Part shown: positions 1 to 64,000 of the stretch, one piece after another
How positions within the stretch are numbered: position 1 is the first letter of the stretch
Layout of the letters: each line of letters begins with the position of its first letter
Sequence record: OP557969.1
Reading direction: 5' to 3' (one strand)
DNA: 64,000 bases
Origin: Escherichia phage ph0011
The notes under the pieces: model-generated
Told to the model about the DNA's origin: nothing
Seen by the model: the letters and a program-made list of their open reading frames with translations, nothing else
Databases searched by the model: none
Position numbers and translations under genes: made by a program

Positions 1-18
1 TTTGACCAAACATTTACG

Positions 19-552
19 TTGTACCATGATTCTGGTAAAGTTGAGATTATTGAAAATCTATTACAGTACATTGCAGATCATGATGGTGTTGAACGTTTCC
101 ATAGTAAGATGAAATTCGATTTAGCTGAATTCAACAAAAAGAATCGTGAAACTTTTTGGAAGAACCGATTCTATTATGAAATGTTTCCAGAAAGGTTTGT
201 TGGTTATTATCTTTGTACTGAGAAAGGTTTATTAGTATCTCCAGATTTACTTATGGGTGAATACATGGTTCTCTATAATGAGTACTGGAAAAATAAACGT
301 AACGCTCGTGACATTGAGTGGAGACATAAGCGTTCGTACATGTACAAACACAACCACTCCCGATACAAACGTCCTAAGACTCAACAAGAGCGTCGTATGG
401 CGTGTGCAGTACTGAAGGACGAGGGGGAACCTGAAATACGTGGAAGACGTAAGATGCGTTCATTACCATCGTATTGGAACGATATCAGAACAAGACATAG
501 TACCGGATGGAAATACAGTACTAAGCGTAAAAAACAATACAAAGGGGGCTAA
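19..552 (+). CDS. hypothetical protein with strongly basic (K/R-rich) C-terminal tail; frame is open back to position 1, so the true N-terminus may lie upstream of the window
   Basis: ORF track; part of co-directional gene array; no recognisable catalytic motif. Confidence 0.4.
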   Translation: MYHDSGKVEIIENLLQYIADHDGVERFHSKMKFDLAEFNKKNRETFWKNRFYYEMFPERFVGYYLCTEKGLLVSPDLLMGEYMVLYNEYWKNKRNARDIEWRHKRSYMYKHNHSRYKRPKTQQERRMACAVLKDEGEPEIRGRRKMRSLPSYWNDIRTRHSTGWKYSTKRKKQYKGG

Positions 553-579
553 TGCTCCCTATTTTATAGGTTAAACGTT

Positions 580-909
580 ATGAGCAAAATTAATGTTGAT
601 GTAGATATTGGTTATATTGAAATTGAACCGTGTAGTATTGATACAATGATTGACACTCTTAGTAAGTACCGTGCAGAGTACAGGGGGCATATTAGTATTT
701 CACCAGACGGTGGTTACGGTGGATTCCATGGATACAATGTGATTTGGTCCAGAGAAGAAACAGACGAAGAATATAATACACGAATTGAAGCTGAATCTAA
801 AAGACGTGAAGAAATTGAACGTCAAGAAATGAAACACTTAATGAACAAGAAATCATTAAGTACCGAAGAGAAATCTAAACTGCTAAAATACATCAAGGAT
901 TACATGTAA
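580..909 (+). CDS. hypothetical protein
   Basis: ATG-initiated ORF, tight spacing to neighbours; stop overlaps next start (TAATG). Confidence 0.45.
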   Translation: MSKINVDVDIGYIEIEPCSIDTMIDTLSKYRAEYRGHISISPDGGYGGFHGYNVIWSREETDEEYNTRIEAESKRREEIERQEMKHLMNKKSLSTEEKSKLLKYIKDYM

Positions 910-1559
910 TGAAAAATGTAACACAAGAAAAGATTTTATACCTTGCAAAATATAATGGTGGTTTCAATATCATTAGCCGTGAGTACCATGGTAATTTGGC
1001 TAAGTTGATTGACAGTTTGTTAGAATTTGATTTCATTAAATGGGAAACTAATGAACTTTGGTACGAATATGCTGGACAGCAATGGGAAAGTGACTACGAA
1101 CATGCAATTCATACGTATACAATTACTAAAAGTGGTGAAGTATGTTTAGCTATCATGCGTTGTGCATATACTTACAAACATCACAAAGGTGAAGAAAAGC
1201 ATATTCGCAGAAACGAAGAATTACTTCACCTAATGGGTGAAGCTGGTATTACAATGCATGACTTGTTCAATGAACCAAGATGGACTAGAACTCTTACTAA
1301 AGCTGAATATAAATCATTACGATACATTGATGAACAAAGCAACACCCCAGATGAAATTGATGATGTTAGTGATGATGAACTAAGCCTAAAAAATGTATTT
1401 GAAAGTACCAGCACTGAAAGTATTACTGATATTTCAGTACAGATGGCACTAAAAGCAATGGAACTTTTCAAGACACAATATGAAGGACACAGTGCTGAAG
1501 AAGTAGAGCGTGAGTTCATTACACGTGTACAGATTGCATTGTTCCAATCGAAAAAGTAG
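909..1559 (+). CDS. hypothetical protein
   Basis: ATG overlapping upstream stop; 216 codons, no recognisable motif. Confidence 0.45.
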   Translation: MKNVTQEKILYLAKYNGGFNIISREYHGNLAKLIDSLLEFDFIKWETNELWYEYAGQQWESDYEHAIHTYTITKSGEVCLAIMRCAYTYKHHKGEEKHIRRNEELLHLMGEAGITMHDLFNEPRWTRTLTKAEYKSLRYIDEQSNTPDEIDDVSDDELSLKNVFESTSTESITDISVQMALKAMELFKTQYEGHSAEEVEREFITRVQIALFQSKK

Positions 1560-1667
1560 GATGATATGAAATTTTTACTTGTACTAATCGCAGTTCTTAT
1601 GGTATTATCTTGTTTAGTTAGTAATGGTAAACCATCAATTGAGAACTTATGAATAGGTGATTAAATT

Positions 1668-1901
1668 ATGAAATTTATTTCTATAGCAATTATTTCAGCA
1701 CTCATGATGTTAGTAACAGGATGTGCACCTAAAGTTGATGAGATGGATGCTGAAATCATCCGTCAAGGTTTAACAAAACTAAATCACCAAGGAACACTAT
1801 ACGCATGTCATACTATGCGTCATGGGCAAGATCTTAATCTCATGTGCAGGAAGATTGTGAACCGCAAACGTCTTAATACTGTTCCGAAGGATGCACAATG
1901 A
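1668..1901 (+). CDS. putative small lipoprotein
   Basis: N-terminal hydrophobic signal ending in lipobox-like LVTGC (MKFISIAIISALMMLVTGC). Confidence 0.5.
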   Translation: MKFISIAIISALMMLVTGCAPKVDEMDAEIIRQGLTKLNHQGTLYACHTMRHGQDLNLMCRKIVNRKRLNTVPKDAQ

Positions 1902-2068
1902 AAGAAATAATTGGCTACAAATGTAAAAATTGTGGCAAAGATCAGGGTAAGCATTCAGTACAAGGAATGGCTTGTCCAAATCCAGGGCGTGGTAATTTCA
2001 GAGGATTCAGTACTGAAAAGTCTTATGAACCTGATTATTCAAAACCAGTGATGGGCTATAAGTTATGA
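1898..2068 (+). CDS. small Cys-rich zinc-ribbon-like protein (56 aa), not in ORF track
   Basis: ATG overlaps upstream stop (ATGA) and its stop overlaps next start (ATGA); contains CKNCGK ... MACPNPGRG Cys pairs. Confidence 0.45.
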   Translation: MKEIIGYKCKNCGKDQGKHSVQGMACPNPGRGNFRGFSTEKSYEPDYSKPVMGYKL

Positions 2069-2427
2069 GTGATTATGTAGCATTTCTTCATCGATATGGT
2101 GAAGCTAAAGAAAAACATATTATTCGTATGCCAGTATATGGTGAAAAAGACTGGTACAAAAGCACTATCAGTGTAGGTGCATTTCGTAACCGTGAATCTG
2201 AATTCTTTCTTGGTAAGCAACATGAACGACCTGTTCTTTGTTCACTGTGGCGTTTAGATGAATGGGATAGTGAAAATTCCAGAACGGCTGAATCAATGAT
2301 GGTAGTTGTTGGTATTGCGAACTATCAGCACCCATATGACATGTTGCCTACATTTGAACATGCTTCTTTGTTTGACTTTTACAAAGCAGTAGGGTATGAT
2401 TATAAAAAGAAGCGTTACATTAAATAA
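2065..2427 (+). CDS. hypothetical protein
   Basis: ORF track; ATGA overlap with upstream small ORF. Confidence 0.45.
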   Translation: MSDYVAFLHRYGEAKEKHIIRMPVYGEKDWYKSTISVGAFRNRESEFFLGKQHERPVLCSLWRLDEWDSENSRTAESMMVVVGIANYQHPYDMLPTFEHASLFDFYKAVGYDYKKKRYIK

Positions 2428-2453
2428 CAGCACCTTTTAAATTGGAGAAAATC

Positions 2454-3068
2454 ATGACTACATCTGAAAAGTACTGGTGGATTATGGGCCATCCTAAATT
2501 CATCAACGGAGATATGGTTCCCCCAAGGATTGATATCGAACCACATGATGTGTGTCCAATCACAAACCGCATTGAATCATTTAAAGCTCTGAATACAAAG
2601 ACACAATTTTGGGTAGAATTCATCTCACCTATGTACGTTGAGCAAGATGATGAATGGGTACAAGCACATGATTATGAGTTAGATTGCGGTGGTGATACTT
2701 ATGATGAGGCAATTGATGCACTATACAAAAATGTACTAAACACTTATGGTGATTACACCCAACAAGAAGCAGACGATACGTTTAATAAGATCCATGCAGC
2801 CATTTCTACATCATCAATTTACAATTCTGCAAAAACAGTTTGGGAAGAACGTCACGGGTGGAGTTCATCTGTAATTGATGCAGAAGCCAAAGAAACAATT
2901 CTCGAAGACATAAAAAATATAAAAAGTACAATAGAAGCCTTGCGTGAATTTATAAAGTCTTGTACAATAGAACAACAGAAAGAGGCAAAGATGCATTTGG
3001 AGAGTGAAGAATGTAAACTTTGGGTTCTAGAGAAATCTATTGAAAAGGGTATAGACTTAGACTTATGA
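2454..3068 (+). CDS. hypothetical protein (start moved to first ATG after GGAG)
   Basis: ORF track frame; ttggagaaaatcATG gives GGAG-7nt-ATG. Confidence 0.45.
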   Translation: MTTSEKYWWIMGHPKFINGDMVPPRIDIEPHDVCPITNRIESFKALNTKTQFWVEFISPMYVEQDDEWVQAHDYELDCGGDTYDEAIDALYKNVLNTYGDYTQQEADDTFNKIHAAISTSSIYNSAKTVWEERHGWSSSVIDAEAKETILEDIKNIKSTIEALREFIKSCTIEQQKEAKMHLESEECKLWVLEKSIEKGIDLDL

Positions 3069-3433
3069 ATCGTAAACTTGAGAAACTAATTGAAGAACTA
3101 CGCCGGATGCCACCCATCGAGCAAGTGGGGAGTTACAAACGTTATCGTGTGATTGCTCGTGCACTAGATAAGAAAGGTCGTGTATTGGCAACACGTACTA
3201 ATTCTTACACACATACTCACCCAGTACAGAAAGGTTTTGCAATCCGTGCTGGAAGACCACAAGGTGAGTTTCTTCATGCTGAAATTTCATGTTTATTAGC
3301 TTCACGTGCTGAAGTTCATACTTTGTTGATTGCACGGATAAGTAAAGATGGTATTCCAGTTCCAGCCAAGCCTTGTGAGATTTGTACGTTGGCAATTATG
3401 GAATATGGGGTCAAAGAAATTATTCACACATGA
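3065..3433 (+). CDS. cytidine/deoxycytidylate deaminase-like zinc-binding protein
   Basis: HAE ... PCEIC motif pair (H-x-E and PCxxC zinc ligands of the CDA fold) about 33 residues apart. Confidence 0.45.
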   Translation: MNRKLEKLIEELRRMPPIEQVGSYKRYRVIARALDKKGRVLATRTNSYTHTHPVQKGFAIRAGRPQGEFLHAEISCLLASRAEVHTLLIARISKDGIPVPAKPCEICTLAIMEYGVKEIIHT

Positions 3434-3654
3434 AAAAAATTGAACGCTACAAAAACCATACAGTTGTGACTGAAGATGATATATTTTATTATTATATTTT
3501 CAGACCCACACACTGTTTACAAATAACGACATTTGAGAATGATAATTTCAAAGATGTCAACTTCCATATAACAGATTTAGCTAAATATTCCAGAACTGAA
3601 CACTTTAGTAATCTAGTATTTGTGTACTGTATTCCAAACTCAAATAATAAGTAG
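3430..3654 (+). CDS. hypothetical protein (start moved to ATG overlapping upstream stop)
   Basis: ATGA overlap at 3430-3433; in frame with ORF-track ORF 3382..3654. Confidence 0.4.
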   Translation: MKKIERYKNHTVVTEDDIFYYYIFRPTHCLQITTFENDNFKDVNFHITDLAKYSRTEHFSNLVFVYCIPNSNNK

Positions 3655-3663
3655 GAGATCAAA

Positions 3664-4023
3664 ATGGCTAAAACAATTTCTTTAAAAAATGAAAAGGTAG
3701 GACAACGAAAAGATGGTTTCTATGGTTTTTCTTGGACTACATTATTTTTTGGACCTTTCCCTGCATTGTTTCGTGGTGACTTTATTACGTTCATCGGTGC
3801 ATTTGTAATTTACTTCATCCTCAACGCAGTGTCTTTTTGGATTGTGGGTACAATTGCAATGGTCGTGTGGGCGTTTATTTACAATAAGTACTACACGGTG
3901 AATCTCATCAAGAATGGGTATAAATTCAATGGTACACATGAAGAAAATGCTGAAGCTGCAATGGCTTTGCAAATTGATTTGAATAAAAACAACACAGTTG
4001 ATAAAAATAAAGATCCTGAGTAA
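3664..4023 (+). CDS. predicted integral membrane protein
   Basis: two long hydrophobic stretches (FFGPFPALF..., FVIYFILNAVSFWIVGTIAMVVWAFIY); SD-like AGGAGA upstream. Confidence 0.5.
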   Translation: MAKTISLKNEKVGQRKDGFYGFSWTTLFFGPFPALFRGDFITFIGAFVIYFILNAVSFWIVGTIAMVVWAFIYNKYYTVNLIKNGYKFNGTHEENAEAAMALQIDLNKNNTVDKNKDPE

Positions 4024-4242
4024 ATGGAAAAATATGATATAATTTACGATTATTACGGTAAGGCTTATATGAAGTGTGGACGTTATGTTGAACTCTCTAA
4101 TAGAGAATCAATAGATCCCCACACTCTTATAACAATTCATAACTCGTACTATAAAAAAGTTACAATAGCTAATTTCGCTACCTACGTAAATAATCCGTTA
4201 TTTCCTTACATTATTCAGTACTACTGTCGAGTTATAAAATAA
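4024..4242 (+). CDS. hypothetical protein
   Basis: ORF track; immediately follows upstream stop. Confidence 0.4.
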   Translation: MEKYDIIYDYYGKAYMKCGRYVELSNRESIDPHTLITIHNSYYKKVTIANFATYVNNPLFPYIIQYYCRVIK

Positions 4243-4253
4243 GGTAAAAAGAC

Positions 4254-4664
4254 ATGTTAGCCGATGATTTTATGTCTCTAAGTACCAAAATATTTGATAT
4301 ATTAGGGGATGAAATAGATTTTCATCTAAATGATACAACTATACCATTCGAAGATGGTGGTTATTTTTTCGCAATTGGTTATAAGTACAATGTTGATTTT
4401 TCAATTCCGGTTCCTGATGGAAGTGATTATGCAGAATCAACATATTTTGAATTTCAGTTCAGTGGGCATACTGAGCGTTTACTAACATATAGACGTAAAG
4501 GAAATTTCAGTAGGCCAGAGATCATATTAATGGATTTTGAAAAACGCATAGAACTTGCAAAGAATAATCCATTTATTAGTACTTACGCGTTAAACCAACT
4601 TATTGAACTATTTGATGGCTATCCAGACAGAATACGAGGGTCGTTACGTATAAATGCAGAATGA
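4254..4664 (+). CDS. hypothetical protein
   Basis: ORF track; ATG start. Confidence 0.45.
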   Translation: MLADDFMSLSTKIFDILGDEIDFHLNDTTIPFEDGGYFFAIGYKYNVDFSIPVPDGSDYAESTYFEFQFSGHTERLLTYRRKGNFSRPEIILMDFEKRIELAKNNPFISTYALNQLIELFDGYPDRIRGSLRINAE

Positions 4665-4839
4665 AATCTTTAAAAAAGAATACGATGGTGAAAGCCTTTA
4701 TGATATTCAGAGAGATGTTCATGAAGCCTTTGATTCAAAATTTAACCCATTAGCTGAACAAATCCCACAAGATGAATTTGGTTTTCAGGAAGGCACTTTC
4801 ACAGTGACTATTACATGGAGTCCAGATGAGACTAGCTAA
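4654..4839 (+). CDS. hypothetical protein
   Basis: ORF track; start overlaps upstream gene end. Confidence 0.35.
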   Translation: MQNEIFKKEYDGESLYDIQRDVHEAFDSKFNPLAEQIPQDEFGFQEGTFTVTITWSPDETS

Positions 4840-4944
4840 ACTTGTCATAGGGTGTAGTGCAATTGCTGCATATATGATTTTTTCACCTCCAACCAATGTA
4901 TTACTGCTAATTTGGGCGGTTGTTATATTAGCAGTACTTTAAAG

Positions 4945-4975
4945 CACCCCATAGTGGGTGTTTTTCTTTTTTTGT
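4945..4975 (+). terminator. putative intrinsic terminator
   Basis: short GC stem (gcaccc/gggtg) followed by long T-run tttttcttttttt. Confidence 0.45.
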
Positions 4976-5106
4976 ACAAATAAAAAGCAATGTCTCAATT
5001 CCTTGATATAGGTCAAGAGAAATAACCAGCTATTACGCTATAATGCTTTCTGTTGTTGTTAAATAACTTCACCCCCAGATGATTTCAAAAATACAAGGAG
5101 TGTACT

Positions 5107-6912
5107 GTGCAATTGAATAAATTATACACGGACGTAACGAATTTTCTAAACCAGAGTAATACTGATCTTACAAATGAAAACGCAAATAAAGATGCCAAAT
5201 GTGTAAATACACACAGAGATTTACTTGCTGGTATCTTATCTAAACATTATTCACAAGATGTTATTCCAAAGGATCTAATGCAGTGGCACAATGATGGATA
5301 TGGTCACATTCATGATTTGGACTACTATATTAGTCCATTAACAAACTGTTGTTTGGTTAATTATCCAGATATGCTTAAACATGGGTTTACTATCGGGTGT
5401 GCTAAAATCGAAGAACCAAAGAGTTTTAGTGTAGCATGTACGGTGCTAACACAGATTGTACAAGCTGTTGCAAGTTCCCAATATGGTGGTCAATCGTTGG
5501 CTCACATTGATGTCGGATTGGAACCTTATGTACAAAAGTCTTGGGAAAAGTTATTAGAAAAACAAAAGAAATATAATCTAAGCGATGATTTTATTGAAGA
5601 AGAATTACGAAAAGAAGTATATGATGGGTGTCAAACATTACTATATCAGACCAATTCAATGATTAGCACTAATGGACAAGCTGCATTCATTTCTCTTAGT
5701 TTAGGACTTAATACTTCCAAATTTGGAAAATTAATCACTGAACAGTACTTGAAAGTTCACGAGAATGGTTTAGGTAAAGATAAGATTACACCAGTGTTTC
5801 CTAAAGTTATTTTCTTTCTACAAGATGGTATTAACATGAATGTCAATGATAGTAATTATGATCTTAAACAGTTAGCTATGCGTTGTGCATCAAAAAGAAT
5901 CTATCCAGATTTTGTTTCAGTACCATTAAATCATAAAGTGACGGGAAGTAGTAGCACTGCGGTAACACCGATGGGCTGTCGTTCATTCTTAGGAAAATGG
6001 GAAGATTCAAATGGAAATGAACAATACAACGGTCGCTTCAATTTAGGTGTAGTTTCTATCAATTTACCACTAATTGCTCTTGAAAGTGCCTCAGATGGAG
6101 AGTTTTTTGATAAAATAGACGAGCATATGAATATTGCATATCGTGCTCAGATGAACCGCGTAGAGCGTTTAAAAGGTACAAAAGCGAAACAGAATCCAAT
6201 TTTGTTTATGGAAGGTGCATTAACACGTTTAAGTGCAGAAGAAACTATTGACAAGCTATTTTACAATGGTTATGCTAGTATTAGTATTGGTTATGTTGGA
6301 CTTGTTGAATGTTCGGAAATCCTCACTGGTTCTATCAGTAAGGAGTTTTGTATGTCAGTACTGAATTATATGAAAGTAAAATGCGATGAGTTCAAAAAAG
6401 AAAGTAATATTGCTTTTAGTCTATATGGAACTCCAGCAGAGTCGCTTTGTTATAAATTTGCACGTTGCATTGAAGCAAAATATCCTTCAGTTCTCAAACG
6501 AGATTTCATTACAAATTCATTCCATCAACCAGTATGGGTTGAAAGTTCCGCTTTTGAAAAGTGGGATTATGAGGAAAACTTTGCGTATCTAAGCAATGGT
6601 GGGAATATTAGCTATGTTGAAACACCAAACCTGGCTAATAATATACAAGCACTTGAAACATTGATCAATTATGCATATGATAAAATTCCATATTTTGGAA
6701 TTAATCAGAAAGTAGATAAGTGTTTTGAATGTAATTTTGAGGGAGAATTTAGTGTAGATAAAAATGGTTTTCATTGCCCTGTATGTAATAACAGAAATGA
6801 GCGAACAATGTCTGTTATACGTAGGGTATCTGGATATCTTAGTGCACCAAATAGTCGCCCGTTTAATAAAGGTAAACAAGCTGAAGTAATTCAGCGTATA
6901 CAGCATATGTAA
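5107..6912 (+). CDS. nrdD: anaerobic ribonucleoside-triphosphate reductase (class III RNR), GTG start
   Basis: N-terminus and C-terminal Cys-pair zinc ribbon plus glycyl-radical motif [12 protein letters not shown] match NrdD family as recalled from T4 NrdD; AAGGAG 7 nt upstream of GTG. Confidence 0.93.
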
Positions 6913-6923
6913 GGAGATATATT

Positions 6924-7286
6924 ATGTCAATTCAAGGTAAACAAGTAATGTCAGGTGAGCACATCGGAACCATCATGCTGGTGGATAATGATATTGCACG
7001 TATTATTGTATCTAAAACATTTTCAGAAAATGATGAAGTACTTTTGAGTACTTTTGACGGCGAAGAACTTCGTGACGTTCAGGTTAAACATGAACCTGGT
7101 ATTGAAGGTGGTCAGCATTTGAATGTAAATGTTCTATCTAAAGAACAACTCATTGATGCACAAAATAACCCTGAAAAGTATCCACAGCTTACTATTCGTG
7201 TTAGTGGTTATGCAGTACGTTTCAATTCACTAACAAAAGAACAACAAGATGATGTAATTTCTCGTACATTCACAAAAGAACTATGA
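6924..7286 (+). CDS. grcA: autonomous glycyl radical cofactor (GrcA/YfiD-like spare-part protein)
   Basis: C-terminal [10 protein letters not shown] ... [35 protein letters not shown] is near-identical in pattern to E. coli GrcA/PflB C-terminus; AAGGAGA SD. Confidence 0.85.
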
Positions 7287-7612
7287 TGGATTTAAAACCA
7301 ATTGTAGTGAACAAATACAAAGAACCGTATGATGTGTACATTGGTCGTGGGTCTAAATGGGGTAACCCATTTACCCATATCAATGATAAACAGACAAAAG
7401 CCGAATTCATTGTTGCTACAAGGGAAGAATCAATTGAAAAATTCCGAGAATACATTATTGACCGTATTTCTAATGGCGAAATTAAAATTGATGATTTACT
7501 TGAATTAGCAGGTAAACGTCTTGGATGTTTCTGCAAACCAAAATCATGTCACGGCGATGTTCTTGTTGAAATAGTGAGTGCAATATTAGATGAATTACCA
7601 GACGATAATTAA
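7283..7612 (+). CDS. DUF4326-like protein
   Basis: [12 protein letters not shown] ... [13 protein letters not shown] motif set; ATGA overlap with grcA. Confidence 0.6.
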
Positions 7613-8069
7613 AGATGACCTTATTAATGGTGAGGGGGTGAGGTGCTCCCTTTTTGTTAGTGGGTGTAGCCATTGTTGTGCCAAATGCTTCAACGAAAAG
7701 GCATGGGATTATAGAAGTGGCCAAGAGTTCAGTACTGAAACAATTGATATAATTTTAGCTGAACTCAGTAAACCGTACATTAGTGGGTTATCACTACTTG
7801 GTGGAGATCCACTAATGAAAAAGAACATCGAAACAATTTTAGAACTATGTAAAATTGTAAAAGATACTTATCCAAATAAAACTATTTGGTGCTGGAGTGG
7901 GTATACTTTAGAAGAGATTATGGATAATCATGCATCTCCAATACTGGAGTACATAGATGTATTGGTTGATGGTAAATTCATAGAAGCAGAAAAGAATTTA
8001 GAATTACCATTTAGAGGCTCTAATAATCAACGTATTCTTCGCAAAGGCGTAGATTATGCATTATCTTGA
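7590..8069 (+). CDS. nrdG: anaerobic ribonucleotide reductase activating protein (radical SAM)
   Basis: N-terminal Cys cluster GCSHCCAKCFN typical of NrdG-type activases; position adjacent to nrdD. Confidence 0.85.
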   Translation: MNYQTIIKDDLINGEGVRCSLFVSGCSHCCAKCFNEKAWDYRSGQEFSTETIDIILAELSKPYISGLSLLGGDPLMKKNIETILELCKIVKDTYPNKTIWCWSGYTLEEIMDNHASPILEYIDVLVDGKFIEAEKNLELPFRGSNNQRILRKGVDYALS

Positions 8070-8096
8070 TATTACAGAAATGTGGAAATATATGAA

Positions 8097-8121
8097 GAAG
8101 CACCCTTTGGGTGCTTTTTTT
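8097..8121 (+). terminator. intrinsic terminator
   Basis: gcaccc-ttt-gggtgc hairpin followed by 7 T. Confidence 0.7.
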
Positions 8122-8128
8122 ATAATAT

Positions 8129-8136
8129 TATAAATA
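8129..8136 (+). promoter_or_regulatory. T4-type late promoter motif TATAAATA
   Basis: exact TATAAATA about 30 nt upstream of the 8168 start. Confidence 0.55.
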
Positions 8137-8167
8137 CACTATGAATATCTAGATAGAAGGGATATAT

Positions 8168-10867
8168 ATGGCAAATAAAATATATGGTGGTATTGATGTT
8201 ACACACAATGTCACAGTAAAAGGTAAGAGAAGTGCTCAGAGCATCAATGATGACGTATTTGATGAAAACGGCAATCTCACAATAGATGCATATACACAAA
8301 ATGATATGTTAGAAATGGTTGGTATGTTACCAATTTCTCGTTATGGTACACAAAACTATCTACCTGCTGGGGTTAATGGTACAACAGTTGGTTCTTCAGA
8401 AAATATTAATTCCAGAAATACAAAATTATTTTTGGAAGATGATAACACTTTAGTAATGTTACGTCCAGGTACTAATGGTAGTACTCAAGGTGTTTATTAT
8501 AGTTATATGACCCAAGCAGTAGGTACAACAAATACAAGTCGTATGGTTAATACTACTCGTGCATATAAACCCAATTACTTTGGTGCAGCATACGCAGTTT
8601 ATTTGTACCCAAGTAGTAATGATATTACTTGCGGTTTAGTGAGAATGGAGAATACCGATGGTACATATGTTGATAAAGTTTTTGTGTCAGATAATAATGG
8701 TACATTGAATGATGCAATGCACACTGGTATTATTCTATCAGATCATACAGCAGTACAACCTTTTGGTGCAATACAATTTGTTATTCGTGCAGAAGATGGT
8801 GCATTATATTTTTTTAGTTTAGACACACCAAATAATACTCTTAAAATATCCGTTACTAAAGTTACTTTTAGTCCAAGTAATAACCCAGGTGGTGGTACTT
8901 ATAGTATTACTAGAATTACTGGTTGGACTACAAGAACTTTTTATAATGCAATGATAGCTGATGAGAACATTGTTCCTACGATGAAAATAAATTCAACAAA
9001 TACCAATGATACTCCATACGTTTTAATTCCAAGCGGTATTATTGGGTTTGGTGTTTATATGACAGATCCAGATTTATATGTTGCACAGAGATCAGGTACA
9101 TCTACATTCAAATTTAGATTATGTGGTGATATGTGGATGAGTAATGGTAGATATGACATACGACCACAACATAGTTTTAGTATGACTTTTGATGTTGCAA
9201 CGAAGCAATGTGCACTCGATAATATGACAACGACTACACCAGTTGCTGTTTATGACAATGGTTCTAGCATGAATGCAACTGGACCTTGCTTGACAACTGA
9301 CCCATTTTATCTTCATGCAGGTGCACGTAATATTTTCAGTAATTATTGCTATATTCCATCAACAGGGGATGCGTTTTGTTCATTTTCACCAAACCTAGCA
9401 GAACCATTGAATTTATCATATGCAAAATACCCACCAAAATCTTTATTTGATTTGATGGATGTTAGAAGTGTGTCAGCAACTAATTTTATTAATGGTGTAG
9501 TAACACCAAGATTTGGTTCAGCAGTTGGGTCATACCAAGTAGGTGTAGAGTTATTACCAAATAACAGTACTAAACAATATTCAAGACGTTCTGGTGATGG
9601 TCGTTTTTTTCCATCCTATGCTGTTCATAAATCTACACCAAACTTTACATTCAAGTCGTTGAATTATGGTACAGTACCTGGTTATGAACCAACACCTGAC
9701 AGAAATTTCATAACCACACCAGAATCACGCATTTTTATAAGTTCAATATCTGGTTCAAACGTCACTACTAATGGTGGTGTTTTGGTTGCTGACATTAGAA
9801 CATCAACACCAATTAGTTTTGATTATAAAGGTAATGTACTGAATAATGGTACAATCAGTATGTCTCAAGATATAATGAATGCTATTAGGAATTCAGAATT
9901 TGCTAAAGTTGCTGGTTCTTGGGATATATCCCCAGCATCAGTAAAAACATTATCAGTTTTCGTTCCACAACAAACTGATATTCCTGTTTTCGCGGTTCTT
10001 GCTGCAACAACTAATTCCAGAGGACTATATATTCGTATGATTGAATTAGGTGTTAATACAAGAACAGGAGATATTACAACGTGGGCATTTAAACGTTTAG
10101 TACATGAAAGTGTTCAAGCTCTGGATTACAAAACTGATGCCGGATATTATCTTGATAGTGGAAGTATTGGTATTACTATATATGATGCTGGTTCTTTTTA
10201 CTTCATTGGTGGTGGTATTCCAGGTTTCTTTCCTACAGTTGGTAATACAGCTTCACCTTTTTTTCGTGCTACTGTAGATAAAGCAAGTAAGCAATTTAAT
10301 AATTTCCATATAGCTGGTAATCGACCTATCTATGCATTAGACGGTCAACCATTTGCTTTACCTGGTATTGGATTTGGTATTCTTCAAAGTATAGATCTTC
10401 AAAACAAAACTATTTTTAGAAAGTATGGAACTACATTAGAAGATTATAATGCATGGACTGATAAAGGAGATCCATTCATTTGCGTTGTTTCACAAGACGT
10501 TGCTCAAGGTTTTATTATATACTTCACTGAAGAGACACCAGTACTGATATCAGGTAAGCACTATACATTACCAATATCAAATATTGATTTAACAAAAGTG
10601 AAAGCAAATCCTGCGAATACTACATTTTATGTGTATATTAAATTAGTGCAGGGTATTGCAAAGTATCATATATCAACAACTGAATTAGCTGAAACTCAGT
10701 CAATATTCTGGATTGGTACAGTGAAAACTAATGATTTACAAATAACCGAAATTAATATCGTTAAACGTTCTCGTTTAGATCTGTTTGGTGCATCCTATGA
10801 CGCTGCCGGAAGTTCATTCCCAGTTAGTTCTGGTTTCCCTTCAGGTTCTGGTAATGTGAATTGGTAA
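8168..10867 (+). CDS. large putative tail fibre / receptor-binding structural protein (paralogue A)
   Basis: 899 aa, S/T/G/N-rich; late promoter upstream; N-terminal LPISRYG motif and conserved ~90-aa C-terminal module shared with 10878 and 11479 ORFs. Confidence 0.5.
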   Translation: MANKIYGGIDVTHNVTVKGKRSAQSINDDVFDENGNLTIDAYTQNDMLEMVGMLPISRYGTQNYLPAGVNGTTVGSSENINSRNTKLFLEDDNTLVMLRPGTNGSTQGVYYSYMTQAVGTTNTSRMVNTTRAYKPNYFGAAYAVYLYPSSNDITCGLVRMENTDGTYVDKVFVSDNNGTLNDAMHTGIILSDHTAVQPFGAIQFVIRAEDGALYFFSLDTPNNTLKISVTKVTFSPSNNPGGGTYSITRITGWTTRTFYNAMIADENIVPTMKINSTNTNDTPYVLIPSGIIGFGVYMTDPDLYVAQRSGTSTFKFRLCGDMWMSNGRYDIRPQHSFSMTFDVATKQCALDNMTTTTPVAVYDNGSSMNATGPCLTTDPFYLHAGARNIFSNYCYIPSTGDAFCSFSPNLAEPLNLSYAKYPPKSLFDLMDVRSVSATNFINGVVTPRFGSAVGSYQVGVELLPNNSTKQYSRRSGDGRFFPSYAVHKSTPNFTFKSLNYGTVPGYEPTPDRNFITTPESRIFISSISGSNVTTNGGVLVADIRTSTPISFDYKGNVLNNGTISMSQDIMNAIRNSEFAKVAGSWDISPASVKTLSVFVPQQTDIPVFAVLAATTNSRGLYIRMIELGVNTRTGDITTWAFKRLVHESVQALDYKTDAGYYLDSGSIGITIYDAGSFYFIGGGIPGFFPTVGNTASPFFRATVDKASKQFNNFHIAGNRPIYALDGQPFALPGIGFGILQSIDLQNKTIFRKYGTTLEDYNAWTDKGDPFICVVSQDVAQGFIIYFTEETPVLISGKHYTLPISNIDLTKVKANPANTTFYVYIKLVQGIAKYHISTTELAETQSIFWIGTVKTNDLQITEINIVKRSRLDLFGASYDAAGSSFPVSSGFPSGSGNVNW

Positions 10868-10877
10868 TGGAGAGAAT

Positions 10878-11468
10878 ATGTCTTATAAATTTAGAGCAGA
10901 TGTGGAAGCTTATGCTTCCGTTAAATCACAAGGAAAAAATACTGGGACCACGATAACTGTTCGTTCTGGTAATGTGTATCAAGCTGATGCAAATGGGAAT
11001 ATTGATATACCAGTCATGAGTACAGATGATGTGAATTACATTACCAGTTCGTTTCCGTTATCACAATTTGGACCACTTTACAGTGATGAACCATTAGGTA
11101 TTACTTCTGCGGGTTTCAATTTAACTTTCAGCAAAGAATTACCGTTATTCATGGCGGGAGCGGCGTATACCCTCCCAGCAAAAACAATAACAGATCCTGG
11201 TGTTTCTGGTACTAATATTGAAACACATTATGTATATGTTATATTAGATGTTGGGGTAGCTGACTACCTCATTTCTAAAACTCAACGACCTGAAAGTAGT
11301 GTTAATATGTACATCGGAAAACTAACAGTTTTCCCAGATGGCATTACAGGGGTCAGTATAAATAAAGTGTCAAGATTTGACAACTTCAGAGTAAGTTCTA
11401 CAAAAATTGGTTCAGCTATCCCTATCAGTTCTGGTTCACCAGATGTGAATGGTATGATAGAATGGTAA
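10878..11468 (+). CDS. small protein carrying the fibre C-terminal module
   Basis: C-terminal ~90 aa (YIGKLTV ... VSRFDNF ... GSAIPISSGSP) aligns with C-termini of both flanking ~900-aa proteins. Confidence 0.5.
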   Translation: MSYKFRADVEAYASVKSQGKNTGTTITVRSGNVYQADANGNIDIPVMSTDDVNYITSSFPLSQFGPLYSDEPLGITSAGFNLTFSKELPLFMAGAAYTLPAKTITDPGVSGTNIETHYVYVILDVGVADYLISKTQRPESSVNMYIGKLTVFPDGITGVSINKVSRFDNFRVSSTKIGSAIPISSGSPDVNGMIEW

Positions 11469-11478
11469 AGGAATATAT

Positions 11479-14220
11479 ATGGCTTCTAGACGAATTATAG
11501 GAAACGCAGATATACTAGGGAATTTAAAAATTAATGGAAAGTATGCATTACGTTCCCTTAATGGTGTTCCTGCTGACTCTGCTGGTAAAATCACTTATCA
11601 ATATTATGACAAAGCGGAAGTAAATCAGATATTTGATATGCTTCCAGTTTCAAGGGTAGGTGATCAAGATTACCTACCAATGAGTATTAACGGTACTTTT
11701 GAAGGTGCTTCTTCCTTTTCATTTGCAAAAATAATGCAACCTTGTATCATTGAAAATGATGGAACTGGTGTAATTTTACGTGCAGGTACAAATGGAAGTT
11801 CTTATGGTTACTATTATACTTATATTAAAAATATAAGAGATATAGAAACACTAACTCAAGATAATATAATTACAACCAATACGATGTATAGACCGTCTGT
11901 GCTACCAAGTACTGATTACATTTATGAATTTTATGGGTCAAATGCATATGAATTACTATTTTGGGAATCAACTGATAGAACATCATATTACCTTACATTA
12001 ACAAATGAAACATTGAATGAATCAGCACACAAGCATTGCAGAATTCCAAAAACAGCAATAACAAATAAACCAATATATGCACACATCGTAAATGATTCAG
12101 TTTATATATGGTGTATGGATTCAAGTGTATTTAGTAGTGTTCGCGGGTGTGCATTTATTATATACACAGTACCTTTAACTGCATTTAATACTGGTTCAGT
12201 TTCTACCGTAACACAGATTGGTGGTTATTCAGGAAGAACTATAAGAGATGCAACATATACTGCATCTAATAATATTCGCGTTTATGATAGCTATTCTATT
12301 TTAGGTTCAGGTGGTGATGCACTAATAGTATATGATAATGGTATTTCCAGAATAGATTATTGGGAAAATAACGTATTTAATACCCAAGCAGTTCTTAGCC
12401 CAGATGGTACAAAAATAAGAGTTGCGATCTATCCAGGATTCCGTGTTTTCACTGAAACAAAAACATCTAGTGTATATGCACTTGGTATTAGCTTTACATA
12501 TGATATCAGTACTAAAACAATGACACTTGACGGTTCTGAACGTGGTCCAATCAGAGTATCAGCTAATACATCAACTGGTAGTATAACAGTAAGAAACCCG
12601 TTTTCAATCAATATGGAAAACTTTACAGGGTTTTATGACGGTGCACTTGGCAACTATGGTTCAATCTGTCAAACTTCTGATGGTTTTGTTTTCACCACCA
12701 AAGCAAGATGGACATCCACACCAACATATGCAGTACAAACATACAAAGTTTCTGGTACACCTTATGATAGTTGGGTCGCTAAAACACGTACTGCTAGTAA
12801 TTTAAAACGTGTCGAAGTAATGCCAGTTTATGGTTCCCCTGTCGGTGAAAACTTAATAGGTGTTCGTTTCGTAGATAAACGTAAGATACTTGTTGCATGT
12901 TCTGGCACTGCTGATGGAATTTCTTATGGTTATGATAGTACAGTTTTTACTGAAATAGGTGAGAATCCGACTTATGTTTATAAAAACTTGGAACAAAATA
13001 CCACAATGAATGGTTTTGCACCATCAAGTAATAGACACTATTTAAGTACTGATTACAAATATGCAGGTATGATAACATTGGTTGATGCAAATGGAAATGT
13101 CAGCACTTATGGTTCTTCGTTAATAGAAGACATCGATAAACCAGCGTATGGAAAATTCGACCCAGTTACAATGGACTTCGACAGTAATAGATATGAAATT
13201 TCAGGAACAACATTATCAAGTATAGGTGATAATGCAATCGCTAAAGCTGGATTGTCTGGAATAACTGATCATAAAACTGTTTTTTATTATGTACCTGATA
13301 CTACATATTCTAAATCGATTGCAGTCACTTCTGCATTAAACGGTACTACCAATGTGTGTTATATTATTTTTTCCGAAATATCATGTAGTGCAGTTGGTAC
13401 AAGTGGTACTATAATTTTACGTGATATTAATGTTGATACAGCAAGATATACATCAATGACGAATACATTCCAAATTTCACCAAATGAAATGGTCAAACGT
13501 TGGGCTGGTATGACGGTTTCTAAGTTTAGTGGTTTTAACTACTTAGGTGTGAACATTTTATATGGCATTGATACCCCAGGTTGGACTCGTTATCCTAACA
13601 TGATTGCTAAAGTGAAAAATGGTATTATTTCAAGTCAACGATATATGGAAACAACTTATATTTCAAACGCACAATTTGATATAGGTACAATTCCAGGGAT
13701 TGGGTTTGGATATTACCAAATGAACAAAAACGATTATCAAACTAAATCAGTTTTTGCTGTATGTGGTACTACTGAAGCAGATATGGATAAACTAATATCT
13801 GGTAATGAAACGATATCACAGTACTTAGTTATTGCTTCACAGGACGTGGCACAAGGGTTTCATGTATACTTTTCACAAGAAGTACCAGTTTTCTTGGGTG
13901 GAAAGTTTGCAAAGATACCACCGACTATGATAGACTTATCTACTATAAGTACTACACCAGAGAATTCAACATTCTACATATATGCGGTGATGGATAGAGA
14001 TACATCCACAGCATCGTATCAGATATCACTACATCAATTATCAGAAACTATGACATCAACATACATTGGTAAGATAGTAACTAATAATAATGGTATTGCA
14101 TCAATCGAGTCTGAAAAAGTTTCCAGATTCTTGCTATACCGTCCAAGTACCTACAATCGTGGTTCTGCGATCCCAGCAAGTTCTGGTGTTCCGTCAGGAA
14201 CAGGTACACGTTGGAATTAA
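11479..14220 (+). CDS. large putative tail fibre / receptor-binding structural protein (paralogue B)
   Basis: 913 aa; N-terminal MLPVSRVGDQDYLP and C-terminal GSAIPASSGVPSG module shared with 8168 ORF. Confidence 0.5.
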   Translation: MASRRIIGNADILGNLKINGKYALRSLNGVPADSAGKITYQYYDKAEVNQIFDMLPVSRVGDQDYLPMSINGTFEGASSFSFAKIMQPCIIENDGTGVILRAGTNGSSYGYYYTYIKNIRDIETLTQDNIITTNTMYRPSVLPSTDYIYEFYGSNAYELLFWESTDRTSYYLTLTNETLNESAHKHCRIPKTAITNKPIYAHIVNDSVYIWCMDSSVFSSVRGCAFIIYTVPLTAFNTGSVSTVTQIGGYSGRTIRDATYTASNNIRVYDSYSILGSGGDALIVYDNGISRIDYWENNVFNTQAVLSPDGTKIRVAIYPGFRVFTETKTSSVYALGISFTYDISTKTMTLDGSERGPIRVSANTSTGSITVRNPFSINMENFTGFYDGALGNYGSICQTSDGFVFTTKARWTSTPTYAVQTYKVSGTPYDSWVAKTRTASNLKRVEVMPVYGSPVGENLIGVRFVDKRKILVACSGTADGISYGYDSTVFTEIGENPTYVYKNLEQNTTMNGFAPSSNRHYLSTDYKYAGMITLVDANGNVSTYGSSLIEDIDKPAYGKFDPVTMDFDSNRYEISGTTLSSIGDNAIAKAGLSGITDHKTVFYYVPDTTYSKSIAVTSALNGTTNVCYIIFSEISCSAVGTSGTIILRDINVDTARYTSMTNTFQISPNEMVKRWAGMTVSKFSGFNYLGVNILYGIDTPGWTRYPNMIAKVKNGIISSQRYMETTYISNAQFDIGTIPGIGFGYYQMNKNDYQTKSVFAVCGTTEADMDKLISGNETISQYLVIASQDVAQGFHVYFSQEVPVFLGGKFAKIPPTMIDLSTISTTPENSTFYIYAVMDRDTSTASYQISLHQLSETMTSTYIGKIVTNNNGIASIESEKVSRFLLYRPSTYNRGSAIPASSGVPSGTGTRWN

Positions 14221-14224
14221 TTTT

Positions 14225-14255
14225 AAAGCTCGTCTATTGACGGGCTTTTCTTTTG
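14225..14255 (+). terminator. intrinsic terminator
   Basis: aaagctcgtc/gacgggcttt hairpin (one G-U pair) followed by T-rich run. Confidence 0.6.
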
Positions 14256-14288
14256 TGTGTATAATACAAAGAAATATAGGAGGAAATT

Positions 14289-14855
14289 ATGGTCAAATCA
14301 TTACTACCACCACCAAAACGACATAAAATTAAAGAAATGAAAGAACAACGTACATTAAAGATGTACAACAATTTAGTTAATTTACTTTGCAAAAGTCCAT
14401 CACTCAAAGAAATATTCACCACAGATGATGATCGTAATGCACTTATTGAGATGAAGTATATGCTCAGTAAAATGTCCTTTTACAAATTTGTCAAAGAATA
14501 CTCAACTGAACCATTCAGTCCTCGTTGGCGAGTCAAACCAAGAGAGTATTTTTTCGGTGGTTCATATACTGATATCATTCAAGATACGGTGATAGGCGTA
14601 GAGTTCGAGATTGATTATGAGCCTAATGGTGTGGAAAACTGGCAGATTGACAAACATTTACCAAGTGAAGATGAAATTTATGTTTATGCAAGAAAACAGT
14701 CAACTTTCAGTTCAAAAATTGCTCTTAATAATTTAGATTCATTTATTATTTTCTATACATTTGTCGGTGTAGATAAAATGGCAACTAAACTCAATGAATT
14801 ATCATTGCAACAAAAACAGATTAATGCATACAAAGACATTACAGATTTATACTAA
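14289..14855 (+). CDS. hypothetical protein, paralogue family member 1
   Basis: AGGAGG SD; shares motif TTDDDRNALIEMKYMLSK with next two genes. Confidence 0.55.
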   Translation: MVKSLLPPPKRHKIKEMKEQRTLKMYNNLVNLLCKSPSLKEIFTTDDDRNALIEMKYMLSKMSFYKFVKEYSTEPFSPRWRVKPREYFFGGSYTDIIQDTVIGVEFEIDYEPNGVENWQIDKHLPSEDEIYVYARKQSTFSSKIALNNLDSFIIFYTFVGVDKMATKLNELSLQQKQINAYKDITDLY

Positions 14856-14867
14856 TGAGGATTGGAT

Positions 14868-15383
14868 ATGTTTTTTGGACAGTTTAAAAAACCTGACAGT
14901 ACTTTAATTTGGCATGAAATCATCTTTAAAATTATATCTAAAAGCTACTCACTAAAAGATATTATCAAAACAGATCATGATCGACGTGTTCTGTTAGAAG
15001 CAAAATATAAATTGAGCAAACACCCGTTACTTTCTTTAATCATTGATTACGTTAATGATTATGAATCCAGTCGTTGGAAGTGGGAAGACGGAGGTTTATT
15101 TCGTGGAAAAACATTCTACGGTGCAGAACGATATGTATTCAGTGATACAGCAAATGGTGTTAAGTTTGCTATTAGAAACTTTAACTCCAAAGAAAATGAT
15201 TATCTTGAAAGTGGAGTTAAGGTGTATATAGATAATAATAACAATGTACTTACATATGACGAATCACTAATTATGTTACAAATAATGCGTGGAGTTGAAA
15301 GTGTAAGACACAATCTTACTAAGTTGAAAATCCAGCAAAATGATATACATAATAGACAGAAAATTAAGGGTTTATATAAATGA
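14868..15383 (+). CDS. hypothetical protein, paralogue family member 2
   Basis: GAGGA-7nt-ATG; motif KTDHDRRVLLEAKYKLSK. Confidence 0.5.
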   Translation: MFFGQFKKPDSTLIWHEIIFKIISKSYSLKDIIKTDHDRRVLLEAKYKLSKHPLLSLIIDYVNDYESSRWKWEDGGLFRGKTFYGAERYVFSDTANGVKFAIRNFNSKENDYLESGVKVYIDNNNNVLTYDESLIMLQIMRGVESVRHNLTKLKIQQNDIHNRQKIKGLYK

Positions 15384-15889
15384 TTTCATTTTTCAAAAAG
15401 AAAGAAAAAGTTGATGAAACTGGATTAGAATCGTTTCTATGGACTCTTATCATTAAAAAAAGTCCATTAATGAAAGAATATGCTATCAATGATGCTAATA
15501 GAAAAACTATCATTGAATACAAATACGAATTATCAAAATGTGATCCAATAGTTTATCACTTTGCGAAGTACTGTTCTAAAAATTTATCGGATATCACGAT
15601 TGAACACGAGTCAGTACCAATGAGTTTTCCTTATGGTGATTGGGTAAATACTTTTGATATTTTCGATGGGTCTAATGGATTCCGTTTCTTTTACTCGTCA
15701 AATAAAGCAAATGTTCGTATTAAAACTGAGATAGGTTGGGCACAGCATAGCACAAATAAAGAAGATTATAATTTACTAGCTGACGTATACCGAAGTGTGA
15801 AGAATTCAAAGGATATTGATGAAAGAATTAAAAAGCAAAATCGTATTTCTTTATCACTTGAAACATACAAGTCAAAGTATGGTGGTTAA
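15380..15889 (+). CDS. hypothetical protein, paralogue family member 3
   Basis: ATGA overlap; motif INDANRKTIIEYKYELSK. Confidence 0.5.
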   Translation: MISFFKKKEKVDETGLESFLWTLIIKKSPLMKEYAINDANRKTIIEYKYELSKCDPIVYHFAKYCSKNLSDITIEHESVPMSFPYGDWVNTFDIFDGSNGFRFFYSSNKANVRIKTEIGWAQHSTNKEDYNLLADVYRSVKNSKDIDERIKKQNRISLSLETYKSKYGG

Positions 15890-15891
15890 CT

Positions 15892-16293
15892 ATGACTACA
15901 GTTGATGATATCTATAGTACTATACGCAATATGAGCACAGATAGAAAAGTATTTGGTGATAAAGAAAAATCTAAGTGTTATGGTATTGATTCTTTTGATA
16001 TAATTTCGTATGAGTACAATACGAATGGAAATAGTTCACTGAATATTGTCTGCCCTCGTGACCCAGAAAATAATTTTATGTATGTTGAAATTAATAATGA
16101 TGGAATGTTTTTTACAAAAGTTTTTAAAGGTGGAATTAATTACGAAACAATTGAATGTATGAATGAAGAAACTTTCTTTCAAGAAGATACAATTATCAAT
16201 TTAGGTTTTAGTTTTGATGATTATAAAACATTAGAACATGACTTTAATCGTTATTATAACGGTTTCTTAAAGGAGTTAACAATTTATCTATGA
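15892..16293 (+). CDS. hypothetical protein
   Basis: ORF track; tight spacing. Confidence 0.45.
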   Translation: MTTVDDIYSTIRNMSTDRKVFGDKEKSKCYGIDSFDIISYEYNTNGNSSLNIVCPRDPENNFMYVEINNDGMFFTKVFKGGINYETIECMNEETFFQEDTIINLGFSFDDYKTLEHDFNRYYNGFLKELTIYL

Positions 16294-17522
16294 ATAACCA
16301 ATATGTTGAACAAACAATAGTGAAACACTTGGCTGGGTCACAAGCCTACGGAACCAGTACACCTGAAAGTGATACTGATTATCGTGGTATTTTTCTTGCT
16401 AATAAAGAATTTATTCTTACGCCATTCTATAAGGTTAAAGAAGTAGCTGATAAAAATGAAGAAGATACCAAATTCTATGAGTTAAATCAGTATTTAAAAT
16501 TATACACTGATGCTAACCCTAATATTCTGGAATCACTATGGGTTGAACCAGAACACATTGTAGAAAGTACTGAGATTTATGACTATCTTCGTTCATTTAA
16601 CCAAAAACTTCTTAGTTCCAAGATTGCATTTTCATACACTGGATATGCATATAATCAAATTAAACGTATGACAAATCACCACGGTTGGATGGATAAAGAG
16701 CGTATTGCTGAAAAACGTTTAAATGAGATTTTAGAAGAACACCCAGTCGATGAGGTTCTTGTGTGGATGTATGATTCATTCCCACAATATCTTGTTGACC
16801 GTTTAGATACATCCAAATTACATCCATTTAATGCTAAAAAGATTGATTTTGAAAAATACATGCGTGATACGTCATTGCAGTTAGTTTCGAAAAATCCATT
16901 AAAGCAATATCATTTTGTAAGATTAGTGCATAACTACACTACTGATAAAATTCTAGATCGTGATTTCAATTTATTGAATTTTAACAATGGGTATGAACTA
17001 ATTCATTACGGAGAAAACATTTTTGCGATTATTAAAAATCCAAATGAAAGTACAATCAACGGTGATGGTTCATTGCGACATTTTTCAAAAGAGCGTAGTA
17101 CTGAAGAGTTGAAAACCAAACCAGAACTAATTGTCAAATTTAACGAAAAAGAATATCAGGAAAATAGTGAGAATAGAAAAAGTTATCATAAATGGAAAGA
17201 AAATCGTAATGCCAAACGTGCTATTTTAGAATCACTACACGGCTATGATTGCAAAAGTGCAATGCATACCATTAGACTATTGAATAGTGCAGAAGATGCA
17301 TTACAAAGTGGGATTATTCAAGTTAAACGCCCAGATGCACAGATGTTGATGGATATTCGTAATGGTAAATGGAAGTATGAAGAAGTTTTAGAATATTTCG
17401 ATGATAAAGTAAAATATATCCGTGATGTTCTATATAAGAAATCAGAACTTCCAAAAAAACCAGATATTAAATTAGCATCGAAAATTATCATTGATATCCG
17501 AGAGATGCAATGGTATAAGTAA
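16290..17522 (+). CDS. Pol-beta superfamily nucleotidyltransferase
   Basis: N-terminal hAGSQAYGTSTPESDTDYRGIF = G[SG]x9-13DhD nucleotidyltransferase signature; ATGA overlap. Confidence 0.6.
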   Translation: MNNQYVEQTIVKHLAGSQAYGTSTPESDTDYRGIFLANKEFILTPFYKVKEVADKNEEDTKFYELNQYLKLYTDANPNILESLWVEPEHIVESTEIYDYLRSFNQKLLSSKIAFSYTGYAYNQIKRMTNHHGWMDKERIAEKRLNEILEEHPVDEVLVWMYDSFPQYLVDRLDTSKLHPFNAKKIDFEKYMRDTSLQLVSKNPLKQYHFVRLVHNYTTDKILDRDFNLLNFNNGYELIHYGENIFAIIKNPNESTINGDGSLRHFSKERSTEELKTKPELIVKFNEKEYQENSENRKSYHKWKENRNAKRAILESLHGYDCKSAMHTIRLLNSAEDALQSGIIQVKRPDAQMLMDIRNGKWKYEEVLEYFDDKVKYIRDVLYKKSELPKKPDIKLASKIIIDIREMQWYK

Positions 17523-17616
17523 TATATGGGTGTAATAGTTATAAAAAATTCCATTACACACCAAATCACTTCAGTGATTTATATCTTGACATTGAAAAAA
17601 ATAATTATGTATAGTT

Positions 17617-17647
17617 AGAGAACTTCATATGGAGTTCTCTTTTTTTA
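17617..17647 (+). terminator. intrinsic terminator
   Basis: 10-bp stem agagaacttc/ggagttctct, 4-nt loop, 7 T. Confidence 0.75.
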
Positions 17648-17660
17648 TAAGGGTGATTAA

Positions 17661-18062
17661 ATGTTAAATGAACGTATTAAAAATGCACTATATGTATTGA
17701 ACCAAGAAGTTAATTCTATTAATAAAAGTACTGAGCGATATAAAGTATTACATGAAATTAGACAAGAATTGGAATCTATTAATAAGGGAAAATGGGTTCT
17801 TGAACGCGAACGAACTATTGTTGAAAAAGCAATTGCAAAATTCATCTCTGAACGTTATGGTAAAATTTCAGAGGAAGATGTACTAATGAACTTACATCTT
17901 TCACAAACGGAAGTGATGGAGAAATTTCATTTTGATTCATTAGACTGGTTGGAAATGATCATGGAATTGGAAGAAGAATTCAATGTAGAAGTAGATTTAT
18001 ATTATGAAAAACAAGAAACCAAACTATATGAACTAGCAGAACATATTAAACTAATGATGTAA
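17661..18062 (+). CDS. acyl-carrier-protein-like protein with N-terminal extension
   Basis: C-terminal FDSLDWLEMIMELEEEFNVEV matches ACP phosphopantetheine-attachment region (DSLD ... ALEEEF). Confidence 0.55.
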   Translation: MLNERIKNALYVLNQEVNSINKSTERYKVLHEIRQELESINKGKWVLERERTIVEKAIAKFISERYGKISEEDVLMNLHLSQTEVMEKFHFDSLDWLEMIMELEEEFNVEVDLYYEKQETKLYELAEHIKLMM

Positions 18063-18115
18063 ACATATACCATTATATACTCTAAATAATATCATCAACT
18101 ACAGGAGATGATATT

Positions 18116-18490
18116 ATGAGTGTACTAGAAATTATTGTTTCAAAAATTTTAATTCCATATTGGAAGCCGATTTCTTTTGCGTTATTACTCGGTGGTGCGG
18201 CATTATCAGGTTGGAAAGCTAATACTTATTATACTGGTTATCAGCAAAGTATCGAGCAACAAATAGCCAAACAGGTTGATGTCGCACTTGATAAAATGCA
18301 ACAGGAAAATGCAAAAAATTACATTGAAACAAAAAAAATCATGGAAGATAATGCTAAAGTTATTGAAACGAAAGTTCCTTATATAGTAGAACGCAAAGTT
18401 TATAAGAATGTGTGTTTAGATGAAGATGGCGTGAAAATTCTAAATGATCTAAAACAAAATTCACAAGCAATGAGGAATAAGTTAAAATGA
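18116..18490 (+). CDS. putative i-spanin (Rz-like)
   Basis: single N-terminal TM (ISFALLLGGAALSGW) followed by charged coiled-coil-like region; followed by overlapping lipoprotein gene. Confidence 0.5.
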   Translation: MSVLEIIVSKILIPYWKPISFALLLGGAALSGWKANTYYTGYQQSIEQQIAKQVDVALDKMQQENAKNYIETKKIMEDNAKVIETKVPYIVERKVYKNVCLDEDGVKILNDLKQNSQAMRNKLK

Positions 18491-18795
18491 AAAAAATATT
18501 AGTCCCAATGATTTCTTTTTTAATTATAAGTGGTTGTGCTGAACAAGCAAAACTACAATCACCTGCACCTATTAAACAAGAAATTCTATTAGAAAGATGT
18601 GATGATGATACACCTCTGCCACAAAAAATCATGATTGACAATAATGGTTTTAAAGGTTATGATGGTGCAGAAATTCTTAAAGTACTTACTCGTTGGGATG
18701 CAATCTATAATGAGTGTGCTTTAAAACATGATGCCTTGATTAAAACTATTCGCGATTTACAAGGCAAAGATATTAAAATTAATATCAAGGAATAA
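18487..18795 (+). CDS. putative o-spanin (Rz1-like lipoprotein)
   Basis: signal peptide with lipobox IISGC; start overlaps i-spanin stop. Confidence 0.5.
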   Translation: MKKILVPMISFLIISGCAEQAKLQSPAPIKQEILLERCDDDTPLPQKIMIDNNGFKGYDGAEILKVLTRWDAIYNECALKHDALIKTIRDLQGKDIKINIKE

Positions 18796-18796
18796 A

Positions 18797-19414
18797 ATGA
18801 ACAAATATCATGTTTACTATAAGACTAATTTATCACTACTGGAAAAATTAAACCATAAAAGTACTAAGATTAAACACTACACATTAAATGGAATTACTTT
18901 TAAGTATTTTCCACAAAAAGTTCTTACATTTATTAAGAATCCAAAATGCATAGCATGTGGTATTGAAGCAACAGAAGTACGTATTGAACGTACATTTAGT
19001 TCTGACCCAATTTTCGGTAAACCACATTTAAATCTATATGCAGTATGTGGTCTTTATGAAGTTTTAATGACAGTTGACCATAATAATCTAGCATCAAAAG
19101 GTGGTCCAGATTTAGAGTCGAACTTTAATACTATGTGCTCCAGATGCAATCAACTACGTTCAAATAAAACTGAATCAGTTGATGAGTTTCTTGTGAAAGT
19201 TAAAGGTCGTAATCTTCTACAAGAACATATGAATAATTTCTTTAATGTGCAAAATGGACAAAAGAAAAATAGTATTGATAAATCAAAACTACTAGAAGAA
19301 CGTAGATTACAACAAGAATTATGGGAAACTGATCATTTATGGCATGTTCGAGAATTTGGTCGCCATATGAAAGCGTTAAAAAAAGAACAAAAGAAATTGA
19401 ACAATCACAATTAA
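18797..19414 (+). CDS. HNH-family endonuclease (free-standing, homing-endonuclease-like)
   Basis: CIACG ... VDHNNLASKGG ... CSRCNQLRSNK resembles His-Me finger HNH motif with Cys zinc ligands. Confidence 0.55.
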   Translation: MNKYHVYYKTNLSLLEKLNHKSTKIKHYTLNGITFKYFPQKVLTFIKNPKCIACGIEATEVRIERTFSSDPIFGKPHLNLYAVCGLYEVLMTVDHNNLASKGGPDLESNFNTMCSRCNQLRSNKTESVDEFLVKVKGRNLLQEHMNNFFNVQNGQKKNSIDKSKLLEERRLQQELWETDHLWHVREFGRHMKALKKEQKKLNNHN

Positions 19415-19425
19415 TATGCTATGAT

Positions 19426-19456
19426 AGGGACTTGAGAAATCGAGTCCCTATTTTTT
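19426..19456 (+). terminator. intrinsic terminator
   Basis: agggact/agtccct stem, 10-nt loop, 6 T. Confidence 0.65.
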
Positions 19457-19467
19457 GGAGAAAATAA

Positions 19468-19824
19468 ATGAAATCGAAAATCTTTTTACCACAATTAATG
19501 TGGCATCTGGCAGAGTTAGATGAAGATGATGAATACACTGACTATGGTACATGGGATGACAGTACTGAAACTTTCAAACCAGATATGAAATACAAAATCA
19601 TTTGCAACGAAAGTAAAGGGCACAGAAGGTGGACTGAAGAATTTGATCTCGTATTTCTTGACATGAGTACAAACAAGTTTTATCATTGTACATATGAACG
19701 AGGTTTAACAGAAGACAGACCAGTACAACCATTCAGTAATGAAACTGATGGTGTTAAGTGCAATGAAGTTTCTGTTATAAGAGAAGAAATTATCACTTAT
19801 CGAACTTTGTGGAAATATTTGTAA
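19468..19824 (+). CDS. hypothetical protein
   Basis: ORF track; ATG with GGAG upstream. Confidence 0.45.
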   Translation: MKSKIFLPQLMWHLAELDEDDEYTDYGTWDDSTETFKPDMKYKIICNESKGHRRWTEEFDLVFLDMSTNKFYHCTYERGLTEDRPVQPFSNETDGVKCNEVSVIREEIITYRTLWKYL

Positions 19825-19825
19825 A

Positions 19826-20224
19826 ATGCTTAAAGAATTAGATTTTTCAAACTTAGAAATTATCAGTGCTGTTAAAAACATCTCCGACATGGGAGATGAG
19901 AAATCAGTGCTTGTTACTATTACTTTTGTAAAAGAAGAAGATAGTTATAGTCATTTGACTGGTATTGAAGAACTAATTCATAAAACCAATCTTGAAAATA
20001 ATGGTAAACTCATCAAACTTCAGGCATCCTATATCCAAAAAACATCAAATTTTATAGACATAAATAATATAGTCAAGGTGGTATATAATCATCCTGACCA
20101 CAAATATAGGAATACATCAAGAAATGAAAATATTGCGAAAGATACTAACATCATAGAAGATGTTGACTTTATCAATACTATTTTTGATCGTTGCTCTATT
20201 GATTTGAAAAAAGTATACATGTAA
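19826..20224 (+). CDS. hypothetical protein
   Basis: ORF track. Confidence 0.45.
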   Translation: MLKELDFSNLEIISAVKNISDMGDEKSVLVTITFVKEEDSYSHLTGIEELIHKTNLENNGKLIKLQASYIQKTSNFIDINNIVKVVYNHPDHKYRNTSRNENIAKDTNIIEDVDFINTIFDRCSIDLKKVYM

Positions 20225-20259
20225 TGGGACAATAATTGAACCTGTGATATAATGTATAT

Positions 20260-20782
20260 TGTAAAATGACAACGGACATTGTAAAAAATGGACACTGAAA
20301 ACCTAATTCACTTGAAAATGTAAAGGATAGATGAGCTTTACCGTTGTAGCGAACAGCAGAAGAAACCCGTTAGAGTACTGGCATTCAAACAAACACGATG
20401 TAAGACCACGAATCACGGCGACACGGCTGTATAAAGAACTCCGATAAGCATACAGAGAGTTCCTAGATAGATGTATAAGGTTCGCACCTTACCAGATTTG
20501 CTAAGGGAGTTTAAGAATGGCGAACGCAATTTTTACAAGAAAGTTGCGTCCAAAATTTGAGAACAAGTACTACTTTGATCGAATAGAGTTAGTACTGAGT
20601 GCTGTTGATGAAAAGACCAGCGACCGTTGCATATGACTGCGATAGAGAGAAACCGAGCAACCCGCTTTCGCTCTCTAAATCTTTGGTACGAGAAAGATCC
20701 GTCCAAAATTTGAGAAATTCGCAATTCGATAATATCCGATGCCATCAGCGTCAAGAAGAGACTTAATTGTCTCTTTTTTATT
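20260..20782 (+). ncRNA. candidate structured non-coding RNA region (no + strand ORF, GC-richer than flanks)
   Basis: about 600 nt without + strand ORF of 60 codons or more in an otherwise gene-dense array; TGaTATAAT -10-like element at 20245-20253; nested stems (gttcgc/gcgaac, cctta/taagg, agagag/ctctct); 17-nt direct repeat cgtccaaaatttgagaa at 20547 and 20700; ends at terminator 20755..20782. Confidence 0.3.
20755..20782 (+). terminator. intrinsic terminator
   Basis: aagagac/gtctctt stem, loop ttaatt, T-run. Confidence 0.65.
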
Positions 20783-20919
20783 ACTTTCATTCCCCTGTGG
20801 GGGATGAAATAGTCCTCAACAAATCCCGTCAAGTTATTAAAATACATTATCATTATTCAGAAGTAACAAGTTTACGAAGTAAACGAAGTGACTTCTTGGG
20901 TTGCGAGAGAACGAAGTGA

Positions 20920-21348
20920 ATGAGTAACACAACGAAAATATATAATAAATCTGAATTAACACAATTGTTATTCAAAGAATATTTTGAGTTTCAGATAAAA
21001 GACGAACATCAATTACCACAACAATACTTGAAAAGAATTAAAGATACGTCAGTAATTACTAAAGAAACTAATTTTTATAATAGTATTTTGGATTTCGTTA
21101 AATCAGTTCATACGACAAGACCTATTGTAGTTTTGTTTTTTGATAAATCTATCCCTTTAGTAGTTCCCGAAAATGTATTTTTTATCTCAGAAACTGATTT
21201 AAATAACCAAAGTACTATAAGTAGATTAAGAAATTGCTTACTTGTAGTATGTGATTCTTATTTGTATAATAACAGAATACTATGGGATAGAAGCAAACGC
21301 AATGCAATTTCGGAAATGAACCCTGAACTTACATTTATTATTAACTAA
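20920..21348 (+). CDS. hypothetical protein
   Basis: ORF track; ATG. Confidence 0.45.
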   Translation: MSNTTKIYNKSELTQLLFKEYFEFQIKDEHQLPQQYLKRIKDTSVITKETNFYNSILDFVKSVHTTRPIVVLFFDKSIPLVVPENVFFISETDLNNQSTISRLRNCLLVVCDSYLYNNRILWDRSKRNAISEMNPELTFIIN

Positions 21349-21354
21349 ATACCA

Positions 21355-21362
21355 TATAAATA
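21355..21362 (+). promoter_or_regulatory. T4-type late promoter motif TATAAATA
   Basis: exact TATAAATA about 20 nt upstream of 21381 start, followed by AAGGAGAGA SD. Confidence 0.55.
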
Positions 21363-21380
21363 ACTCTAAGGAGAGATTTT

Positions 21381-21821
21381 ATGGAAAATATTGAAAATTT
21401 GAGACATGTTATGGATTTTATCATTGATACTGAAGAAGATAGTGCTTATGATGAAATCCTACTAACTTTTATTGAAAATAGTTTGTTTTTAAGTTCTGCT
21501 GCACATAACTGGCATTTACAAAGCCGATTCTATACTAAGCATCTTCAACTGGATGAACTATACAAAGAGTTACCTGAGTATGTTGATGCATTTGTAGAGG
21601 GTATTATGAACACACGCGGTGCATTACAGGTAGGAACTGGTAACAGTTATCGTTTTACCCCTATCGAAGATTGTGTACCAATTCTTGAAGAATATGCGAG
21701 TCAATGTAAAGCCATTCATGCTATGCTTGAGGAAGCTGAAGACTATGGCAGTACTAACACATTAGAAGATATTATTAGTTTTGTAGACGGTGTGCTTTAC
21801 AAACTTAAAGTTTTACAATAA
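21381..21821 (+). CDS. Dps/ferritin-like four-helix-bundle protein (tentative)
   Basis: AHNWHLQSRFYTKHLQLDELYKELPEYVDAFVEGIMNTRG resembles the Dps helix pair (HWNMRG..F..H..LD ... AER) as recalled. Confidence 0.4.
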   Translation: MENIENLRHVMDFIIDTEEDSAYDEILLTFIENSLFLSSAAHNWHLQSRFYTKHLQLDELYKELPEYVDAFVEGIMNTRGALQVGTGNSYRFTPIEDCVPILEEYASQCKAIHAMLEEAEDYGSTNTLEDIISFVDGVLYKLKVLQ

Positions 21822-21827
21822 AATATA

Positions 21828-21858
21828 TGGAGAGTCATTATGACTCTCCATTTCTTTT
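21828..21858 (+). terminator. intrinsic terminator
   Basis: tggagagtca/tgactctcca 10-bp stem, 3-nt loop, T-rich tail. Confidence 0.65.
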
Positions 21859-21869
21859 GGAGGATATAT

Positions 21870-22223
21870 ATGAGTGATTACCGAGTAACATCTGGACTAA
21901 TGGCCCGACTTATTGAAGCAGTTCCTAAAGAGGATTATGAAGCTATTTCAGATCGTCTTTTTGACGCAGATTCTAAACTCCATATTACATATGATGGTAC
22001 ATTAATTTACAGTACTGATATTGATATTCCTAGCTATGAATTTGAGATTTCTTTTGGTAGCAAACTAAGTACTGAAGAATTCGCTCGAAAATGTGAGCGT
22101 GAAGGGCTGTGTATTGATATCAGTTCAGTTCAGCCATACACGTCACTGTGGTATGATGGTGCTGATAGTCCAATGTCTACTACAACTTTACAGGATTTTC
22201 TAAATGCAAATAAAAAAGATTAA
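21870..22223 (+). CDS. hypothetical protein (start moved downstream of terminator to GGAGGA-ATG)
   Basis: ORF-track ORF 21840 begins inside the terminator hairpin; ATG at 21870 has SD. Confidence 0.45.
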   Translation: MSDYRVTSGLMARLIEAVPKEDYEAISDRLFDADSKLHITYDGTLIYSTDIDIPSYEFEISFGSKLSTEEFARKCEREGLCIDISSVQPYTSLWYDGADSPMSTTTLQDFLNANKKD

Positions 22224-22596
22224 ATTCCACCAGCATTGTTCTATACATGAATGTGATGATTGTGGTATGAACATGAGTGACATTTATACAGTTTCCTGTA
22301 AAGGATTCAAATTCACACACGGTGAACCTGCTTATTGTTATGGGACAGAAGAAGGTGATATCGAAGTAGTACTGAAAGAATTGTTCCAGTACTTGCAAAG
22401 TGCTGGTTATGATGTTACAATGCCCACATATTACGAAGATGATTATGACTCACATGTAGAAGAAAATACATATTATAATCAATTTGTTCATGGTAATGGA
22501 TTTATCACATACCTTCATGAGAATGGTATTGAGGTAAAAACTAAGTACACAAGTGATGATTACGAAAGTGATGACTCTATGGAGATTGAAGATTGA
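22204..22596 (+). CDS. hypothetical acidic protein (start uncertain)
   Basis: ORF track; several candidate ATGs. Confidence 0.35.
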   Translation: MQIKKIKFHQHCSIHECDDCGMNMSDIYTVSCKGFKFTHGEPAYCYGTEEGDIEVVLKELFQYLQSAGYDVTMPTYYEDDYDSHVEENTYYNQFVHGNGFITYLHENGIEVKTKYTSDDYESDDSMEIED

Positions 22597-23177
22597 AAGC
22601 AAAAGACCTAGCAGCACTGTTGATGCAGAATCCTGAAATGGAAGTTTATCATGAGCATATGCATATTGATGATATGTATGAAGCGTACTATTCACCAGAA
22701 AATGTATCTGGTATTGAAATCACACCAAGTGGTGTATTCATCAGTACTGAACGTATTGATTACAATTCCCAGCAAGAAATCAAAACTCCACATAAAAAAC
22801 CTCGCATTGGTGCTATTGAACTTGTATTTCAACAGGATCGTCTGGTTGAGTACAACGAAGACGATGGTTCTACTCGAACTGATGTTGAGAATGTTGTTTT
22901 TCGTTTTTATAATGCATATGAAGACCCAACAACAGGTGAAGATTTCTTCCGTGAACTATTAAATGATGGGGAAGTTTATGGTGAAGATGGAACTGTGTTT
23001 GTATTGGACCCTAATTATGATCCAGATCACAACACATGGCAATTCTATACACCACAAGATGTAATGGAGGTTAAAGTACTTACTGACATTGACGATATGT
23101 GGAATCCAGTATATACTTCGATGACATTTGACGAAGCAAAGAAATACTTCGTTTCTAAACTAAACATTAAACAATAG
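22593..23177 (+). CDS. hypothetical protein (TTG start per ORF track, uncertain)
   Basis: ORF track; TTGA overlap with upstream stop. Confidence 0.4.
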   Translation: MKAKDLAALLMQNPEMEVYHEHMHIDDMYEAYYSPENVSGIEITPSGVFISTERIDYNSQQEIKTPHKKPRIGAIELVFQQDRLVEYNEDDGSTRTDVENVVFRFYNAYEDPTTGEDFFRELLNDGEVYGEDGTVFVLDPNYDPDHNTWQFYTPQDVMEVKVLTDIDDMWNPVYTSMTFDEAKKYFVSKLNIKQ

Positions 23178-23191
23178 GGATTCTCGAATTT

Positions 23192-23473
23192 ATGAAAATT
23201 GTTGCAAGTGCATGGATGAAACAATCAGATGGTACAAGTGCTTTTGAAGAGTATGGTTTTGTTGAAAGTGTAGAAGAATTAAATCGTTTCAAAAGTGAAA
23301 ATGATGATGATGTATTTGATATTGTATTCACCTATCACCATATTCCAAATGATACCGATTATGAACATTATTATTACAATCCTGACCTATTGGAAATTCT
23401 AGTGTGCGACAATCAACATGAAATTGATGAAAACACTGCTCTACTAATGTTGAGCACTGTGTCTCCGGTATAA
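23192..23473 (+). CDS. hypothetical protein
   Basis: ORF track. Confidence 0.4.
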   Translation: MKIVASAWMKQSDGTSAFEEYGFVESVEELNRFKSENDDDVFDIVFTYHHIPNDTDYEHYYYNPDLLEILVCDNQHEIDENTALLMLSTVSPV

Positions 23474-23481
23474 GGAGTTAT

Positions 23482-23961
23482 ATGTATAACCTTACAATTA
23501 TCCGCGAACCAAATGAATATGATGGTGATACGACATATGGTGAAGTTTTGGTATTTCAAAGTGCTGAACAAAGTGAAATTGAACGTGAATTAAAAGATTA
23601 TTTACGTGAACATTTATATCTATACCGTACTGATGCAAATTGTCATTATGGTGATATAATGTTTATTGTAACACACAATGGTGTAGTAATTGAATATGTG
23701 AATATGACAAATGCTATGGATTTTCTTAATTACACTGATACTTCTACACCATTGGATAATTATTTCAGTACTGTTTTTGATGAATTACGTAAGAACGTTT
23801 CTAGAAATGATAGATTCTGCACTAATGTTGGATTATTAGAATCAAATACAAGAAAGAATCTTTCTAAAAAGTATGATGAAGAACGTAAGAAAAATTTGGA
23901 AATTAAACATTTGCATGAGTTAATGAAGAAATATCCCAACGAGGTCAAATATGGCTCTTAG
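23482..23961 (+). CDS. hypothetical protein
   Basis: ORF track; GGAG upstream. Confidence 0.45.
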   Translation: MYNLTIIREPNEYDGDTTYGEVLVFQSAEQSEIERELKDYLREHLYLYRTDANCHYGDIMFIVTHNGVVIEYVNMTNAMDFLNYTDTSTPLDNYFSTVFDELRKNVSRNDRFCTNVGLLESNTRKNLSKKYDEERKKNLEIKHLHELMKKYPNEVKYGS

Positions 23962-24289
23962 AGGACAAACTCAATATAAGTGTATTGAAGAAATAAGAAA
24001 GAAAGACGGAACACTTTTTGACAGGAAATTAAAACAAGAATATAAAGACCTAAGAGATGTTATACGAAATGAAAGTTTCGGTGGGAAGCGTAGACAGAAG
24101 ATTTATGAATTTCTGAAGAATGGTTTAGAAATTCAAGTCAATGGACTTCATTGTGTACAAACTAAAAACGATCCAGATATTTTACGTCTTTTAAAAGAGG
24201 GTAAAATAGAAATGTTCAATACCCCAATTTCATCCTATGGTAATAGATTAAAATGTAAGCACACATACTTAAGGATTAAAAATGGGTAA
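23951..24289 (+). CDS. hypothetical basic protein
   Basis: ORF track; GAGG upstream. Confidence 0.4.
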   Translation: MALRGQTQYKCIEEIRKKDGTLFDRKLKQEYKDLRDVIRNESFGGKRRQKIYEFLKNGLEIQVNGLHCVQTKNDPDILRLLKEGKIEMFNTPISSYGNRLKCKHTYLRIKNG

Positions 24290-24866
24290 ATTAGTATATT
24301 ACTATGGTAGTATGTCTAGTGGTAAAAGTACTCATCTTTTGCAAAAAGCATATAACCATAAGAAAAATGGAATGAAGGTAATTTACTTAACCAGTGCACT
24401 TGATGATCGTTATGGAACTGGAAAGATTACTTCAAGGATTGGCATCGAAGCTGAGGCTGAAGTAATTCCAAAAAATGACATTAGTGTTCTTCTTAAAGTT
24501 AAAGAAACTCTCAATAATGATGTTGACATTAACAGTATCTATGTTGATGAATGTCAATTTTTAAACAGGGAACAGATTGACCATTTAGCTGATATCGCAG
24601 ATAATTATGGTGTTGATGTTTCTTGTTATGGAATCCGAACAGATTTTGAATCCAACCTATTTGAAGGTTCACAAAGACTGTTTGAAATAGCTGATGACAT
24701 ACACGAACTTAAGAACGTGTGTGAGAATAAGAAGTGTGGTAAAGAAGCTACCATGAATGCTCGTATAGTTGAAAGTACGGAGAAAGTGTTTATTGGTGGT
24801 GACGAATCATATAAAAGCCTATGCAGAAAATGTTACAAAGACTATATGAGGAATAAAAATGGTTGA
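24282..24866 (+). CDS. tk: thymidine kinase
   Basis: P-loop YYGSMSSGKST near N-terminus and C-terminal Cys zinc ribbon (CENKKCGK ... CRKCY) typical of type II thymidine kinases. Confidence 0.9.
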   Translation: MGKLVYYYGSMSSGKSTHLLQKAYNHKKNGMKVIYLTSALDDRYGTGKITSRIGIEAEAEVIPKNDISVLLKVKETLNNDVDINSIYVDECQFLNREQIDHLADIADNYGVDVSCYGIRTDFESNLFEGSQRLFEIADDIHELKNVCENKKCGKEATMNARIVESTEKVFIGGDESYKSLCRKCYKDYMRNKNG

Positions 24867-25080
24867 TACATTATTGAAACGCGTTTTGAATAACGTACTA
24901 TATGGATTAAAAAAAGCAACAAATCTTATTTTTAGTTCAGTAGAAATGATTATTACAGTGCTGGTATTTTCACTTGTGCTACATTTTGTACCATTCTGGT
25001 TAGTTTTCATTGCACTCATTATTACACTTGGTGTACATGTTTATAATGTTTACTTAGAATTAATGAAAGATGGTGATTAA
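24859..25080 (+). CDS. small membrane protein with two TM helices (holin/pinholin candidate)
   Basis: 73 aa, two hydrophobic helices (IITVLVFSLVLHFVPFWLVFIALIITLGV). Confidence 0.4.
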   Translation: MVDTLLKRVLNNVLYGLKKATNLIFSSVEMIITVLVFSLVLHFVPFWLVFIALIITLGVHVYNVYLELMKDGD

Positions 25081-25089
25081 ATTTAGTTA

Positions 25090-25117
25090 GACCTCACTAT
25101 GTGGGGTCTTTTTTTAA
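25090..25117 (+). terminator. intrinsic terminator
   Basis: gacctca/tggggtc stem (one G-U), loop ctatg, 9 T. Confidence 0.7.
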
Positions 25118-25127
25118 GGTAAATGAT

Positions 25128-25571
25128 ATGCATATTGAGGTAGAGACATTCAAACGTTTTATCGACATTTGTCGTCATACGAGTCTTGTATATTTGGGTC
25201 CAGGTGCAAACTTCAGAACATTATCTTCAATTTTAGGATATACTGAGCCATCATGTATATATTATGATGGTAATATGATTCATCTCACTGATGGTGATTT
25301 TAATGTTCAGTACATTTCCCAATGTGATATGTATGTGTTTAATACACCAGAATATAATATTATTATTGAAGAACGTACTAAAGATAATTACCCAACCAAA
25401 TATGTAAGTTGGGATAGAACAGACTGTGTATATGCTACTGGACCAGTACAGAAACCTATGAATTATCCTACTATTCATTTGAATTTTATCCATGATGAAA
25501 TAAAAGATTACTGTAACAGTATTTCTGATTCAGAAACAAAATACTTTCCTATTATATTTTTTAAGGTTTGA
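25128..25571 (+). CDS. hypothetical protein (start moved to first ATG after terminator)
   Basis: ORF-track GTG start lies inside the terminator stem. Confidence 0.4.
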   Translation: MHIEVETFKRFIDICRHTSLVYLGPGANFRTLSSILGYTEPSCIYYDGNMIHLTDGDFNVQYISQCDMYVFNTPEYNIIIEERTKDNYPTKYVSWDRTDCVYATGPVQKPMNYPTIHLNFIHDEIKDYCNSISDSETKYFPIIFFKV

Positions 25572-25573
25572 TT

Positions 25574-25963
25574 ATGAGATGGCGTAAACGACACGTAAAA
25601 AGATTTGATAAAATAATCAAAAAGTATTTCTCGCACAAGATAGATCCAATGGTCCTTCAGATAAGGAATAGTATCTTTGACCGACGTTACCCACAGTGTT
25701 TAGAATCATTAGGTCGTAAGCGTTCCAAGAATGAATATCAGGTATATCGTTATGATTTATCAGAATTCTTTTTGAATACTCGTGTATCTGTTCCAATCCG
25801 AGTGTACTCAAGGGTAAAACGAAGTAGAATTCAAGATATCACGTATGGTTATCTTATGCTTGAAATTAGCGAACTCAATGAAAAAATGGGTAGAAATTTC
25901 AGTACTTTATGCCTAGAAAACCATGATACGATCAAAAGAATAATAGAAGAGATGGGAAAGTAG
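25574..25963 (+). CDS. hypothetical basic protein
   Basis: ATG 2 nt after upstream stop; ORF-track frame. Confidence 0.4.
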   Translation: MRWRKRHVKRFDKIIKKYFSHKIDPMVLQIRNSIFDRRYPQCLESLGRKRSKNEYQVYRYDLSEFFLNTRVSVPIRVYSRVKRSRIQDITYGYLMLEISELNEKMGRNFSTLCLENHDTIKRIIEEMGK

Positions 25964-25992
25964 GATTTTTAGTGCTATAATTGGAGATGTGT

Positions 25993-26337
25993 ATGAAATA
26001 TATTGATAAAGGTACAGTTGAGACGCAGTACTGGAATATTCATATGGCTGGTGATATCCAAACAGCAAGGGAGTACACAAGAAAATTTGCATTCAATCAT
26101 GGTTTTTGTGTACAATTGACCCCATGTGAATACATCTATACTGGTGGTCTTGAAAGTGGAATATGTGCTCGTATTATTCAGTACCCACGCTTCCCAAAAG
26201 AAGAAGTATATCTCAACAGAGATGTATTAAACTATGCTAAGGGTTTAGCTGAAGAGATGTGTCAAAAGAGTTTTACTATTGAGCGAAACAATGATACAAT
26301 CTATTATGAAAGCGATGAACCTTTACACAAGAAATAA
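25993..26337 (+). CDS. hypothetical protein
   Basis: ORF-track frame; GGAG-7nt-ATG. Confidence 0.4.
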   Translation: MKYIDKGTVETQYWNIHMAGDIQTAREYTRKFAFNHGFCVQLTPCEYIYTGGLESGICARIIQYPRFPKEEVYLNRDVLNYAKGLAEEMCQKSFTIERNNDTIYYESDEPLHKK

Positions 26338-26348
26338 AAGGAAAATAT

Positions 26349-26480
26349 ATGAATGGACTAAAGAAGTTTGGTAAAGATTTTCTAAAATGTATACGTTATA
26401 CATATGATGCAAATCCAGAAATGACTGCTATTGTAGGTGTGTTTATTGCACTCGTTGTATTAAGTTTTATTATGGTGTAA
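26349..26480 (+). CDS. small membrane peptide (43 aa) with C-terminal TM helix, not in ORF track
   Basis: ATG at 26349, hydrophobic C-terminus AIVGVFIALVVLSFIMV; fills an otherwise unexplained gap. Confidence 0.35.
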   Translation: MNGLKKFGKDFLKCIRYTYDANPEMTAIVGVFIALVVLSFIMV

Positions 26481-26484
26481 AAAT

Positions 26485-26688
26485 ATGATTGAAATTAATG
26501 CTGATATATATTGTAGTGCTTTTCCAAATTACTTCATTTATGCATTAAGTACATTTGGTGAAACTGAAGGTGAAACGTTTGTTCTAGTAGACAATACTAC
26601 ATGGTATAAAACAAGTAATAAAATTCCCGAAGATGTATTAAAAACATACACTCGTATTGAAAATAAGAATCTGTACGTGAATTTATAG
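26485..26688 (+). CDS. hypothetical protein
   Basis: ORF track. Confidence 0.4.
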   Translation: MIEINADIYCSAFPNYFIYALSTFGETEGETFVLVDNTTWYKTSNKIPEDVLKTYTRIENKNLYVNL

Positions 26689-26696
26689 GTAATAAT

Positions 26697-27107
26697 ATGA
26701 TTGAAATGGAAGGAACTCTGGTGTATGATCCAGATCGTGGCACTATGAAAAAGAAGAAGGACTTCTGGTTAGTACTACAACTTCCGTTACAGTTGGCTAG
26801 ATACTATCAGTACTTCATTCGAACTGACTTACATATTGACATTAAAGACCCACAATGGGGGGCACATGTCAGTATCGTTCGTGGTGAAGTGCCACCAAAT
26901 CCAGAGTACTGGAAAAAGTACGATGGTAAAAAAATAAAAATACGATTTAACCCTGATATTGTCCAAGTCAAAGATAAAAAGAATCCAGGTTCGTTCTTCA
27001 TTATTGAGTTTGATGATGAATTTATTGGGAATATTCGAAAAGAATTAGGATTACATTCTAAGTATTTACGATACCACATCACTGTAGGAAGAACGTACTA
27101 CGATTAG
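26697..27107 (+). CDS. hypothetical protein
   Basis: ORF track. Confidence 0.45.
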   Translation: MIEMEGTLVYDPDRGTMKKKKDFWLVLQLPLQLARYYQYFIRTDLHIDIKDPQWGAHVSIVRGEVPPNPEYWKKYDGKKIKIRFNPDIVQVKDKKNPGSFFIIEFDDEFIGNIRKELGLHSKYLRYHITVGRTYYD

Positions 27108-27125
27108 TTTTGTAGTAAATATTTC

Positions 27126-27153
27126 TTGACATAAAACAAAAACATGCTATAAT
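27126..27153 (+). promoter_or_regulatory. sigma70-type promoter TTGACA-16nt-TATAAT with TGn extended -10
   Basis: perfect hexamers TTGACA (27126) and TATAAT (27148) with 16-nt spacer, upstream of lysozyme gene. Confidence 0.6.
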
Positions 27154-27270
27154 ACTTAAACATTTGAAAAGAACGTTTTTGTACTGTAGAAAGTCCGATG
27201 AGGCTTTTGCAAAATGGCCTCTTTGCCATCTTTGTGATTGCCCATCTTAACAATCAACAAAGGAGGCGTT

Positions 27271-28197
27271 TTGAAACAAGCGAAAAAAGCACTGAAAACT
27301 AAAATTGCCGTAGGCGTATTAGTTTCATCAGCCCTATTCGCTGCTATTGGATTTTATGGTTTTTCACGACATGATCATGCACCATCATTAGACGAAAGTC
27401 AGGTGCATAATTTGAAACCACAGTTGACTCAAATTCAAAAGCAGGAACTACCACAGGTATCAGTACCGAAAACAGTTCCAAGCAGCGAGAAACATTATAC
27501 GGTTCAACCTGGTGATAGTTATTATTCTATTGCTAAAAAGTTTAAACCTAAAAATGTACAACTTGAAGAGTATGTTATTTTGTTGAAAAATATCAATTTA
27601 AATGCTACACTTCATACTTCTCAGGGTATCTTTATCCCAACAAAAGAGGATTTGAAGAACATATTATTACCAGATGTGACTGTTCTGTTTGATTACACTG
27701 ATCCAGAAATTATCAATCACATTAAAGAAGCTGAAGGTTCAATAGAATACCAGTCCAAGAATAAACGACGTTTACTGGGTGGTCAGGTTGGTGTTTCATA
27801 TCGTAATTCTAAATTTTATCCATACCGTGATGTAAAAGGTAACTATACGATTGGGTACGGTCACTACCTTGGTAAGAATGCTTCTGATGCAAGTAAGTAC
27901 CGTAACGGAATTACCAAATCACAAGCACATAAACTTTTATTGGATGACATGGAACGAATTAATAATGATTTAATTTTATTATTGAAGAAGCGAAATGCGA
28001 CAAACCTTACGGTCGAACAACAACGAATTTTATTTGAGATGGCATTTACTCTAGGAGTTGACAAGTTAAACACTTTCAATAAACTATGGAAAAGCGTTGA
28101 AAATCAAAATTACAACAAGTTCAAAAAAGAAATTAAGAATTCTCTATGGTATCGTCAAGTAGGAAACCGTGCAGAATTGTTGTTAAGCTCACTCTAA
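27271..28197 (+). CDS. peptidoglycan hydrolase: N-terminal signal-anchor/TM + LysM + T4-lysozyme-family (GH24) domain; likely TTG start
   Basis: AGGAGG 4 nt before TTG 27271 (ORF track uses TTG 27238); Gly/Ala-rich TM IAVGVLVSSALFAAIGFYGF; LysM YTVQPGDSYYSIAKKF; lysozyme motifs NYTIGYGHYLG and SLWYRQVGNRAELL. Confidence 0.8.
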   Translation: MKQAKKALKTKIAVGVLVSSALFAAIGFYGFSRHDHAPSLDESQVHNLKPQLTQIQKQELPQVSVPKTVPSSEKHYTVQPGDSYYSIAKKFKPKNVQLEEYVILLKNINLNATLHTSQGIFIPTKEDLKNILLPDVTVLFDYTDPEIINHIKEAEGSIEYQSKNKRRLLGGQVGVSYRNSKFYPYRDVKGNYTIGYGHYLGKNASDASKYRNGITKSQAHKLLLDDMERINNDLILLLKKRNATNLTVEQQRILFEMAFTLGVDKLNTFNKLWKSVENQNYNKFKKEIKNSLWYRQVGNRAELLLSSL

Positions 28198-28213
28198 AAA
28201 AGGTAGGTAAATT

Positions 28214-28546
28214 ATGCTAAATCTAAACATTCAAGGCAACATTGATATCACTCCAGCAATCCAAGATGCTATTTACAATGAAGCAAAAAGTCTGGATAAG
28301 TACCGTACTTCTTCAGTACTAGACATTGGTGTTCATGTTAAGAAAGAGCATAAAACTCAATATGCTGTAACTTTAACTGCTGGTAGTAAATCAGTGACTG
28401 CTGATGATGCTGATTTGTATAAAGCAATTGTTGAATCTTTTGATAAGATGGAAACTGTATTCAGTAAAGACAAAAGCATTAAATTGCACCGCCGAAACCA
28501 CCCAGAACATCCAGTTCTTGATGATTTGACAGAAAACGAAGAGTAA
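28214..28546 (+). CDS. hpf: ribosome hibernation promoting factor / RaiA (YfiA)-like protein
   Basis: MLNLNIQGNIDITPAIQDAIYNEAKSLDKY ... LYKAIVESFDKMETVF follows the HPF/YfiA pattern (MQLNITG.N.EIT.AL ... LEQY ... MYAAIDGLIDKL) as recalled. Confidence 0.65.
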   Translation: MLNLNIQGNIDITPAIQDAIYNEAKSLDKYRTSSVLDIGVHVKKEHKTQYAVTLTAGSKSVTADDADLYKAIVESFDKMETVFSKDKSIKLHRRNHPEHPVLDDLTENEE

Positions 28547-28556
28547 TATATACTAA

Positions 28557-28586
28557 AGGGACAGAATTAATCTGTCCCTTTTCTTA
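28557..28586 (+). terminator. intrinsic terminator
   Basis: agggacag/ctgtccct 8-bp stem, 7-nt loop, T-rich tail. Confidence 0.7.
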
Positions 28587-28599
28587 TGGAGTTTTAATT

Positions 28600-28995
28600 A
28601 TGAATTGTTCCTGGATGGAAATTGTAAAATCTCTAATATCAACACATGATATGGACTTACCTGAACACCTAGTTATTAATAGATGGTTCTATCCATATCC
28701 AGATAACCGTTGTGTTGGAATTGGATTTTTTATTAATGAAAAATCTCAATATATTGTATTAATTGAAGATTATACAAAAACCAATATTGCGTTCTCAATT
28801 GAGTTGAATGTAGATCACATAAAATACTACACCAATAAAATGGATGAAGACGATGGTGATGTTATAATTCCAGCAGAAATAGACGAAGCTTCATTTTTTC
28901 AGTTATCATTAATTCATAATGTATCTGATATTACTTATGATAATGTGAAAGACCTTTTTATATTGTACAATAAACTGTATAATTACTTTATATGA
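28600..28995 (+). CDS. hypothetical protein
   Basis: ORF track. Confidence 0.45.
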   Translation: MNCSWMEIVKSLISTHDMDLPEHLVINRWFYPYPDNRCVGIGFFINEKSQYIVLIEDYTKTNIAFSIELNVDHIKYYTNKMDEDDGDVIIPAEIDEASFFQLSLIHNVSDITYDNVKDLFILYNKLYNYFI

Positions 28996-29379
28996 TTGAG
29001 GTGTAAGTTGAGAAATACATTAATTAAAGTTAATTTATCACATTTCGACCCATATCAGAAATATGAAGAAAGTCGAAGATATAATATTAATGAATATTTC
29101 ACAATATATTTCAATAGAACATATAGCATGATCATCATTACTATTTGTAATCATATAAAAATTTGTATAACAAAAGACACAATAACTTTATACATTCAAG
29201 GCAAAGAAACTGATATTCCAACAGATTTGGATGAAGATGGATATGCTCAAGACGAATTCTTGAGAGATCACTTGTTGATTGAGTACAGCACTTATGCATT
29301 GATTAATTTCTACAAAGTAAATTACATTAAGTGGTTGTCTGGTGAATGTGATGATGGTATAATAGAGTATAATATATAA
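28996..29379 (+). CDS. hypothetical protein (TTG start per ORF track; uncertain)
   Basis: ORF track. Confidence 0.3.
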   Translation: MRCKLRNTLIKVNLSHFDPYQKYEESRRYNINEYFTIYFNRTYSMIIITICNHIKICITKDTITLYIQGKETDIPTDLDEDGYAQDEFLRDHLLIEYSTYALINFYKVNYIKWLSGECDDGIIEYNI

Positions 29380-29403
29380 TATATAATGAATACAATTATG
29401 CTT

Positions 29404-29511
29404 GAAGAAGATTAGGGTGTTTATTAACAAGAAATCGACGTGAACAAAGAACCAAAATACAAGCCTAATGGCTTCTGGGAACGTCTCTTTGATTGGCTGA
29501 TGGGGGAGTGA
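29404..29511 (+). repeat. direct repeat copy A (about 110 nt) of a micro-ORF element; this copy carries in-frame TAG and TAA
   Basis: gaagaagattAgggtgttt ... ggcttctgggaacgtct ... tgattggctgatgggggagtga; aligns with copy B at 30536..30643. Confidence 0.7.
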
Positions 29512-29696
29512 TGGAATATACAATATGTGCTATTATTTGTATCTTAGCTTTAATCTGTGGTGTTGGTGTGATGGTTTATTGTGATGTAGAACCCAGTACT
29601 GAAGTAGGTACAACCATCACATTTAAACCTGGTGTTAAAATTAATGATACCTATTGCTACAATCCAAACACAAACCGCTATGAGATTTGTTTATGA
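29511..29696 (+). CDS. small Cys-rich membrane protein (start moved to ATG overlapping repeat-A stop, TGATG)
   Basis: MEYTICAIICILALICGVGVMVYC hydrophobic N-terminus. Confidence 0.4.
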   Translation: MEYTICAIICILALICGVGVMVYCDVEPSTEVGTTITFKPGVKINDTYCYNPNTNRYEICL

Positions 29697-30100
29697 GAAC
29701 ATTCAACATTGTTCATATAATTGAACCGATTGCAGAACATATGAAAAACATAAGTAATAACGAGTCAGGTTTTTACTTCAATTTAGATAAACTTCATCGT
29801 TATACCAATGTATCTAGTTTTAATCGTGCTAAGAGACTTTATATCCGTATACACAACCTATGGTACAGTGATGATACGTTGATGATAGATATCACTGTTG
29901 ATGAAGACATAAAATTAAGATATATTGACGATTTTAAATCAGATGATATTCGTTCTGGTTCATTACCAATTGATGCTTCATATGAAGAATATCTGCAATA
30001 TCAGTTCATTGATGACACATTTGGCTTTGACTTTGAACTATATAATAGTATAATGAACGTATACCATATATATGAAAGGCATTTGAATGGACATTCGTAA
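29693..30100 (+). CDS. hypothetical protein, paralogue X1
   Basis: ATGA overlap; C-terminal YEEYLQYQFIDDTFGFDFELYNSIMNVYHIYERHL resembles next gene. Confidence 0.45.
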   Translation: MRTFNIVHIIEPIAEHMKNISNNESGFYFNLDKLHRYTNVSSFNRAKRLYIRIHNLWYSDDTLMIDITVDEDIKLRYIDDFKSDDIRSGSLPIDASYEEYLQYQFIDDTFGFDFELYNSIMNVYHIYERHLNGHS

Positions 30101-30509
30101 AATACCAAATTTCAACAGCACATTAAGGTTCTTTTCTGAACATGAAATCAGTACTGAAAGACGTGGTTTAGTTACATATAATCAACATCGTGTTATGTAC
30201 ACTAATAATTTTCAGGGTACTGTACGAATAAAATTTCGTAATGCGTTAGAAGAGAATGATGAATTGTTAATTTTACTAAGAAAAAGTAAGATTGAATTGA
30301 CATACGCAACTCACCATATTGAAAGTGAGTTGATGTGGCACACCCTATCAAAAAAAGAAGGTTCATTACCAGTTGTTGATAATGGTCCTGAAACACTTGA
30401 TCAGTACATGTTCATTGATGATACATTTAGTATTGACTATCCATCATTTCAGTGTATACTAGATATACATGCAAAATATTACGACCGTCTACGTGATAGA
30501 TTAATTTAA
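30087..30509 (+). CDS. hypothetical protein, paralogue X2
   Basis: C-terminal LDQYMFIDDTFSIDYPSFQCILDIHAKYYDRL parallels X1. Confidence 0.45.
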   Translation: MDIRKIPNFNSTLRFFSEHEISTERRGLVTYNQHRVMYTNNFQGTVRIKFRNALEENDELLILLRKSKIELTYATHHIESELMWHTLSKKEGSLPVVDNGPETLDQYMFIDDTFSIDYPSFQCILDIHAKYYDRLRDRLI

Positions 30510-30520
30510 TTGGAGGCATT

Positions 30521-30643
30521 GTGATTACAGTGTTAGAAGAAGATTGGGGTGTTTCCGAGCAAGGAACAGATGAATATGAATATCCAGAATATCAGCCAAA
30601 AGGCTTCTGGGAACGTCTACGTGATTGGTTGATGGGGGAATAA
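30521..30643 (+). CDS. candidate 40-aa micro-ORF (GTG start) ending ...KGFWERLRDWLMGE
   Basis: intact ORF only in copy B; GGAGG 4 nt upstream of GTG; stop 1 nt before cca ATG. Confidence 0.3.
   Translation: MITVLEEDWGVSEQGTDEYEYPEYQPKGFWERLRDWLMGE
30536..30643 (+). repeat. direct repeat copy B of the micro-ORF element
   Basis: shares 5' 20-nt and 3' ~45-nt blocks with copy A. Confidence 0.7.
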
Positions 30644-30644
30644 T

Positions 30645-31757
30645 ATGAAAAAGTATTTGGTTGGAGGTTATACGAGAGATCGTTTAATGGGCATCCGTGC
30701 AAAAGACAAAGATTATGTCATTGTTGGTGCAACTGAATCCGATATTAAGTACTTGCAAAGTATTGGTTATAAGCAAGTAGGCAAGGACTTCCCTGTGTAC
30801 TTGAGTCCAGAGGGTAATGAACACGCATTGGCTCGTACCGAGCGTAAGACTGGTACTGGATATGGTGGTTTCGAAGTGAATACAAAAGGTGTGACACTAG
30901 AACAAGATCTATATCGTCGTGATCTCACAATCAATAGTATTGCTTATGATCCAGTACTCCAGATTCACATCGACCCTTATGGTGGGAAAGCTGATATCAA
31001 GAACAAAGTACTTCGTCATGTATCAGAACACTTTAAAGAAGATCCATTGCGTGTTCTACGTTTGGCCCGTTTCGCTACACGTTATTCAGACTTTTCTATC
31101 CATGAAAGTACAGAGGAACTTGCTATTAGTATGGTCAATAGTGGTGAATTAGATCATCTTGTCCCAGACCGTGTTTTTGTTGAATTTGAAAAAGCACTTT
31201 CTGAAGAAAAACCATCTAAATTCCTCAAAACCCTAAGTAAATTTGGTTATTATGAGAAAGTTTTCAAAACATCTCTAACTAAAAAGAATTTAGACATAAT
31301 TGATTATATTTCTGATAACTGCACGGATGTATATAAACCATATTTCTTGTGGGCAGTACTTCTTGAAAATGAAGAAGTAGATAATAATTCTGTTCTAAAT
31401 GGTGCTATTAAAGTACCAGTAAAGTATGTAAAATTTAGTAATTACATCAAACGTTTTTCTGATGATATCAAAACCTTCCGAAAAAAGACCCCAGATGAAA
31501 TGGGTAATATTTTAATGGAAATGAATATCAAAAACAACGGAGGTGAAGGATTCCTTTATAAAGTATTGGAGTATTTCATTTTACGAAAAGAAATCGATTT
31601 AGAACATGAAGACCTGATTGTTAAAGTATATGACAGATATACTGATGTAGTATTACCTGATATTCAGCAACTGGTGAAAGACGGTGAACTTGAAACATCA
31701 GAAATTCGTGATTTTGTTTGTGGGCTACGTTACGAAGCAATTAAACAATTATTCTAA
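30645..31757 (+). CDS. cca: tRNA nucleotidyltransferase (CCA-adding enzyme / poly(A) polymerase family)
   Basis: MKKYLVGGYTRDRLMG ... GYKQVGKDFPVYL ... ALARTERK ... RRDLTINSIAYD matches class II nucleotidyltransferase head domain as recalled from E. coli Cca. Confidence 0.85.
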   Translation: MKKYLVGGYTRDRLMGIRAKDKDYVIVGATESDIKYLQSIGYKQVGKDFPVYLSPEGNEHALARTERKTGTGYGGFEVNTKGVTLEQDLYRRDLTINSIAYDPVLQIHIDPYGGKADIKNKVLRHVSEHFKEDPLRVLRLARFATRYSDFSIHESTEELAISMVNSGELDHLVPDRVFVEFEKALSEEKPSKFLKTLSKFGYYEKVFKTSLTKKNLDIIDYISDNCTDVYKPYFLWAVLLENEEVDNNSVLNGAIKVPVKYVKFSNYIKRFSDDIKTFRKKTPDEMGNILMEMNIKNNGGEGFLYKVLEYFILRKEIDLEHEDLIVKVYDRYTDVVLPDIQQLVKDGELETSEIRDFVCGLRYEAIKQLF

Positions 31758-31867
31758 AAAAATCGGGACAAAAAACCAATAACTGATATAATTATTAGTA
31801 TCTGAACATCGATTGATGACAAAGAGATAAGATATGCGTTATAGTTGTGGAATAATATTTTATCGTG

Positions 31868-32266
31868 ATGGGCAGATACTTATCGGGCATACAACACGGA
31901 CAGAATCATTGGGATTTACCTAAAGGGAAAGCTGAGGGTAATGAAACATTTAAAGAAGCTGCTGTCCGTGAGTGCTACGAAGAGACAGGATACGAAATTG
32001 ATGAAGATGATCTTTTGTTTCTTGGTGATGTTTCCTATAGAAAGGGAAAAAGGCTAGTACTTTTCTTTTATACTGCCAAAGACAAACCTGTACCTGAAGA
32101 ATTAGTTTGTAAAAGTACTTACACTAACAGATACGGTAAGAGTCATCCAGAATTGGATAAGTTCATGTACATTGATGTACGAGAATGTCAAAAGTATTTG
32201 ACTGAACGAATGTGTAACAGTATTATTAAAGCTGTTAAAGCTTTTCAAAGAAATAGAAGGAAATAA
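31868..32266 (+). CDS. Nudix hydrolase (apparent +1 frameshift relative to a 29-codon upstream ORF that encodes the expected N-terminal beta strands)
   Basis: Nudix box GKAEGNETFKEAAVRECYEETGY (Gx5Ex7REUxEExGU); WDLPKG upstream; N-terminal segment MRYSCGIIFYRDGQILIGHTT is in frame 31834..31923. Confidence 0.7.
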   Translation: MGRYLSGIQHGQNHWDLPKGKAEGNETFKEAAVRECYEETGYEIDEDDLLFLGDVSYRKGKRLVLFFYTAKDKPVPEELVCKSTYTNRYGKSHPELDKFMYIDVRECQKYLTERMCNSIIKAVKAFQRNRRK

Positions 32267-32267
32267 C

Positions 32268-32516
32268 ATGAAAGTTAAAATTTATGGTCGAAAGACTGGT
32301 TGTAAATTTTGCGATACAGCTAAAGCTGTGTGTGAACAAAATAATTTTGATATGGAGTTCATTGATATTGTTGCTGAAGGGATTGATGGTGCTAAACTAT
32401 CAGAAATTTGTGGTGAACCTGTGCGTCAAGTTCCACAGATTTTCGTGAATGATGTTTATGTACCTGGTGGTTGTACTGGATTTATCAACGGACTCAAAGA
32501 AGGTCATTGGAAATAA
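32268..32516 (+). CDS. nrdC: glutaredoxin/thioredoxin-like small redox protein (T4 NrdC-like)
   Basis: 82 aa with CKFC redox motif near N-terminus; position next to nucleotide-metabolism genes. Confidence 0.6.
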   Translation: MKVKIYGRKTGCKFCDTAKAVCEQNNFDMEFIDIVAEGIDGAKLSEICGEPVRQVPQIFVNDVYVPGGCTGFINGLKEGHWK

Positions 32517-32758
32517 TGGATATTGAAAAGGTATCATCTCGTGCAAAACATCTAGCTGATACATTGGGAGTTGAGTTTAAAATTCCTGATATTACAATAG
32601 CTAAAGAAAAAGCCCAGAAGAAAATCAATAAGATGAAAGAATATCTATCTAAACAGGAACAATATGATTCTGCTGTAGAATTTATTATACAATCTTTTAG
32701 TAAAGATGATATTAAAGCATTCATCCAATATGTGAAGGTTTCTGATAACCCTAAATAA
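32516..32758 (+). CDS. hypothetical protein (start at ATG overlapping nrdC stop, TAATG)
   Basis: in frame with ORF-track ORF 32471..32758. Confidence 0.45.
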   Translation: MDIEKVSSRAKHLADTLGVEFKIPDITIAKEKAQKKINKMKEYLSKQEQYDSAVEFIIQSFSKDDIKAFIQYVKVSDNPK

Positions 32759-32803
32759 TCATGAAGAACAAAAGTTCTTCATAACAATTTGGGAGATACT
32801 ATT

Positions 32804-33046
32804 ATGCTCAGTTTTCGTGAACAATTAGCAAAAGGTCAATTTCAGGCTAAAGCTCAAACTAACATTCCAAAAAAATCTGCTTTTTTGGGAACAATTACGG
32901 AAGATGGATATTGTGATTATGATGCACCAGAGGACTCATGGTACATCACAAAAGACACAAAACGCAGTAATAGACTTCACAAAAGTACAATAGCTAGAAA
33001 GCATCGAAAAGAATTGAAAAAAATCCGTTTCGGTGAAGAAGAATAA
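32804..33046 (+). CDS. hypothetical basic protein (start moved to ATG after GGGAGA)
   Basis: ORF-track frame. Confidence 0.4.
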   Translation: MLSFREQLAKGQFQAKAQTNIPKKSAFLGTITEDGYCDYDAPEDSWYITKDTKRSNRLHKSTIARKHRKELKKIRFGEEE

Positions 33047-33055
33047 TTTAAAATA

Positions 33056-33085
33056 AGGACTCTGACTATAGAGTCCTTTCTTTTC
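33056..33085 (+). terminator. intrinsic terminator
   Basis: aggactct/agagtcct 8-bp stem, T-rich tail. Confidence 0.7.
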
Positions 33086-33095
33086 GGAGAACATA

Positions 33096-33572
33096 ATGAT
33101 TCATGAACACAGAGGTAATCTGTTTGAATTATTCAGTACTGTAACAGATGATAATTCAGCATTACATATAATTGCTCATGGTTGTAACGCACAAGGTAAA
33201 ATGGGTTCAGGTTTTGCAAAAGAACTAAGAAATCGCTATCCAATGGCATATGATGATTATAAAGCATATGAAAAGGAAATGGGATTTCTAAGAACTGGGC
33301 AAATTTCATATTCTTTGGTAAGCAATGATTTGATTATTGCAAATTGTATTACGCAACAGTACTATGGCAATGATGGTAAAAAATATGTAAGTTATGATGC
33401 AGTTGACGATGTTTTTAAACAACTCAATTACTTATGTAATGTTGAACGAAGTATTCATGTGCACTTTCCGAAAATTGGAGCCGATTTGGGTGGTGGTAAC
33501 TGGAACGTTATCAAAGAAATCATTGATCATCGTTTGGTTAATGCAGAAAAACATTTATATATTCTAAAATAA
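33096..33572 (+). CDS. macro-domain (ADP-ribose-binding/processing) protein
   Basis: IIAHGCNAQGKMGSGFA ... FPKIGADLGGGNW pattern typical of macro/Appr-1-p processing domains. Confidence 0.55.
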   Translation: MIHEHRGNLFELFSTVTDDNSALHIIAHGCNAQGKMGSGFAKELRNRYPMAYDDYKAYEKEMGFLRTGQISYSLVSNDLIIANCITQQYYGNDGKKYVSYDAVDDVFKQLNYLCNVERSIHVHFPKIGADLGGGNWNVIKEIIDHRLVNAEKHLYILK

Positions 33573-33590
33573 AAAAAGGACTTGACAAAA

Positions 33591-33899
33591 ATGACTATGA
33601 CCGTTAAACTACTAAACATCAATAACATTGGCCCAGTACTAGCCGTTCTACAAACTGATTCCGCTGAAGCTGTTGTAGTCAACTACCCAGCACAACTCGG
33701 AACTGACGAAAATGGTGAAATCATTCTTCGTGATTATCTAGAGTTTGTCAGTATGGAGAAAAATGTTATTTTTTATAAATCCAACATTATTAGTGTTAGT
33801 GATGCAAATCCTGCATTGGTTGATGCTTATGTTGATGCTATTAAAGCAATCGAAGACACACCAAAAGTTTTCGTACCAGAGAATAAAATCATTGTATAA
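33591..33899 (+). CDS. hypothetical protein
   Basis: ATG in frame with ORF-track TTG start. Confidence 0.4.
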   Translation: MTMTVKLLNINNIGPVLAVLQTDSAEAVVVNYPAQLGTDENGEIILRDYLEFVSMEKNVIFYKSNIISVSDANPALVDAYVDAIKAIEDTPKVFVPENKIIV

Positions 33900-33911
33900 T
33901 AGAGGTATAAA

Positions 33912-34289
33912 ATGGCTGCTAATGACGTTAAAGTAAAAACTATTCAAGCTATCGTAGTACTGAAAGATTCAACTCCATCTCCAAAAGAATTGGTAATGGC
34001 TGGAATGACAATGCTTCATCAATACAATCCTGAATCACCAAATTATGTTCAAGAATACGAAGCAAAGCAGTTTAAAGTACATTGGCAGTCATGGATTAAA
34101 GATAATGAAATGGAGCAGGTCGTCTATGCTGCTGATGACATTTTTGAATTAGAACAAATTGAATATCTGGCAGGTCAACAATCAGTTCCATTGAGTATTT
34201 TTGGTAATGGTGAGGAAGTTTTAGTTCTAGGTCCATTCACTGCCGATGTAATTACACACTTACTAAGTAATTGTGAAAAAATTGGCTAA
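33912..34289 (+). CDS. hypothetical protein
   Basis: ORF track; SD-like GAGG upstream. Confidence 0.45.
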   Translation: MAANDVKVKTIQAIVVLKDSTPSPKELVMAGMTMLHQYNPESPNYVQEYEAKQFKVHWQSWIKDNEMEQVVYAADDIFELEQIEYLAGQQSVPLSIFGNGEEVLVLGPFTADVITHLLSNCEKIG

Positions 34290-34550
34290 ATGCTTAAAAT
34301 TATCAGGATACCGAAACAATACATTGATGTTAAATAATATAAAGTATTGGGTTGACCCATACTTTAATAATTCATTGTTAATGTACAGAGATAAAAGTCG
34401 AGATTTATACGGAATATATGTTACGCAGTTAATATATGCTATAGATTCAGAACATTTTACTCCGTTGGTATACCTGTACTGTCTTTATAATTCCAAATAA
34501 CTATTAGCACCTCTAAATAATGTATATAAACATTAATGAGGTGCTTTTTT

Positions 34551-35342
34551 ATGTCTTACGATTATATGGGTGGAAACCCAGATGCTCCTAACTTTGACCA
34601 TCGTGAAAAACTGAAAGATGTTATCACTCAAATGTTGGGTGCAGGGGCTGTTGAGGTAGAAATTACTGATGGTCAATTAGAAATTGCAATTGATAATGCT
34701 GTATCAAATTACAGAGCGTGGAGTTCTGCTTCTAAAGAAGAAGCATTTTTAAATATGAAATTCTATGATTCACAATCTGTATATATGCTCCCAACTGAAG
34801 TTGAAATAGTTAAAAAGATTTACCGCTATGGTAATGGTTATTTAAGTTCTGGGTCAGGTAACAGCGTAGACCCATTCTCATTGGCATTCACAAATACATA
34901 TCTATTGACTTCGGCTAGGAATGCAGGTGGATATGATTTAACAACTTATGATTTCAGTTTTCAATTTCAAGAATTGGTTGGTCGTATGTTTGGACGTGAA
35001 ATTATATTCCAATTTAACCCAATGACTAAGAAACTTATTATTGACCGTGATATTCGCGGTACAGAAGAAGTTCTACTACATGTGTATCATAATATTCCAG
35101 AACCATTATTGTTCCAACGTCAGCAAAGCTACCCGTGGCTTCGTGATTGGGCATTGTCTGAAGCAATGATTATGCTTGGTCGTAACCGTGCTAAGTTTGC
35201 TAGTTTGCCTGGACCACAAGGGACATTTTCAATGGATGGTGATACATTAAGAAATGAAGGTATCCAATTACAAGAACAACTAAAAGAACAGTTGAAGCGA
35301 TATAAAGATGGTGGAGAACCACTTGGAATGATTATCGGGTAA
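34551..35342 (+). CDS. hypothetical protein (start moved to ATG after GAGGTG; upstream hairpin)
   Basis: ORF-track frame 34536..35342; gcacctc ... gaggtgc hairpin plus T-run sits just 5' of start. Confidence 0.45.
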   Translation: MSYDYMGGNPDAPNFDHREKLKDVITQMLGAGAVEVEITDGQLEIAIDNAVSNYRAWSSASKEEAFLNMKFYDSQSVYMLPTEVEIVKKIYRYGNGYLSSGSGNSVDPFSLAFTNTYLLTSARNAGGYDLTTYDFSFQFQELVGRMFGREIIFQFNPMTKKLIIDRDIRGTEEVLLHVYHNIPEPLLFQRQQSYPWLRDWALSEAMIMLGRNRAKFASLPGPQGTFSMDGDTLRNEGIQLQEQLKEQLKRYKDGGEPLGMIIG

Positions 35343-35368
35343 ATTTTAAACATCAAAAAGAGTACTAT

Positions 35369-37363
35369 ATGAATAATGAAGAATTGAAAAAACTTTTGTT
35401 GTCAAAACATATTAATTCATGGGTACATTTATACAAAGGGGACTCTCATGTGAGGGATCTCCTTTCTATTTTTGGAATAGAACCAAAAACTGATTTCGAA
35501 ATATATAAAATTCTATATATGTTCATGAATGATATATCAACAATCCCAACTGCATATTGCGGAAAAAAAGCAAGATATAAAAATTTTCAAAAAGGATTTT
35601 ATAAATTTTGCGATGATTATATTATTAATAAAAAAAATACATGTAATGTATGTCATGAAATGTATTATAAAAATCGAACAAATAAAACAAAATCAACATT
35701 AATGGGTATGTATGGTGTATCTAATGTGTCCCAGATCCAAGAAGTAAAGAAAAAGAAAGAAAAAACTAACATGGAGCGTTATGGTGTTTCTACTAATTTA
35801 CAAACATCAGAATCTAAAGAGAAAATCAAACAAACTAATATAGAGCGTTATGGATGTGAATATCCAAACCAAAACCCTGAAATATTTAATAAAGTAAAAG
35901 AGACAAATTTAAAAAAATATGGTGTTGAATTCCAAAGTAAAAGAAATGAAGTAAAAGAGAAAGCAAAAAATACAAATATCTTAAAATACGGTACTGAGTA
36001 CTCTTTATCATCACCGACGATTCGTGAAAAAATCAATAAAACAAATCTTGAACGATATGGTGGTAACCCACTATCAAATAAAATTATCCAAGATAAAATA
36101 AAAAATACCAATATATTGAAGTATAATTCATTTTATCCAATGAGCAATTTGGATGTTCAGAAAAAAGTTCATAATACAAATGTGGAAAGATATGGTGTAA
36201 AACACCCATCCCAGAATAATTCTATTATTGAAAAAATGAAAGAAACCACAAAAAATAGATATGGGGCTGAACACTACTCACAAACTGATGAGTATAAAGA
36301 GAAAATGTCACTTGCTCATCTAGACGAAAGATATACTATAATTGTTGAAAATATTGATAAAAACTATATTCCATTATTTGAAAACACAGACCTGATGATG
36401 AAAGTTAACACCGATGAATACCCATTTTGGTGTGAATATTGTGATGATTTGTTTTATAGTAAGTACAAAAATCATAAAGTGAAATGTAAGTGTCAGAAAA
36501 ATAATGGTCATTCCTTGAAAGAGAAAGAGTTAGTTGATTATATAAAATCATTAATACCAAATATGGAAATTATAGAAAATGACCGTTCAGTACTGAAACC
36601 TAAAGAGTTGGATGTGTATATTCCAGAACTTAAACTAGCTATTGAATTTAATGGTGTTTATTGGCATAATGATGAAAATATCAATTCTACTAAACATCAA
36701 GATAAGGTATTAGATTGCTTAAAACATGGTGTAAATCTTATTCACATTTATGAAGATGAATGGGATAACCCATTAACCAATAAAATTATCAAGGAACGTT
36801 TAAAGAATAAACTTCTAGCGTCTAATAGAATTTATGCTAGAAAATGTACTGTTAGAAACATAGACAAACAAGTAAGTAATAAGTTTGTGAAATCACATCA
36901 TATCCAAGGTGTTGCACAAGCAAGTATACACATTGGGCTTTACTATGGGTGCGATTTAGTTGCTGTTATGACCTTTGGTAAATCAAGGTTTGATAAAAAC
37001 TATGAATATGAATTAATCAGATACTGTTCATCTGGTACAGTTGTTGGTGGTGCATCAAAATTACTAAAATATTTCGAAACCGTATATAATCCACAATCAT
37101 TGTTGACATATGCTGATATGGATTGGAGTAATGGTAATCTTTACACGGTTCTTGGTTTTGAGTTAGATAGCTATACAGAACCTGGATATTTTTATTATGA
37201 CCCACAAACGCACGAGAGAATTTCACGTCAAAAATGTCAAAAACATAAATTGATTAAGAAAGGTCACGATATCAACTTAACCGAGAGACAAATTTGCTGT
37301 GATGTATTGGGATATTATAAGATTTACAACTCTGGTAATATAAAATACACAAAAAAATATTAA
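35369..37363 (+). CDS. multidomain protein: N-terminal region, eight tandem ~25-aa repeats with (E/K)(R/K)YG core, PD-(D/E)xK (Vsr/DUF559-like) endonuclease motif, C-terminal domain of unknown function
   Basis: repeats NMERYGVSTNLQ / NIERYGCEYPNQ / LKKYGVEFQS / ILKYGTEYSL / LERYGGNPLS / ILKYNSFYPM / VERYGVKHPS / NRYGAEHYS; ELDVYIPELKLAIEFNGVYWH nuclease-like motif. Confidence 0.5.
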   Translation: MNNEELKKLLLSKHINSWVHLYKGDSHVRDLLSIFGIEPKTDFEIYKILYMFMNDISTIPTAYCGKKARYKNFQKGFYKFCDDYIINKKNTCNVCHEMYYKNRTNKTKSTLMGMYGVSNVSQIQEVKKKKEKTNMERYGVSTNLQTSESKEKIKQTNIERYGCEYPNQNPEIFNKVKETNLKKYGVEFQSKRNEVKEKAKNTNILKYGTEYSLSSPTIREKINKTNLERYGGNPLSNKIIQDKIKNTNILKYNSFYPMSNLDVQKKVHNTNVERYGVKHPSQNNSIIEKMKETTKNRYGAEHYSQTDEYKEKMSLAHLDERYTIIVENIDKNYIPLFENTDLMMKVNTDEYPFWCEYCDDLFYSKYKNHKVKCKCQKNNGHSLKEKELVDYIKSLIPNMEIIENDRSVLKPKELDVYIPELKLAIEFNGVYWHNDENINSTKHQDKVLDCLKHGVNLIHIYEDEWDNPLTNKIIKERLKNKLLASNRIYARKCTVRNIDKQVSNKFVKSHHIQGVAQASIHIGLYYGCDLVAVMTFGKSRFDKNYEYELIRYCSSGTVVGGASKLLKYFETVYNPQSLLTYADMDWSNGNLYTVLGFELDSYTEPGYFYYDPQTHERISRQKCQKHKLIKKGHDINLTERQICCDVLGYYKIYNSGNIKYTKKY

Positions 37364-37370
37364 TAAAATA

Positions 37371-37397
37371 GACTCCATTTTTTTGGGGTCTTTTTTC
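37371..37397 (+). terminator. intrinsic terminator
   Basis: gactcc/ggggtc stem with G-U pair, T-rich loop and tail. Confidence 0.5.
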
Positions 37398-37445
37398 ATA
37401 TGTGGTGATATAATGTTTATTACATTAACGTAAAGGAATAATCCT

Positions 37446-37712
37446 ATGAATACTGAGAAGGTAATGTACAATCGATATCGTTGTGGTAGACCAACCCTAG
37501 ATTATGAATCTACTGAAAATTTCTGGAGATTTATCAAAGATTCAATTGTTGATGTTATCGGTAGAGATCGAGTAAATGCATGGGCTAGTATATATCGTGA
37601 CAATAATGGTGAAACATTTTTCATCACATATGTTTCTGTGTATGACGAAAACGAGATGATTGTGGATTTACTTGAATGTTTAGTAGGGAAAGATTTAATA
37701 GAAATTGTATAA
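37446..37712 (+). CDS. hypothetical protein
   Basis: ORF track; TGgTGATATAAT -10-like element upstream at 37409. Confidence 0.45.
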   Translation: MNTEKVMYNRYRCGRPTLDYESTENFWRFIKDSIVDVIGRDRVNAWASIYRDNNGETFFITYVSVYDENEMIVDLLECLVGKDLIEIV

Positions 37713-37730
37713 AATACATGGAGTAGTATA

Positions 37731-38357
37731 ATGGGAAGACACATAATTGCAATCAATGGAACTATTGGAAGCGGGAAAGATACTTTTGCTAAAACATTCA
37801 TTGAAAATGGATATACAAAAATGTCATTTGCGACCAATCTAAAAGATTCGGTTGCTTCTATTTTTGGTTGGGATCGTGAAATGCTCGAAGGAACTACCAA
37901 GGAAAGTCGAAAGATTCGTGAAGAGCCAGATCAGTACTGGTGTAAAAAGATGGGACGTGATGATGTTTCACCTCGTTGGGTACTACAAAATTACGGAACT
38001 AATATTTTACGTAAGTATTTTCATAATGATATCTGGGTATTTAGTTTAGAAAAAACAATGCAAGAAATTGATGGAAATATTATCATTACTGATTGTCGTT
38101 TCCCAAATGAATTAAAAATGATTAGATCACAAAACGGAACTATTATTGAAGTACGTCGTGTACTTCCACATTGGTATGGTCTAGCGGCATCATATAATAA
38201 AAGAAATATTTCTATTAAACCAGTAGAACTTGAAACAGTCCATGAATCTGAATGGGCTTGGATTGGAATAAATTATCCTGATATTATTGTACATAATAAT
38301 GGTACACTAGAAGACTTACAGAAAAAAGCATTGGAGATTATTTACTCTAATATGTAA
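37731..38357 (+). CDS. deoxynucleoside monophosphate kinase (T4 gp1-like)
   Basis: P-loop INGTIGSGKDT; overall pattern (R ... G ... HESE ... NNGTLEDL) parallels T4 gene 1 product as recalled. Confidence 0.6.
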   Translation: MGRHIIAINGTIGSGKDTFAKTFIENGYTKMSFATNLKDSVASIFGWDREMLEGTTKESRKIREEPDQYWCKKMGRDDVSPRWVLQNYGTNILRKYFHNDIWVFSLEKTMQEIDGNIIITDCRFPNELKMIRSQNGTIIEVRRVLPHWYGLAASYNKRNISIKPVELETVHESEWAWIGINYPDIIVHNNGTLEDLQKKALEIIYSNM

Positions 38358-38413
38358 AATATAAACAATAAAGACTGGTCATTTAAATCCTTCAATAAAT
38401 AAGACTATACGAA

Positions 38414-38421
38414 TATAAATT
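38414..38421 (+). promoter_or_regulatory. late-promoter-like motif TATAAATT
   Basis: 7/8 match to TATAAATA, about 30 nt upstream of sheath gene start. Confidence 0.4.
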
Positions 38422-38453
38422 TCGAACAACCAATTATTTTTGGAGGATTTAAT

Positions 38454-41117
38454 ATGGCAGGAGATCTACTCTCACCTGGCGTGTCTATCTCAGTAACTGA
38501 TAACAGTATGAGTACTGCTGCTGCTCCTGGCACAGTACCACTATTTGTAATTGCTACTGCTGAAGACAAACTTGTCCCTGGCAGCAACGCAATTGCCACT
38601 GGGACTACTAAAGCAAATGCAGGTAAATTGCAGCTTTTGACATCACAAAAAAGTTCACTTGATACCTACGGTACACCAATTTTCCAAACGAATAACGGAT
38701 CTGTTGTACAAGGAGATGAACTAAACGAATATGGTCTACATGCAGTATATTCATACCTAGGAATTACCAATCGTGCATATGTAATTCGTGCTGATATCGA
38801 CCTAGCACAACTTGCACCACGTGCTGAAGCTCCAACTGGTCCAGTATCTAATGGTACTTTGTGGTTTGACGCTGCACAATCGCAAGTTGAAGCATATGTA
38901 GCTAAAAAAGATAGTCCAAGTAGTTTTTATGATTGGCAACTTAAGCCAGTAACTTTTGTTAGTGCAGAAGAAGTTGATGATGTAAGCCTAGTAGGTTTAA
39001 ATGTTGATGATTTAGTTCTACGTTATAAGCCAAGTAATGGTCAGATGTTAATGTATAAGCGTACTGCTTCCGGTTTGGTTCAAATGGAAACCTACTTATC
39101 CCCAATTAACAAAGTTCCAGTAGGTCCAACAGTAGAAAAAGGTAACATTTGGATTCGTGATGGATATACACAAAACGGTTCTAACTATTTTGGTACTCGT
39201 TTTGTTATTAAACGTTATGCCTCGTTAACTCAAGTTTGGAATGTTGTACCAACATACACAGGTAATTCATTTCAAGAAATCGAAGCGAAAAGTGGAGTAC
39301 TAAACAATAGTTATATCGCATCTCGTTTTGATGAAGATAGTAAGAGTTTCTCTTTCTATATCCAAAGTGCTAAACTATCAACTATTAGTGCACCAGCGTT
39401 GCCATTAGGTGAAACTATCATTGAACAAGCTGGTGATGATAGTTACATGACATTTACTTACTTGAATAAGTCAGTGAAAGTACTAGCAGTACCGAATGGT
39501 GGTGTTATTAATACACAAACTATCATCAATAATCTGAATTCTAATGCTGAAGTGATTAACGATGGTTTCAAATTCAAACGCGAATCAAATGGTAGTTTAG
39601 TTGTTTCTAATATTAAAGGATATAGTTTCAAAATCACACAAAGTGGTGATGACATTTTTGCAGAAGACGAACTACAAAAACTAACTGTAAACAGCAACAA
39701 CTACTCTCAAATTAATATTAAAAACTTTCGTGTTAGTGAATCCGTGCCGCGTAATATCGCAAAAGATGGAACTTTGTGGTATGATTTCGGGAACTCAGAT
39801 AATCTAACTGTCACTCTATATGTGGCTGATGTGGCAAATGACAAATGGGAACTTGTACAAGATGAAAACAAATATGTACAAGTTGATGAACCAGCAGCAG
39901 ACCGTACAATTTGGGTATGCCCACTATCACAAGGTGTTGATGGTTATGAATTCTATCGCAATGTTGATGGCGAGTGGGTTAAGCTTGATAACACTGATCA
40001 AAGCACCCTAAATGGTATGGTTTTCCACGATTTTAATATTCCATCCACTGTTCCAGCAGCAGCATTATATCAAAATGGTATGTTGGCTGTTGATTTAGGC
40101 AACACTGAAGGTGTTGTTAAAAAAATGGTTAATGGTCAATGGGAAGTTGTTAGTGGTGTAAGTATTGATGGTGCTGGCTTGTTTGGTCGTGCTGCACAAC
40201 GCAAACTAGTTGTTGAAGCTTTGGCTGCTGTCATTGTAGGCAATGATGAAATTCGTTCTGAATTTATTGATTTTAACCTAATTTGTGTACCTGGGTATGT
40301 CGAAACACTATCTGATTGTGTAACACTAAACACTGATCGTAAAGAAACTGCATTTATTGTTACCGATGTACCAGCACGTTTAGATCCAACTGGAAACGGT
40401 AGTGCCGTACAGAAATGGGCAACCAATGCAAATAATGCACCAACTAATGGTCCAGTGGGTAGAACAACTGCATATGATTATGCTGCTCAGTATATGGGTT
40501 GGTGTTTAAGTACCAATGTTGACGGGATGGAAGTTGCTGTACCTGGAAGTACAATTGCGATGCGTACATATGCATACAGTGATAGTGTAAGTTATGTATG
40601 GTATCCACCTGCTGGTACAACTCGTGGTGTTGTAACTAATGCTGCAAGTACTGGTTTTATTAATAGTGAAGGTGAATATCAACCAGTCGTATACAATCAA
40701 GGTCAACGTGATGTTATGTATACTAATAACATTAACCCAATTGCGATGCGTCCTAATCGTGGATTGTTGGTATATGGTGATAAAACACTATCTGCTAACC
40801 AAACTTCCGCTTTAAGCCGTGTTAACGTAGCTCGTTTGGTTGTTTATATTCGTCGCCAACTAGAAATTATTTCTGAACCATTCCTATTCCGTTTGAATAC
40901 ACCAAGTACTCGTCAGGAATTCAGTGGTGTTGTGAATAGTTTCCTAGCTGAAATTGTACAACAACAAGGTCTATATAACTTTGCTGTAGTTTGTGATGAA
41001 AGCAACAATACTTCTGAACGTATTGATCGTAATGAACTATGGATGGATATTGCAATCCAACCAACTAAGTCTATCAACTTCATTTATGTACCAATTCGTA
41101 TTGAGAAGACTCAATAA
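38454..41117 (+). CDS. tail sheath protein (long form, 887 aa)
   Basis: N-terminal LLSPGV and C-terminal block LLVYGDKTLSANQTSALSRVNVARLVVYIRRQLEIISEPFLF ... NFAVVCDESNN match contractile-sheath family conservation; GGAGGA SD. Confidence 0.75.
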   Translation: MAGDLLSPGVSISVTDNSMSTAAAPGTVPLFVIATAEDKLVPGSNAIATGTTKANAGKLQLLTSQKSSLDTYGTPIFQTNNGSVVQGDELNEYGLHAVYSYLGITNRAYVIRADIDLAQLAPRAEAPTGPVSNGTLWFDAAQSQVEAYVAKKDSPSSFYDWQLKPVTFVSAEEVDDVSLVGLNVDDLVLRYKPSNGQMLMYKRTASGLVQMETYLSPINKVPVGPTVEKGNIWIRDGYTQNGSNYFGTRFVIKRYASLTQVWNVVPTYTGNSFQEIEAKSGVLNNSYIASRFDEDSKSFSFYIQSAKLSTISAPALPLGETIIEQAGDDSYMTFTYLNKSVKVLAVPNGGVINTQTIINNLNSNAEVINDGFKFKRESNGSLVVSNIKGYSFKITQSGDDIFAEDELQKLTVNSNNYSQINIKNFRVSESVPRNIAKDGTLWYDFGNSDNLTVTLYVADVANDKWELVQDENKYVQVDEPAADRTIWVCPLSQGVDGYEFYRNVDGEWVKLDNTDQSTLNGMVFHDFNIPSTVPAAALYQNGMLAVDLGNTEGVVKKMVNGQWEVVSGVSIDGAGLFGRAAQRKLVVEALAAVIVGNDEIRSEFIDFNLICVPGYVETLSDCVTLNTDRKETAFIVTDVPARLDPTGNGSAVQKWATNANNAPTNGPVGRTTAYDYAAQYMGWCLSTNVDGMEVAVPGSTIAMRTYAYSDSVSYVWYPPAGTTRGVVTNAASTGFINSEGEYQPVVYNQGQRDVMYTNNINPIAMRPNRGLLVYGDKTLSANQTSALSRVNVARLVVYIRRQLEIISEPFLFRLNTPSTRQEFSGVVNSFLAEIVQQQGLYNFAVVCDESNNTSERIDRNELWMDIAIQPTKSINFIYVPIRIEKTQ

Positions 41118-41123
41118 AACATT

Positions 41124-41150
41124 AAGGGAACCTTTTGGTTCCCTTTTTTA
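41124..41150 (+). terminator. intrinsic terminator
   Basis: aagggaacc/ggttccctt perfect stem, loop tttt, 6 T. Confidence 0.8.
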
Positions 41151-41506
41151 TTGGTTAAAATTAAATACGTTATATTATCAATTTAGTGATTTGGATATAT
41201 TATGGAAGAAATACTTAAAAAAACATTACAGGATGTAAGTAATACAGTAAGGACACAAGAAGAATCATTGAAAATCTTAAAAGAATTTTTGAATAATCTA
41301 GAACATTGTCGGTATTATTCGTGGATATACTGTGTACACAAATGGTAAATGGTCTATTGGTATAAATTATATAGATTATAACCAAAATAAAAAATACTTG
41401 TATTGTGTTAATATAGATTGGTTCCCTTATTGATGACATACTTCAATAAAAGTATTATTAATAGATAAATAATATAAAGATGTCATTCCATAATAGGAGA
41501 ATATAA

Positions 41507-42193
41507 ATGGCTACAATGCTTGATCGATATGGCGTGCCGCTGGCGGGTGGTGGTCGTATCTCTATGAAACAACCGAAAGCAAAATATAAATTTCGTGTCA
41601 TTTTCTTTGGTTTCGGAACTAATGATGATGGTAATATGATTACACTAGACACTAATACAGTAGGGGCAGTATCTGTATCACATGAAAACGTTACTGTTCA
41701 TAGTTACAACAGTTCTGCACATTATAAAGGTAAGTACACATGGGATACCATTGAAATTGCTTTCCGTGATTCTGTTGGTAACGCATCAGCAAAAGCATTA
41801 TATAACCAAATGCGTAAAGAATTTAACTACTACAGCCAAGAATCCCGTATGACTGATTCACAATTTAAATTCGAAATGTGGATTCAGGAACTGGATGGTT
41901 CGAATAGTGAAAATACTTCTAACCTTTTTGAAGGTACGTTGAGTACTTGGGTATGCCAAGGTTGCTTTATTGAATCAAGCAACTTTGGTGATTGGGATTA
42001 TTCATCTAGTGATGCTCAAGTTATTTCAATGACAGTACAACCTGATGGCTGTGCTAAATTGGGTCCAAACGGTGAAGCATTTGGTGATGAAGTTAGTGGT
42101 TTCGGTAATCCTTCTACTGCTACATCTATTTCTGGTGCACAAACCAATATCAGTAGCACTACACTACCTGATAGTAATTTCTATGAAAAATAA
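41507..42193 (+). CDS. tail tube protein (gp19-like), paralogue 1
   Basis: pattern W.TIEIAFRDSVGNASAKAL ... DWDYSSSDAQVISMTVQPD parallels T4 gp19 (W.VTVMNDEAHDARQKF ... LDWDSNNEIQTFEVTL); AGGAGA SD. Confidence 0.65.
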   Translation: MATMLDRYGVPLAGGGRISMKQPKAKYKFRVIFFGFGTNDDGNMITLDTNTVGAVSVSHENVTVHSYNSSAHYKGKYTWDTIEIAFRDSVGNASAKALYNQMRKEFNYYSQESRMTDSQFKFEMWIQELDGSNSENTSNLFEGTLSTWVCQGCFIESSNFGDWDYSSSDAQVISMTVQPDGCAKLGPNGEAFGDEVSGFGNPSTATSISGAQTNISSTTLPDSNFYEK

Positions 42194-42212
42194 TTTCATT
42201 TAAACTTAATAT

Positions 42213-42241
42213 AGCCTCGAATCATTTCGGGGCTTTTTTTA
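42213..42241 (+). terminator. intrinsic terminator between tube paralogues
   Basis: agcctcgaa/ttcggggct stem (one G-U), loop tcat, 7 T. Confidence 0.7.
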
Positions 42242-42285
42242 TGCTAAATAAAGTATAATACCTTAAAAAATATAAAGAGGTTGCT

Positions 42286-43062
42286 ATGGCAAATAACATG
42301 ATTAATAAATATGGGGTTCCTTTACCATCAGGGCGTAATAGATCTATGCTTCAACCAAAAGCAAAATACAAGTTTCGTGTTATTGTATATAATTTTGGAA
42401 CTGAAATAAATGAACGAGATCACATCGCACTAGATGTTGATAAAATTGACAGACCTACTGTTACATTTAGCACACATAAACTATATCAATTTACAACCAA
42501 TACATCATATATTGGAAGTCATGATTGGGAGCCAATTACTTTATCTATACGTGATTCTGTTGGTAACGCATCAGCAAAAGCATTATCAAGACAATTACAA
42601 AAACAACTAGACTTTCAACGAAGAATAACTCAAAGAAGGAATCATGACTATGGTTCATATAAATTCGGATTAGTTATACAAATGCTTAGTGGTCGCAATG
42701 CTGATGATACCTTGGATAATTTAGGAAGAGATACTTTAGTTGATGCATCTACCGCTGCAACAAATAATTCTGGTCTTGTCAATGCAGTTGACCAATTTAT
42801 TGGTGGTTCATCATATAATAGTGCAGGTGTAATGGAATACTTTGTTTTAACTGGATGTGTTATTCAAAACATATCATACGATTCTCTGGATTATAGTTCA
42901 AGTTCACCAGTTGAAATGGTTGTAACTATAAAACCAGATAATTGTATACAATTTGATAACATTGAAGAAATGTATAGTACCAGAATAAATTCACTTTTAC
43001 CTGAAAATGTCAATCAAGGGTTAGATATCATTGATCGTGTTTTTGGTAATGTTGGATTTTAA
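42286..43062 (+). CDS. tail tube protein (gp19-like), paralogue 2
   Basis: N-terminus KYGVPLPSGRNRSMLQPKAKYKFRVI and ITLSIRDSVGNASAKAL shared with 41507 ORF. Confidence 0.65.
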   Translation: MANNMINKYGVPLPSGRNRSMLQPKAKYKFRVIVYNFGTEINERDHIALDVDKIDRPTVTFSTHKLYQFTTNTSYIGSHDWEPITLSIRDSVGNASAKALSRQLQKQLDFQRRITQRRNHDYGSYKFGLVIQMLSGRNADDTLDNLGRDTLVDASTAATNNSGLVNAVDQFIGGSSYNSAGVMEYFVLTGCVIQNISYDSLDYSSSSPVEMVVTIKPDNCIQFDNIEEMYSTRINSLLPENVNQGLDIIDRVFGNVGF

Positions 43063-43073
43063 GGAGGTGATGG

Positions 43074-44168
43074 ATGAGTGATTTTTTTGATTCATTTGTT
43101 AGTACTGGAACTGGTATAGTAGATGGAGTTATTGATAATATAAACATAGTAAATGATCCAGCATTCAAGAACTATAATGCGGCCCAGCGTGTTTTTGGAA
43201 CAGCAGGTGAAATGGGGTTCTCATTTTATAACTTACCAAAATTTAAAAATAGTTTTATAATAGAATTTGTATTAACTCCTTTCGCAAAGAACTTTATTAA
43301 AACACAATTACCAGATACACATACTGGCTTTGATGTTAATAATGTATCGTGTTTTGTGAAAGATGTGACGTTACCAAGCTTTTCATTCAATATTGAAACA
43401 GTAAATCAATATAACAAAAAGCGATTAGTTACTGGGGATATAGTTTATAAACCAAGTACTGTGGTTTTTTATGATACTGTAGATGGGGCTGGATACTTAC
43501 TACTGGATGCATATAGAAAGTTTTATTATGGGGATTTTTTTGATAAAAATCCACAATCATACAGAAATGATGTATTAAGTACACCTGACAACTTTAATGG
43601 ACTAGGTGGTAACTGGGGTCGTTCTGTTATGAATAATGGTAATTATGATAATCAGTACTTTTTCAAATCCATTAATATATATGAGATTGATAATGAGACA
43701 TATACTGTACATAATATGATAAATGTATTCATTGAAGATGTACAATTGGAAACAAAATCCATGGAAAGTGAAGCAGAACCTTCTATGATTACATTAACCA
43801 TGAGATATGAAGCATGTAACAACTTTGGTCCTGATGGGTATTTGAGCATTAGTGTTCCGTCGATGGAGATTGCTCATTTGATTACGAACACAGAAGGACT
43901 TGGTGTTAGTGGGTTTTTTAAATTTTTTGGTGAGTTAGATGATAAAACTGCCGGAATCACAACTGTTGGTAAAATTATCCGAGCAGGTACGGCAACTAGT
44001 GATATAATAAGCAGTGTTGATGATATATTGCGTGGGGATACTACACCTGATACAATTCGAAACATAGGTGCTGCTGTAACTAGGGGTTCTGATGCGATTG
44101 GATTTGGTAGTGTTGTGTCGGATGCAAGTTCTAAATTTGGACTTGGTAATATACTAGGAGATTTCTAA
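43074..44168 (+). CDS. hypothetical structural protein (possible tube-associated)
   Basis: GGAGG SD; follows tube genes; no firm motif. Confidence 0.4.
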   Translation: MSDFFDSFVSTGTGIVDGVIDNINIVNDPAFKNYNAAQRVFGTAGEMGFSFYNLPKFKNSFIIEFVLTPFAKNFIKTQLPDTHTGFDVNNVSCFVKDVTLPSFSFNIETVNQYNKKRLVTGDIVYKPSTVVFYDTVDGAGYLLLDAYRKFYYGDFFDKNPQSYRNDVLSTPDNFNGLGGNWGRSVMNNGNYDNQYFFKSINIYEIDNETYTVHNMINVFIEDVQLETKSMESEAEPSMITLTMRYEACNNFGPDGYLSISVPSMEIAHLITNTEGLGVSGFFKFFGELDDKTAGITTVGKIIRAGTATSDIISSVDDILRGDTTPDTIRNIGAAVTRGSDAIGFGSVVSDASSKFGLGNILGDF

Positions 44169-44229
44169 TAGCAGGATACTGTAATGTTTAGAATTAAATA
44201 TTGTTAAATGTATAAATTAAAAGGCATAA

Positions 44230-45240
<1,011 letters not shown>

Positions 45241-45268
45241 CTAAAACGTCTATTAATGGAGTTATTAA

Positions 45269-45805
45269 ATGAACAAGCTACAAAAAATTCTAACAGAAAA
45301 TAAACCTGTGTATGAATATCGTGTCAAATTTGCATTTGAGCCGAGTGCTGAACAATTGAGTAAAGTTACACAACGACTAGTAGATCGATATGATGCATTT
45401 GAAGTAGGTGCGTTGAAGAAAACAATTTTTATGGAAAAACCACTAGATTTTTACGAACTCGATTGTGGTGAAATCTGGATGTTTGATTTTAAATGCAATC
45501 GTGGTGTTCAGTCTAATGTACTGATGTATGAAATTGGAAACCTTCTGTCTGTTACTGAAGCACTTATTCGTGTTCGTAATAAAGATGAGCCTCGTCAAAT
45601 CGAAATGACAGATTTGGAAGATGATATTGATTTTGATGTTATTGATGAACCTATTATCGGTGTTGATTTTGGTAAACCTGAAGATAGTACTGATTTGGCT
45701 GGACAACAACGTGCTGATACAGCAGTTTCTGATGCCATTAAAGCTGTTAAAAAAGAAAATAAATACTCTCAATATATGAGTGCTGGTTTTAGTAAAAAGG
45801 ATTAA
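45269..45805 (+). CDS. hypothetical protein
   Basis: ORF track. Confidence 0.45.
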   Translation: MNKLQKILTENKPVYEYRVKFAFEPSAEQLSKVTQRLVDRYDAFEVGALKKTIFMEKPLDFYELDCGEIWMFDFKCNRGVQSNVLMYEIGNLLSVTEALIRVRNKDEPRQIEMTDLEDDIDFDVIDEPIIGVDFGKPEDSTDLAGQQRADTAVSDAIKAVKKENKYSQYMSAGFSKKD

Positions 45806-45808
45806 GAC

Positions 45809-46351
45809 ATGAGTATACTTAATGAAATGTTGGACTATGAAGATAATGAGTTAAATGAAGCTCGACCATATAGTCGTTCACAGAGTGCTATTGATAGTGC
45901 AAAAGGTAAAGTAAAAGGTTTTTTTGGTAGTGGGCAGATTGAACAAGGTGCACAAGAGGTTGGTGCTGAAGCGAACCGTTTGTGGGCAGAGTTTAAACGT
46001 TATGTTGGTCGAAAATATGGCAAAGCACAACCATCTGTTCCTTACGCTGATGTTGCACAGTTTTTTAAAGGGAACAATCTTGATATTAAATACTTGGGTA
46101 ATAATCCACGTCGTTCTTTTACACCAAAAGATGTAGGTACTGCTTTATTAAACGCTGCTCGTGATCTAATGAATGACTATCGTGACCAACAAGGCGAGGA
46201 AGAACGTTCTGAACCACAACAGTCACAGCGTACTGCACCTGAGCAACCAGCACAACAAGAACAACCAAAAGCACAAGGTTCCAGTATCCCTGATGCTCTA
46301 CAAAAATTAAGTCCAGAGCAACGCGACCAACTGTTACGTATGCTTTCTTAA
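45809..46351 (+). CDS. hypothetical protein with Q/E/P-rich C-terminus
   Basis: ORF track. Confidence 0.45.
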   Translation: MSILNEMLDYEDNELNEARPYSRSQSAIDSAKGKVKGFFGSGQIEQGAQEVGAEANRLWAEFKRYVGRKYGKAQPSVPYADVAQFFKGNNLDIKYLGNNPRRSFTPKDVGTALLNAARDLMNDYRDQQGEEERSEPQQSQRTAPEQPAQQEQPKAQGSSIPDALQKLSPEQRDQLLRMLS

Positions 46352-46364
46352 GGAGAACCATCAC

Positions 46365-47864
46365 ATGGATAATTTTTTCAGTACTGAAACTACCACCGTT
46401 CCTAATGGATATGTATATACGTCCCATACTGGTGCAAAATATGTATTTCTAGAAGGATTTTGGTTCAATGATAGTAATATGTTAATGGTAGACCCTAGAA
46501 AATACCCATCCATGTACGCAAGTGCTTGTCAGCAAATTGTCGAGCATAATCTGGCTTCAAATGAATATAAGATTGGTAAAAAATATATTATTGAAGGCAA
46601 AGAGTGTACATTTATTGGAGAAAACCGATTTGAATCAAAAGATGGTATTCTACTAACTGAAAGTGAAATCATCACTGAGTTAATGGCAGACGACCATCGC
46701 GTATATAATGTGTCTAAAGAAACACTCCAAAAAGAATGGAATGACTTAAAATTCTATATTCTTCCCCCATATGCTGATGATATTTCTATTCCAGCAGGTA
46801 TGGAAGTTGGTGGATTTAAATATGTTCCTAAAAAACATCGTTTTGTTGATATTAAATCGGGTCATCCGGTTGATCCAGTAATGACCCGTAAACTGTCAGA
46901 TGAAGGTATGCGTATTGCCCGTCAGTTAGCATCAAAAAATAAACTAATTCCAATCAAATCTACATTAGTTCAAGGTAATTCTCGATGTGAATGGAATGGT
47001 AAAGATTTTTGTGACAACGATGGTAATGTGGTAATCCCAGAGCAAAATGCACATACAATCATTAATGCGTATCAGAAATTTGTTAAAAACCACCCTGAAG
47101 ACTTCCCAACTCTAACTGGGGAACACGAACATAGTGAACAACGATTCGGTTCAGGTGAAAAACCAGAACAACGAGGTAAACCGACAGCTTTTGCAACAAA
47201 AGAATCAATCAATGAAGCTGATGAAGAAATTGAAGATTTTGAAAGCATTACGGTCCCTGATGGTTATCGAATGACTTCTTCTAAAGGAAAAACCTATACG
47301 AAGAAGAACAACATGTGGTATGATATTGAAACGAAAAAACGACTCAATACTAGTGCATCTAAAAGTGTTGAACTAGCAGCCCAGCGTGACATTTTCCGTC
47401 ATAACAATTCAGGGGCAATGAAAATCGGCACAAAAGTTAAATCCAAACAAGGAAAAGAATATTCTTATGTTGGTGGTGATAGATTTATTAGTGCCGATGG
47501 GAAGTTTATTCCAAAAGCAACCGCAGAGAAATTACTGGCTAAGTATGATGAAGAGAAAGCAGTTCAAGATGATGTGAAACCGGAAGATTCTAGTACTGAA
47601 CAACTTCATCAAAAAGAAGAACCAAAAACCAAACCAGAAAACATTTCTGAACCTGAGCCAGAAAAGGAATCTGAAACTGATAACATTGCTGGTGATGATG
47701 TACAATCATTGGCTTCTAAAATCAAAGAGTCTCCTTATGCTAAAAAAATCACAGTACTGTTAACTCGTGGTGATGAGGTTTCTCTACTTGCTGCTGACAT
47801 TTTACTTTCAGGTAAAAAGGATGAAACAGTGCAAATTTTAAAATCATTAAATAATAATGATTGA
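46365..47864 (+). CDS. hypothetical protein with internal duplicated module
   Basis: TVPNGYVYTSHTGAKY ... KIGKKYIIEGKECTFIGENRF repeated as TVPDGYRMTSSKGKTY ... KIGTKVKSKQGKEYSYVGGDRF. Confidence 0.5.
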   Translation: MDNFFSTETTTVPNGYVYTSHTGAKYVFLEGFWFNDSNMLMVDPRKYPSMYASACQQIVEHNLASNEYKIGKKYIIEGKECTFIGENRFESKDGILLTESEIITELMADDHRVYNVSKETLQKEWNDLKFYILPPYADDISIPAGMEVGGFKYVPKKHRFVDIKSGHPVDPVMTRKLSDEGMRIARQLASKNKLIPIKSTLVQGNSRCEWNGKDFCDNDGNVVIPEQNAHTIINAYQKFVKNHPEDFPTLTGEHEHSEQRFGSGEKPEQRGKPTAFATKESINEADEEIEDFESITVPDGYRMTSSKGKTYTKKNNMWYDIETKKRLNTSASKSVELAAQRDIFRHNNSGAMKIGTKVKSKQGKEYSYVGGDRFISADGKFIPKATAEKLLAKYDEEKAVQDDVKPEDSSTEQLHQKEEPKTKPENISEPEPEKESETDNIAGDDVQSLASKIKESPYAKKITVLLTRGDEVSLLAADILLSGKKDETVQILKSLNNND

Positions 47865-47886
47865 TAACTAAAAGGATTTATTTAAA

Positions 47887-48840
47887 ATGACAAAAAAAAT
47901 TAATGAAGCACAAGTTAAAATCGATATCGCAGGTTTAGAATCTGATGATTTGGAAACACTATCACGTATGCTGGCTCTTGCTGGGCAAGCAGAACACAAA
48001 GACCCAGTTGTTGCTCAAGTTCCTTCGATGGGGGCAATTTCACCATCAATTCCACCTATTGCACCACTAGACATTGATTCAATTGGAGCGGATGAAGAAA
48101 TCAGTGATATGGAAACTTCAATTGAAGATCCACTAGCATCGGCAGTTGATGAACTTTCCTCAGATGTTGCTGATTTTGGTGCTGAAGGTGATGAAGTTAG
48201 TATGGATGCTGAATTTTCAGAACCAGATGCTGAAGAAGATTTATCACTAGACTTGAGTGGTCAACCACAACTTGAATCCGTTGAAGATGACGATGAGGAA
48301 GAAGAAATTATTGAAGAAGAATTTGATTTTAGTCGTATGCTATCACTTGCTGGTATCAACGAAGAAGATGAGGATTTTTCAGTAGAGGACGAACCTTCTG
48401 ATAATAAAGAACAATTTCTTCCAGACCTAAGCATCGTTGAAGATGAGGAACCATCAAACAATACTGATTATGGTCCATATAGCTCAGAAGCTGATGCGGT
48501 ACGTGACGGCGAACTAAAAACTAATGGTGTTGAAGGTGATAATTTTGTTGTAATTGTGAAAGGAAACCAATTTTATTGGAGACGTGTTGTAGATGAAGAC
48601 ATTGACAATCGTCCAGAACCTGAGTATTATGACAATGAAGGAAATGAACATCGTGTTCACAAATTTGAACCAAAAGCACCAGGTACTGCACTAGGTGATA
48701 ACCCACTAAATGTTAATGAAAGTGAAGATGATGATTCACCAGAAGGTAACATTGATCTTGAAGATGATTCTGATGAAAAAGTAGAAGATATTTTTGAAAG
48801 TCTCCAAGAAAAATATAAGAAATTTTTAGGAGATATTTAA
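47887..48840 (+). CDS. highly acidic D/E-rich protein (scaffold-like or DNA-mimic-like; function unknown)
   Basis: long runs of D/E (DDDEEEEIIEEEFDF, EDEDFSVEDEPSD). Confidence 0.5.
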   Translation: MTKKINEAQVKIDIAGLESDDLETLSRMLALAGQAEHKDPVVAQVPSMGAISPSIPPIAPLDIDSIGADEEISDMETSIEDPLASAVDELSSDVADFGAEGDEVSMDAEFSEPDAEEDLSLDLSGQPQLESVEDDDEEEEIIEEEFDFSRMLSLAGINEEDEDFSVEDEPSDNKEQFLPDLSIVEDEEPSNNTDYGPYSSEADAVRDGELKTNGVEGDNFVVIVKGNQFYWRRVVDEDIDNRPEPEYYDNEGNEHRVHKFEPKAPGTALGDNPLNVNESEDDDSPEGNIDLEDDSDEKVEDIFESLQEKYKKFLGDI

Positions 48841-48841
48841 T

Positions 48842-49237
48842 ATGACATACAATTATCGTGAACTTGTTGAAGCATTGGATGAAATTACAGGTCGAGATGA
48901 AGATGAAAGTTTTTCAGTTCAAGTCGAATCTGATGTAGTAGCAGTTGATATTCTTAAGGATATCACTAAATGCCTCATTGACGTTGTTGATAATATTAAA
49001 TCTGGTGAAGATCAAAAAGAAATTGTCGAAAAACTACAAAAAGCACGTGACATTTTGTCTGACATGAGATATGATGATGAAAGTACTGAAGTTGCTGATG
49101 AAGAAGTTCTGGAAGCAATTGCTGGTTGTTTTGGAACCGAAGGTATGGGTCCAACAATTGACCAAGATGGAGTCCAGCACTATAACGAACCAGGTGCACC
49201 AACATATGCAGCACGTCAAGGTTATGTTGGAGACTGA
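48842..49237 (+). CDS. hypothetical acidic protein
   Basis: ORF track; start 1 nt after upstream stop. Confidence 0.45.
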   Translation: MTYNYRELVEALDEITGRDEDESFSVQVESDVVAVDILKDITKCLIDVVDNIKSGEDQKEIVEKLQKARDILSDMRYDDESTEVADEEVLEAIAGCFGTEGMGPTIDQDGVQHYNEPGAPTYAARQGYVGD

Positions 49238-49240
49238 TAT

Positions 49241-49621
49241 ATGTTTCCTGAACCATCACATAACAGTACTGAATATCAAAATAGTGTACTTTCCAAAGTT
49301 AGGGAAGTACATGAATCTGATTCAGAAATAACCGACCGTATGCTTCTGATGTCAATTTTTGAAAATTTCAGAACTGGCGGTGGTTTGCGTCTTAGCAAGT
49401 TTGGGTATGGAATTTGTAAAGAAAATAATCTATACGAATTTACAAAAATCCCCTTGAAAAGAGAATTTAAAAGTTCTATAATGTTTACATCACTTGATAG
49501 AATATGTACTTCACCTTACTATGTAGAAGGGCCGTATATATATCTTTCTGATGCAATGATAATAGCTGAATTAACATTGTGTTGTGATGATTTTAAGCAA
49601 TTGTTTTCTATACATATGTAA
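49241..49621 (+). CDS. hypothetical protein
   Basis: ORF track. Confidence 0.45.
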   Translation: MFPEPSHNSTEYQNSVLSKVREVHESDSEITDRMLLMSIFENFRTGGGLRLSKFGYGICKENNLYEFTKIPLKREFKSSIMFTSLDRICTSPYYVEGPYIYLSDAMIIAELTLCCDDFKQLFSIHM

Positions 49622-49634
49622 TAAAAAATAATTG

Positions 49635-49881
49635 TTGACAAGTTGAAAATGATGTGATATAATAAACATCACAATGAAAGTTTTCAAGTTTCACATGATG
49701 TGAGATTGAAAAAAAGAAAAAATAGTTGACGAGTTGAAATGATGTGATATAATGTTCACATCAAGACAACAAAGAGATTTACCTTTTAAACACACGGATG
49801 ATTCATGAAGTAACAAAGGAACTGATAAGTTAAAATATTTTAACACAGTTCCTTTACTTTTGCACACGGATTGGCTATAAT
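49635..49881 (+). promoter_or_regulatory. tandem promoter/leader region: P1 TTGACA-17-TATAAT (49635/49658), P2 TTGACG-16-TATAAT (49726/49748), P3 -10 TATAAT (49876); inverted repeats overlap the -10 elements
   Basis: consensus hexamers with TGa extended -10; GATGTGA/TCACATC inverted repeat flanks P2 -10; CACACGGAT repeated at 49792 and 49863. Confidence 0.6.
49815..49862 (+). terminator. leader hairpin/attenuator candidate between P2 and P3
   Basis: 10-bp stem aaaggaactg/cagttccttt with 21-nt loop, then acttttg. Confidence 0.4.
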
Positions 49882-49922
49882 AGAAACCTAAACGATTTTA
49901 TCCAACAAAAGGAAATATATAC

Positions 49923-51248
49923 ATGACTACTCAAAACGATATCCTGAACGTTAAACTGACTCCAAAGAAAGCTAAAGAAGCAATGGCACTAGCTGACATG
50001 ATTCAAGATAGCCTGATGATTTGGGGTAGCCCAGGTATCGGTAAGTCTGCAATCGCTCGTCAATATGCTGATGAAAATTATCCACTGCGTAAAGACAACG
50101 AAGCCAAAATTGAGTTAATGAAACAACAAATTGAAGCTGACCCAGAGAATGCTGAACAGCTACGTCGTGAACTAGCTGCATTTGAAGCAAAACTGATCGA
50201 CCAAGATACAAACTTTATCGATTTCCGTTTGTCTCAGATTGAACCAAGTGACCTTCGTGGTATTCCAGTTCCAGAGAAACTTTTCCGTAAAACTGATGGT
50301 TCTCTCCTAAAAGAATCTGAGCTTGCTGAAGCAAAAGATTATGTAGCTGAAACAGCAGTAGTATGGGCAGCACCTAAAGTACTGAAATTACCAGATGATT
50401 GGAAAGGTGTTATTCTGTTTGACGAAATTAACTCTGCAATGCCAATTGTTCAGGCAGCGTCTTATCAGCTAATTCTCGACCGTTGTGTTGGTGAGATGAA
50501 GCTACCGAAAACTGCCCTGATTCTTGCAGCAGGTAACCGTGAAACTGATGGCGGTGTGACGTTCTCACTGGCTACACCACTACGTGACCGTATGACACAC
50601 ATTGAGATGATTCCTTATCATCAAGATTGGATCAACGATTATGCAATTGGTAAACGTTTGAACCCAGCAACTGTTGCGTTCATCAACAACACAGGTTCTA
50701 AGTACTTTAACACTCTTAGCCCACAAGATCCTTCTCACAGCGGTGGTACATCTCCGCGTTCATGGGAAGCAGTAGCACGCTACGAAGATCTGAAGAAAAC
50801 TAAGACGATTGATAAAGAAGTATTCCGTGCAATGATTGCGGGTCGTGTAGGTGAAGGTGTTGCAACTGAATACATTGAGTACGTTGATAACGTTGCAAAA
50901 CTCCCAGATACCATGTCTATTCTGTCTGGTGAAATCAAAGATATCGATGCGTCTCTTGATATTTCTGCTAACTACTTTATCACACTGAACTTGGTTTATA
51001 AAATTATTGACCTGTACAATGAGAAGCAAGAACAACGTCTACCAGTGGAAGAATGGGGTAAATTGTGCAACAACTTCATCACCTTCCTAGACCATAACTT
51101 CTCTGCAACTCAAGCAGAATTGGCAGTGCTGGCAATCCGTACCATTACACTACATAAGGTTTTGATTTCCATTAAAGATGTACCAGCGTTTAAAGATTTT
51201 ATCGCTAAGTACTCTGAACTAGTTCGTAAAGCACGCTCTCTTGGGTAA
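49923..51248 (+). CDS. MoxR-type AAA+ ATPase (CobS-like)
   Basis: Walker A GSPGIGKS, Walker B ILFDEINSA, overall MoxR/CobS-like layout. Confidence 0.75.
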   Translation: MTTQNDILNVKLTPKKAKEAMALADMIQDSLMIWGSPGIGKSAIARQYADENYPLRKDNEAKIELMKQQIEADPENAEQLRRELAAFEAKLIDQDTNFIDFRLSQIEPSDLRGIPVPEKLFRKTDGSLLKESELAEAKDYVAETAVVWAAPKVLKLPDDWKGVILFDEINSAMPIVQAASYQLILDRCVGEMKLPKTALILAAGNRETDGGVTFSLATPLRDRMTHIEMIPYHQDWINDYAIGKRLNPATVAFINNTGSKYFNTLSPQDPSHSGGTSPRSWEAVARYEDLKKTKTIDKEVFRAMIAGRVGEGVATEYIEYVDNVAKLPDTMSILSGEIKDIDASLDISANYFITLNLVYKIIDLYNEKQEQRLPVEEWGKLCNNFITFLDHNFSATQAELAVLAIRTITLHKVLISIKDVPAFKDFIAKYSELVRKARSLG

Positions 51249-51270
51249 TTAACAAAGAGTTGTTGACAAG

Positions 51271-51298
51271 AAGGATACCTAATGGTATCCTTCTTTTA
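51271..51298 (+). terminator. intrinsic terminator
   Basis: aaggatacc/ggtatcctt 9-bp stem, T-rich tail. Confidence 0.7.
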
Positions 51299-51322
51299 TC
51301 TTAACTAAACGAGGAAATATAC

Positions 51323-52747
51323 ATGTCCGATAACAAAACTACATCTGTGTTCAATGAAGTATCCCCAGAACTTCAGAAAGAATGTCAAGACCGTCTAGTT
51401 CTGGCTCGTACATCTTTGATGTTGACTGCACCATTCTTCGGTGTATTGGCTTCGCGTTTGCGTCCAGTTCCAAATAACACATGGTGTCGTACTTTGGCAG
51501 TTGATGGTAAACATTTATTTTACAATGTAGAATTTGTAATGGGTGTTCAAGATCCAGCAAAAAAGAAAGCATATGAAGAGGCTATTCGCGAAAAGCACCC
51601 AGAAGTTACTGAAGAACAATTAAAAGAAATGACTGAAGGTCTGACAGATGAAAACATTATTGCAGTAATTTGTCATGAAATCTTGCACTGTGCATACGAT
51701 CACTTCCTTCGTCGTGGTATGCGTGATCCACAGCGTTATAACCGTGCAGCAGATTATGCGATTAACCAAATCATCGTTCGTGAGAAAATTGGTAAAATCC
51801 AAAGCTCATGGTTGTATGATAAAAAATATGAAGGAATGACTGCTGAAGAGATTTATAATCTTCTTGAAGAAGAAGAGCAACAGCAAGATGGTGAAGGTGA
51901 AGGTACACCACAAAGTGGCAGCGGTGAAGGTGAAGGCAAAGATCGCGGGACATTTGGTGATATCAAGGATGGTAAGGGTAAACCAAAAGGTACTACAATT
52001 GACCAACATGACGTTCCACAAGAAGGTCAAGAAGGTGGTTCTAGTGAACAACAAAAACGTGATTATATGGATGATTTTAAAACAGCAATGATGAATGCTG
52101 CTCGTGCTGGTGGTACACCAGCAGAAATCGCTCGTATGATTAATAACTTCAAAGAACCAAAGATTGATTGGCGTTCTAAGCTTCAACGCACTCTTCGTAG
52201 TTGGTTGAAGTCTGATGCAACTTATCAAAATCCAGCACGTCGTTCATGGGGTGCAGGTTTTGGTTCTAATGGTTCATTTTATGGTAATCCAATTTATCCA
52301 GGGATGAAACCAGATGATGATATTGATATTGCGATTGCTCTGGATGCTTCTGGATCTATTTCCGAAGACATGCTTCGTGATTTCATTAGTGAAGTTCTTG
52401 GTATCACTAAACAATTTAAACAGTTTAAGATTCGTATCATGACATTTGATACTGAAGTTTATACTGTCAAGGATTACAAAACTGGTGAAGAACGTAAGAT
52501 TCTGGAATATCCAGTAAAAGGTGGTGGCGGTACTGATTTTGAAGCAGTGTGGGTTCACATGAAGAATGACAATTATAAGCCTAAACAGCTTGTCATGTTT
52601 ACTGATGGTGAGCCATGGCAGTCATGGGGTGATCCAAACTATTGCAAAACATTGTTTGTGATTCACAGTAATCCAAATAAAGTTGCACCATTTGGTGAAA
52701 CAGTACACTACGAGTATGAAGCAGACAAAAAACGTCAACGTAGTTAA
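51323..52747 (+). CDS. VWA-domain protein with N-terminal HExxH metallopeptidase-like motif (CobT-like partner of MoxR ATPase)
   Basis: MIDAS motif ALDASGSIS and FTDGEP; HEILHCAYDH motif in N-terminal half. Confidence 0.7.
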   Translation: MSDNKTTSVFNEVSPELQKECQDRLVLARTSLMLTAPFFGVLASRLRPVPNNTWCRTLAVDGKHLFYNVEFVMGVQDPAKKKAYEEAIREKHPEVTEEQLKEMTEGLTDENIIAVICHEILHCAYDHFLRRGMRDPQRYNRAADYAINQIIVREKIGKIQSSWLYDKKYEGMTAEEIYNLLEEEEQQQDGEGEGTPQSGSGEGEGKDRGTFGDIKDGKGKPKGTTIDQHDVPQEGQEGGSSEQQKRDYMDDFKTAMMNAARAGGTPAEIARMINNFKEPKIDWRSKLQRTLRSWLKSDATYQNPARRSWGAGFGSNGSFYGNPIYPGMKPDDDIDIAIALDASGSISEDMLRDFISEVLGITKQFKQFKIRIMTFDTEVYTVKDYKTGEERKILEYPVKGGGGTDFEAVWVHMKNDNYKPKQLVMFTDGEPWQSWGDPNYCKTLFVIHSNPNKVAPFGETVHYEYEADKKRQRS

Positions 52748-52759
52748 GTACTAAATAAT

Positions 52760-52790
52760 GAGAACGGAATTTTCCGTTCTCTTCTTTTTA
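52760..52790 (+). terminator. intrinsic terminator
   Basis: gagaacgga/tccgttctc perfect stem, loop attt, T-run. Confidence 0.8.
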
Positions 52791-52857
52791 TAAGTGGGAT
52801 GACTTATAAAAATATGATATAATAGTTAATGTACAAATATACATGGAGAGTAATAAA

Positions 52858-53091
52858 ATGGAACAAGAAAACAATCAAATTCAACTAACCCTTCTGGACC
52901 TAATTAACGCTGCAAAAATCATGGAAGCTGCTGTTGCACGAAACACGTTTAAAGTAGAAGAGCTAGTTGATGTATCTCCAGTTGTCTCTAAGTTTGTTTC
53001 TTTTGCAAACGTAGCACTTGAAGATATCAAAGCACAAGAAGATGCAGCTAAAGCACAAGAAAGCGAAACTCAAGAAAATAAAGGAGAGTAA
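52858..53091 (+). CDS. hypothetical protein (start moved to ATG after GGAGAG)
   Basis: ORF-track frame 52843..53091. Confidence 0.4.
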   Translation: MEQENNQIQLTLLDLINAAKIMEAAVARNTFKVEELVDVSPVVSKFVSFANVALEDIKAQEDAAKAQESETQENKGE

Positions 53092-53093
53092 TT

Positions 53094-53750
53094 ATGGCAG
53101 CTATTCGTCATGTTGGTGTAATGCGTAATACAGGTTCTCGTGTTTTTGTTGTTTGGCGTTCACTACCAGATGATCCTGAACACTGCCTTATTGTTTATCG
53201 CGATTCACTTCCTGAAGCATATGTTCATGCAGTGACTGATATTGTGATGGGGCATGGTCAATCAAATATTGATTTATGGGAAGTGATGCATAAAATCGGT
53301 TATCTAGATGGTCGTAAAATGTTAGATGTTTTACATAACATGCAATATCTACGCCGTGTACGTACTTGTGATATCGATATGCACACTGGTGGTAATAATA
53401 AAATCTCACTTGATGTGCTTAATAAAGCATTGGATGAAAATCAAGCTAAAATTCAAGAAGATGGTAAAGTAAAAGACTTTAACCCATTTGACCCACAGGA
53501 AGCTGACACTAAAGTTGAAGAAGCTACTATTGTTGAAAAACTCATTTCTGATGCACAAAAATATGAAAAACTAGCTCAAGAATATTATGAGCGTGCATAC
53601 AATCTAGAGCCATCATTGCGTCCACAAGCACAAGTGGTTGAGCATAAAAAAGATAGCAAAACACTTTATCTGGAAATCCCAGAAGGTATTTCACAAACCA
53701 AGGCTATTGAGAAAGTAAAACAACTGTTTGCAGCACGAAAAGCAAAATAA
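53094..53750 (+). CDS. hypothetical protein
   Basis: ORF track. Confidence 0.45.
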   Translation: MAAIRHVGVMRNTGSRVFVVWRSLPDDPEHCLIVYRDSLPEAYVHAVTDIVMGHGQSNIDLWEVMHKIGYLDGRKMLDVLHNMQYLRRVRTCDIDMHTGGNNKISLDVLNKALDENQAKIQEDGKVKDFNPFDPQEADTKVEEATIVEKLISDAQKYEKLAQEYYERAYNLEPSLRPQAQVVEHKKDSKTLYLEIPEGISQTKAIEKVKQLFAARKAK

Positions 53751-53753
53751 ATT

Positions 53754-54347
53754 ATGACAAAGATTGAATTAGATGAAGCGATTAAAGGTTTATCTAATGT
53801 GTGTTTTAGTGGCGGGGCAGCAGGTGCTGACCGCCTTTTTTCTATCTATGCAAAAGATAATGGATTTGAAGTTGTTAATTTTTCATTTAAAGGTCATGAG
53901 CATAGTGTAGATGAAAATACTATATTAGAAATACCATCCAATATTCTATCTGATATTTCTATATTAAAGCAACTAAACATTGCATGTTACTCGTTGCAGA
54001 GAAAAGTACCAAAGCCTGGTTCTTATGTTTATAACTTACTTGCAAGGAATAGTTATCAAATACTTAATACAGAAAGAATATATTGTATTGCAAATATTAC
54101 ATCACCAACTAAGGTGAGTGGTGGTACTGCATGGGCAGTGCAGATGTACATGGATTCAGTTGAAAATCCTGAAATTTATTGTTATGATATGAATTCACGT
54201 TCTGTATTTTATTTTGACACAGTACTGAAAGAGTTTACTGAAACATTCTCAATACCAGAACCACACGGTAACTGGACTGGGATTGGTTCACGTAATGCTA
54301 CACAAAAACACATGGAACATTTTATTACATTTTTCAAGGAAGTATAA
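53754..54347 (+). CDS. Rossmann-like nucleotide-binding protein with GGxxGxD motif (SLOG/DprA/LOG-like; tentative)
   Basis: FSGGAAGADRLF near N-terminus resembles the glycine-rich loop of SLOG-superfamily domains. Confidence 0.35.
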   Translation: MTKIELDEAIKGLSNVCFSGGAAGADRLFSIYAKDNGFEVVNFSFKGHEHSVDENTILEIPSNILSDISILKQLNIACYSLQRKVPKPGSYVYNLLARNSYQILNTERIYCIANITSPTKVSGGTAWAVQMYMDSVENPEIYCYDMNSRSVFYFDTVLKEFTETFSIPEPHGNWTGIGSRNATQKHMEHFITFFKEV

Positions 54348-55987
54348 TGAAACAACTACAAGAACTATATCAAAAAATTCTAGATGAAGGCGTGGAAAGT
54401 GTTGACCGTACTGGTGTTGGTACAACCAAACTTATCGGTCAACAAATGCGTTTCGACCTTAACGATGGTTTTCCAGCAGTGACGACAAAACGTCTAGCAT
54501 GGAAAACAATGGTTGCTGAACTTTTATTTTTTATTAAAGGTATTCCAGACCGTCGAGTGATGCAGGAATTTTTACATGGTGAATTTAATGAAGATAAGAA
54601 CGATATTTGGAAAGGTAATTGTGTTGATATGAAAAATAAAAATCCATTAAAATTTAATGGATACAATTTAGGTAATATGTACCCAGTTTACTGGAGACGA
54701 ATGTATAAACCTGTTCCTAAAACAGTTAAAGTTAAACGTAAAAAAGACTTTGATTTTGAATATATTGAAAAATATAAATCATTTTATGATGATGTAGAAA
54801 TTGAAAAACATCATAAATCGGGTCAAACATTCATTGATATTAGGGGAGATGAGTTAGAATATCTTGGATTCAATGGACAGTATGAAAATAAACGACATTA
54901 TTTGAAATATAAGAACACGGGAACTATAATCAAACTCAATACATCTGAAATTGATATTAAACATAATAAACTTAATAGTGGTGAAGATTATTATAAAAAA
55001 AATTCAGTCGGTGGATATTTGGGTGCACCACGTGAAGTTCTTTCAAATGATCCATTGAACTCAAAAGTACAGAGCCTATGGTATAATATGCTTTCTCGTG
55101 TAAACACCTCTCCCAACTATAATAATATTAGTGTTAGCCCAAGGTGGTATAATTATTATAACTTCCTAACTGACATTCGTACTATACCACTGTTTTTTGA
55201 ATGGTTGGATGATCCAACATATTATGAATTAGATAAAGATTATTTTGGTTCATCTGTTTATTCAAGAAATACATGTACATTTTTACCCAAACATATCAAT
55301 CAAAAATTAATAAGAAAACGCAATGACTGTGCATTGGAAGTTGATGGAATACTTTATTATTCATTTACATGTTTTTATAAATCAATTTATGGTGGGAAAA
55401 CACAACCAAAAGATCCATTTACTTTTTTAGAAAATAACGGTCATACTTATATTATTCACGAAGAGACAGATGAATATGTATACCGTCCACAATTGTTTAT
55501 TGATCAATTAGAAACTGTTATTGAAAATATTAAACATGTCACCTTGAATGAAAATCATCCGGCTGGACGTAGATTGATTATGGATTCTTGGAATCCATCA
55601 TGGGAGGACGATTCAGTTCTGGGAATATGTCACCCATTTGTTCAATTCTTTGTAGTGAATGGAAAGCTGTCATGTGAGTTTTATATGCGTTCATCTGACA
55701 CATTTCTTGGATTACCACTGAATATATCATCATATGCATTATTGACGCACATGATTGCACAAATTACAGGTCTAGAAGTAGGAGAGCTAATTTACACTGC
55801 TGGTGATTGTCACATTTATAAAAATCACATTGAACAAGTAAAAGAACAACTACAACGAAAACCACGTGCATTACCTGAATTATGGATTGATCCTACTATT
55901 ACTGATATTGAAGATTTCACAATGGATTCTTTTAAATTGATTAATTACGATCCAATGCCAACAATTAAAGCACCGATGGCTGTATAA
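54347..55987 (+). CDS. td: thymidylate synthase (ThyA/Td) with about 260-aa in-frame internal insertion
   Basis: N-terminal DRTGVGT ... GFPAVTTKRLAWK and C-terminal CHPFVQFFV ... FLGLPLNISSYALLTHMIA ... IKAPMAV match ThyA/T4 Td; 546 aa versus about 265-290 aa for ordinary ThyA. Confidence 0.88.
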   Translation: MKQLQELYQKILDEGVESVDRTGVGTTKLIGQQMRFDLNDGFPAVTTKRLAWKTMVAELLFFIKGIPDRRVMQEFLHGEFNEDKNDIWKGNCVDMKNKNPLKFNGYNLGNMYPVYWRRMYKPVPKTVKVKRKKDFDFEYIEKYKSFYDDVEIEKHHKSGQTFIDIRGDELEYLGFNGQYENKRHYLKYKNTGTIIKLNTSEIDIKHNKLNSGEDYYKKNSVGGYLGAPREVLSNDPLNSKVQSLWYNMLSRVNTSPNYNNISVSPRWYNYYNFLTDIRTIPLFFEWLDDPTYYELDKDYFGSSVYSRNTCTFLPKHINQKLIRKRNDCALEVDGILYYSFTCFYKSIYGGKTQPKDPFTFLENNGHTYIIHEETDEYVYRPQLFIDQLETVIENIKHVTLNENHPAGRRLIMDSWNPSWEDDSVLGICHPFVQFFVVNGKLSCEFYMRSSDTFLGLPLNISSYALLTHMIAQITGLEVGELIYTAGDCHIYKNHIEQVKEQLQRKPRALPELWIDPTITDIEDFTMDSFKLINYDPMPTIKAPMAV

Positions 55988-55990
55988 ACG

Positions 55991-56020
55991 AAAAGGGAGA
56001 ACATATGTTCTCCCTTTTTT
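55991..56020. terminator. bidirectional intrinsic terminator at the convergence point
   Basis: aaaa-gggagaaca-ta-tgttctccc-tttttt: perfect palindromic stem flanked by A-run and T-run. Confidence 0.8.
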
Positions 56021-56021
56021 A

Positions 56022-58313
56022 TTATCTAATTGTTACCAATGTTCTTCCGTCGAAACGTACATCAGGAGTTGAAGGTATACTAAACACCACGTTAGTGCCG
56101 TTAAACGTCACGCTATCGACCTCAACACGAGTATATACACCAGGGCTAATCTGTTCCTGTATCTCTGCTGTAACGATGTTTGAGGCTGTTACTGTAAGGG
56201 TGTATGAATCACCACTTAATACCCATGATGAAATAGTAAATGCGTCTGTCCTAACTGAACCTGAACCAATAGGAACCCATTGCCCTTTTACCTTTTGCAT
56301 AGAGGTTCGTTCGGATGTAGAGTATGCAATCATACCATCGACACCCACTGAGTTATCAATGCTTGCTAGTACTGGCAACTGAATACCATATCTATTAAAA
56401 CGTGTACGGATAGTTCCATTATCATAGATACTTACATCAGCATAATTACCCATAGAAAGTTTCAAATCCGCTCCATCCAATGTCATTGAACTTTGATTTG
56501 TATTACTTTCTAGTGTGAGTACACCGTTAGCTAATAAATTGATATTTTTAAATTTATTACTATTTCCTTTAAAAGTTGTATTAGCATTAAAAGTACTTGC
56601 ACCGTTAACTACAATAGTATTTTCTGCTGTGTCGCCTAATATGGTATTACCATTCAAAGTGGTTTCACCATCTACTACAATATTGGATTCGAAAGTACTA
56701 TTACCATTTACTACAAGATTGGATTTAAAAGTTCCATCACCATCTACGTCTACAGTAGAATGGAAAGTACTCTTACCATTAACCACAATAGTATTTTCTG
56801 CGGTATCACCCAATATGGTATTACTATGAACAGTCAAATTACCACTGGTGGTAACATTACTAGCTAGTGTATCACCATTCAATGTACTTGTTCCATCTAC
56901 TACAATATTGGATTTGAAAGTACTTTTACCATTAACCACAATAGTATTTTCTGGGGTTTCACCCAATGTTGTATTACCATGAACATTCAAATTACCACTA
57001 GCAGTAATATTACTAGCTAATGTATCACCAACCAATGTACTAGTACCATCTACTACAATATTACCATGAAAAGCACTTTCACCATTTTTGAATTCAACTT
57101 GTTCTTTATTCATTGAACTAAATGAAATGATATTACTACTTGCACTTATTCCAACATTAGTATTAGTTGGATTATCGAATCTCAGAACTGGCGTTGACGC
57201 AGGTGATGATGTTGATTGATATAATGTCAATGTCGAATTGGTAATTCTAATACGTTCAGTTCCAGAAGTACTGAATCCAATAGCATCATCAGCAGGATGA
57301 AAAATACCAGTATTCGTGTCTGACCATTTTTCAGGGTCATTACCTGGGTTGCTTACTGGGTCGTATGGGCTATTGTTAAATGCAATTGCTGGTGCGGTAG
57401 CACTACCATAGGTCACACCAAATCTACCACCTCCTACTGTACCATCGTCGTACATGGAATCACCAGTCCTACGTAAGCATTCAATTACAACGTTGTCGAT
57501 TGATGTTTGAACGGTTCCTGCATTCGTTCTAAATGGACGATTATTTGCAATCATGATAGTATTATCATATAATACTGAAGCTGCTGAAATACTAGTTCTT
57601 GATTGACGAAGGCGAATGTTTTTATCTTCAGTGATAATGATCCAATCACCATCTGATAGTGCTGTTTGGTTCATTGGTACACCGGATGCAAACGGTTTAG
57701 TTAAATCTTCATCAGTTGCTAAGTTTACTAGCCCACTATGACCAGTACTGGGAATGGCGGTAGATACAATTCTCGCAAAAGCATATGTTACGAGTTTAGC
57801 ACCAGAAATATTTGGATTAGAATCAACATAATATAAAATTTCTACCCAATCACCCTGACCAGTTGGGTTAGTTGGAGTGAATGTCACTGTACTTGTTGTT
57901 GGTTTATTAGCTTCAAAGTGTGCTTGTGCTGCATCTATAATACCACGTACAACATAATAATCACCACTAAGTGATGCTGTAGGTGCAGGTAGTGGACTTT
58001 GTGCCAAAGGTGGGTCTATATCATCAGGGATTGGATTATACGTACCAACAAATTGTAAACCACTAGTTACTGAATCTGGTAACTGTGATGTAAGAAGTTT
58101 GCCGTTAGCATCTAAGTTTGCAAAACGTCTATATGCCATCGAGCCATCTTCAAAATCCAGAACACCCTCGAATGATTTCCATTCTTTATTGTATCTAATC
58201 ATCCCTGATCTTATTACGTCAGCGGTTTCTTTTGATGGTGCTTTTGGTAACTCTAAAAAAGATTTACTATCAATAATTACACCACCATCACCTCTAATTC
58301 GATTTATACTCAT
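56022..58313 (-). CDS. putative tail fibre / tailspike-like protein with tandem ~37-aa beta-rich repeats
   Basis: 763 aa; repeats NTIVVNGKSTF.SNIVVDGTSTL.GDTLASN.T.SGNL.VH.NT.LGDTAENTIVVNG; GAGGA SD before ATG at 58313. Confidence 0.55.
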   Translation of the reverse strand: MSINRIRGDGGVIIDSKSFLELPKAPSKETADVIRSGMIRYNKEWKSFEGVLDFEDGSMAYRRFANLDANGKLLTSQLPDSVTSGLQFVGTYNPIPDDIDPPLAQSPLPAPTASLSGDYYVVRGIIDAAQAHFEANKPTTSTVTFTPTNPTGQGDWVEILYYVDSNPNISGAKLVTYAFARIVSTAIPSTGHSGLVNLATDEDLTKPFASGVPMNQTALSDGDWIIITEDKNIRLRQSRTSISAASVLYDNTIMIANNRPFRTNAGTVQTSIDNVVIECLRRTGDSMYDDGTVGGGRFGVTYGSATAPAIAFNNSPYDPVSNPGNDPEKWSDTNTGIFHPADDAIGFSTSGTERIRITNSTLTLYQSTSSPASTPVLRFDNPTNTNVGISASSNIISFSSMNKEQVEFKNGESAFHGNIVVDGTSTLVGDTLASNITASGNLNVHGNTTLGETPENTIVVNGKSTFKSNIVVDGTSTLNGDTLASNVTTSGNLTVHSNTILGDTAENTIVVNGKSTFHSTVDVDGDGTFKSNLVVNGNSTFESNIVVDGETTLNGNTILGDTAENTIVVNGASTFNANTTFKGNSNKFKNINLLANGVLTLESNTNQSSMTLDGADLKLSMGNYADVSIYDNGTIRTRFNRYGIQLPVLASIDNSVGVDGMIAYSTSERTSMQKVKGQWVPIGSGSVRTDAFTISSWVLSGDSYTLTVTASNIVTAEIQEQISPGVYTRVEVDSVTFNGTNVVFSIPSTPDVRFDGRTLVTIR
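56560..57060 (-). repeat. tandem in-frame nucleotide repeats (about 111-nt units) inside fibre gene
   Basis: recurring blocks accacaatagtattttctg ... atggtattac visible on + strand text. Confidence 0.55.
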
Positions 58314-58361
58314 TTAAATATTTCCTCAGAATAGATTATATATGATGTATTTATTTTAGAT

Positions 58362-58393
58362 AAAAGAAAAGGCCAAGTATAGACCTGGCCTTT
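58362..58393 (-). terminator. intrinsic terminator (- strand) after 58400..59179 gene
   Basis: aaaggcca/tggccttt stem; T-rich tail on - strand. Confidence 0.55.
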
Positions 58394-58399
58394 AAAAAA

Positions 58400-59179
58400 T
58401 TATTTATTACGTTCAGGTATCTGAATACCTTCATATACCCATTTAGCAGCTTGTTGTGCTTTATAAATTGCATCTGGGTCAGAATCATCAACTGCATCAA
58501 TCGCTGCACATTGCTCTTCACATTCAGAAAATAGTTTTTCTACCATTGCGGATACTTCAGTATATAGTTGTGTCATTTCTTCTGAGGTAAGTTTTACAAT
58601 AGCATCATCCAGTATGATAGTGACATTTTCAGCACCCGACACTACTTGTGTATAATAATTAAGTAGCATTTGACGACCTGCAAGATCGGTATTGTAGCGA
58701 TGACCTTTGAATTCATAACCTGAATTAACACGAAATGCTCTCTCAGATAATGTTCTTTCTTTTAAATCTGTTTTTACATCAGCAATGGGTACATCAACAA
58801 AATTATAAGTTTTAAGTACTGTTAATGCTTTATATTCATCAGTTGCATCTTCCAAAAATTCCACCACTGGTTGCTTTTCATCTTTCAAACGAACATATTC
58901 CAATTGTTGGCCTTTTGAATTCACATTACCGACATTTTTATATTCTAACCACCAAAAACCTTCTTCTTTTCTCACTACATCATTCGGCTCTACTGGTGAA
59001 CCATCAACACTGGAAATTCCGTACAGAGTTCTAATATCACTATAAAGATAACGATAAGTCTGAGTATCATCGGGAGTTGCACCTGGACGTTCTTTAAGAC
59101 CTTTAACACCAATTGGATTAGTAATAATATTACCCAATTCATAATTTTCTTTTGAATCACCTTTCACATATGTGAACAT
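58400..59179 (-). CDS. hypothetical protein between two fibre genes (possible fibre assembly/accessory protein)
   Basis: 259-codon ORF; GAGGTAG SD; position between fibre genes. Confidence 0.5.
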   Translation of the reverse strand: MFTYVKGDSKENYELGNIITNPIGVKGLKERPGATPDDTQTYRYLYSDIRTLYGISSVDGSPVEPNDVVRKEEGFWWLEYKNVGNVNSKGQQLEYVRLKDEKQPVVEFLEDATDEYKALTVLKTYNFVDVPIADVKTDLKERTLSERAFRVNSGYEFKGHRYNTDLAGRQMLLNYYTQVVSGAENVTIILDDAIVKLTSEEMTQLYTEVSAMVEKLFSECEEQCAAIDAVDDSDPDAIYKAQQAAKWVYEGIQIPERNK

Positions 59180-59241
59180 ATAACTACCTCATTTGTTATG
59201 ATGGTGTCACCAAGTATAGGTGACACCTTTTATTATAATTA

Positions 59242-62200
59242 TTAAGCGGTACGTTGAGCAATAAACATATCTGCTACTGAACTTACACCATCGTAAATTA
59301 CCTGATAGATAGTTACAGAGTTTGCAGTTTTATTTAGAGTCCCATCAACAACAGCATATGTACCATCAGTAGTAAAGTTTCTATTACCAGTTGCATCTTG
59401 TTTAACATAAATGTATACTGATGATGCTTTTCCACCACCGATTAGACCAGTGATTGGTGCTAGAGTAGTATCTTGATCAAGAGTGATGAAGTATACGTTG
59501 CTAGTACCGTCAGGGGTCCAAGTACCATTCGGTGCAATAACAGAGGAAGTTACTTTACTTGGAATAACATCATACTTTTTGGTAGTTACGGTTGTAGTGG
59601 CGAGTTCTGCGTTGGTTGTAGTTAACTTACCAGTAACAGTTACTTCTTTATCAAACACCGCATTTTCTTTGAAAGTTGGTGTTGAATTAACAGTTAGTGT
59701 GTCAGTATTAGTATTACCTAAAACCACACTACCACTTGCTGTCATCAAACCAGAAACAGTTAGTGTACCACCAATAGTTGCATTACCAGTTACTGATGCA
59801 CTAGCAAGTGTAGCTGCACCAGATGTAGTTATTGTTGTAACAGATGCTGCCTCTAGTGTGGTTGCACCAGTTGCGGTAAGTTTACCATCAACTACTAGAT
59901 CACCAGTTACGGATGCACCACCGGACATTGTTACTGCCCCACCGAATGAACCAGTTGTAATTACTTCAAGTGTGTTACCTTTTAGTAATTCAGTTGCTGT
60001 GATACTTGTACCAGCGGTAATGCTTGTACCCGCAGAAACAGTATTAGTTGCAGTTAAGGACTTCACAGCTACATCAGAGTTAGCTTGGTTAAGTTTAGCA
60101 TTTAGAGTACCTGTTACTGTGAAGTCACCGTTGTTAACAACATTACCATTGATAGTTAGATTGTTATTTTGTGAACCGACATCACCAATTGTTGCTGATT
60201 TAGAAATTAACTCAGCACCAGCGGTAATGTTGCCAGCAGCACTGATATTGTTTGCTGCAACAACTGCATAAGGTTCAATTGTTTGACCACTAACATCAAT
60301 ATCTGCGTTAATACCACCATCAACACGCAAAGAACCAGCAATATATGTATTAGGGAAAATCTGAACAGTTTCAGTGTGTTCACCGACCTGTGTACCAACA
60401 ATAACATTAGATCCAGTTTTCACTGCACCAGAAGTTGTTAGAGAACCTACTGTTGCTTTGCCAGTAACACCTAGTGTACCGCCAACAGTTGCATTATTAG
60501 TTACTGCCAATGCTGTTCCTTCACCATTCAGTGTAATTGATGGAGCAGTTGCTTTACCAGTTACATCTAGTGTACCACCAACAGTTGCATTACCATCTGA
60601 ATGTATTGTTGTTGCAACAGAAAGACTGTTTGCAATTACATCCGCACCAGTCAAATCCAATGCACCTGGTGTTAATGTACCAGTAATGTTAACATTATTA
60701 CCAAAGGTTGCTGCACCAGTTACATCTAGTGTAGTGCTAAATGTACCAGAAGTTGCAGAGATTGCACCAGATTCAAGTGAACCAACAGTGGTTTTTCCAG
60801 TTACACCCAGTGTACCACCAACTGTTCCATTTGTTGTAACTTCTAGTGTTCCAGTACTTAGATCTTTTGCTGTCACTTTACCAGATGCGTTAACAGTTGT
60901 TGTTGTAACACCACCACTTAGGGTGCTTGTCCCAGTAACACTGAGTGTTTTTGCTGCACTAACGCTGTTTACAGTAAGATCAGCACCTGATAGGTCTAAA
61001 CCACCTTCAGGAATAAAATTACCCTTAACTGTTAGTTGTTGAACAGTACTGTCACCAGTTACATCTAGTGTAGAAGCAGTCAAACCACCATTCATACTTG
61101 CTGCACCAGTAACATCTAGTGTAGTTGTTACAGTTGCACTGTTTAGTGTGGAGCTACCGGAAATATTAGCACTAGGTGCAGTAATAGATCCTTTTACAAC
61201 TTGTACATCACCCGCAACAACATCAATACCACCAGCATTAACTGTTAGTTTTTCAGCAGTATTCAACGTACTTGAAATTGTTGTTGCACCAGTTAAGGTT
61301 GTAGTTCCAGCTACACTTATGTTTCCAGAGATAGATGGATTACCTGTAATGTCACCAGTAGTGAGAACCAATTCAGTACCTACAGTAGTAGAACCAGTAC
61401 TTTCTAGTGTTACACCAACGATGTTTGCAGAACTTAGGTTAATAGTACCATCAACAGTTAAGTTACCGTGAACGGTCGCATCACCAAGTGAATTTAATGT
61501 TTTCACTGAAACATCAGTTTTACTAAGGTCAATTACACCCGCAGTAAGTGTTCCAGATACTGCCAAATTACCAGTTATTGCTGTATTTTTAGTAATAGAT
61601 ACTGTTTCTGATGCTGACGTAATGGAGCCAGCAGTAAGTGCCCCACCAATGGTTGCATTGTTAGTTACGGTTAACGCTGTTTCTTCACCAGATAGTGTTA
61701 AAGAAATACCATTCATTTCACCAGTAATATTTGCCGATGCCGCAGAAATATCACCAGCAACTACCGCATTTGTTGCGTTTAGGGTTGTTGTGGTAATTTC
61801 AGTACTTTTCACTTTAGGTAGTGCGTTGATACCATCTTTACTATTAACTGTAATAATACCAGAACTTGTTAGAGATTTAACAGAAACATCTGCACCACTT
61901 AAGTTAACTGTACCAGAAACAACTAGATCGCCACCAATATTAGCTCCTTCTGTTGTAGTGATTGATTTTGCATTAACTTCAGTGTTACTCAAATCAATTG
62001 CACCAGGTGATACAGTTCCAGAAACTGTGAGATTACCAGTAACTGTAGTATCATTAGAAATAGATACGCCATCATCATTGCTAATTGTTGGGGTTTCAAT
62101 TGTAACAGCTTTAACTTTACCAGAAGAAGTCATGTCAGCAACAGTAGATGCACCAGTGACCTTTAGATTAGTAATATTTGCAGTAGTTGAGCCAAGTGTA

Positions 62201-64000
62201 GTAATCGTACCATCAGTACTTTCTAGTTTAGGAAGAACACTAGCAATAGAAGATTCGTTACTAACAATTGCACCAGTACTAGTTAAAGATTTGACAGTAA
62301 CATCAGCCGTAGTAAGATCTACTGTACCATTAACAGTTAGGTTACCACCAATAGTTGCACCAGCAGTAGTAGTAATGGATTTAGCATTAACATCAGTTGT
62401 TGCTAGATCGATAGAACCTGGAATAACTGCACCAGTAACGGTTAGGTCACCAGTTACATTTGTATTATTGGAAATAGTGACACCACTTGCATTTGAAATG
62501 GTTGGGGTAACCAACGATGCAGTTGTAGTTTCACCAGTTACAGTTAAAGTTGACCCAACTAGAACAGATGAGCTTGAGTAAATTGTACCCAAATTAGCAG
62601 ATCCGGTAACAGTTATATCATCAGCATTAACAGTAGTTGTCGTTATGGTAGTACTATTAAGTACTGGAAGTACGTTAGCATTAACAAGATCATTACTTTT
62701 AACAATACCAGAAGTAGTTAATGATTTAACATTAAGGTTGGCTGCTGATAAATCAAAAGAGCCTTGAACTACTAAATCACCACCAATAGTTGCACCAGCA
62801 GTAGTAGTGATTGATTTAGCATTAATATCGGTAGTGCTCAAGTCTAGAGAACCAACAGTTAAGCTACCAGTAATATCAACATTTTCGGTGAAGTTAGTAT
62901 CACCACTAATAGTTGGTGCAGTAAGATTTGTTGCACTAATATTAGTACCGTTAATTGTTTGCCCACTTACAGTTCCACTCGCAGTGATAGTAGGAGCCGT
63001 TACTTCAGTAGATGCACTAATTGTTGGTGCAGATACAGAAGTTGTACCAGTAATAGTACCAGAACTTACTGAACCAGCGGATAATGCACCAGAAAGAGTT
63101 GCAGTTGTACCAGCAATATCACCAGTAACAGTTAGTTTAGCACCCACGGTAGTGTTACCAGTACTTTCAAGTGTTGCACCTTTAATATTTGCTGCCGCGA
63201 CAACAGAATTAGGTGTTAGATCTTGACCACTAACATCAACAGTTAGTCCAGTTACTGTTCCAGTAAATTCAACATCATTAAGAATTGCCTTACCACCAAC
63301 TGTAAGGTATGGTGTACTTGGGTCTTGAGTATCGTTACCAGTGATAGTTAGATAATCTAGTTTGTTTAGGCCGTTACCAGTAATACCATAAGAAGATAGT
63401 GATGCATTACCAAAGGTAGCAGTTTTAAGTACTTTCAATGTTGCTGGGGAAACCAACTCAGATTGAACTTCATTAGGTAAAATAACGGTTGGACGTTTAT
63501 CTTGTGCGGTATACGCAAAACCTAGTTTCACAGCAGAATCTTGTGAATTTTGACCTAAACTAATAGCTTTAAAAGAAGCAGTACCGTTTAAACCAGTAAT
63601 ATTAGATCCTAGTGTAACACCACCAACTAAAGAAGACGCACCCTTTATATTTAAAGTGTTTGCATCAATATCATCAAGTTGGAAATCACCACCAAATGTA
63701 CCGGAAACATTAATATTATTAAAATTAGCAGTACCAGTACTTTCAATATCTGGAATGGTTGCTGTTCCAGTAACCTCAAAATCAGCAACTTTAGTTTTAC
63801 CTTTTGTCACTTCTAGAAGTGGGGTGTCAGGTGATTGTGTATCGTTACCAGAAACGGTTAGATAATCTAGTTTGTTTAGACCATTACCAGTAATACCATA
63901 AGAAGACAATGATGCATTACCAAAAGTAGCAGAAGTTAAAACTGTCAATTTAGCAGGTGACATTAATTCAGATTGAATTTCATTTTGTAGAATTACTGTT
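59242..64000 (-). CDS. giant repetitive fibre/adhesin-like protein, 5'-partial (N-terminus beyond window end)
   Basis: more than 1580 codons, T/G/S/V-rich; frame stays open past 63963 with residues matching an internal repeat (NEVQSELVSPATLKVL...). Confidence 0.6.
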   Translation of the reverse strand, partial: TVILQNEIQSELMSPAKLTVLTSATFGNASLSSYGITGNGLNKLDYLTVSGNDTQSPDTPLLEVTKGKTKVADFEVTGTATIPDIESTGTANFNNINVSGTFGGDFQLDDIDANTLNIKGASSLVGGVTLGSNITGLNGTASFKAISLGQNSQDSAVKLGFAYTAQDKRPTVILPNEVQSELVSPATLKVLKTATFGNASLSSYGITGNGLNKLDYLTITGNDTQDPSTPYLTVGGKAILNDVEFTGTVTGLTVDVSGQDLTPNSVVAAANIKGATLESTGNTTVGAKLTVTGDIAGTTATLSGALSAGSVSSGTITGTTSVSAPTISASTEVTAPTITASGTVSGQTINGTNISATNLTAPTISGDTNFTENVDITGSLTVGSLDLSTTDINAKSITTTAGATIGGDLVVQGSFDLSAANLNVKSLTTSGIVKSNDLVNANVLPVLNSTTITTTTVNADDITVTGSANLGTIYSSSSVLVGSTLTVTGETTTASLVTPTISNASGVTISNNTNVTGDLTVTGAVIPGSIDLATTDVNAKSITTTAGATIGGNLTVNGTVDLTTADVTVKSLTSTGAIVSNESSIASVLPKLESTDGTITTLGSTTANITNLKVTGASTVADMTSSGKVKAVTIETPTISNDDGVSISNDTTVTGNLTVSGTVSPGAIDLSNTEVNAKSITTTEGANIGGDLVVSGTVNLSGADVSVKSLTSSGIITVNSKDGINALPKVKSTEITTTTLNATNAVVAGDISAASANITGEMNGISLTLSGEETALTVTNNATIGGALTAGSITSASETVSITKNTAITGNLAVSGTLTAGVIDLSKTDVSVKTLNSLGDATVHGNLTVDGTINLSSANIVGVTLESTGSTTVGTELVLTTGDITGNPSISGNISVAGTTTLTGATTISSTLNTAEKLTVNAGGIDVVAGDVQVVKGSITAPSANISGSSTLNSATVTTTLDVTGAASMNGGLTASTLDVTGDSTVQQLTVKGNFIPEGGLDLSGADLTVNSVSAAKTLSVTGTSTLSGGVTTTTVNASGKVTAKDLSTGTLEVTTNGTVGGTLGVTGKTTVGSLESGAISATSGTFSTTLDVTGAATFGNNVNITGTLTPGALDLTGADVIANSLSVATTIHSDGNATVGGTLDVTGKATAPSITLNGEGTALAVTNNATVGGTLGVTGKATVGSLTTSGAVKTGSNVIVGTQVGEHTETVQIFPNTYIAGSLRVDGGINADIDVSGQTIEPYAVVAANNISAAGNITAGAELISKSATIGDVGSQNNNLTINGNVVNNGDFTVTGTLNAKLNQANSDVAVKSLTATNTVSAGTSITAGTSITATELLKGNTLEVITTGSFGGAVTMSGGASVTGDLVVDGKLTATGATTLEAASVTTITTSGAATLASASVTGNATIGGTLTVSGLMTASGSVVLGNTNTDTLTVNSTPTFKENAVFDKEVTVTGKLTTTNAELATTTVTTKKYDVIPSKVTSSVIAPNGTWTPDGTSNVYFITLDQDTTLAPITGLIGGGKASSVYIYVKQDATGNRNFTTDGTYAVVDGTLNKTANSVTIYQVIYDGVSSVADMFIAQRTA
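63329..63990 (-). repeat. two ~150-nt near-identical direct repeats about 510 nt apart inside giant fibre gene
   Basis: gtatcgttaccag ... gttagataatctagtttgtttag ... ttaccagtaataccataagaaga ... tgatgcattaccaaa at about 63329 and about 63839. Confidence 0.7.

What the first reader, a model, noticed from the sequence alone, without database searches (positions are those of the whole stretch)
31834..31925. Nudix hydrolase gene appears split by a +1 frameshift
Frame A (ATG 31834) encodes MRYSCGIIFYRDGQILIGHTT, matching the two N-terminal beta strands expected of a Nudix fold, then runs into a stop at 31921. The Nudix box and the rest of the domain are in the +1 frame (31868..32266). Joining the frames near 31897 would give ...ILIGHTTGQNHWDLPKGKAEG..., a plausible complete enzyme. 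This is a sequencing error, a recent pseudogenisation or truncation, or a translational frameshift site.
Basis: seen in the sequence. Interest (0 to 1): 0.45.

Follow-up and report, generated by a model that had tools for sequence, protein, structure and literature searches.

The report
Conserved +1 frameshift in phage Nudix gene
A small hydrolase gene of a giant E. coli phage is broken by one extra base that every sequenced member of its genus has kept while both halves stay under selection, so the ribosome most likely skips that base at a very rare codon to make the full enzyme; no public annotation seen here records this.

Summary
Frame A (ATG 31834) encodes 21 residues that match the Nudix N-terminus and stops at 31921-23. 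The rest of the enzyme is in the +1 frame, ending at 32266.

The window is an Asteriusvirus-like jumbo coliphage (121Q/PBECO4 group). All 14 members inspected at nucleotide level carry the same one-base break inside an invariant CAYACAACACGGACA. The other database records fit the same break. Every sister lineage has one continuous ORF (HTTGQ; for example ACA ACA GGT). So one C (31897) was inserted in the genus ancestor.

Selection switches frame at that point. pN/pS is 0.045 in frame A upstream (0.83 if read in frame B) and 0.12 in frame B downstream. This rules out a sequencing error and a recent pseudogene.

The zero-frame codon at the junction, CGG, is the rarest sense codon in the window (5 of 18,403 codons).

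Best reading (about 0.65): a conserved, unannotated "corrective" +1 ribosomal frameshift at ACA_CGG_A. Thr-tRNA sits in the P site, the ribosome waits at CGG, and Gly-tRNA reads GGA. The product is a 143-aa Nudix hydrolase.

No protein evidence exists. A split two-chain enzyme is the main rival. This is a new member of a known kind and of moderate interest.

The parts
31765..31792 (+). Promoter-like site: GGGACA, 16 nt, then an extended -10 (TGATATAAT, with TATAAT at 31787-92).
   Evidence: The consensus scan gives 10 of 12 matches with a TG extension. CTGATATAAT is invariant in 7 aligned relatives. Function is inferred, not shown.
31821..31826 (+). Shine-Dalgarno-like AAAGAG, 7 nt upstream of ATG 31834.
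   Evidence: GAGATAAGAT(T)ATG is invariant in the aligned Asteriusvirus sequences. The same ATG is the annotated start, with an RBS, in the fused Yersinia phage gene.
31834..31896 (+). Frame A coding part: codons 1-21, MRYSCGIIFYRDGQILIGHTT. These are the two N-terminal beta strands of the Nudix fold.
   Evidence: Of 8 variable sites among the 6 representative members compared, 7 are synonymous third positions and 1 is a conservative I/V change. pN/pS is 0.045 in frame A and 0.83 in frame B. The segment corresponds to strands 2-8 and 14-20 in the AF2 model of an 82%-identical fused homologue.
31891..31900 (+). Proposed shift site ACA_ACA_CGG_A. The P-site codon is ACA 31894-96 (Thr21). [quoted passage not shown] The +1 A-site codon is GGA 31898-31900 (Gly22).
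   Evidence: ACAACACGGACA (31891-31902) is invariant in 14 of 14 split genomes, although the same codons vary freely in fused relatives. CGG is the rarest sense codon, 5 of 18,403. The motif is unique in the window.
31897..31897 (+). The extra nucleotide (C) relative to continuous homologues. This is the base that has to be skipped.
   Evidence: Compare fused ACC ACT GGT, ACA ACA GGT or ACT ACG GGG with window ACA ACA C GGA.
31898..32266 (+). Frame B (+1) coding part: codons 22-143 plus the stop (TAA 32264-66). It contains the Nudix box at 31925-31993.
   Evidence: Pfam NUDIX match. pN/pS is 0.118 in frame B, and variable sites fall on frame-B third positions from 31903 onward.
31921..31923 (+). 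Zero-frame stop (TAA) that ends the 29-aa product when no shift occurs.
   Evidence: Its position is not conserved: in phage A4 it is AAA and the stop lies 2 codons later. The frame-A tail evolves neutrally, with pN/pS 1.37.
31868..31870 (+). Frame-B ATG used as the start codon in the annotated public records inspected (132-136 aa CDS). It is probably not the real start.
   Evidence: Annotations. No SD-like sequence lies upstream. The 10 residues it would add (MGRYLSGIQH) are not conserved (pN/pS 0.83). The ATG is forced by the frame-A codons GAT GGN.

Best explanation
The gene encodes one 143-aa Nudix hydrolase of the RppH / Ap4A-hydrolase / T4 NudE-like type. Making it requires a +1 ribosomal frameshift.

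Translation starts at ATG 31834 and reads 21 codons in frame A. With peptidyl-tRNA-Thr on ACA (31894-96) in the P site, the A site presents CGG. This is the rarest codon of the phage, and in E. coli it is read by a scarce tRNA-Arg(CCG). During the wait, Gly-tRNA(UCC) reads the overlapping GGA (31898-31900). C31897 is skipped and translation continues in frame B to 32266, giving ...GHTT-GQNHWDLPKG...

Ribosomes that do not shift finish a 29-aa peptide at TAA 31921.

The extra C arose once, in the ancestor of the genus Asteriusvirus, and has been kept since. That makes this a 'corrective' or programmed frameshift, possibly one that holds the enzyme at a low level.

Shown: the break, its clade-wide conservation, the switch of selected frame at the junction, the rarity of CGG, and the structural need for the N-terminal part.

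Inferred: that the ribosome, rather than something else, bridges the frames; the exact P-site and A-site assignment; and the efficiency.
For: (1) The same one-base break sits within an invariant CAYACAACACGGACA in 14 of 14 Asteriusvirus sequences inspected. These come from many countries and sequencing projects. For 34 database records of the genus, tblastn pieces start at residue 15-22 instead of 1.

(2) All sister lineages have one continuous ORF with HTTGQ at the junction. They include Eneladusvirus, GAP32, CBB, Munch-like phages, RaK2/K64-1 and metagenomic contigs. The closest outgroup is syntenic, 73-76% identical in nucleotides, and also fused.

(3) Selection flips frame at the junction. 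Upstream, 7 of 8 variable sites are frame-A third positions, with pN/pS 0.045 in frame A and 0.83 in frame B. Downstream, pN/pS is 0.118 in frame B and 1.37 in frame A. The last frame-A-type change is at 31890 and the first frame-B-type change is at 31903.

(4) CGG is the rarest sense codon in the window, 5 of 18,403 codons or 0.27 per thousand. In E. coli, CGG in the A site is a documented +1-promoting codon: about 639 tRNA-Arg(CCG) molecules per cell, and a yehP +1 shift at a CGG_C site confirmed by mass spectrometry (PMC2790909). Glass-sponge mitochondria show the same architecture, an inserted T or C directly 5' of GGA that creates a rare UGG_A or CGG_A (PMC5009743; PMC2267718).

(5) The third positions of ACA, ACA and GGA, and the extra C, never vary in the split clade. 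Only 32% of the other fourfold-degenerate sites are invariant, giving roughly P = 0.01-0.03. The same codons vary freely in fused relatives.

(6) The frame-A part forms strands 2-8 and 14-20 of a confident Nudix model (pLDDT 93.6) and is among the most conserved segments of the family. Gly22 is nearly invariant, which fits a shift that happens before CGG is decoded.

(7) The real start has a conserved promoter-like site and an SD-like sequence. ATG 31868 has none.

(8) The phages encode tRNA-Thr(UGU). The 121Q-like members also encode tRNA-Gly(UCC). None encodes tRNA-Arg(CCG).
Against: There is no direct evidence for the trans-frame protein: no proteomics or ribosome profiling was found.

The P-site tRNA-Thr(UGU) cannot re-pair on the +1 codon CAC. 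The site is therefore not of the prfB or Ty1 slippage type, and natural no-slip +1 frameshifts are poorly documented in bacteria.

No conserved SD-like or structural stimulator was found.

Three apparently genuine genes in the window carry in-frame CGG_A codons: a deaminase-like ORF at 3065-3433 (twice) and a head-closure ORF at 44233-44652. So CGG_A alone does not force efficient shifting, and the efficiency here may be low.

tRNA-Gly(UCC) is absent from the fEgEco12 tRNA cluster that was examined, where the published description also lists none.
Confidence: 0.65

Rival explanations
1. Split enzyme. The 29-aa frame-A peptide (strands beta1 and beta2) and a 132-aa C-fragment started independently at ATG 31868 or GTG 31865 are made as two chains. 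They associate non-covalently into an active Nudix fold, with no frameshift.
For: This reading explains purifying selection on both parts, each in its own frame. A frame-B ATG exists and is what every annotated record inspected uses.
Against: ATG 31868 has no SD-like sequence and lies inside the translated frame-A ORF. That ATG is also present in fused relatives, simply because of the R-D-G codons, so it is not an adaptation.

The model does not explain why the junction codon is the rarest codon, nor why the neutral sites of ACA ACA C GGA are frozen.

The variable 10-residue frame-B extension would have to sit where strand beta2 belongs.
Confidence: 0.17
2. The truncated 132-aa protein, as annotated, is the functional product on its own. 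The upstream ORF is a separately selected leader or micro-peptide.
For: This is the current annotation in the annotated public records inspected.
Against: The product would lack beta1 and replace beta2 of a compact 143-aa fold.

The upstream peptide keeps exactly the ancestral Nudix N-terminal sequence, under constraint at least as strong as the catalytic part (pN/pS 0.045 against 0.118). That is unexpected for an unrelated leader peptide.
Confidence: 0.08
3. The frame is corrected, but not by standard ribosome slippage. Candidates are transcriptional slippage or RNA editing that removes the C, or a quadruplet-reading (8-nt anticodon loop) tRNA that decodes ACAC or CGGA.
For: The frame must be restored somehow, and these phages do carry their own tRNA genes.
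Against: There is no homopolymer run at the site for RNA polymerase slippage.

All 7 Sharanji tRNAs and all 6 fEgEco12 tRNAs have ordinary three-base anticodons. The tRNA-Thr(UGU) has a normal 7-nt loop.

No editing system is known for these phages (own knowledge).
Confidence: 0.04
4. The feature is a sequencing or assembly error, or a decaying pseudogene.
For: A single-base frame break is what either would look like in one genome. One low-quality record (CMSTMSU, flagged UNVERIFIED) has additional breaks.
Against: The break is identical in 14 independent genomes in a non-homopolymer context.

The clade has a synonymous divergence of about 0.5, yet there are no further stops or indels in 13 of 14 sequences, and pN/pS is 0.05-0.12 on both sides.
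Confidence: 0.02

Closest known systems
Corrective +1 frameshifting in glass-sponge (Hexactinellida) mitochondrial genes (cox3, nad6 and others)
   Same: A single inserted base lies directly 5' of a GGA glycine codon and creates an extremely rare zero-frame codon (UGG_A, rarely CGG_A). Both flanks are conserved in their own frames. The inferred mechanism is a pause at the rare codon followed by entry of abundant Gly-tRNA in the +1 frame, without P-site re-pairing (PMC2267718; PMC5009743).
   Different: That system is mitochondrial, with a reduced tRNA set. This case is in a dsDNA jumbo phage translated by E. coli or Salmonella ribosomes, and the gene is a non-essential-looking accessory enzyme. 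Neither case has protein-level proof.
E. coli +1 frameshifting at CGG A-site codons (yehP and FSscan candidates) and at tandem rare Arg codons
   Same: Same host translation apparatus. CGG in the zero-frame A site has a scarce cognate tRNA, and the +1 codon is a glycine codon (GGC there, GGA here). The yehP shift at a CGG_C site was confirmed by mass spectrometry (PMC2790909).
   Different: In yehP the shift yields a truncated side product of a normal gene, and an SD-like GGAG lies upstream. Here the shift is needed to make the only full-length product, and no SD-like stimulator is conserved.
Yeast Ty3 (GCG_AGU_U) programmed +1 frameshift
   Same: The P-site tRNA cannot re-pair in the +1 frame. 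A slow zero-frame A-site codon allows out-of-frame binding of the next aminoacyl-tRNA. This comparison rests on my own knowledge and on PMC5009743.
   Different: Ty3 is eukaryotic, depends on particular peptidyl-tRNAs and has a downstream stimulator. None of these features could be tested here.
prfB (RF2) programmed +1 frameshift and Listeria phage PSA +1 frameshifts
   Same: A +1 shift is required for, or used for, a functional product in bacteria and phages. A slow A site is involved (a stop codon in those cases).
   Different: Those sites use a re-pairing P-site codon (CUU_U, CCC_U) and, for prfB, an upstream SD-like element. Both features were tested here and not met.
Phage T4 NudE (gene e.1) and bacterial RppH / Ap4A hydrolases
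   Same: The encoded protein is homologous. tblastn finds T4-like nudE genes at 34-40% identity from residue 4. The best sequence match in the PDB is Aquifex Ap4A hydrolase 3i7u. The best fold matches are E. coli RppH, 3i7u and Dcp2.
   Different: All of those are encoded by continuous ORFs. The substrate of the Asteriusvirus enzyme is unknown.

Membership tests
Nudix hydrolase superfamily (PF00293) | Sequence match to the NUDIX profile above the curated threshold | tested here: met
   The joined protein scores 52 bits (cut-off 21.1), E = 9.3e-14, matching profile positions 7-95. It also matches PHROG 1185 'nudix hydrolase' at 1.7e-53.
Nudix hydrolase superfamily (PF00293) | Nudix box GX5EX7REUXEEXGU | tested here: met
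   The box reads G31-KAEGN-E37-TFKEAAV-R45-E46-C-Y-E49-E50-T-G52-Y, read from the translation. The two 'U' positions are Cys and Tyr. G31, E37, R45, E46, C47, E49 and E50 are invariant in 41 relatives; G52 is conserved in most but not all of them.
Nudix hydrolase superfamily (PF00293) | Alpha/beta/alpha Nudix fold that includes the two N-terminal strands | tested here: met
   The AF2 model of the fused homologue P0001 (82% identical) has pLDDT 93.6 and strands at 2-8 and 14-20. Foldseek matches RppH, Ap4A hydrolase and Dcp2 at E of about 1e-9. The joined window protein itself could not be submitted.
Nudix hydrolase superfamily (PF00293) | Pyrophosphohydrolase activity on a nucleoside-diphosphate-X substrate | not testable with these tools
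   This needs an enzyme assay.
Programmed or corrective +1 ribosomal frameshift (rare-codon, no-slip type) | Zero and +1 ORFs overlap, and each is under purifying selection in its own frame up to and from the junction | tested here: met
   pN/pS is 0.045 (frame A, upstream) and 0.118 (frame B, downstream). The wrong frames give 0.83 and 1.37.
Programmed or corrective +1 ribosomal frameshift (rare-codon, no-slip type) | The break is conserved across a diverged clade and the gene is continuous in outgroups | tested here: met
   14 of 14 split sequences were read at nucleotide level. All 22 outgroup loci with the gene are fused, as is the closest syntenic outgroup lineage (three contigs).
Programmed or corrective +1 ribosomal frameshift (rare-codon, no-slip type) | Slow-to-decode zero-frame A-site codon at the junction | tested here: met
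   CGG is the rarest sense codon in the window, 0.27 per thousand. Its tRNA is scarce in E. coli (PMC2790909). No phage tRNA-Arg(CCG) was found.
Programmed or corrective +1 ribosomal frameshift (rare-codon, no-slip type) | Nucleotide-level conservation of the shift site beyond what coding requires | tested here: inconclusive
   Three synonymous sites and the extra C are all invariant, while 11 of 34 other fourfold-degenerate sites are invariant. This gives roughly P = 0.01-0.03 from few lineages.
Programmed or corrective +1 ribosomal frameshift (rare-codon, no-slip type) | Detection of the trans-frame polypeptide | not testable with these tools
   No proteomic or Ribo-seq data were found.
prfB / Ty1-type +1 frameshift | The P-site tRNA can re-pair on the +1 codon | tested here: not met
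   ACA shifted by +1 gives CAC, which offers no standard pair with anticodon UGU. This is read directly from the sequence.
prfB / Ty1-type +1 frameshift | Conserved SD-like stimulator a few nucleotides upstream | tested here: not met
   Upstream is ATC/GTT GGN CAY, with variable bases and no AGGAGG-like element.
Pseudogene | Relaxed selection and accumulation of further disabling mutations | tested here: not met
   pN/pS is 0.05-0.12. Both parts are intact in 13 of 14 genomes despite pS of about 0.5.
Quadruplet decoding by a suppressor tRNA | A tRNA with an 8-nt anticodon loop in the phage | tested here: not met
   ARAGORN reports only three-base anticodons in the tRNA clusters of Sharanji and fEgEco12. 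The tRNA-Thr loop is CUUGUAA, 7 nt. The window itself has no tRNA genes. Whole genomes were not scanned.

The most novel reading that the evidence does not exclude
The frameshift is not just a tolerated scar but a tuning device. The fraction of ribosomes that shift, and so the amount of an RNA-decapping or Ap4A/NAD-type Nudix activity, would be set by the balance between scarce host tRNA-Arg(CCG) and tRNA-Gly(UCC) and tRNA-Thr(UGU), which the phage itself supplies in some lineages. Enzyme level would then track infection stage or host physiology. It would be a natural no-slip +1 recoding site that works on E. coli ribosomes.
Probability: 0.15. Interest if true: 0.75.

Novelty: new member of a known kind. 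Interest (0 to 1): 0.55.

Why it matters
If confirmed, this would be a natural +1 frameshift that is obligatory for the product and sits at a site with no possibility of tRNA re-pairing. So far that type is inferred mainly in mitochondria and in yeast Ty3. Here it would occur in a phage that grows on laboratory E. coli, so the hungry-codon, out-of-frame-binding mechanism could be tested directly with reporters, tRNA over-expression and mass spectrometry.

There is also a practical consequence. The public Asteriusvirus records seen here annotate an N-terminally truncated Nudix protein of 132-136 aa. That product lacks one core strand and replaces a second with unrelated sequence. The annotation should be a joined CDS. 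Gene finders and PRF predictors that look only for slippery motifs will miss this class of site.

Tried and rejected
- ARAGORN on the window found no tRNA genes, so tRNA content was taken from the relatives Sharanji and fEgEco12. No unusual tRNA was found.
- The IMG/VR and metagenome scans mostly returned genomes already in GenBank. They added one more split example (L023) and several fused ones.
- The motif ACAACACGGA is unique in the window.
- A scan for other +1 ORF junctions with an in-frame CGG found no second case in the 64 kb.
- RNA folding predicts a helix between CACGGACAG (31895-903) and CUGUCCGUG about 60 nt downstream (z = -3.3). Its central pair is not maintained in relatives and covariation is negligible. 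The 3' arm is also too far away to act while the ribosome sits on the site. I rejected it as a stimulator.
- Translational hopping between matched codons was considered. ACA to ACA would stay in frame. His CAU to CAC (+7) would delete the conserved Thr-Thr. GGN to GGA fails because the take-off codon varies (GGG, GGA, GGT). All three were rejected.
- A shift after decoding CGG, giving Arg22, was rejected because Gly22 is nearly invariant in the family.
- Reinitiation after TAA 31921 was rejected. No frame-B start codon follows before invariant residues would be lost.
- Literature searches found no earlier report of this frameshift.
- Two paper searches failed on syntax.
- An NJ tree placed the fused P0001 next to split A4. 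Nucleotide identities show that P0001's contig is a slightly more distant syntenic outgroup, not a revertant inside the clade. A short protein cannot settle this firmly.

Full report
**What is there.** The window reads as the first-stage reader described.
- ATG 31834 opens a 29-codon ORF, MRYSCGIIFYRDGQILIGHTTRTESLGFT, that stops at TAA 31921-23.
- The +1 frame is open from 31856 to the stop at 32264-66 and contains the Nudix box (31925-31993).
- Joining after codon 21 and skipping C31897 gives a 143-aa protein. It matches Pfam NUDIX from profile position 7 at 52 bits. The ORF taken from its own first start codon matches only from position 26 at 48 bits.
- The best solved-structure match, Aquifex Ap4A hydrolase 3i7u, aligns from residue 3 straight across the junction.

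**Where the window comes from.** Megablast places it in the jumbo coliphage group of 121Q and PBECO4 (genus Asteriusvirus). There are 35 records at 80-92% nucleotide identity over this region. The gene order is CCA-adding enzyme, Nudix, glutaredoxin, small ORFs, macro-domain protein. Every annotated record inspected starts the Nudix CDS at the frame-B ATG that corresponds to 31868, giving 132-136 aa. None of the feature tables seen marks a joined CDS.

**The break is conserved in the genus and absent outside it.**
- I read the site in 14 Asteriusvirus sequences: the window, 121Q, SHEFM2K, UE-S1, fEgEco12, A4, Turkey5, JNE01, TH47, BF17, CMSTMSU, SD-1_S14, phAPEC6 and one metagenomic contig.
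- All have the same frame-A ORF, the same +1 continuation and an invariant CAYACAACACGGACA.
- In tblastn, the main piece begins at residue 15-22 for the 34 records of the genus that were listed. For all other phages it begins at residue 1.
- Every sister lineage has one continuous ORF with HTTGQ (or HCTGQ, HATGQ) at the junction. These include Eneladusvirus (fHe-Yen9-03/04, Serratia BF, Erwinia pEa_SNUABM), GAP32, CBB, the Salmonella phage Munch group, E. coli EJP2, Klebsiella K64-1 and several metagenomic contigs.
- Their junction DNA reads, for example, ACC ACT GGT, ACA ACA GGT or ACA ACT GGA.
- The closest fused relative (P0001, Logan and ENA contigs) is syntenic and 73-76% identical in nucleotides. 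It reads CAT ACT ACG GGG CAG.
- The window reads ACA ACA C GGA CAG. So exactly one C was gained, once, in the ancestor of the genus.

**Selection.** Six representative Asteriusvirus members (the window, 121Q, UE-S1, fEgEco12, A4 and Turkey5) were compared.
- The 63 nt upstream of the extra base have 8 variable sites. Seven are frame-A third positions and synonymous. One is a conservative Ile/Val change that is also seen in fused relatives.
- pN/pS upstream is 0.045 in frame A. The stretch from ATG 31868 read in frame B gives 0.83.
- Downstream, pN/pS is 0.118 in frame B, with pS of about 0.5. The frame-A tail gives 1.37, and its stop codon moves in phage A4.
- The last frame-A-type substitution is at 31890 and the first frame-B-type substitution is at 31903. 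The 12 nt between them never vary.
- This excludes a sequencing error and a decaying pseudogene. It shows that the upstream 21 codons are translated in frame A and the rest in frame B.

**Why the two parts must belong to one protein.**
- The N-terminal segment is among the most conserved parts of the family.
- In a confident AlphaFold model of the 82%-identical fused homologue (pLDDT 93.6), residues 2-8 and 14-20 are the first two beta strands of the Nudix sandwich.
- The fold matches RppH, Ap4A hydrolase and Dcp2.
- A product started at ATG 31868 would lack beta1 and would carry ten unconserved residues in place of beta2.
- ATG 31868 has no SD-like sequence. It exists in fused relatives too, simply because of the Arg-Asp-Gly codons.
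- ATG 31834 is preceded by a conserved AAAGAG and by a conserved extended -10 promoter-like element.

**Mechanism proposed.**
- The zero-frame codon created by the insertion is CGG, the rarest sense codon in the window: 5 of 18,403 codons in ORFs of at least 100 aa. Two of the five are in a doubtful antisense ORF.
- In E. coli, CGG has a scarce cognate tRNA. A CGG-containing A site (CGG_C in that study) scored among the strongest +1-promoting A sites, and a yehP +1 shift at a CGG_C site was confirmed by mass spectrometry (PMC2790909).
- The architecture is an inserted base directly 5' of GGA that produces a very rare zero-frame codon. This is what has been described for corrective +1 frameshifting in glass-sponge mitochondria (UGG_A, rarely CGG_A). 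That case was interpreted like Ty3, as out-of-frame binding of Gly-tRNA without P-site slippage (PMC2267718; PMC5009743).
- Here the P-site codon ACA cannot re-pair on CAC, and no SD-like element is conserved. The site is therefore not of the prfB type.
- Gly22 is nearly invariant in the family, which fits a shift before CGG is decoded. The product would be ...GHTT-GQNHW....
- The phages encode tRNA-Thr(UGU). The 121Q-like members also encode tRNA-Gly(UCC). None encodes tRNA-Arg(CCG), and all anticodon loops are ordinary.
- The synonymous positions of ACA, ACA and GGA and the extra C are frozen in the split clade, while only about a third of other fourfold-degenerate sites are. The same codons vary in fused relatives. 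This is modest support for constraint on the site itself.

**Weak points.**
- Nothing here shows the trans-frame protein.
- The efficiency is unknown. It may be low, because three in-frame CGG_A codons occur in apparently genuine genes of the same window.
- No stimulator was identified. A predicted long-range helix that covers the site lacks covariation.
- The main rival is a naturally split enzyme, a 29-aa peptide plus a C-fragment. It fits the selection data but not the rare codon, the frozen site or the lack of an initiation signal.
- Transcript-level correction and quadruplet-reading tRNAs find no support.

**Comparison and novelty.**
- The protein is an ordinary member of the Nudix superfamily. 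It is homologous to T4 NudE at 34-40% identity.
- The recoding signal works like the rare-codon, no-slip class of +1 frameshifts (glass-sponge mitochondria, Ty3, E. coli yehP). It fails the defining features of the prfB and Ty1 class.
- I found no report of it, and the annotated public records inspected give the truncated ORF.
- I classify it as a new member of a known kind.
- Interest is moderate, about 0.55. It is an experimentally tractable, clade-conserved, obligatory +1 site on E. coli ribosomes, but it is supported so far only by comparative evidence.

Noticed in passing
Proteins P0008, P0013, P0014, P0017, P0020, P0022. Window equivalent: 31834-32516.: Several metagenomic relatives encode a single 225-227-aa ORF that fuses the Nudix domain to the downstream glutaredoxin (PF00293 + PF00462). 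In the window the two are separate genes, one base apart (Nudix stop 32264-66, grx ATG 32268). This suggests the two proteins work together.
   Followed up: partly
window 31895-31903 and about 31962-31970: CACGGACAG, which covers the shift site, is perfectly complementary to CUGUCCGUG about 60 nt downstream. The fold z-score is -3.3. In relatives the central pair is lost (N = A, G or U) and covariation is negligible. The match is probably fortuitous.
   Followed up: partly
L022 5651-5742 (phage Sharanji), compared with L021 3874-3963 (fEgEco12): One Sharanji tRNA-Ser has the anticodon ACU (A34), where fEgEco12 has GCU in a different tRNA-Ser that is 80% identical. The Sharanji paper lists a phage tRNA-specific adenosine deaminase (PMC11895373). 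An I34 tRNA-Ser would be unusual.
   Followed up: no
window 3065-3433 and 44233-44652: The few genuine in-frame CGG codons in the window are all followed by A (CGG_ATG and CGG_ATA in a deaminase-like ORF; CGG_ATT in a head-closure ORF). This is the same CGG_A context as the Nudix site. Whether they are conserved or shift-prone was not checked.
   Followed up: no
window 30645-33572: The neighbourhood has an RNA-end and nucleotide-metabolite theme: CCA-adding tRNA nucleotidyltransferase (30645-31757), Nudix, glutaredoxin (32268-32516) and a weak macro-domain protein (33096-33572; 18.5 bits, below the Pfam threshold).
   Followed up: no
L035 (Escherichia phage CMSTMSU, MH494197.1): This record, flagged UNVERIFIED_ORG, has an additional break in the Nudix C-part (frame B open for only 52 aa) and fragmented neighbouring CDSs. 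It looks like a low-quality assembly rather than biology.
   Followed up: no

Follow-up and report, generated by a model that had tools for sequence, protein, structure and literature searches.

We take the Hef-like group of free-standing homing endonucleases to include Hef of the T4-like phage U5, F-LimIII, F-LimVII, F-LimVIII and F-LimX of Dickeya phage LIMEstone1, and the copies found in Campylobacter phages CP81 and CPt10. For hef of phage U5, which lies at the nrdA-nrdB locus, cleavage of nrdB has been demonstrated (PMC2988022), and Taylor et al. placed the Hef-type enzymes in the EDxHD family (PMC3239194). The prototype of this family, I-Bth0305I, is an intron-encoded protein of 266 amino acids with a Vsr-like catalytic domain, two NUMOD2/HTH motifs in a DNA-binding region N-terminal to the nuclease, and no GNAT domain. 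E. coli Vsr (PDB 1CW0) has the same fold but no accessory domains, and it serves in repair by nicking T:G mismatches. Iyer et al. (2021) described Mom-REase fusions in jumbo phages and predicted for them a role in modification and restriction (PMC7824862). The Hef-like homing endonucleases and these Mom-REase fusions appear to be the same proteins, and in the accessible papers we found no mutual citation on the shared identity between the two literatures.

The window analyzed in this work is a stretch of 64,000 nucleotides from the 121Q-like jumbo coliphage ph0011 (Asteriusvirus; OP557969.1). One of its genes, referred to here as the HEG, is a selfish gene belonging to a phage family that is known but has been little studied, and we estimate a probability of about 0.8 that it is a functional free-standing homing endonuclease gene from the Hef-like branch within the Vsr-like (EDxHD) family. 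The open reading frame (35369..37363, +) begins with ATG, encodes 664 amino acids and has a single stop codon at its end, in agreement with the preliminary description of the locus, which had been made from the sequence alone. The protein is 100% identical to the [quoted passage not shown]. Its upstream neighbor (34536..35342, +) encodes the neck or head-tail adaptor Ad2 protein, similar to gp13 of T4 (PHROG 211, E=9e-42; the 121Q annotation concurs). On the downstream side, an 88-aa ORF is followed by the dNMP kinase gene (37731..38357) and then the tail sheath gene (38454..41117), so that the position ahead of the dNMP kinase and tail genes had also been described correctly. No paralogue was found in the window by tblastn, which detected the HEG alone, and the only NCBIfam match was XF1762, which was below threshold and meaningless.

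The HEG protein matched the PHROG 3339 "homing endonuclease" profile with E=2.1e-165 and 552.8 bits, the best stretch being aa 230-664 against profile positions 111-535 of 536. Homologues were detected by tblastn in 438 phage records, many of which carry the annotation Hef-like or homing endonuclease, and in Campylobacter phages a single genome can have as many as 12 copies. Most of the tblastn matches cover aa 374-662, which comprise the nuclease and the C-terminal domain of about 190 aa. A homologue in a T4-like phage (30% identity, E=6e-42), which has two or three KYG repeats, is located between nrdA and nrdB. Hef of U5 and the Hef-like enzymes thus share with the HEG protein the PHROG 3339 family and a core of Vsr-like nuclease plus C-terminal domain, where the link to U5 Hef comes from the locus, the annotation and the statement in PMC3239194 and not from a comparison of the Hef sequence. 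Both are free-standing, intergenic and adjacent to a conserved gene. However, the N-terminal extension of the HEG protein is far longer, with nine repeats and an extra helical/zinc-ribbon module, its insertion site and presumed target are in the neck gene region rather than in nrdB, and its host is a jumbo phage. For annotation this outcome is routine, in that the "hypothetical protein" of UE-S1 and the "endonuclease domain-containing protein" of ph0011 can be renamed Hef-like homing endonuclease.

Five modules can be distinguished in the protein: a helical/zinc-ribbon N-terminus, the DUF7487 repeats, a second zinc ribbon, the Vsr-like nuclease and a C-terminal GNAT domain, all of which were included in an AF2 model with a mean pLDDT of 91.3. 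The Vsr-like nuclease (aa 381-477; 36509..36799, +) was identified by its matches to PDB 3R3P and Vsr and by residue conservation, the conserved residues being S382, E385, E413, D415, E426, N428, H433, H443, K446, E462 and W465. The motif on which the Vsr-like core had originally been proposed, ELDVYIPELKLAIEFNGVYWH...NLIHIYEDEW, sits at aa 413-465, and the proposal was borne out both by the match to the I-Bth0305I catalytic domain (3R3P; E=0.0024 with the single sequence and 8.3e-5 with the family profile) and by a predicted Vsr-like EDxHD fold, for which Foldseek aligned the AF2 model to Vsr (1cw0_A) with a probability of 1.00, E=4e-3 and a TM-score of 0.55 normalized to the target. Similarly, HHpred run by the annotators of phage Muenster gave 99.7% to 1CW0. 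DUF559 (Pfam PF04480), which had been suggested together with Vsr, was rejected as an explanation of the nuclease motif; the HEG protein gave no match to this model and a weak one to the related REase_MTES_1575 model, and DUF559 in the T4-like homologue was below threshold (16 bits versus 20.6). Nevertheless, the fold and the D...E-x-(N/H)-G-x-x-W-H core are common to Vsr, DUF559 and the HEG protein.

Four of the five catalytic positions of the EDxHD motif are matched. D415 corresponds to D196 of I-Bth0305I and D51 of Vsr, E426 is the family-specific Glu at the position of Vsr F62, N428 corresponds to N208 (the N208/H64 position), and H433 corresponds to H213. Each of these residues is at least 73% conserved, D415, E426 and H433 being present in 77-78 of the 78 homologues, and D415, E426, H433, H443 and K446 are all kept together in 75 of them. 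In contrast, the position of I-Bth0305I D222 (Vsr D97) is occupied by His443, so that the active site differs from that of the characterized enzyme, to which the sequence match is in any case marginal (E=1e-3 to 1e-4). Judging from the alignment, in which this residue is His in 77 of the 78 homologues and the invariant K446 is nearby, His443 and K446 probably represent a sub-family variant of the EDxHD motif and not a lesion.

The region N-terminal to the nuclease is predicted to bind DNA, as it does in I-Bth0305I. The N-terminal module (aa 1-108; 35369..35692, +) consists of four helices and a beta-hairpin zinc ribbon formed by C64, C81, C92 and C95, as assigned by DSSP on the model; C64, C81 and C92 are invariant or nearly so among the 78 homologues, and C95 is invariant in one alignment. 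It is followed by nine helical repeats of 23 aa (aa 109-314; 35693..36310, +) with the consensus K-x-T-N-L-E-(K/R)-Y-G-V-E-x-P-x-Q-S-x-E-I-K-E-K-x. Of the eight repeats of about 25 aa described previously, the number agrees with the eight canonical units, which start at aa 132, 155, 178, 201, 224, 246, 269 and 292, while the period is 23 aa (22 in one unit) and a degenerate ninth unit (STLMGMYG...) is present at about aa 109. The periodicity is far above chance, since identity at lag 23 was observed at 64 of 183 positions, compared with 20.7 +/- 2.1 (maximum 32) for the best lag in 5,000 shuffles. The repeats belong to the uncharacterized DUF7487 (Pfam PF24308), which was matched with E=2.7e-39 and 135.8 bits against a gathering threshold of 27. 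A relationship to NUMOD, which the preliminary description had proposed to look for, did not hold up, as no Pfam NUMOD1, NUMOD2, NUMOD3 or NUMOD4 model matched the HEG protein at E<=1, and NUMOD was rejected as an explanation of the repeats. The NUMOD modules of GIY-YIG and HNH homing endonucleases are alike in concept, being short repeated modules joined to a nuclease, but they have no sequence relationship to these DUF7487 repeats with their strict 23-aa period.

A linker helix and the second zinc ribbon (C355, C358, C373, C375; family consensus KCxxCG...CxxCxP) occupy aa 315-380 (36311..36508, +), so that the nuclease is preceded by the repeat array, which is basic (pI 9.6), and by two zinc ribbons, modules that are not NUMOD2/HTH. 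We infer that the repeats bind DNA; a search for a structural precedent for DNA binding by a DUF7487 array found none. The copy number of the repeat varies from 5 to 18 across the homologues, which is the pattern expected of a modular nucleic-acid-binding array, and the array is long, which suggests that a specific site of some length is recognized, not that DNA is degraded in bulk. It is possible that the 23-aa repeats constitute a new modular DNA-reading array, independently of how the Mom-like domain is read.

The stretch of about 190 aa after the nuclease had been correctly delimited (aa 478-664; 36800..37360, +) but regarded as of unknown function, and it can now be assigned to the GNAT fold of the Mom family. 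Among solved structures it is nearest to that of Mom from phage Mu (PDB 8BV8), a stand-alone enzyme of 241 aa that acts as a tRNA-dependent adenine N6 glycyl/carbamoylmethyl transferase. A profile-profile comparison of the two families with hhalign gave 89.9% probability and E=1.7e-6, and PHROG 1384 (Mom family) was matched with E=3.6e-7. In contrast, a first hhalign run against Mu Mom alone gave 29% probability, the score for Pfam PF25680 was 21.0 bits, under the gathering threshold of 27.1, and single-sequence and single-profile searches of PDB sequences found glyphosate N-acetyltransferase (E=0.003) and not Mom; the link is thus solid only with the Mom-family profile, PHROG 1384 and fold searches. 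On these comparisons the domain is best described as a divergent Mom relative that falls outside the curated Mom membership. The sequence alignment ends before the HTH-like insertion of Mom, and in the model of the HEG protein a helical insertion is found at the corresponding place, ahead of the last strands.

Among the key residues of Mom (H58, Y59, R111, S124, D149, R151 and Y159), five of the seven are present, as H511 (H58), R551 (R111), S563 (S124), D583 (D149) and Y592 (Y159), three of which are invariant in the 78 homologues. R111 is specific to Mom and is not a general GNAT residue (PMC7261163). The equivalents of Y59 and R151 are missing: the former position is Ile512, and the latter is Asp585, preceded by Met584. 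An Arg or Lys is found at 584 or 585 in 59 of the 78 homologues, but the HEG protein and its RaK2-clade relatives, which have the sequence DMD or DMN, lack it, and the R151A mutant of Mom is inactive (PMC13219725). In the Hef-like and Mom-REase proteins in general, the active-site residues of Mom are for the most part conserved and are under strong constraint.

The Mom-like domain appears as an integral and selected part of the enzyme, and its most likely role is engagement of DNA at the target or near it, possibly by flipping of adenine. It is doubtful that the domain is itself catalytic and modifies adenine with an aminoacyl-tRNA-dependent adduct of the Mom type within or close to the enzyme's own recognition site. 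If it did, a benefit in self-immunity or anti-restriction would be carried on the same polypeptide as the nuclease, which could explain purifying selection where the family is fixed, and the family, with more than 20,000 cluster representatives, would be a reservoir of site-directed DNA hypermodification enzymes. Because the chemistry of Mom was solved only in 2026, this hypothesis has now become testable. In relation to the tRNA-dependent Mom reaction, no tRNA gene was found in the window.

Comparison with relatives of ph0011 placed the HEG within a segment of 2,038 bp (35346..37383, +; blastn breakpoints) that replaces 15 bp of 121Q and lies between the stop codon of the neck gene and the neck-gene terminator. 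With a GC content of 28.5%, the insert is poorer in GC than every other 2-kb stretch of the window (median 34.2%). An intrinsic terminator, an 8-bp stem followed by TTTTT, is located just past the HEG stop codon (37370..37391, +), and comparison with 121Q shows that it directly follows the neck gene in phages without the HEG. Presence or absence at this locus proved to be polymorphic, as had been suggested as a check: the gene is present in 2 of 35 related Asteriusvirus records (about 33 genomes), and the other 33 share the same gap at the exact locus. It is thus not a universally conserved core gene in Asteriusvirus, although it is nonetheless fixed in Alcyoneusvirus, a sister genus, where it was found in 10 of 10 records and is under purifying selection (omega 0.08-0.2). 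The three Asteriusvirus copies are all intact, with 664 aa each, and dN/dS was 0.07-0.14 in every module.

The DNA around the insert also points to recent movement. A left-flank co-conversion tract covering most of the neck gene (34226..35345, +) is common to all three HEG-carrying phages, among which it is 95-97% identical, compared with 84-86% to phages without the HEG. For the neck gene, dS was 0.09-0.24 among carriers and 0.8-1.1 between carriers and non-carriers. Phage TH47 is 99.2% and 98.4% identical to the HEG-less phage fEgEco12 on either side of the region 34220-38232, but inside these approximately 4 kb it is 95-96% identical to the HEG-carrying phages and 82-85% identical to fEgEco12, with the switch of informative sites at 34214/34226. 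This patch is a co-conversion tract, which shows the outcome of a transfer and not the process. Altogether the case for mobility is strong, and the HEG has recently been copied, with neighboring DNA, between related jumbo phages of E. coli. Together with the nuclease fold and the sporadic presence, this signature supports the mobile or homing endonuclease proposed in the preliminary description. The TH47/fEgEco12 pair provides an unusually clean natural co-conversion tract in jumbo phages, and the locus can be marked as a hotspot of recombination through which an allele of the neck gene passes from one Asteriusvirus lineage to another.

The same distribution could be explained by loss, if the RaK2-like jumbo phages had inherited the HEG vertically like any ordinary gene and most lineages of Asteriusvirus had simply deleted it. 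RaK2 ORF039, K64-1 gp045 and Muenster gp277 (Alcyoneusvirus), which are annotated as "homing endonuclease" or "endonuclease domain-containing protein", are colinear orthologues of 667 aa with 55% identity over the full length, and such an orthologue occupies the same site, between the neck gene and the dNMP kinase gene, in every sampled Alcyoneusvirus; the core genes on either side show 65-82% identity across the two genera, which makes an origin in the common ancestor possible, and Salmonella Asteriusvirus SD-2_S15 is deleted for about 0.5 kb at exactly the HEG site. The two loci are not the same in every respect, since the terminator is upstream of the HEG in Muenster and downstream in ph0011, and the 88-aa ORF is absent from the Alcyoneusvirus locus. 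Against loss, the identical clean gap with an intact terminator is found in 31 distinct HEG-less phages of at least two sub-lineages, the GC content of the HEG is anomalous, and the backbone of TH47 is 98-99% identical to that of a HEG-less phage, while its HEG, together with some 2 kb of flanking DNA, derives from a lineage whose neck gene differs by a dS of about 0.9-1.0, which indicates gain by recombination; loss as the general explanation is therefore improbable. Even less probable is that the gene is a remnant, decaying or domesticated, in which the nuclease has lost its ability to cut and the protein is kept only to bind DNA or to regulate, for instance as an autorepressor. The change of the D222-equivalent position to His could be taken in this way, but a His in nearly all homologues next to an invariant Lys is a feature of the family, the nuclease module is under strong constraint (dN/dS 0.07-0.12), and the recent transfer into TH47 implies recent activity.

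More weight, though still well short of being likely, can be given to the possibility that, instead of or besides homing, the protein is a single-chain weapon of the kind already predicted in print (PMC7824862), in which the Mom-like domain marks the adenines of the phage's own DNA, and host or superinfecting-phage DNA that lacks the mark is broken down by the fused REase-fold domain. The C-terminal domain is a genuine Mom relative that keeps five active-site residues, including the Mom-specific Arg (R551), its dN/dS of 0.07-0.08 is the lowest in the protein, and the gene is fixed and constrained in Alcyoneusvirus. However, the sporadic spread, the precise intergenic insertion, the low GC content and the co-conversion of the flanks characterize homing and not a defense gene, and the PADLOC defense models gave no match. 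Likewise, modification and restriction do not call for as many as 12 copies at separate sites in one genome, as seen in other phages, the long repeat array suggests a long specific site, and both the Arg whose substitution inactivates Mom and the Tyr of Y59 have been replaced. Fixation of the gene under purifying selection in Alcyoneusvirus speaks against homing alone, because a purely selfish element would be expected to decay once no empty sites are left, and it may point to some further benefit or to empty sites that have escaped sampling.

As a homing endonuclease, the protein would grip a long stretch of DNA with its basic N-terminal part, made up of the zinc ribbon and the nine repeats, and the Vsr-like domain would, by analogy with the family, cleave the DNA of a co-infecting HEG-less relative within the neck gene or close to it. 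Repair of the break by recombination from the HEG-carrying genome would then bring the HEG and about a kilobase of its flanks into the recipient, and the mosaic of TH47 means that the outcome of this repair or copying step has been seen. The neck gene is a candidate location of the cleavage site, which the polymorphism pattern does not place more closely because the co-converted tract is too long.

A scan for sigma-70-like promoters in connection with the HEG found 23 sites, compared with 25.9 expected from shuffled sequences, and none of them in the 26-bp spacer upstream of the gene. With no convincing promoter of its own, the HEG probably owes its transcription to read-through from the neck gene. 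Late expression together with the neck gene, if true, would leave little time for homing. Near the left end of the insert, the left arm and the loop of the neck-gene terminator recur in a degenerate form (35355..35371, +; AAAAAGAGTACTATATG compared with AAAAGGACTCCTATATG in 121Q), in which 14 of 17 bases match, a resemblance that could be due to chance. This copy now supplies the ribosome-binding region and the start codon of the HEG.

The open reading frame at 35369..37363 (+) is genuine: it is initiated by ATG, encodes 664 aa and has its sole stop codon at the end. The window derives from a jumbo coliphage of the 121Q/PBECO4 type (Asteriusvirus, ~350 kb), and Escherichia phage ph0011 has a 100% identical protein under the name 'endonuclease domain-containing protein'. 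In the phage collection, megablast found the DNA of this homing endonuclease gene (HEG) in UE-S1 and TH47 (93.4% identity) and nowhere else. Its upstream neighbour encodes the neck/head-tail adaptor Ad2 (34536..35342; PHROG 211, E=9e-42), preceded by ORFs for a macro-domain (Appr-1-p processing) protein (33096-33572, +) and for what is annotated in relatives as a peptidyl-tRNA/aminoacyl-tRNA hydrolase (33912-34289, +). On the 3' side, HEG is followed by an 88-aa ORF of unassigned function (37446-37712, +; PHROG 34967), dNMP kinase and tail sheath. No other stretch of the region is as poorly conserved as the 88-aa ORF, which has 76-85% nucleotide identity in every comparison.

Among 35 closely related records spanning both flanks, HEG was found only in UE-S1 and TH47 (2/35), and the same gap was seen in the other 33, which represent 31 distinct phages. 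When the window was compared with the HEG-less phage 121Q, homology stopped at 35345, 3 nt past the neck stop codon, and restarted at 37384, with a 2,038-bp segment replacing 15 bp of 121Q. In the HEG-less phages a terminator hairpin lies directly 3' of the neck gene; its equivalent in the window is intact just after HEG (37370-37391), and its left arm and loop recur in degenerate form at 35355-35371 (14/17 matches), overlapping the start codon of HEG. This may be a short duplication at the two ends of the insert, or the resemblance could be due to chance in AT-rich DNA. In addition, HEG is the 2-kb stretch of lowest GC content in the 64-kb window (28.5%, against a median of 34.2%). In another Asteriusvirus, Salmonella phage SD-2_S15, ~0.5 kb is missing exactly at the insertion site (equivalent to ~35320-37850), a gap that runs from the end of the neck gene through the terminator and the 88-aa ORF and takes in the first ~120 nt of dNMP kinase, and another 91 bp is missing within the neck gene. 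Possible explanations of this gap are a scar left when HEG was lost imprecisely, a hotspot deletion and an artefact of assembly.

The genome of TH47 is 99.2% identical to that of the HEG-less phage fEgEco12 over 32000-33900 and 98.4% identical over 38454-41000, and its similarity switches away from fEgEco12 between ~34220 and 38232. There, its left flank shares 95-96% identity with both the window and UE-S1 but only 85.5% with fEgEco12, and its right flank shares 94.7% with UE-S1 but 82.4% with fEgEco12. Because identity switches at ~34220 and 38232, TH47 is an fEgEco12-like genome into which a UE-S1-like donor introduced HEG, together with ~1.1 kb of left and ~0.85 kb of right flank. This co-conversion tract has its left edge (~34220) at the 3' end of the hydrolase-annotated ORF. 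Furthermore, the three carriers differ from one another in the neck gene by a synonymous divergence (dS) of 0.09-0.24, against 0.8-1.1 when carriers are compared with non-carriers, and the dS of HEG (0.275 for window-TH47 and 0.149 for UE-S1-TH47) was comparable to the neck-gene values for the same pairs. Between the window and UE-S1, the neck gene (dS 0.088) is younger than the HEGs (0.28), which suggests further exchange in the left flank; over the final ~200 bp of this gene (35100-35300) the two phages are 100% identical, whereas their HEGs are 6.6% different. Judged from these sequence comparisons, the neck flank was probably homogenised more recently than HEG, a result that recurrent rounds of cleavage and repair between HEG-bearing genomes would yield. 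The mosaic and the neck-allele pattern are the expected product of double-strand-break repair from a HEG-bearing donor; they show the outcome of homing and not the act itself.

An AlphaFold2 model of the protein (78 homologues as input; mean pLDDT 91.3) has five modules. Module 1 (aa 1-108) comprises helices and a beta-hairpin with C64, C81, C92 and C95, which are conserved in the family, and module 2 (aa 109-314) consists of nine units, each a 15-residue helix with a short turn. These are followed by a linker helix and a second zinc ribbon, CxxC...CxC (module 3, aa 315-380), the nuclease domain (module 4, aa 381-477) and a C-terminal domain, a Mom-like GNAT (module 5, aa 478-664). The eight repeats proposed in the preliminary description for the N-terminal half are present as canonical units, starting at aa 132, 155, 178, 201, 224, 246, 269 and 292, but their period is 23 aa instead of ~25 aa, and the count has been corrected by a degenerate ninth unit at ~aa 109. 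At a lag of 23, 64/183 positions of aa 109-314 are identical, while the best lag of shuffled sequences gave 20.7 +/- 2.1 (maximum 32, n=5,000). The region matches Pfam DUF7487 (E=2.7e-39); across 120 homologues the number of units varies from 5 to 18, and the spacing is overwhelmingly 23 aa (785 intervals). Within a unit, T, N, L, E, K/R, Y and G form the conserved scaffold, variability is greatest at +4 to +6 and +9, and the array is basic (pI 9.6). This 23-aa repeat array is structurally unprecedented.

The nuclease motif noticed earlier lies at aa 413-465. The catalytic domain of I-Bth0305I (3R3P), the EDxHD prototype, was the sole phmmer match among PDB sequences (E=0.0024; E=8.3e-5 with a profile of 19 family members), and E. 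coli Vsr (1cw0_A) was the only high-probability non-GNAT Foldseek match of the full model (probability 1.00). When residues were mapped via the I-Bth0305I paper (PMC3239194) and conservation was counted in 78 homologues, D415 (78/78) corresponded to I-Bth0305I D196 and Vsr D51, E426 (77/78) to the family-specific Glu of I-Bth0305I at the position of Vsr F62, N428 (57/78) to N208 and Vsr H64, and H433 (77/78) to H213 and Vsr H69. In contrast, the position of I-Bth0305I D222 (Vsr D97) is occupied by H443 (77/78), with an invariant K446 three residues further on. On the basis of these matches and this mapping, the domain belongs to the EDxHD/Vsr-like lineage, with a sub-family variant at the last motif position. 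'Bacteriophage Hef type homing endonucleases' were placed in the EDxHD family by Taylor et al. (PMC3239194).

The C-terminal region, left unplaced in the preliminary description, is now matched to Mom, the DNA-modifying GNAT of phage Mu. Mom was the top Foldseek match of the model (E=1.3e-6; next GNAT 7e-4), PHROG 1384 ('Mom-like DNA modification protein') matched the domain with E=3.6e-7, and hhalign aligned a profile of 24 family C-termini with one of 28 Mom homologues over 121 columns (probability 89.9%, E=1.7e-6). Pfam Mom scored 21.0 bits on this domain, below the 27.1-bit threshold, and the same model gave E=6e-5 for a Proteus phage Pm5461 protein called 'Hef-like'. Among the residues important in a 2026 Mom study (PMC13219725), H58, R111 and Y159 correspond to H511, R551 and Y592 (each 78/78 homologues), S124 to S563 (62/78) and D149 to D583 (58 Asp and 14 Asn of 78); R111 is Mom-specific and not a general GNAT residue (PMC7261163). 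In contrast, Y59 is replaced by I512, where Tyr is not conserved, and R151 by D585; Arg or Lys occurs at 584 or 585 in 59/78 homologues, but neither the RaK2 clade nor the window protein, which has DMD, shows one there. The matches and the mapping therefore identify a divergent Mom-family GNAT whose active site is largely, not completely, preserved. Among 1.84 billion cluster representatives, a search with a profile found the domain in 20,442 proteins (E<=1e-3), and in all of the best 150 of these matches it was C-terminal (protein lengths 222-1,064 aa). What most deserves specialist attention is the Mom-like domain conserved within this very large family of homing endonucleases, followed by the repeat array; both are experimentally testable now.

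HEG is a member of the Hef-like family, which is itself known, and its orthologues are already annotated as homing endonucleases in RefSeq. Homologues occur in 438 phage records, many annotated as Hef-like or homing endonuclease, with up to 12 family copies per genome in Campylobacter phages (10-12 places). Related jumbo phages have several paralogues at other positions of their genomes (UE-S1 and Muenster, four places each); no paralogues were found elsewhere within the 64-kb window. Likewise, LIMEstone1 has four Hef-like genes, F-LimIII, VII, VIII and X (PMC3296691). In Escherichia phage FL23, a T4-like phage, a homologue lies between nrdA and nrdB, the same position as hef of phage U5, which cleaves nrdB (PMC2988022). 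The RNR locus of FL23 (1-3172) is a dense cluster of mobile elements, in which another 'homing endonuclease' ORF divides the annotated nrdA in two and nrdB is also split. Independently, Iyer et al. predicted a modification-plus-restriction function for Mom-REase fusions (PMC7824862), and on the evidence here these and the Hef-like homing endonucleases are the same proteins. Modification-restriction would be compatible with homing, but as the main function of the HEG protein it is unlikely, and the missing R151 equivalent argues for caution. We rank homing first, with a probability of about 80%, on account of where HEG occurs, how it is inserted, the co-converted flanks and the multiple copies per genome. 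The mobile or homing endonuclease originally suspected is supported.

All three Asteriusvirus copies are intact (664 aa each), with a Nei-Gojobori dN/dS of ~0.10 overall and 0.07-0.14 per module, the Mom-like domain being the most constrained (0.07-0.08). In the sister genus Alcyoneusvirus, a colinear 667-aa orthologue, labelled 'homing endonuclease' in RefSeq, occupies the same position in all 10 records (RaK2, K64-1, Muenster and seven others); it shares 55% identity with the window protein, compared with 65-82% for adjoining core genes, and purifying selection on it persists (omega 0.08-0.20). Such fixation and lasting constraint would not be expected if the element were purely selfish and had no empty site to invade, and therefore the protein may also be beneficial, or empty sites may exist in unsampled relatives. 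Alcyoneusvirus has no 88-aa ORF, and HEG there abuts dNMP kinase.

Follow-up and report, generated by a model that had tools for sequence, protein, structure and literature searches.

We lean towards reading the 301-nt gap upstream of an AAA-ATPase gene in an Asteriusvirus-like jumbo phage as the transcription-control region of an ATPase/VWA operon, placed at the junction with the late gene cluster. Strong σ70 promoters would drive transcription in this gap, and the transcripts from two of them (P1 and P2), together with read-through from the late genes, would be attenuated at a conserved intrinsic terminator. The region is of an ordinary regulatory kind, and the modestly new part of it is one conserved RNA feature.

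Location of the proposed control region

The window, i.e., the whole stretch of DNA that was analysed, is 64 kb out of a genome of ~350 kb and comes from an Asteriusvirus-like (121Q/PBECO4) jumbo phage of the 121Q/RaK2-like group. The late structural gene cluster lies on one side of the 301-nt gap, and the AAA-ATPase gene with its DUF2201/VWA partner lies on the other side, with the following features.

49908–49925, + strand: Shine-Dalgarno (SD) sequence AAAGGAAA and ATG of the ATPase gene, read from the sequence; identity 0.92 among Asteriusviruses
49923–51248, + strand: AAA+ ATPase gene, N4 gp24-like by protein comparison, labelled 'MoxR' in some relatives
51323–52747, + strand: gene for a DUF2201_N metallopeptidase-like and DUF2201 VWA-like protein, N4 gp25-like (Pfam, E = 2.6e-35 and 7e-21)

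A sequence-only reading of this DNA had called the two genes a MoxR/VWA pair. The VWA/DUF2201 half of the name stood, with the strong Pfam matches listed above. The MoxR label was not confirmed by Pfam, in which the matches of the ATPase were all below threshold (AAA, TniB and Mg-chelatase); a comparison of the ATPase with PDB sequences gave no match. In Rfam, the window gave nothing at the gathering threshold, the best permissive scores being at most 26 bits against thresholds of 38–70, and no tRNAs or known RNA families were found. No transcriptome of an Asteriusvirus, Alcyoneusvirus or other RaK2-like phage was found in the literature searched.

Promoters P1, P2 and P3

Three promoters, two of them preceded by A-rich tracts, were located in the gap.

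49620–49634, + strand: A-rich UP-like tract 5' of P1, read from the sequence
49635–49663, + strand: P1, TTGACA (49635–49640), 17-nt spacer, TATAAT (49658–49663); 12/12; TG at 49655–56; predicted start ~49670
49709–49725, + strand: A-rich UP-like tract 5' of P2, of varying length, read from the sequence; identity 0.67
49726–49753, + strand: P2, TTGACG (49726–31), 16-nt spacer, TATAAT (49748–53); 11/12; TG at 49745–46; predicted start ~49760
49853–49881, + strand: P3, TTTACT (49853–58), 17-nt spacer, TATAAT (49876–81); 10/12; without TG; weaker

Two near-perfect σ70 promoters with a TGa extended −10 and a third TATAAT had been proposed here, and all of these were found as described: P1 and P2 both carry TGaTATAAT, and the third hexamer is the −10 of P3, which overlies the terminator tail and the 3' GGA element. 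When both strands were counted, only 14 sites in the 64 kb matched the promoter consensus at 11/12 or better; 13 of these lie on the + strand, and P1 is one of the two that reach 12/12. The motif TGnTATAAT was observed 20 times in the window against 8.05 ± 2.6 expected, and 18 of the 20 were on the coding strand. Hence, this motif is taken as the promoter core of the phage.

The −35 of P1 was unchanged in 10 Asteriusviruses and in RaK2/K64-1, and its UP-like tract had an identity of 0.61 within Asteriusvirus, near the neutral rate. The identity of P2 within the genus was 0.90. P2 is the ortholog of the single promoter of other genera, and TCAAGACA on its 3' side has its aligned counterpart in TTAAGACA/TTAAGAxA, which follows the single promoter in BF, PHA46 and CBB-like phages. 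The −10 of P3 was invariant in 8 Asteriusviruses, reads TATCAT in RaK2 and is missing in PHA46-like, BF and CBB-like phages.

For phage CBB, PMC5259590 describes RpoD-like promoters preceded by UP-like elements, the UP-type early promoters. Since the hexamers are consensus, the −10 is extended and the A tracts resemble those of the CBB UP-type early promoters (PMC5259590), it is plausible from their sequences that P1 and P2 are early and σ70-driven. The TGAAACG in the P2 spacer of 121Q was also considered as the 'divergent' motif of CBB and was rejected, because the TGAAAC of CBB is located at the −35, 17 nt before the −10; TGAAACG did not recur elsewhere in the window.

A conserved intrinsic terminator

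49815–49861, + strand: intrinsic terminator/attenuator with a 10-bp stem, an inner 6–8-bp stem and the U-rich tail TTTACTTTT, from folding and conservation

A hairpin with a 10-bp stem and a U-tract had been noted between P2 and P3, and it is indeed present. The arms AAAGGAACTG (49815–24) and CAGTTCCTTT (49846–55) together with the inner stem fold at −13.7 kcal/mol and are followed by TTTACTTTTG. A consensus terminator scan missed this hairpin solely because its loop limit was 8 nt; the loops of the terminator in relatives are 4–6 nt. It was found in every relative, with folding energies of −11.7 to −17.9 kcal/mol and 6–9 T in the 12-nt tail.

Compensatory changes were observed at 5–6 pairs of the terminator stem, and one-sided-only changes at none. 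When the terminator and the GGA hairpin that adjoins it were taken together in a MAFFT alignment, 7 pairs were changed on both sides, which was matched by 0 of 500 shuffles, and 87% of the cells paired compared to at most 50% with the partners slid, with the limit that covariation alone does not tell an RNA hairpin from a DNA palindrome. The number of pairs changed on both sides was 8 in the covariance model (CM) alignment. RNAalifold, which was run independently, predicted exactly these two hairpins.

These results bear out the earlier suggestion that expression is attenuated, to the extent that a canonical intrinsic terminator is located 3' of the promoter or promoters in every relative examined and is kept by compensatory changes. 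Terminator-like hairpins are common in this genome and occur even in the space that separates the ATPase gene from the VWA gene, and therefore the hairpin may be generic punctuation and not a dedicated attenuator.

Conservation across relatives

About 20 lineages were compared, with ATPase identity down to ~48–54%. The ancient core consists of one promoter, an ANGGA motif, a canonical terminator hairpin, a short GGA-loop hairpin and a ribosome-binding site, in this order. The order of promoter, terminator, GGA hairpin and ribosome-binding site was also found in Alcyoneusvirus, PHA46-like phages, Eneladusvirus, Mimasvirus and metagenomic relatives. In 8 Asteriusviruses, P2, the palindrome, the GGA motifs, the terminator and the P3 −10 were 0.89–1.0 identical, compared to reference levels of 0.73–0.74 for third codon positions and 0.61–0.72 for linkers.

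In a pattern scan of viral contigs, each related genome had a single copy of the module, beside chance matches, and a search of the window with a covariance model for extra copies returned only ordinary terminators. A PA5oct-like Pseudomonas phage was tried as a carrier of the module and rejected, since it has the usual terminator-then-promoter order and lacks the module. Small ORFs, namely MKVFKFHMM (49674), an 11-codon ORF (49798), a 58-aa minus-strand ORF (49691–49867) and a 27-codon ORF across the CBB hairpin, were rejected as not conserved; across relatives the starts are lost, GAP32 and BF carry stops, indels shift the frame, and the ATG is absent here. The sequence ACCTTTT (49781–87), judged by eye as an anti-SD pairing partner or part of a four-segment attenuator, was likewise rejected. 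It is invariant in two genera and missing in others, and because both ACCTTTT and the SD are invariant where both are present, there is no covariation between them.

By eye, no consensus promoter was visible 3' of the terminator in CBB/GAP32/BF-like phages, and therefore expression of their operon appears to depend on read-through. This observation bears on an alternative in which the promoter and the terminator form a small-RNA gene, with an RNA of ~100 nt from P2, ~190 nt from P1 and ~55 nt in CBB-like phages. The part of this RNA that acts in trans, whether through base pairing or by titrating a protein that binds GGA, would be the conserved 5' segment (UUAAGA...ANGGAU), and the ATPase operon would be expressed mainly from P3 or by read-through. 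In agreement with such a gene, a strong promoter is followed in every lineage by a canonical terminator 26–61 nt after the −10, with no conserved ORF, and UUAAGA and ANGGA persist between start and terminator even in genera with ATPases of only 54–60% identity. The location of P3 on the 3' side of the terminator in Asteriusvirus also follows the usual terminator-then-promoter order of the window. However, read-through appears to be needed in the CBB/BF-like phages, and the GGA hairpin is conserved past the terminator, which implies that the read-through RNA is itself functional. In addition, there was no match to an Rfam family, and the 5' segment of this genome differs in length and sequence, with an insertion of ~30 nt. 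We regard a small-RNA gene as unlikely.

The same conserved terminator would be used differently in antitermination of the lambda PR'-qut-tR' type, in which constitutive P1 and P2 give a short RNA until a promoter-loaded phage factor makes the polymerase terminator-resistant. A promoter-proximal terminator in all relatives, the conserved start-site sequence (UUAAGA), the promoter spacer conserved within the genus and the many more terminators inside the operon would all suit this mechanism. The analysis, though, identified neither a Q-like gene nor a binding element nor a pause-inducing −10-like element, and the promoter classes vary by genus (TTGACA, TGGGAC and TGAAAC), which argues against a conserved site for a promoter-bound factor. 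Antitermination of this type is considered very improbable.

Promoter duplication and palindromes

P1 and P2, whose transcripts would be attenuated in the reading that we favor, are both contained in a tandem repeat. A unit of ~45 nt is present in three copies (at 49627, 49673 and 49718, the second one degenerate). Three inverted repeats are associated with these copies.

49653–49673, no strand: 6-bp inverted repeat TGTGAT (49653–58) / ATCACA (49668–73) around the P1 −10; RNA fold −4.9 kcal/mol
49681–49712, no strand: 32-nt palindrome TTTTCAAgttTCACATgATGTGAgaTTGAAAA, the decayed middle copy of the promoter unit; RNA fold −10.5 kcal/mol
49740–49763, no strand: 8-bp inverted repeat TGATGTGA (49740–47) / TCACATCA (49756–63) around the P2 −10 and start; RNA fold −10.4 kcal/mol

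The three-copy unit and the 32-nt middle palindrome had been overlooked before. In 10 Asteriusviruses the stems of the middle palindrome are invariant and its internal loop is variable. Its identity is 0.89 compared to the 0.73–0.74 of third codon positions. This palindrome would give a 5'-proximal hairpin in P1 transcripts.

Chance levels were obtained from 1000 dinucleotide shuffles of the gap. The 17-nt perfect direct repeat had P < 0.001 and the 10-bp inverted repeat P = 0.02, and the values were P = 0.13 for the 8-bp inverted repeat with a spacer of at most 12 and P = 0.39 for the 9-nt direct repeat. Hence, the promoters, the duplication and the hairpin are beyond chance, whereas the P2 palindrome and the 9-nt repeat alone are not. 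The number of promoter copies among relatives is 1–3, with one in most genera, two here and three in SP27, and the tandem P1/P2, the TGTGA palindromes and P3 are restricted to close relatives. Judging from this comparison, the promoter duplication is recent and labile.

Operator-like inverted repeats and possible control by a repressor had been suggested here. In such a model, the TGTGA/TCACA palindromes at P1, between the promoters and at P2 would be operators of a dimeric repressor, from the phage or the host (e.g., CRP-like), that would close P1 and P2 after the early phase. The inverted repeats themselves were confirmed; the one that straddles the P2 −10 has arms of 8 bp, not 7, and the weaker one that straddles P1 has 6 bp. 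They overlap the −10 and the start of both promoters, and six TGTGA/TCACA half-sites were counted in 131 nt against 0.29 expected, a significant cluster. Within the genus, conservation exceeds the neutral level for the middle palindrome and for the arms at P2, and in phage A4 both arms of the P1 palindrome are altered in a matching way (CGTGA/TCACG). However, the duplication accounts for three of the half-sites, the 8-bp palindrome is within chance, and the general promoter core GTGATATAATGTT, which also occurs at 20243, 23651 and 37405, already includes the left arm as well as the GTT that follows the −10. In the CMSTMSU/Turkey3 clade the palindrome at P1 is degenerate, and the P2 palindrome, whose 6-bp arms are kept in most Asteriusviruses, has one arm broken by a 1-nt insertion in JNE01. 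The TGTGA palindromes are confined to Asteriusvirus, five other lineages have nothing comparable at their orthologous promoter, and the site was absent from the other promoters of the window. A CRP site was rejected as well: TGTGA-N8-TCACA is present at P2 only, its right half is lost in one clade, and the spacings N8, N9–11 and N1 do not fit the common CRP spacer of 6 bp. Closure of P1 and P2 by such a repressor seems quite unlikely to us, and the sequence comparison does not support repressor control through these palindromes, nor beyond the genus.

GGA elements and a possible role of CsrA

49791–49799, + strand: 5' ANGGA motif CACACGGAT; in relatives, ANGGA 5–20 nt before the terminator
49862–49875, + strand: 3' GGA element GCACACGGATTGGC; in relatives, a 3–5-bp hairpin with an NGGA(N) loop

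These elements flank the terminator at which, in the favored reading, P1 and P2 transcripts would be attenuated. A short sequence had been reported to occur twice in the gap, and CACACGGAT was found at 49791–99 and again at 49863–71, as a 9-nt repeat with the chance level of P = 0.39. Only L026/L040 and L042 lack an ANGGA ahead of the terminator, and no consistent stem is formed at this 5' site. The stem of the 3' element covaries among relatives (CAAA/UUUG, CAGA/UCUG, GCUUA/UAAGC and GCCAA/UUGGU), and the base after its GGA is U or A but never G. In this genome two pairs of the stem are broken, and it folds at 0.0 kcal/mol compared to −2.8 kcal/mol in A4. The most divergent clade (L041/L042) is without the 3' GGA hairpin, and L026 is without the 5' GGA. 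The distance between the 5' and 3' GGA cores, from the part coordinates, is 72 nt here and ~45–55 nt in CBB-like phages; from the 3' GGA to the GGA of the SD it is ~43 nt here, and the SD region of CBB-like phages has GGU.

Two other assignments were rejected. The 3' GGA element is not a −35-like box of the TGGGAC/TGGAAC class, since the distance to a −10-like hexamer is 3–15 nt and not 17. A hairpin with a GGGATG loop at 52785–52812 was considered as a second CsrA-like site, but it is a TGGGAC-type −35, and 121Q has GGGACA at this location.

It is possible, although we place it on the doubtful side, that host CsrA (or RsmA) binds the ANGGA elements around the terminator and possibly the GGA of the SD, so that host physiology would influence how well the ATPase/VWA mRNA is translated or how stable it is. 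Such binding is compatible with attenuation at the terminator and was judged apart from it. Enterobacterales, which take in all known RaK2-like hosts, have CsrA/RsmA, and no RaK2-like phage was among the 88 phage records that carry a csrA homolog. A CsrA site is defined as a GGA in an ANGGAN loop on a stem of at most 4 bp (review PMC7652899), and in almost all relatives the 3' element, a 3–5-bp hairpin whose loop reads A-N-GGA-N and whose stems covary, fits this definition. Such targets are expected to have two or more sites, 10–63 nt from each other and often with one over the SD; the spacings given above (72 nt here and ~45–55 nt in CBB-like phages between the GGA cores, ~43 nt here to the GGA of the SD) speak partly for such binding. 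On the other hand, the motif is short, the 3' stem is broken in this genome, the motifs are missing in L041/L042 and partly in L026, and the SD region of CBB-like phages contains GGU instead of GGA. Genome-wide, GGA-loop hairpins were not enriched, with 80 observed compared to 69 ± 8 expected.

Proposed mechanism and significance

The analysis showed which sequence elements are present, how far they are conserved and that both hairpins covary, whereas promoter activity, termination efficiency and factor binding are inferred. We propose the following course. The ancient design, shared by every RaK2-like jumbo phage examined, has a promoter that adjoins the end of the gene upstream; a canonical intrinsic terminator ~20–55 nt after the predicted start is followed by the GGA-loop hairpin and then by the ribosome-binding site. 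In the present lineage, this promoter would have acquired a consensus σ70 sequence, an extended −10 and an A-tract, a tandem duplication would have produced P1, a decayed palindromic copy and P2, and the weaker P3 would have arisen over the terminator tail. Host RNA polymerase would fire strongly from P1 and P2, and most of these transcripts, along with the late-gene read-through, would stop at the terminator to give leader RNAs of ~190 and ~100 nt. The level of ATPase/VWA mRNA would then be set by the read-through fraction and by P3. The ANGGA elements around the terminator probably bind a trans-acting RNA-binding factor, for which host CsrA is the best-fitting candidate, and this putative factor would tune the stability or translation of the read-through mRNA.

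A wider proposal, which we hold to be improbable, is that RaK2-like jumbo phages carry a conserved and undescribed leader or small RNA, with a strong promoter, a promoter-proximal terminator and flanking Csr/Rsm-type GGA. Through this RNA, the ATPase/VWA operon would be controlled by host CsrA, or by the phage acting on CsrA, and the duplication in Asteriusvirus would boost the output of this RNA.

Transcription control in RaK2-like jumbo phages is known so far from motif predictions only, and the locus is a concrete unit in which promoters, a covariation-supported terminator and a GGA hairpin are conserved across at least five genera. If CsrA binding or a functional leader RNA is true, the locus would be one of the rare examples in which a lytic jumbo phage wires a gene pair into a host post-transcriptional network. 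If not, the strong and compact σ70 promoters, as predicted, and the characterised terminator are still useful for annotation. The comparison also showed that the promoter copy number varies from 1 to 3 among close relatives and that part of the apparent operators is the promoter consensus of the phage.

Comparison with known systems

The T7 A1/A2/A3 promoters and the T5 early promoters are tandem strong early σ70 promoters of lytic coliphages. Similar to these, the gap contains several near-consensus host-type promoters within ~250 bp, which are co-directional and have A-rich tracts upstream. Unlike the T7 and T5 promoters, they are located between a late cluster and a two-gene operon and not at the genome end, they derive from a recent duplication with 1–3 copies, and a terminator lies only 60–150 nt downstream.

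In phage lambda, PR' is followed by the 6S RNA and tR', and Q acts in antitermination at this promoter-proximal terminator. The two arrangements share a strong promoter, an intrinsic terminator within ~50–200 nt and a position upstream of the genes served, and a short leader is expected here as well. They differ in that the analysis found neither an antiterminator protein nor a qut-like site nor an alternative antiterminator helix, and there is no conserved leader peptide.

The leaders regulated by CsrA/RsmA (glgC, flhDC) and the Csr/Rsm hairpins (PMC7652899, PMC4005645) likewise have a short weak hairpin with an A-N-GGA-N loop, a second GGA nearby and a GGA in the SD. In contrast to them, the two candidate sites described here flank an intrinsic terminator and are phage-encoded, and the stem is degenerate in this genome. 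In phage vB_EcoM_G17 (MK327931), the same hairpin is annotated as an ARNOLD putative terminator, and the annotation is silent on its position 3' of promoters, its conservation and the adjoining GGA hairpin.

The accessible part of the promoter table in PMC5259590 has no entry for a promoter 5' of the CBB ATPase gene; this promoter is >100 nt upstream of the gene, i.e., beyond the 100-bp search window of that study. The arrangement of promoter, terminator and GGA hairpin is not described in the same paper. Among the promoter classes defined there for CBB and GAP32 (PMC5259590), P1 and P2 fit the class 'RpoD-like promoter with UP-like element', and the orthologous promoter of CBB, GAP32 and BF fits the class 'TGAAACG...TGnTATAAT'.

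Organization of the gap and its promoters

The 1.2 kb around the gap matched, with 85-93% identity, 34 jumbo phages of Escherichia and Salmonella that belong to the 121Q/PBECO4 group (Asteriusvirus). The series of genes 5' of the gap encodes virion structural proteins in the 121Q annotation, and a two-gene unit lies 3' of it. All the elements listed in the sequence-only reading were found at the positions it gave.

Features of the gap and the unit 3' of it
49622-49922, intergenic gap, 301 nt
49635-49663, P1, TTGACA-17-TATAAT with TG
49726-49753, P2, TTGACG-16-TATAAT with TG
49853-49881, P3, TTTACT-17-TATAAT
49923-51248, AAA-type ATPase, first gene of the unit, N4 gp24-like in the RaK2 annotation
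51323-52747, DUF2201_N/DUF2201 VWA-like protein, second gene, N4 gp25-like in the RaK2 annotation

The unit had been called a MoxR/VWA pair. The VWA-like partner is solid, but the MoxR label, which some related records carry, was not confirmed, as Pfam gave only sub-threshold AAA matches and a PDB sequence search no support. Between the two genes (51249-51325, and the homologous gaps of RaK2, PHA46, BF and CBB), every genus examined has a hairpin that resembles a terminator and carries a U tract, its sequence wholly different from genus to genus.

Only 14 promoter sites with at least 11 of 12 matches were found in the whole 64 kb. TGnTATAAT is enriched in the window (20 observed vs 8.05 ± 2.6 expected), lies on the coding strand in 18 of the 20 occurrences, and is the promoter core of the phage. 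The gap holds three copies of a unit of about 45 nt, which had been overlooked: P1 and P2 are two of them, and the copy between them is degenerate, now a 32-nt palindrome (49681-49712). The 17-nt repeat in the gap stands out against shuffles (P<0.001). Over 30 nt, P1 and P2 share 93% identity in this genome and about 79% in 121Q; this likeness and the regular GGA repeat of this genome look like local homogenisation. Inside the ORF at 49241-49621, the stretch 49454-49492 holds a promoter-like TTGAAA-17-TATAAT and, after it, GTTTACATCA, which over 16 nt nearly repeats the P2 -10/start region. The TATAAT is invariant in 8 Asteriusviruses but falls within coding sequence; the site could be an additional upstream promoter.

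A leader core conserved across relatives

Leaders 5' of the orthologous ATPase were collected from Asteriusvirus (n=10), Alcyoneusvirus RaK2 and K64-1, Salmonella phage PHA46 and related metagenomic contigs, Serratia phage BF, CBB, GAP32 and related contigs, and more distant metagenomic relatives, whose ATPase identity goes as low as about 48-54%. The same order was observed in all of them: a promoter adjoining the end of the preceding gene; 26-36 nt past it (61 nt from P2 in this window) a terminator stem-loop (-11.7 to -17.9 kcal/mol) with 6-9 T among the 12 nt behind it; 2-5 nt past the terminator, a hairpin of 3-5 bp whose loop contains NGGA(N); and a ribosome-binding site 40-60 nt further on. 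The 3' GGA hairpin is missing only in the most divergent clade (contigs L041 and L042), which keeps the promoter-terminator order with a wholly different stem, GGCUCC/GGAGCC. Ahead of the terminator, too, there is an A-N-GGA motif in every lineage but two. Each genome has one module; none was found 5' of the distant homolog in a PA5oct-like phage, and Rfam gave no family match. The promoter-terminator unit could, alternatively, be a small-RNA gene. Terminator-like hairpins are frequent in this genome, including between the two operon genes.

The hairpin noted earlier, with a 10-bp stem and a U-rich tail, is present and stands out against shuffles (P=0.02). In a MAFFT alignment covering 18 lineages, pairing held in 87% of cells, vs at most 50% with partners slid. 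Seven pairs had changed on both sides, no terminator pair on one side only, and the observed covariation was reached in 0 of 500 shuffles; a covariance-model alignment of 23 sequences gave 8 pairs changed on both sides. For whole leaders of 14 short-type lineages, RNAalifold predicted the terminator and the GGA hairpin and no others. Terminator stems include GGAACUG/CAGUUCC (this window), GGCACUG/CAGUGCC, GACACUG/CAGUGUC, GGACUG/CAGUCC and ACAGC/GCUGU; GGA-hairpin stems include CAAA/UUUG, CAGA/UCUG, GCUUA/UAAGC, GCUCA/UGAGU and GCCAA/UUGGU. Judged from these alignments, both hairpins are under structural selection, although the covariation fits RNA and DNA structure alike and does not tell them apart.

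Lineage-specific features

The promoter class at the ATPase locus varies by group. CBB/GAP32/BF-like phages carry TGAAAC-17-TGnTATAAT, which belongs to the class called 'divergent RpoD-like' in PMC5259590, PHA46-like phages the TGGGAC class, and Asteriusvirus and RaK2 TTGACA. Two intact promoter copies occur in Asteriusvirus only, RaK2 having one and a decayed -10. Escherichia phage SP27 (LC494302, about 273267-273680) has three promoter units, since a further tandem duplication of 97 nt has added a copy of the P2 unit. The duplication junction lies at ACGGA|AAAAA, and therefore A tracts and the GGA motif seem to be places where recombination or slippage occurs. All Asteriusvirus genomes share the same P3, RaK2 has a weaker form (TATCAT), and the other groups lack it. 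Inspection by eye of the stretch past the terminator showed no consensus promoter in phages without P3, and therefore their ATPase/VWA operon appears to be expressed by terminator read-through.

Identity among 8 Asteriusvirus genomes
Third codon positions, 0.73-0.74
Linkers, 0.61-0.72
P2, 0.90
Middle palindrome, 0.89
GGA motifs, 0.91
Terminator, 0.94
U tract and P3 -10, 1.0

The inverted repeats, 8 bp at P2 and 6 bp at P1, had been proposed as operators for a repressor. Comparison did not support this: the palindromes occur in one genus only (Asteriusvirus), that at P1 is degenerate in the CMSTMSU/Turkey3 clade, and the P2 right arm has a 1-nt insertion in JNE01. TGTGA, the left arm, and the GTT that follows the -10 belong to a general promoter core, GTGATATAATGTT, also present in the promoters at 20243, 23651 and 37405, and ATGATGTGA at other places in the window is within genes. 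The 8-bp palindrome does not stand out against shuffles (P=0.13). Since the stems of the middle palindrome are invariant while its internal loop is variable, it is likely to have some function, either in a hairpin at the 5' end of P1 transcripts or in binding a protein; no compensatory changes were found in it to tell these two apart.

Other promoter and terminator sites in the window

A terminator 3' of the VWA gene (52760-52781) is followed by an 11-bp hairpin (whole site 52760-52823). The hairpin loop, GGGATG here and GGGACA in 121Q, forms the -35-like box of a promoter of the type TGGGAC-17-TGATATAAT. This class also occurs at 20226-20253, at 31765-31792 and 5' of the ATPase in PHA46-like phages, and appears to correspond in Asteriusvirus to the 'TGAAACG/TGGAACG' class of CBB.

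At 17586-17640, 28526-28581 and 51264-51294 (the last between the ATPase and VWA genes), promoters overlap terminator hairpins (TTGACA-18-TATAGT, TTGACA-17-TATACT and, at 51264-51294, TTGACA-17-TATCCT), with predicted starts within or past the 5' arm. Upstream transcripts would terminate there and the promoters' own transcripts would escape, a compact insulating layout as against the promoter-then-full-terminator order of the gap.

The region 27126-27275 holds the sole 12/12 consensus promoter of the window besides P1 (TTGACA-16-TATAAT with TG), which has a hairpin of -8.5 kcal/mol with a U-rich tail (27200-27221) about 47 nt past its -10, then AGGAGG and a TTG-start ORF, a second promoter-terminator-gene arrangement. 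The region 20225-20922 (about 700 nt) starts with a TGGGAC/TGTGATATAAT promoter, lacks a long + strand ORF, holds a 106-aa ORF on the - strand (20533-20853), and looks, by eye, richer in G+C than its surroundings; it gave no Rfam match and no tRNA, and could represent either a non-coding RNA or a wrongly called gene. Contig L067 (IMGVR_UViG_3300032212_000073), not among the ATPase-homolog loci, shows AACGGATTTGG and TAGTATAAT behind a terminator at 7319-7354. Its likeness to the terminator/GGA/P3 arrangement is probably coincidence.

Proposed mechanism and a candidate binder

The sequences show the elements, how well they are conserved and the structural selection on the hairpins, and from these we infer promoter activity, termination efficiency and timing. 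In the favoured reading, host polymerase would initiate from the strong promoters and the transcripts would be attenuated at the conserved intrinsic terminator, which would also halt read-through arriving from the late cluster; operon mRNA would come from the read-through fraction and P3. A lambda Q-type antitermination system is a possible alternative. No transcriptome for this phage group was found in the literature searched. The region is of an ordinary regulatory type, correctly spotted by the sequence-only reading, and its new part, the conserved leader motif, is modestly new.

The two copies of CACACGGAT noted earlier are the 5' and 3' GGA elements of the core. As a 9-nt repeat they do not stand out against shuffles (P=0.39), and relatives have CCCACGGAT, CCAACGGAT or CCATCGGAT as the 3' motif. 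The C-to-A change that makes the 3' motif match also breaks the 3' GGA stem in this genome (0.0 kcal/mol vs -2.8 in A4). The conserved ANGGA motifs, above all the GGA-loop hairpin past the terminator, point to an RNA-binding factor that would act in trans on RNA from read-through. CsrA/RsmA is the candidate. To our knowledge CsrA is present in all known hosts, and none is encoded by these phages. GGA-loop hairpins show no overall enrichment in this sequence. By the published definition (PMC7652899), CsrA/RsmA recognises GGA presented in an ANGGAN loop above a stem of at most 4 bp and can bridge sites spaced 10-63 nt; the GGA elements of these phages resemble such sites in shape.
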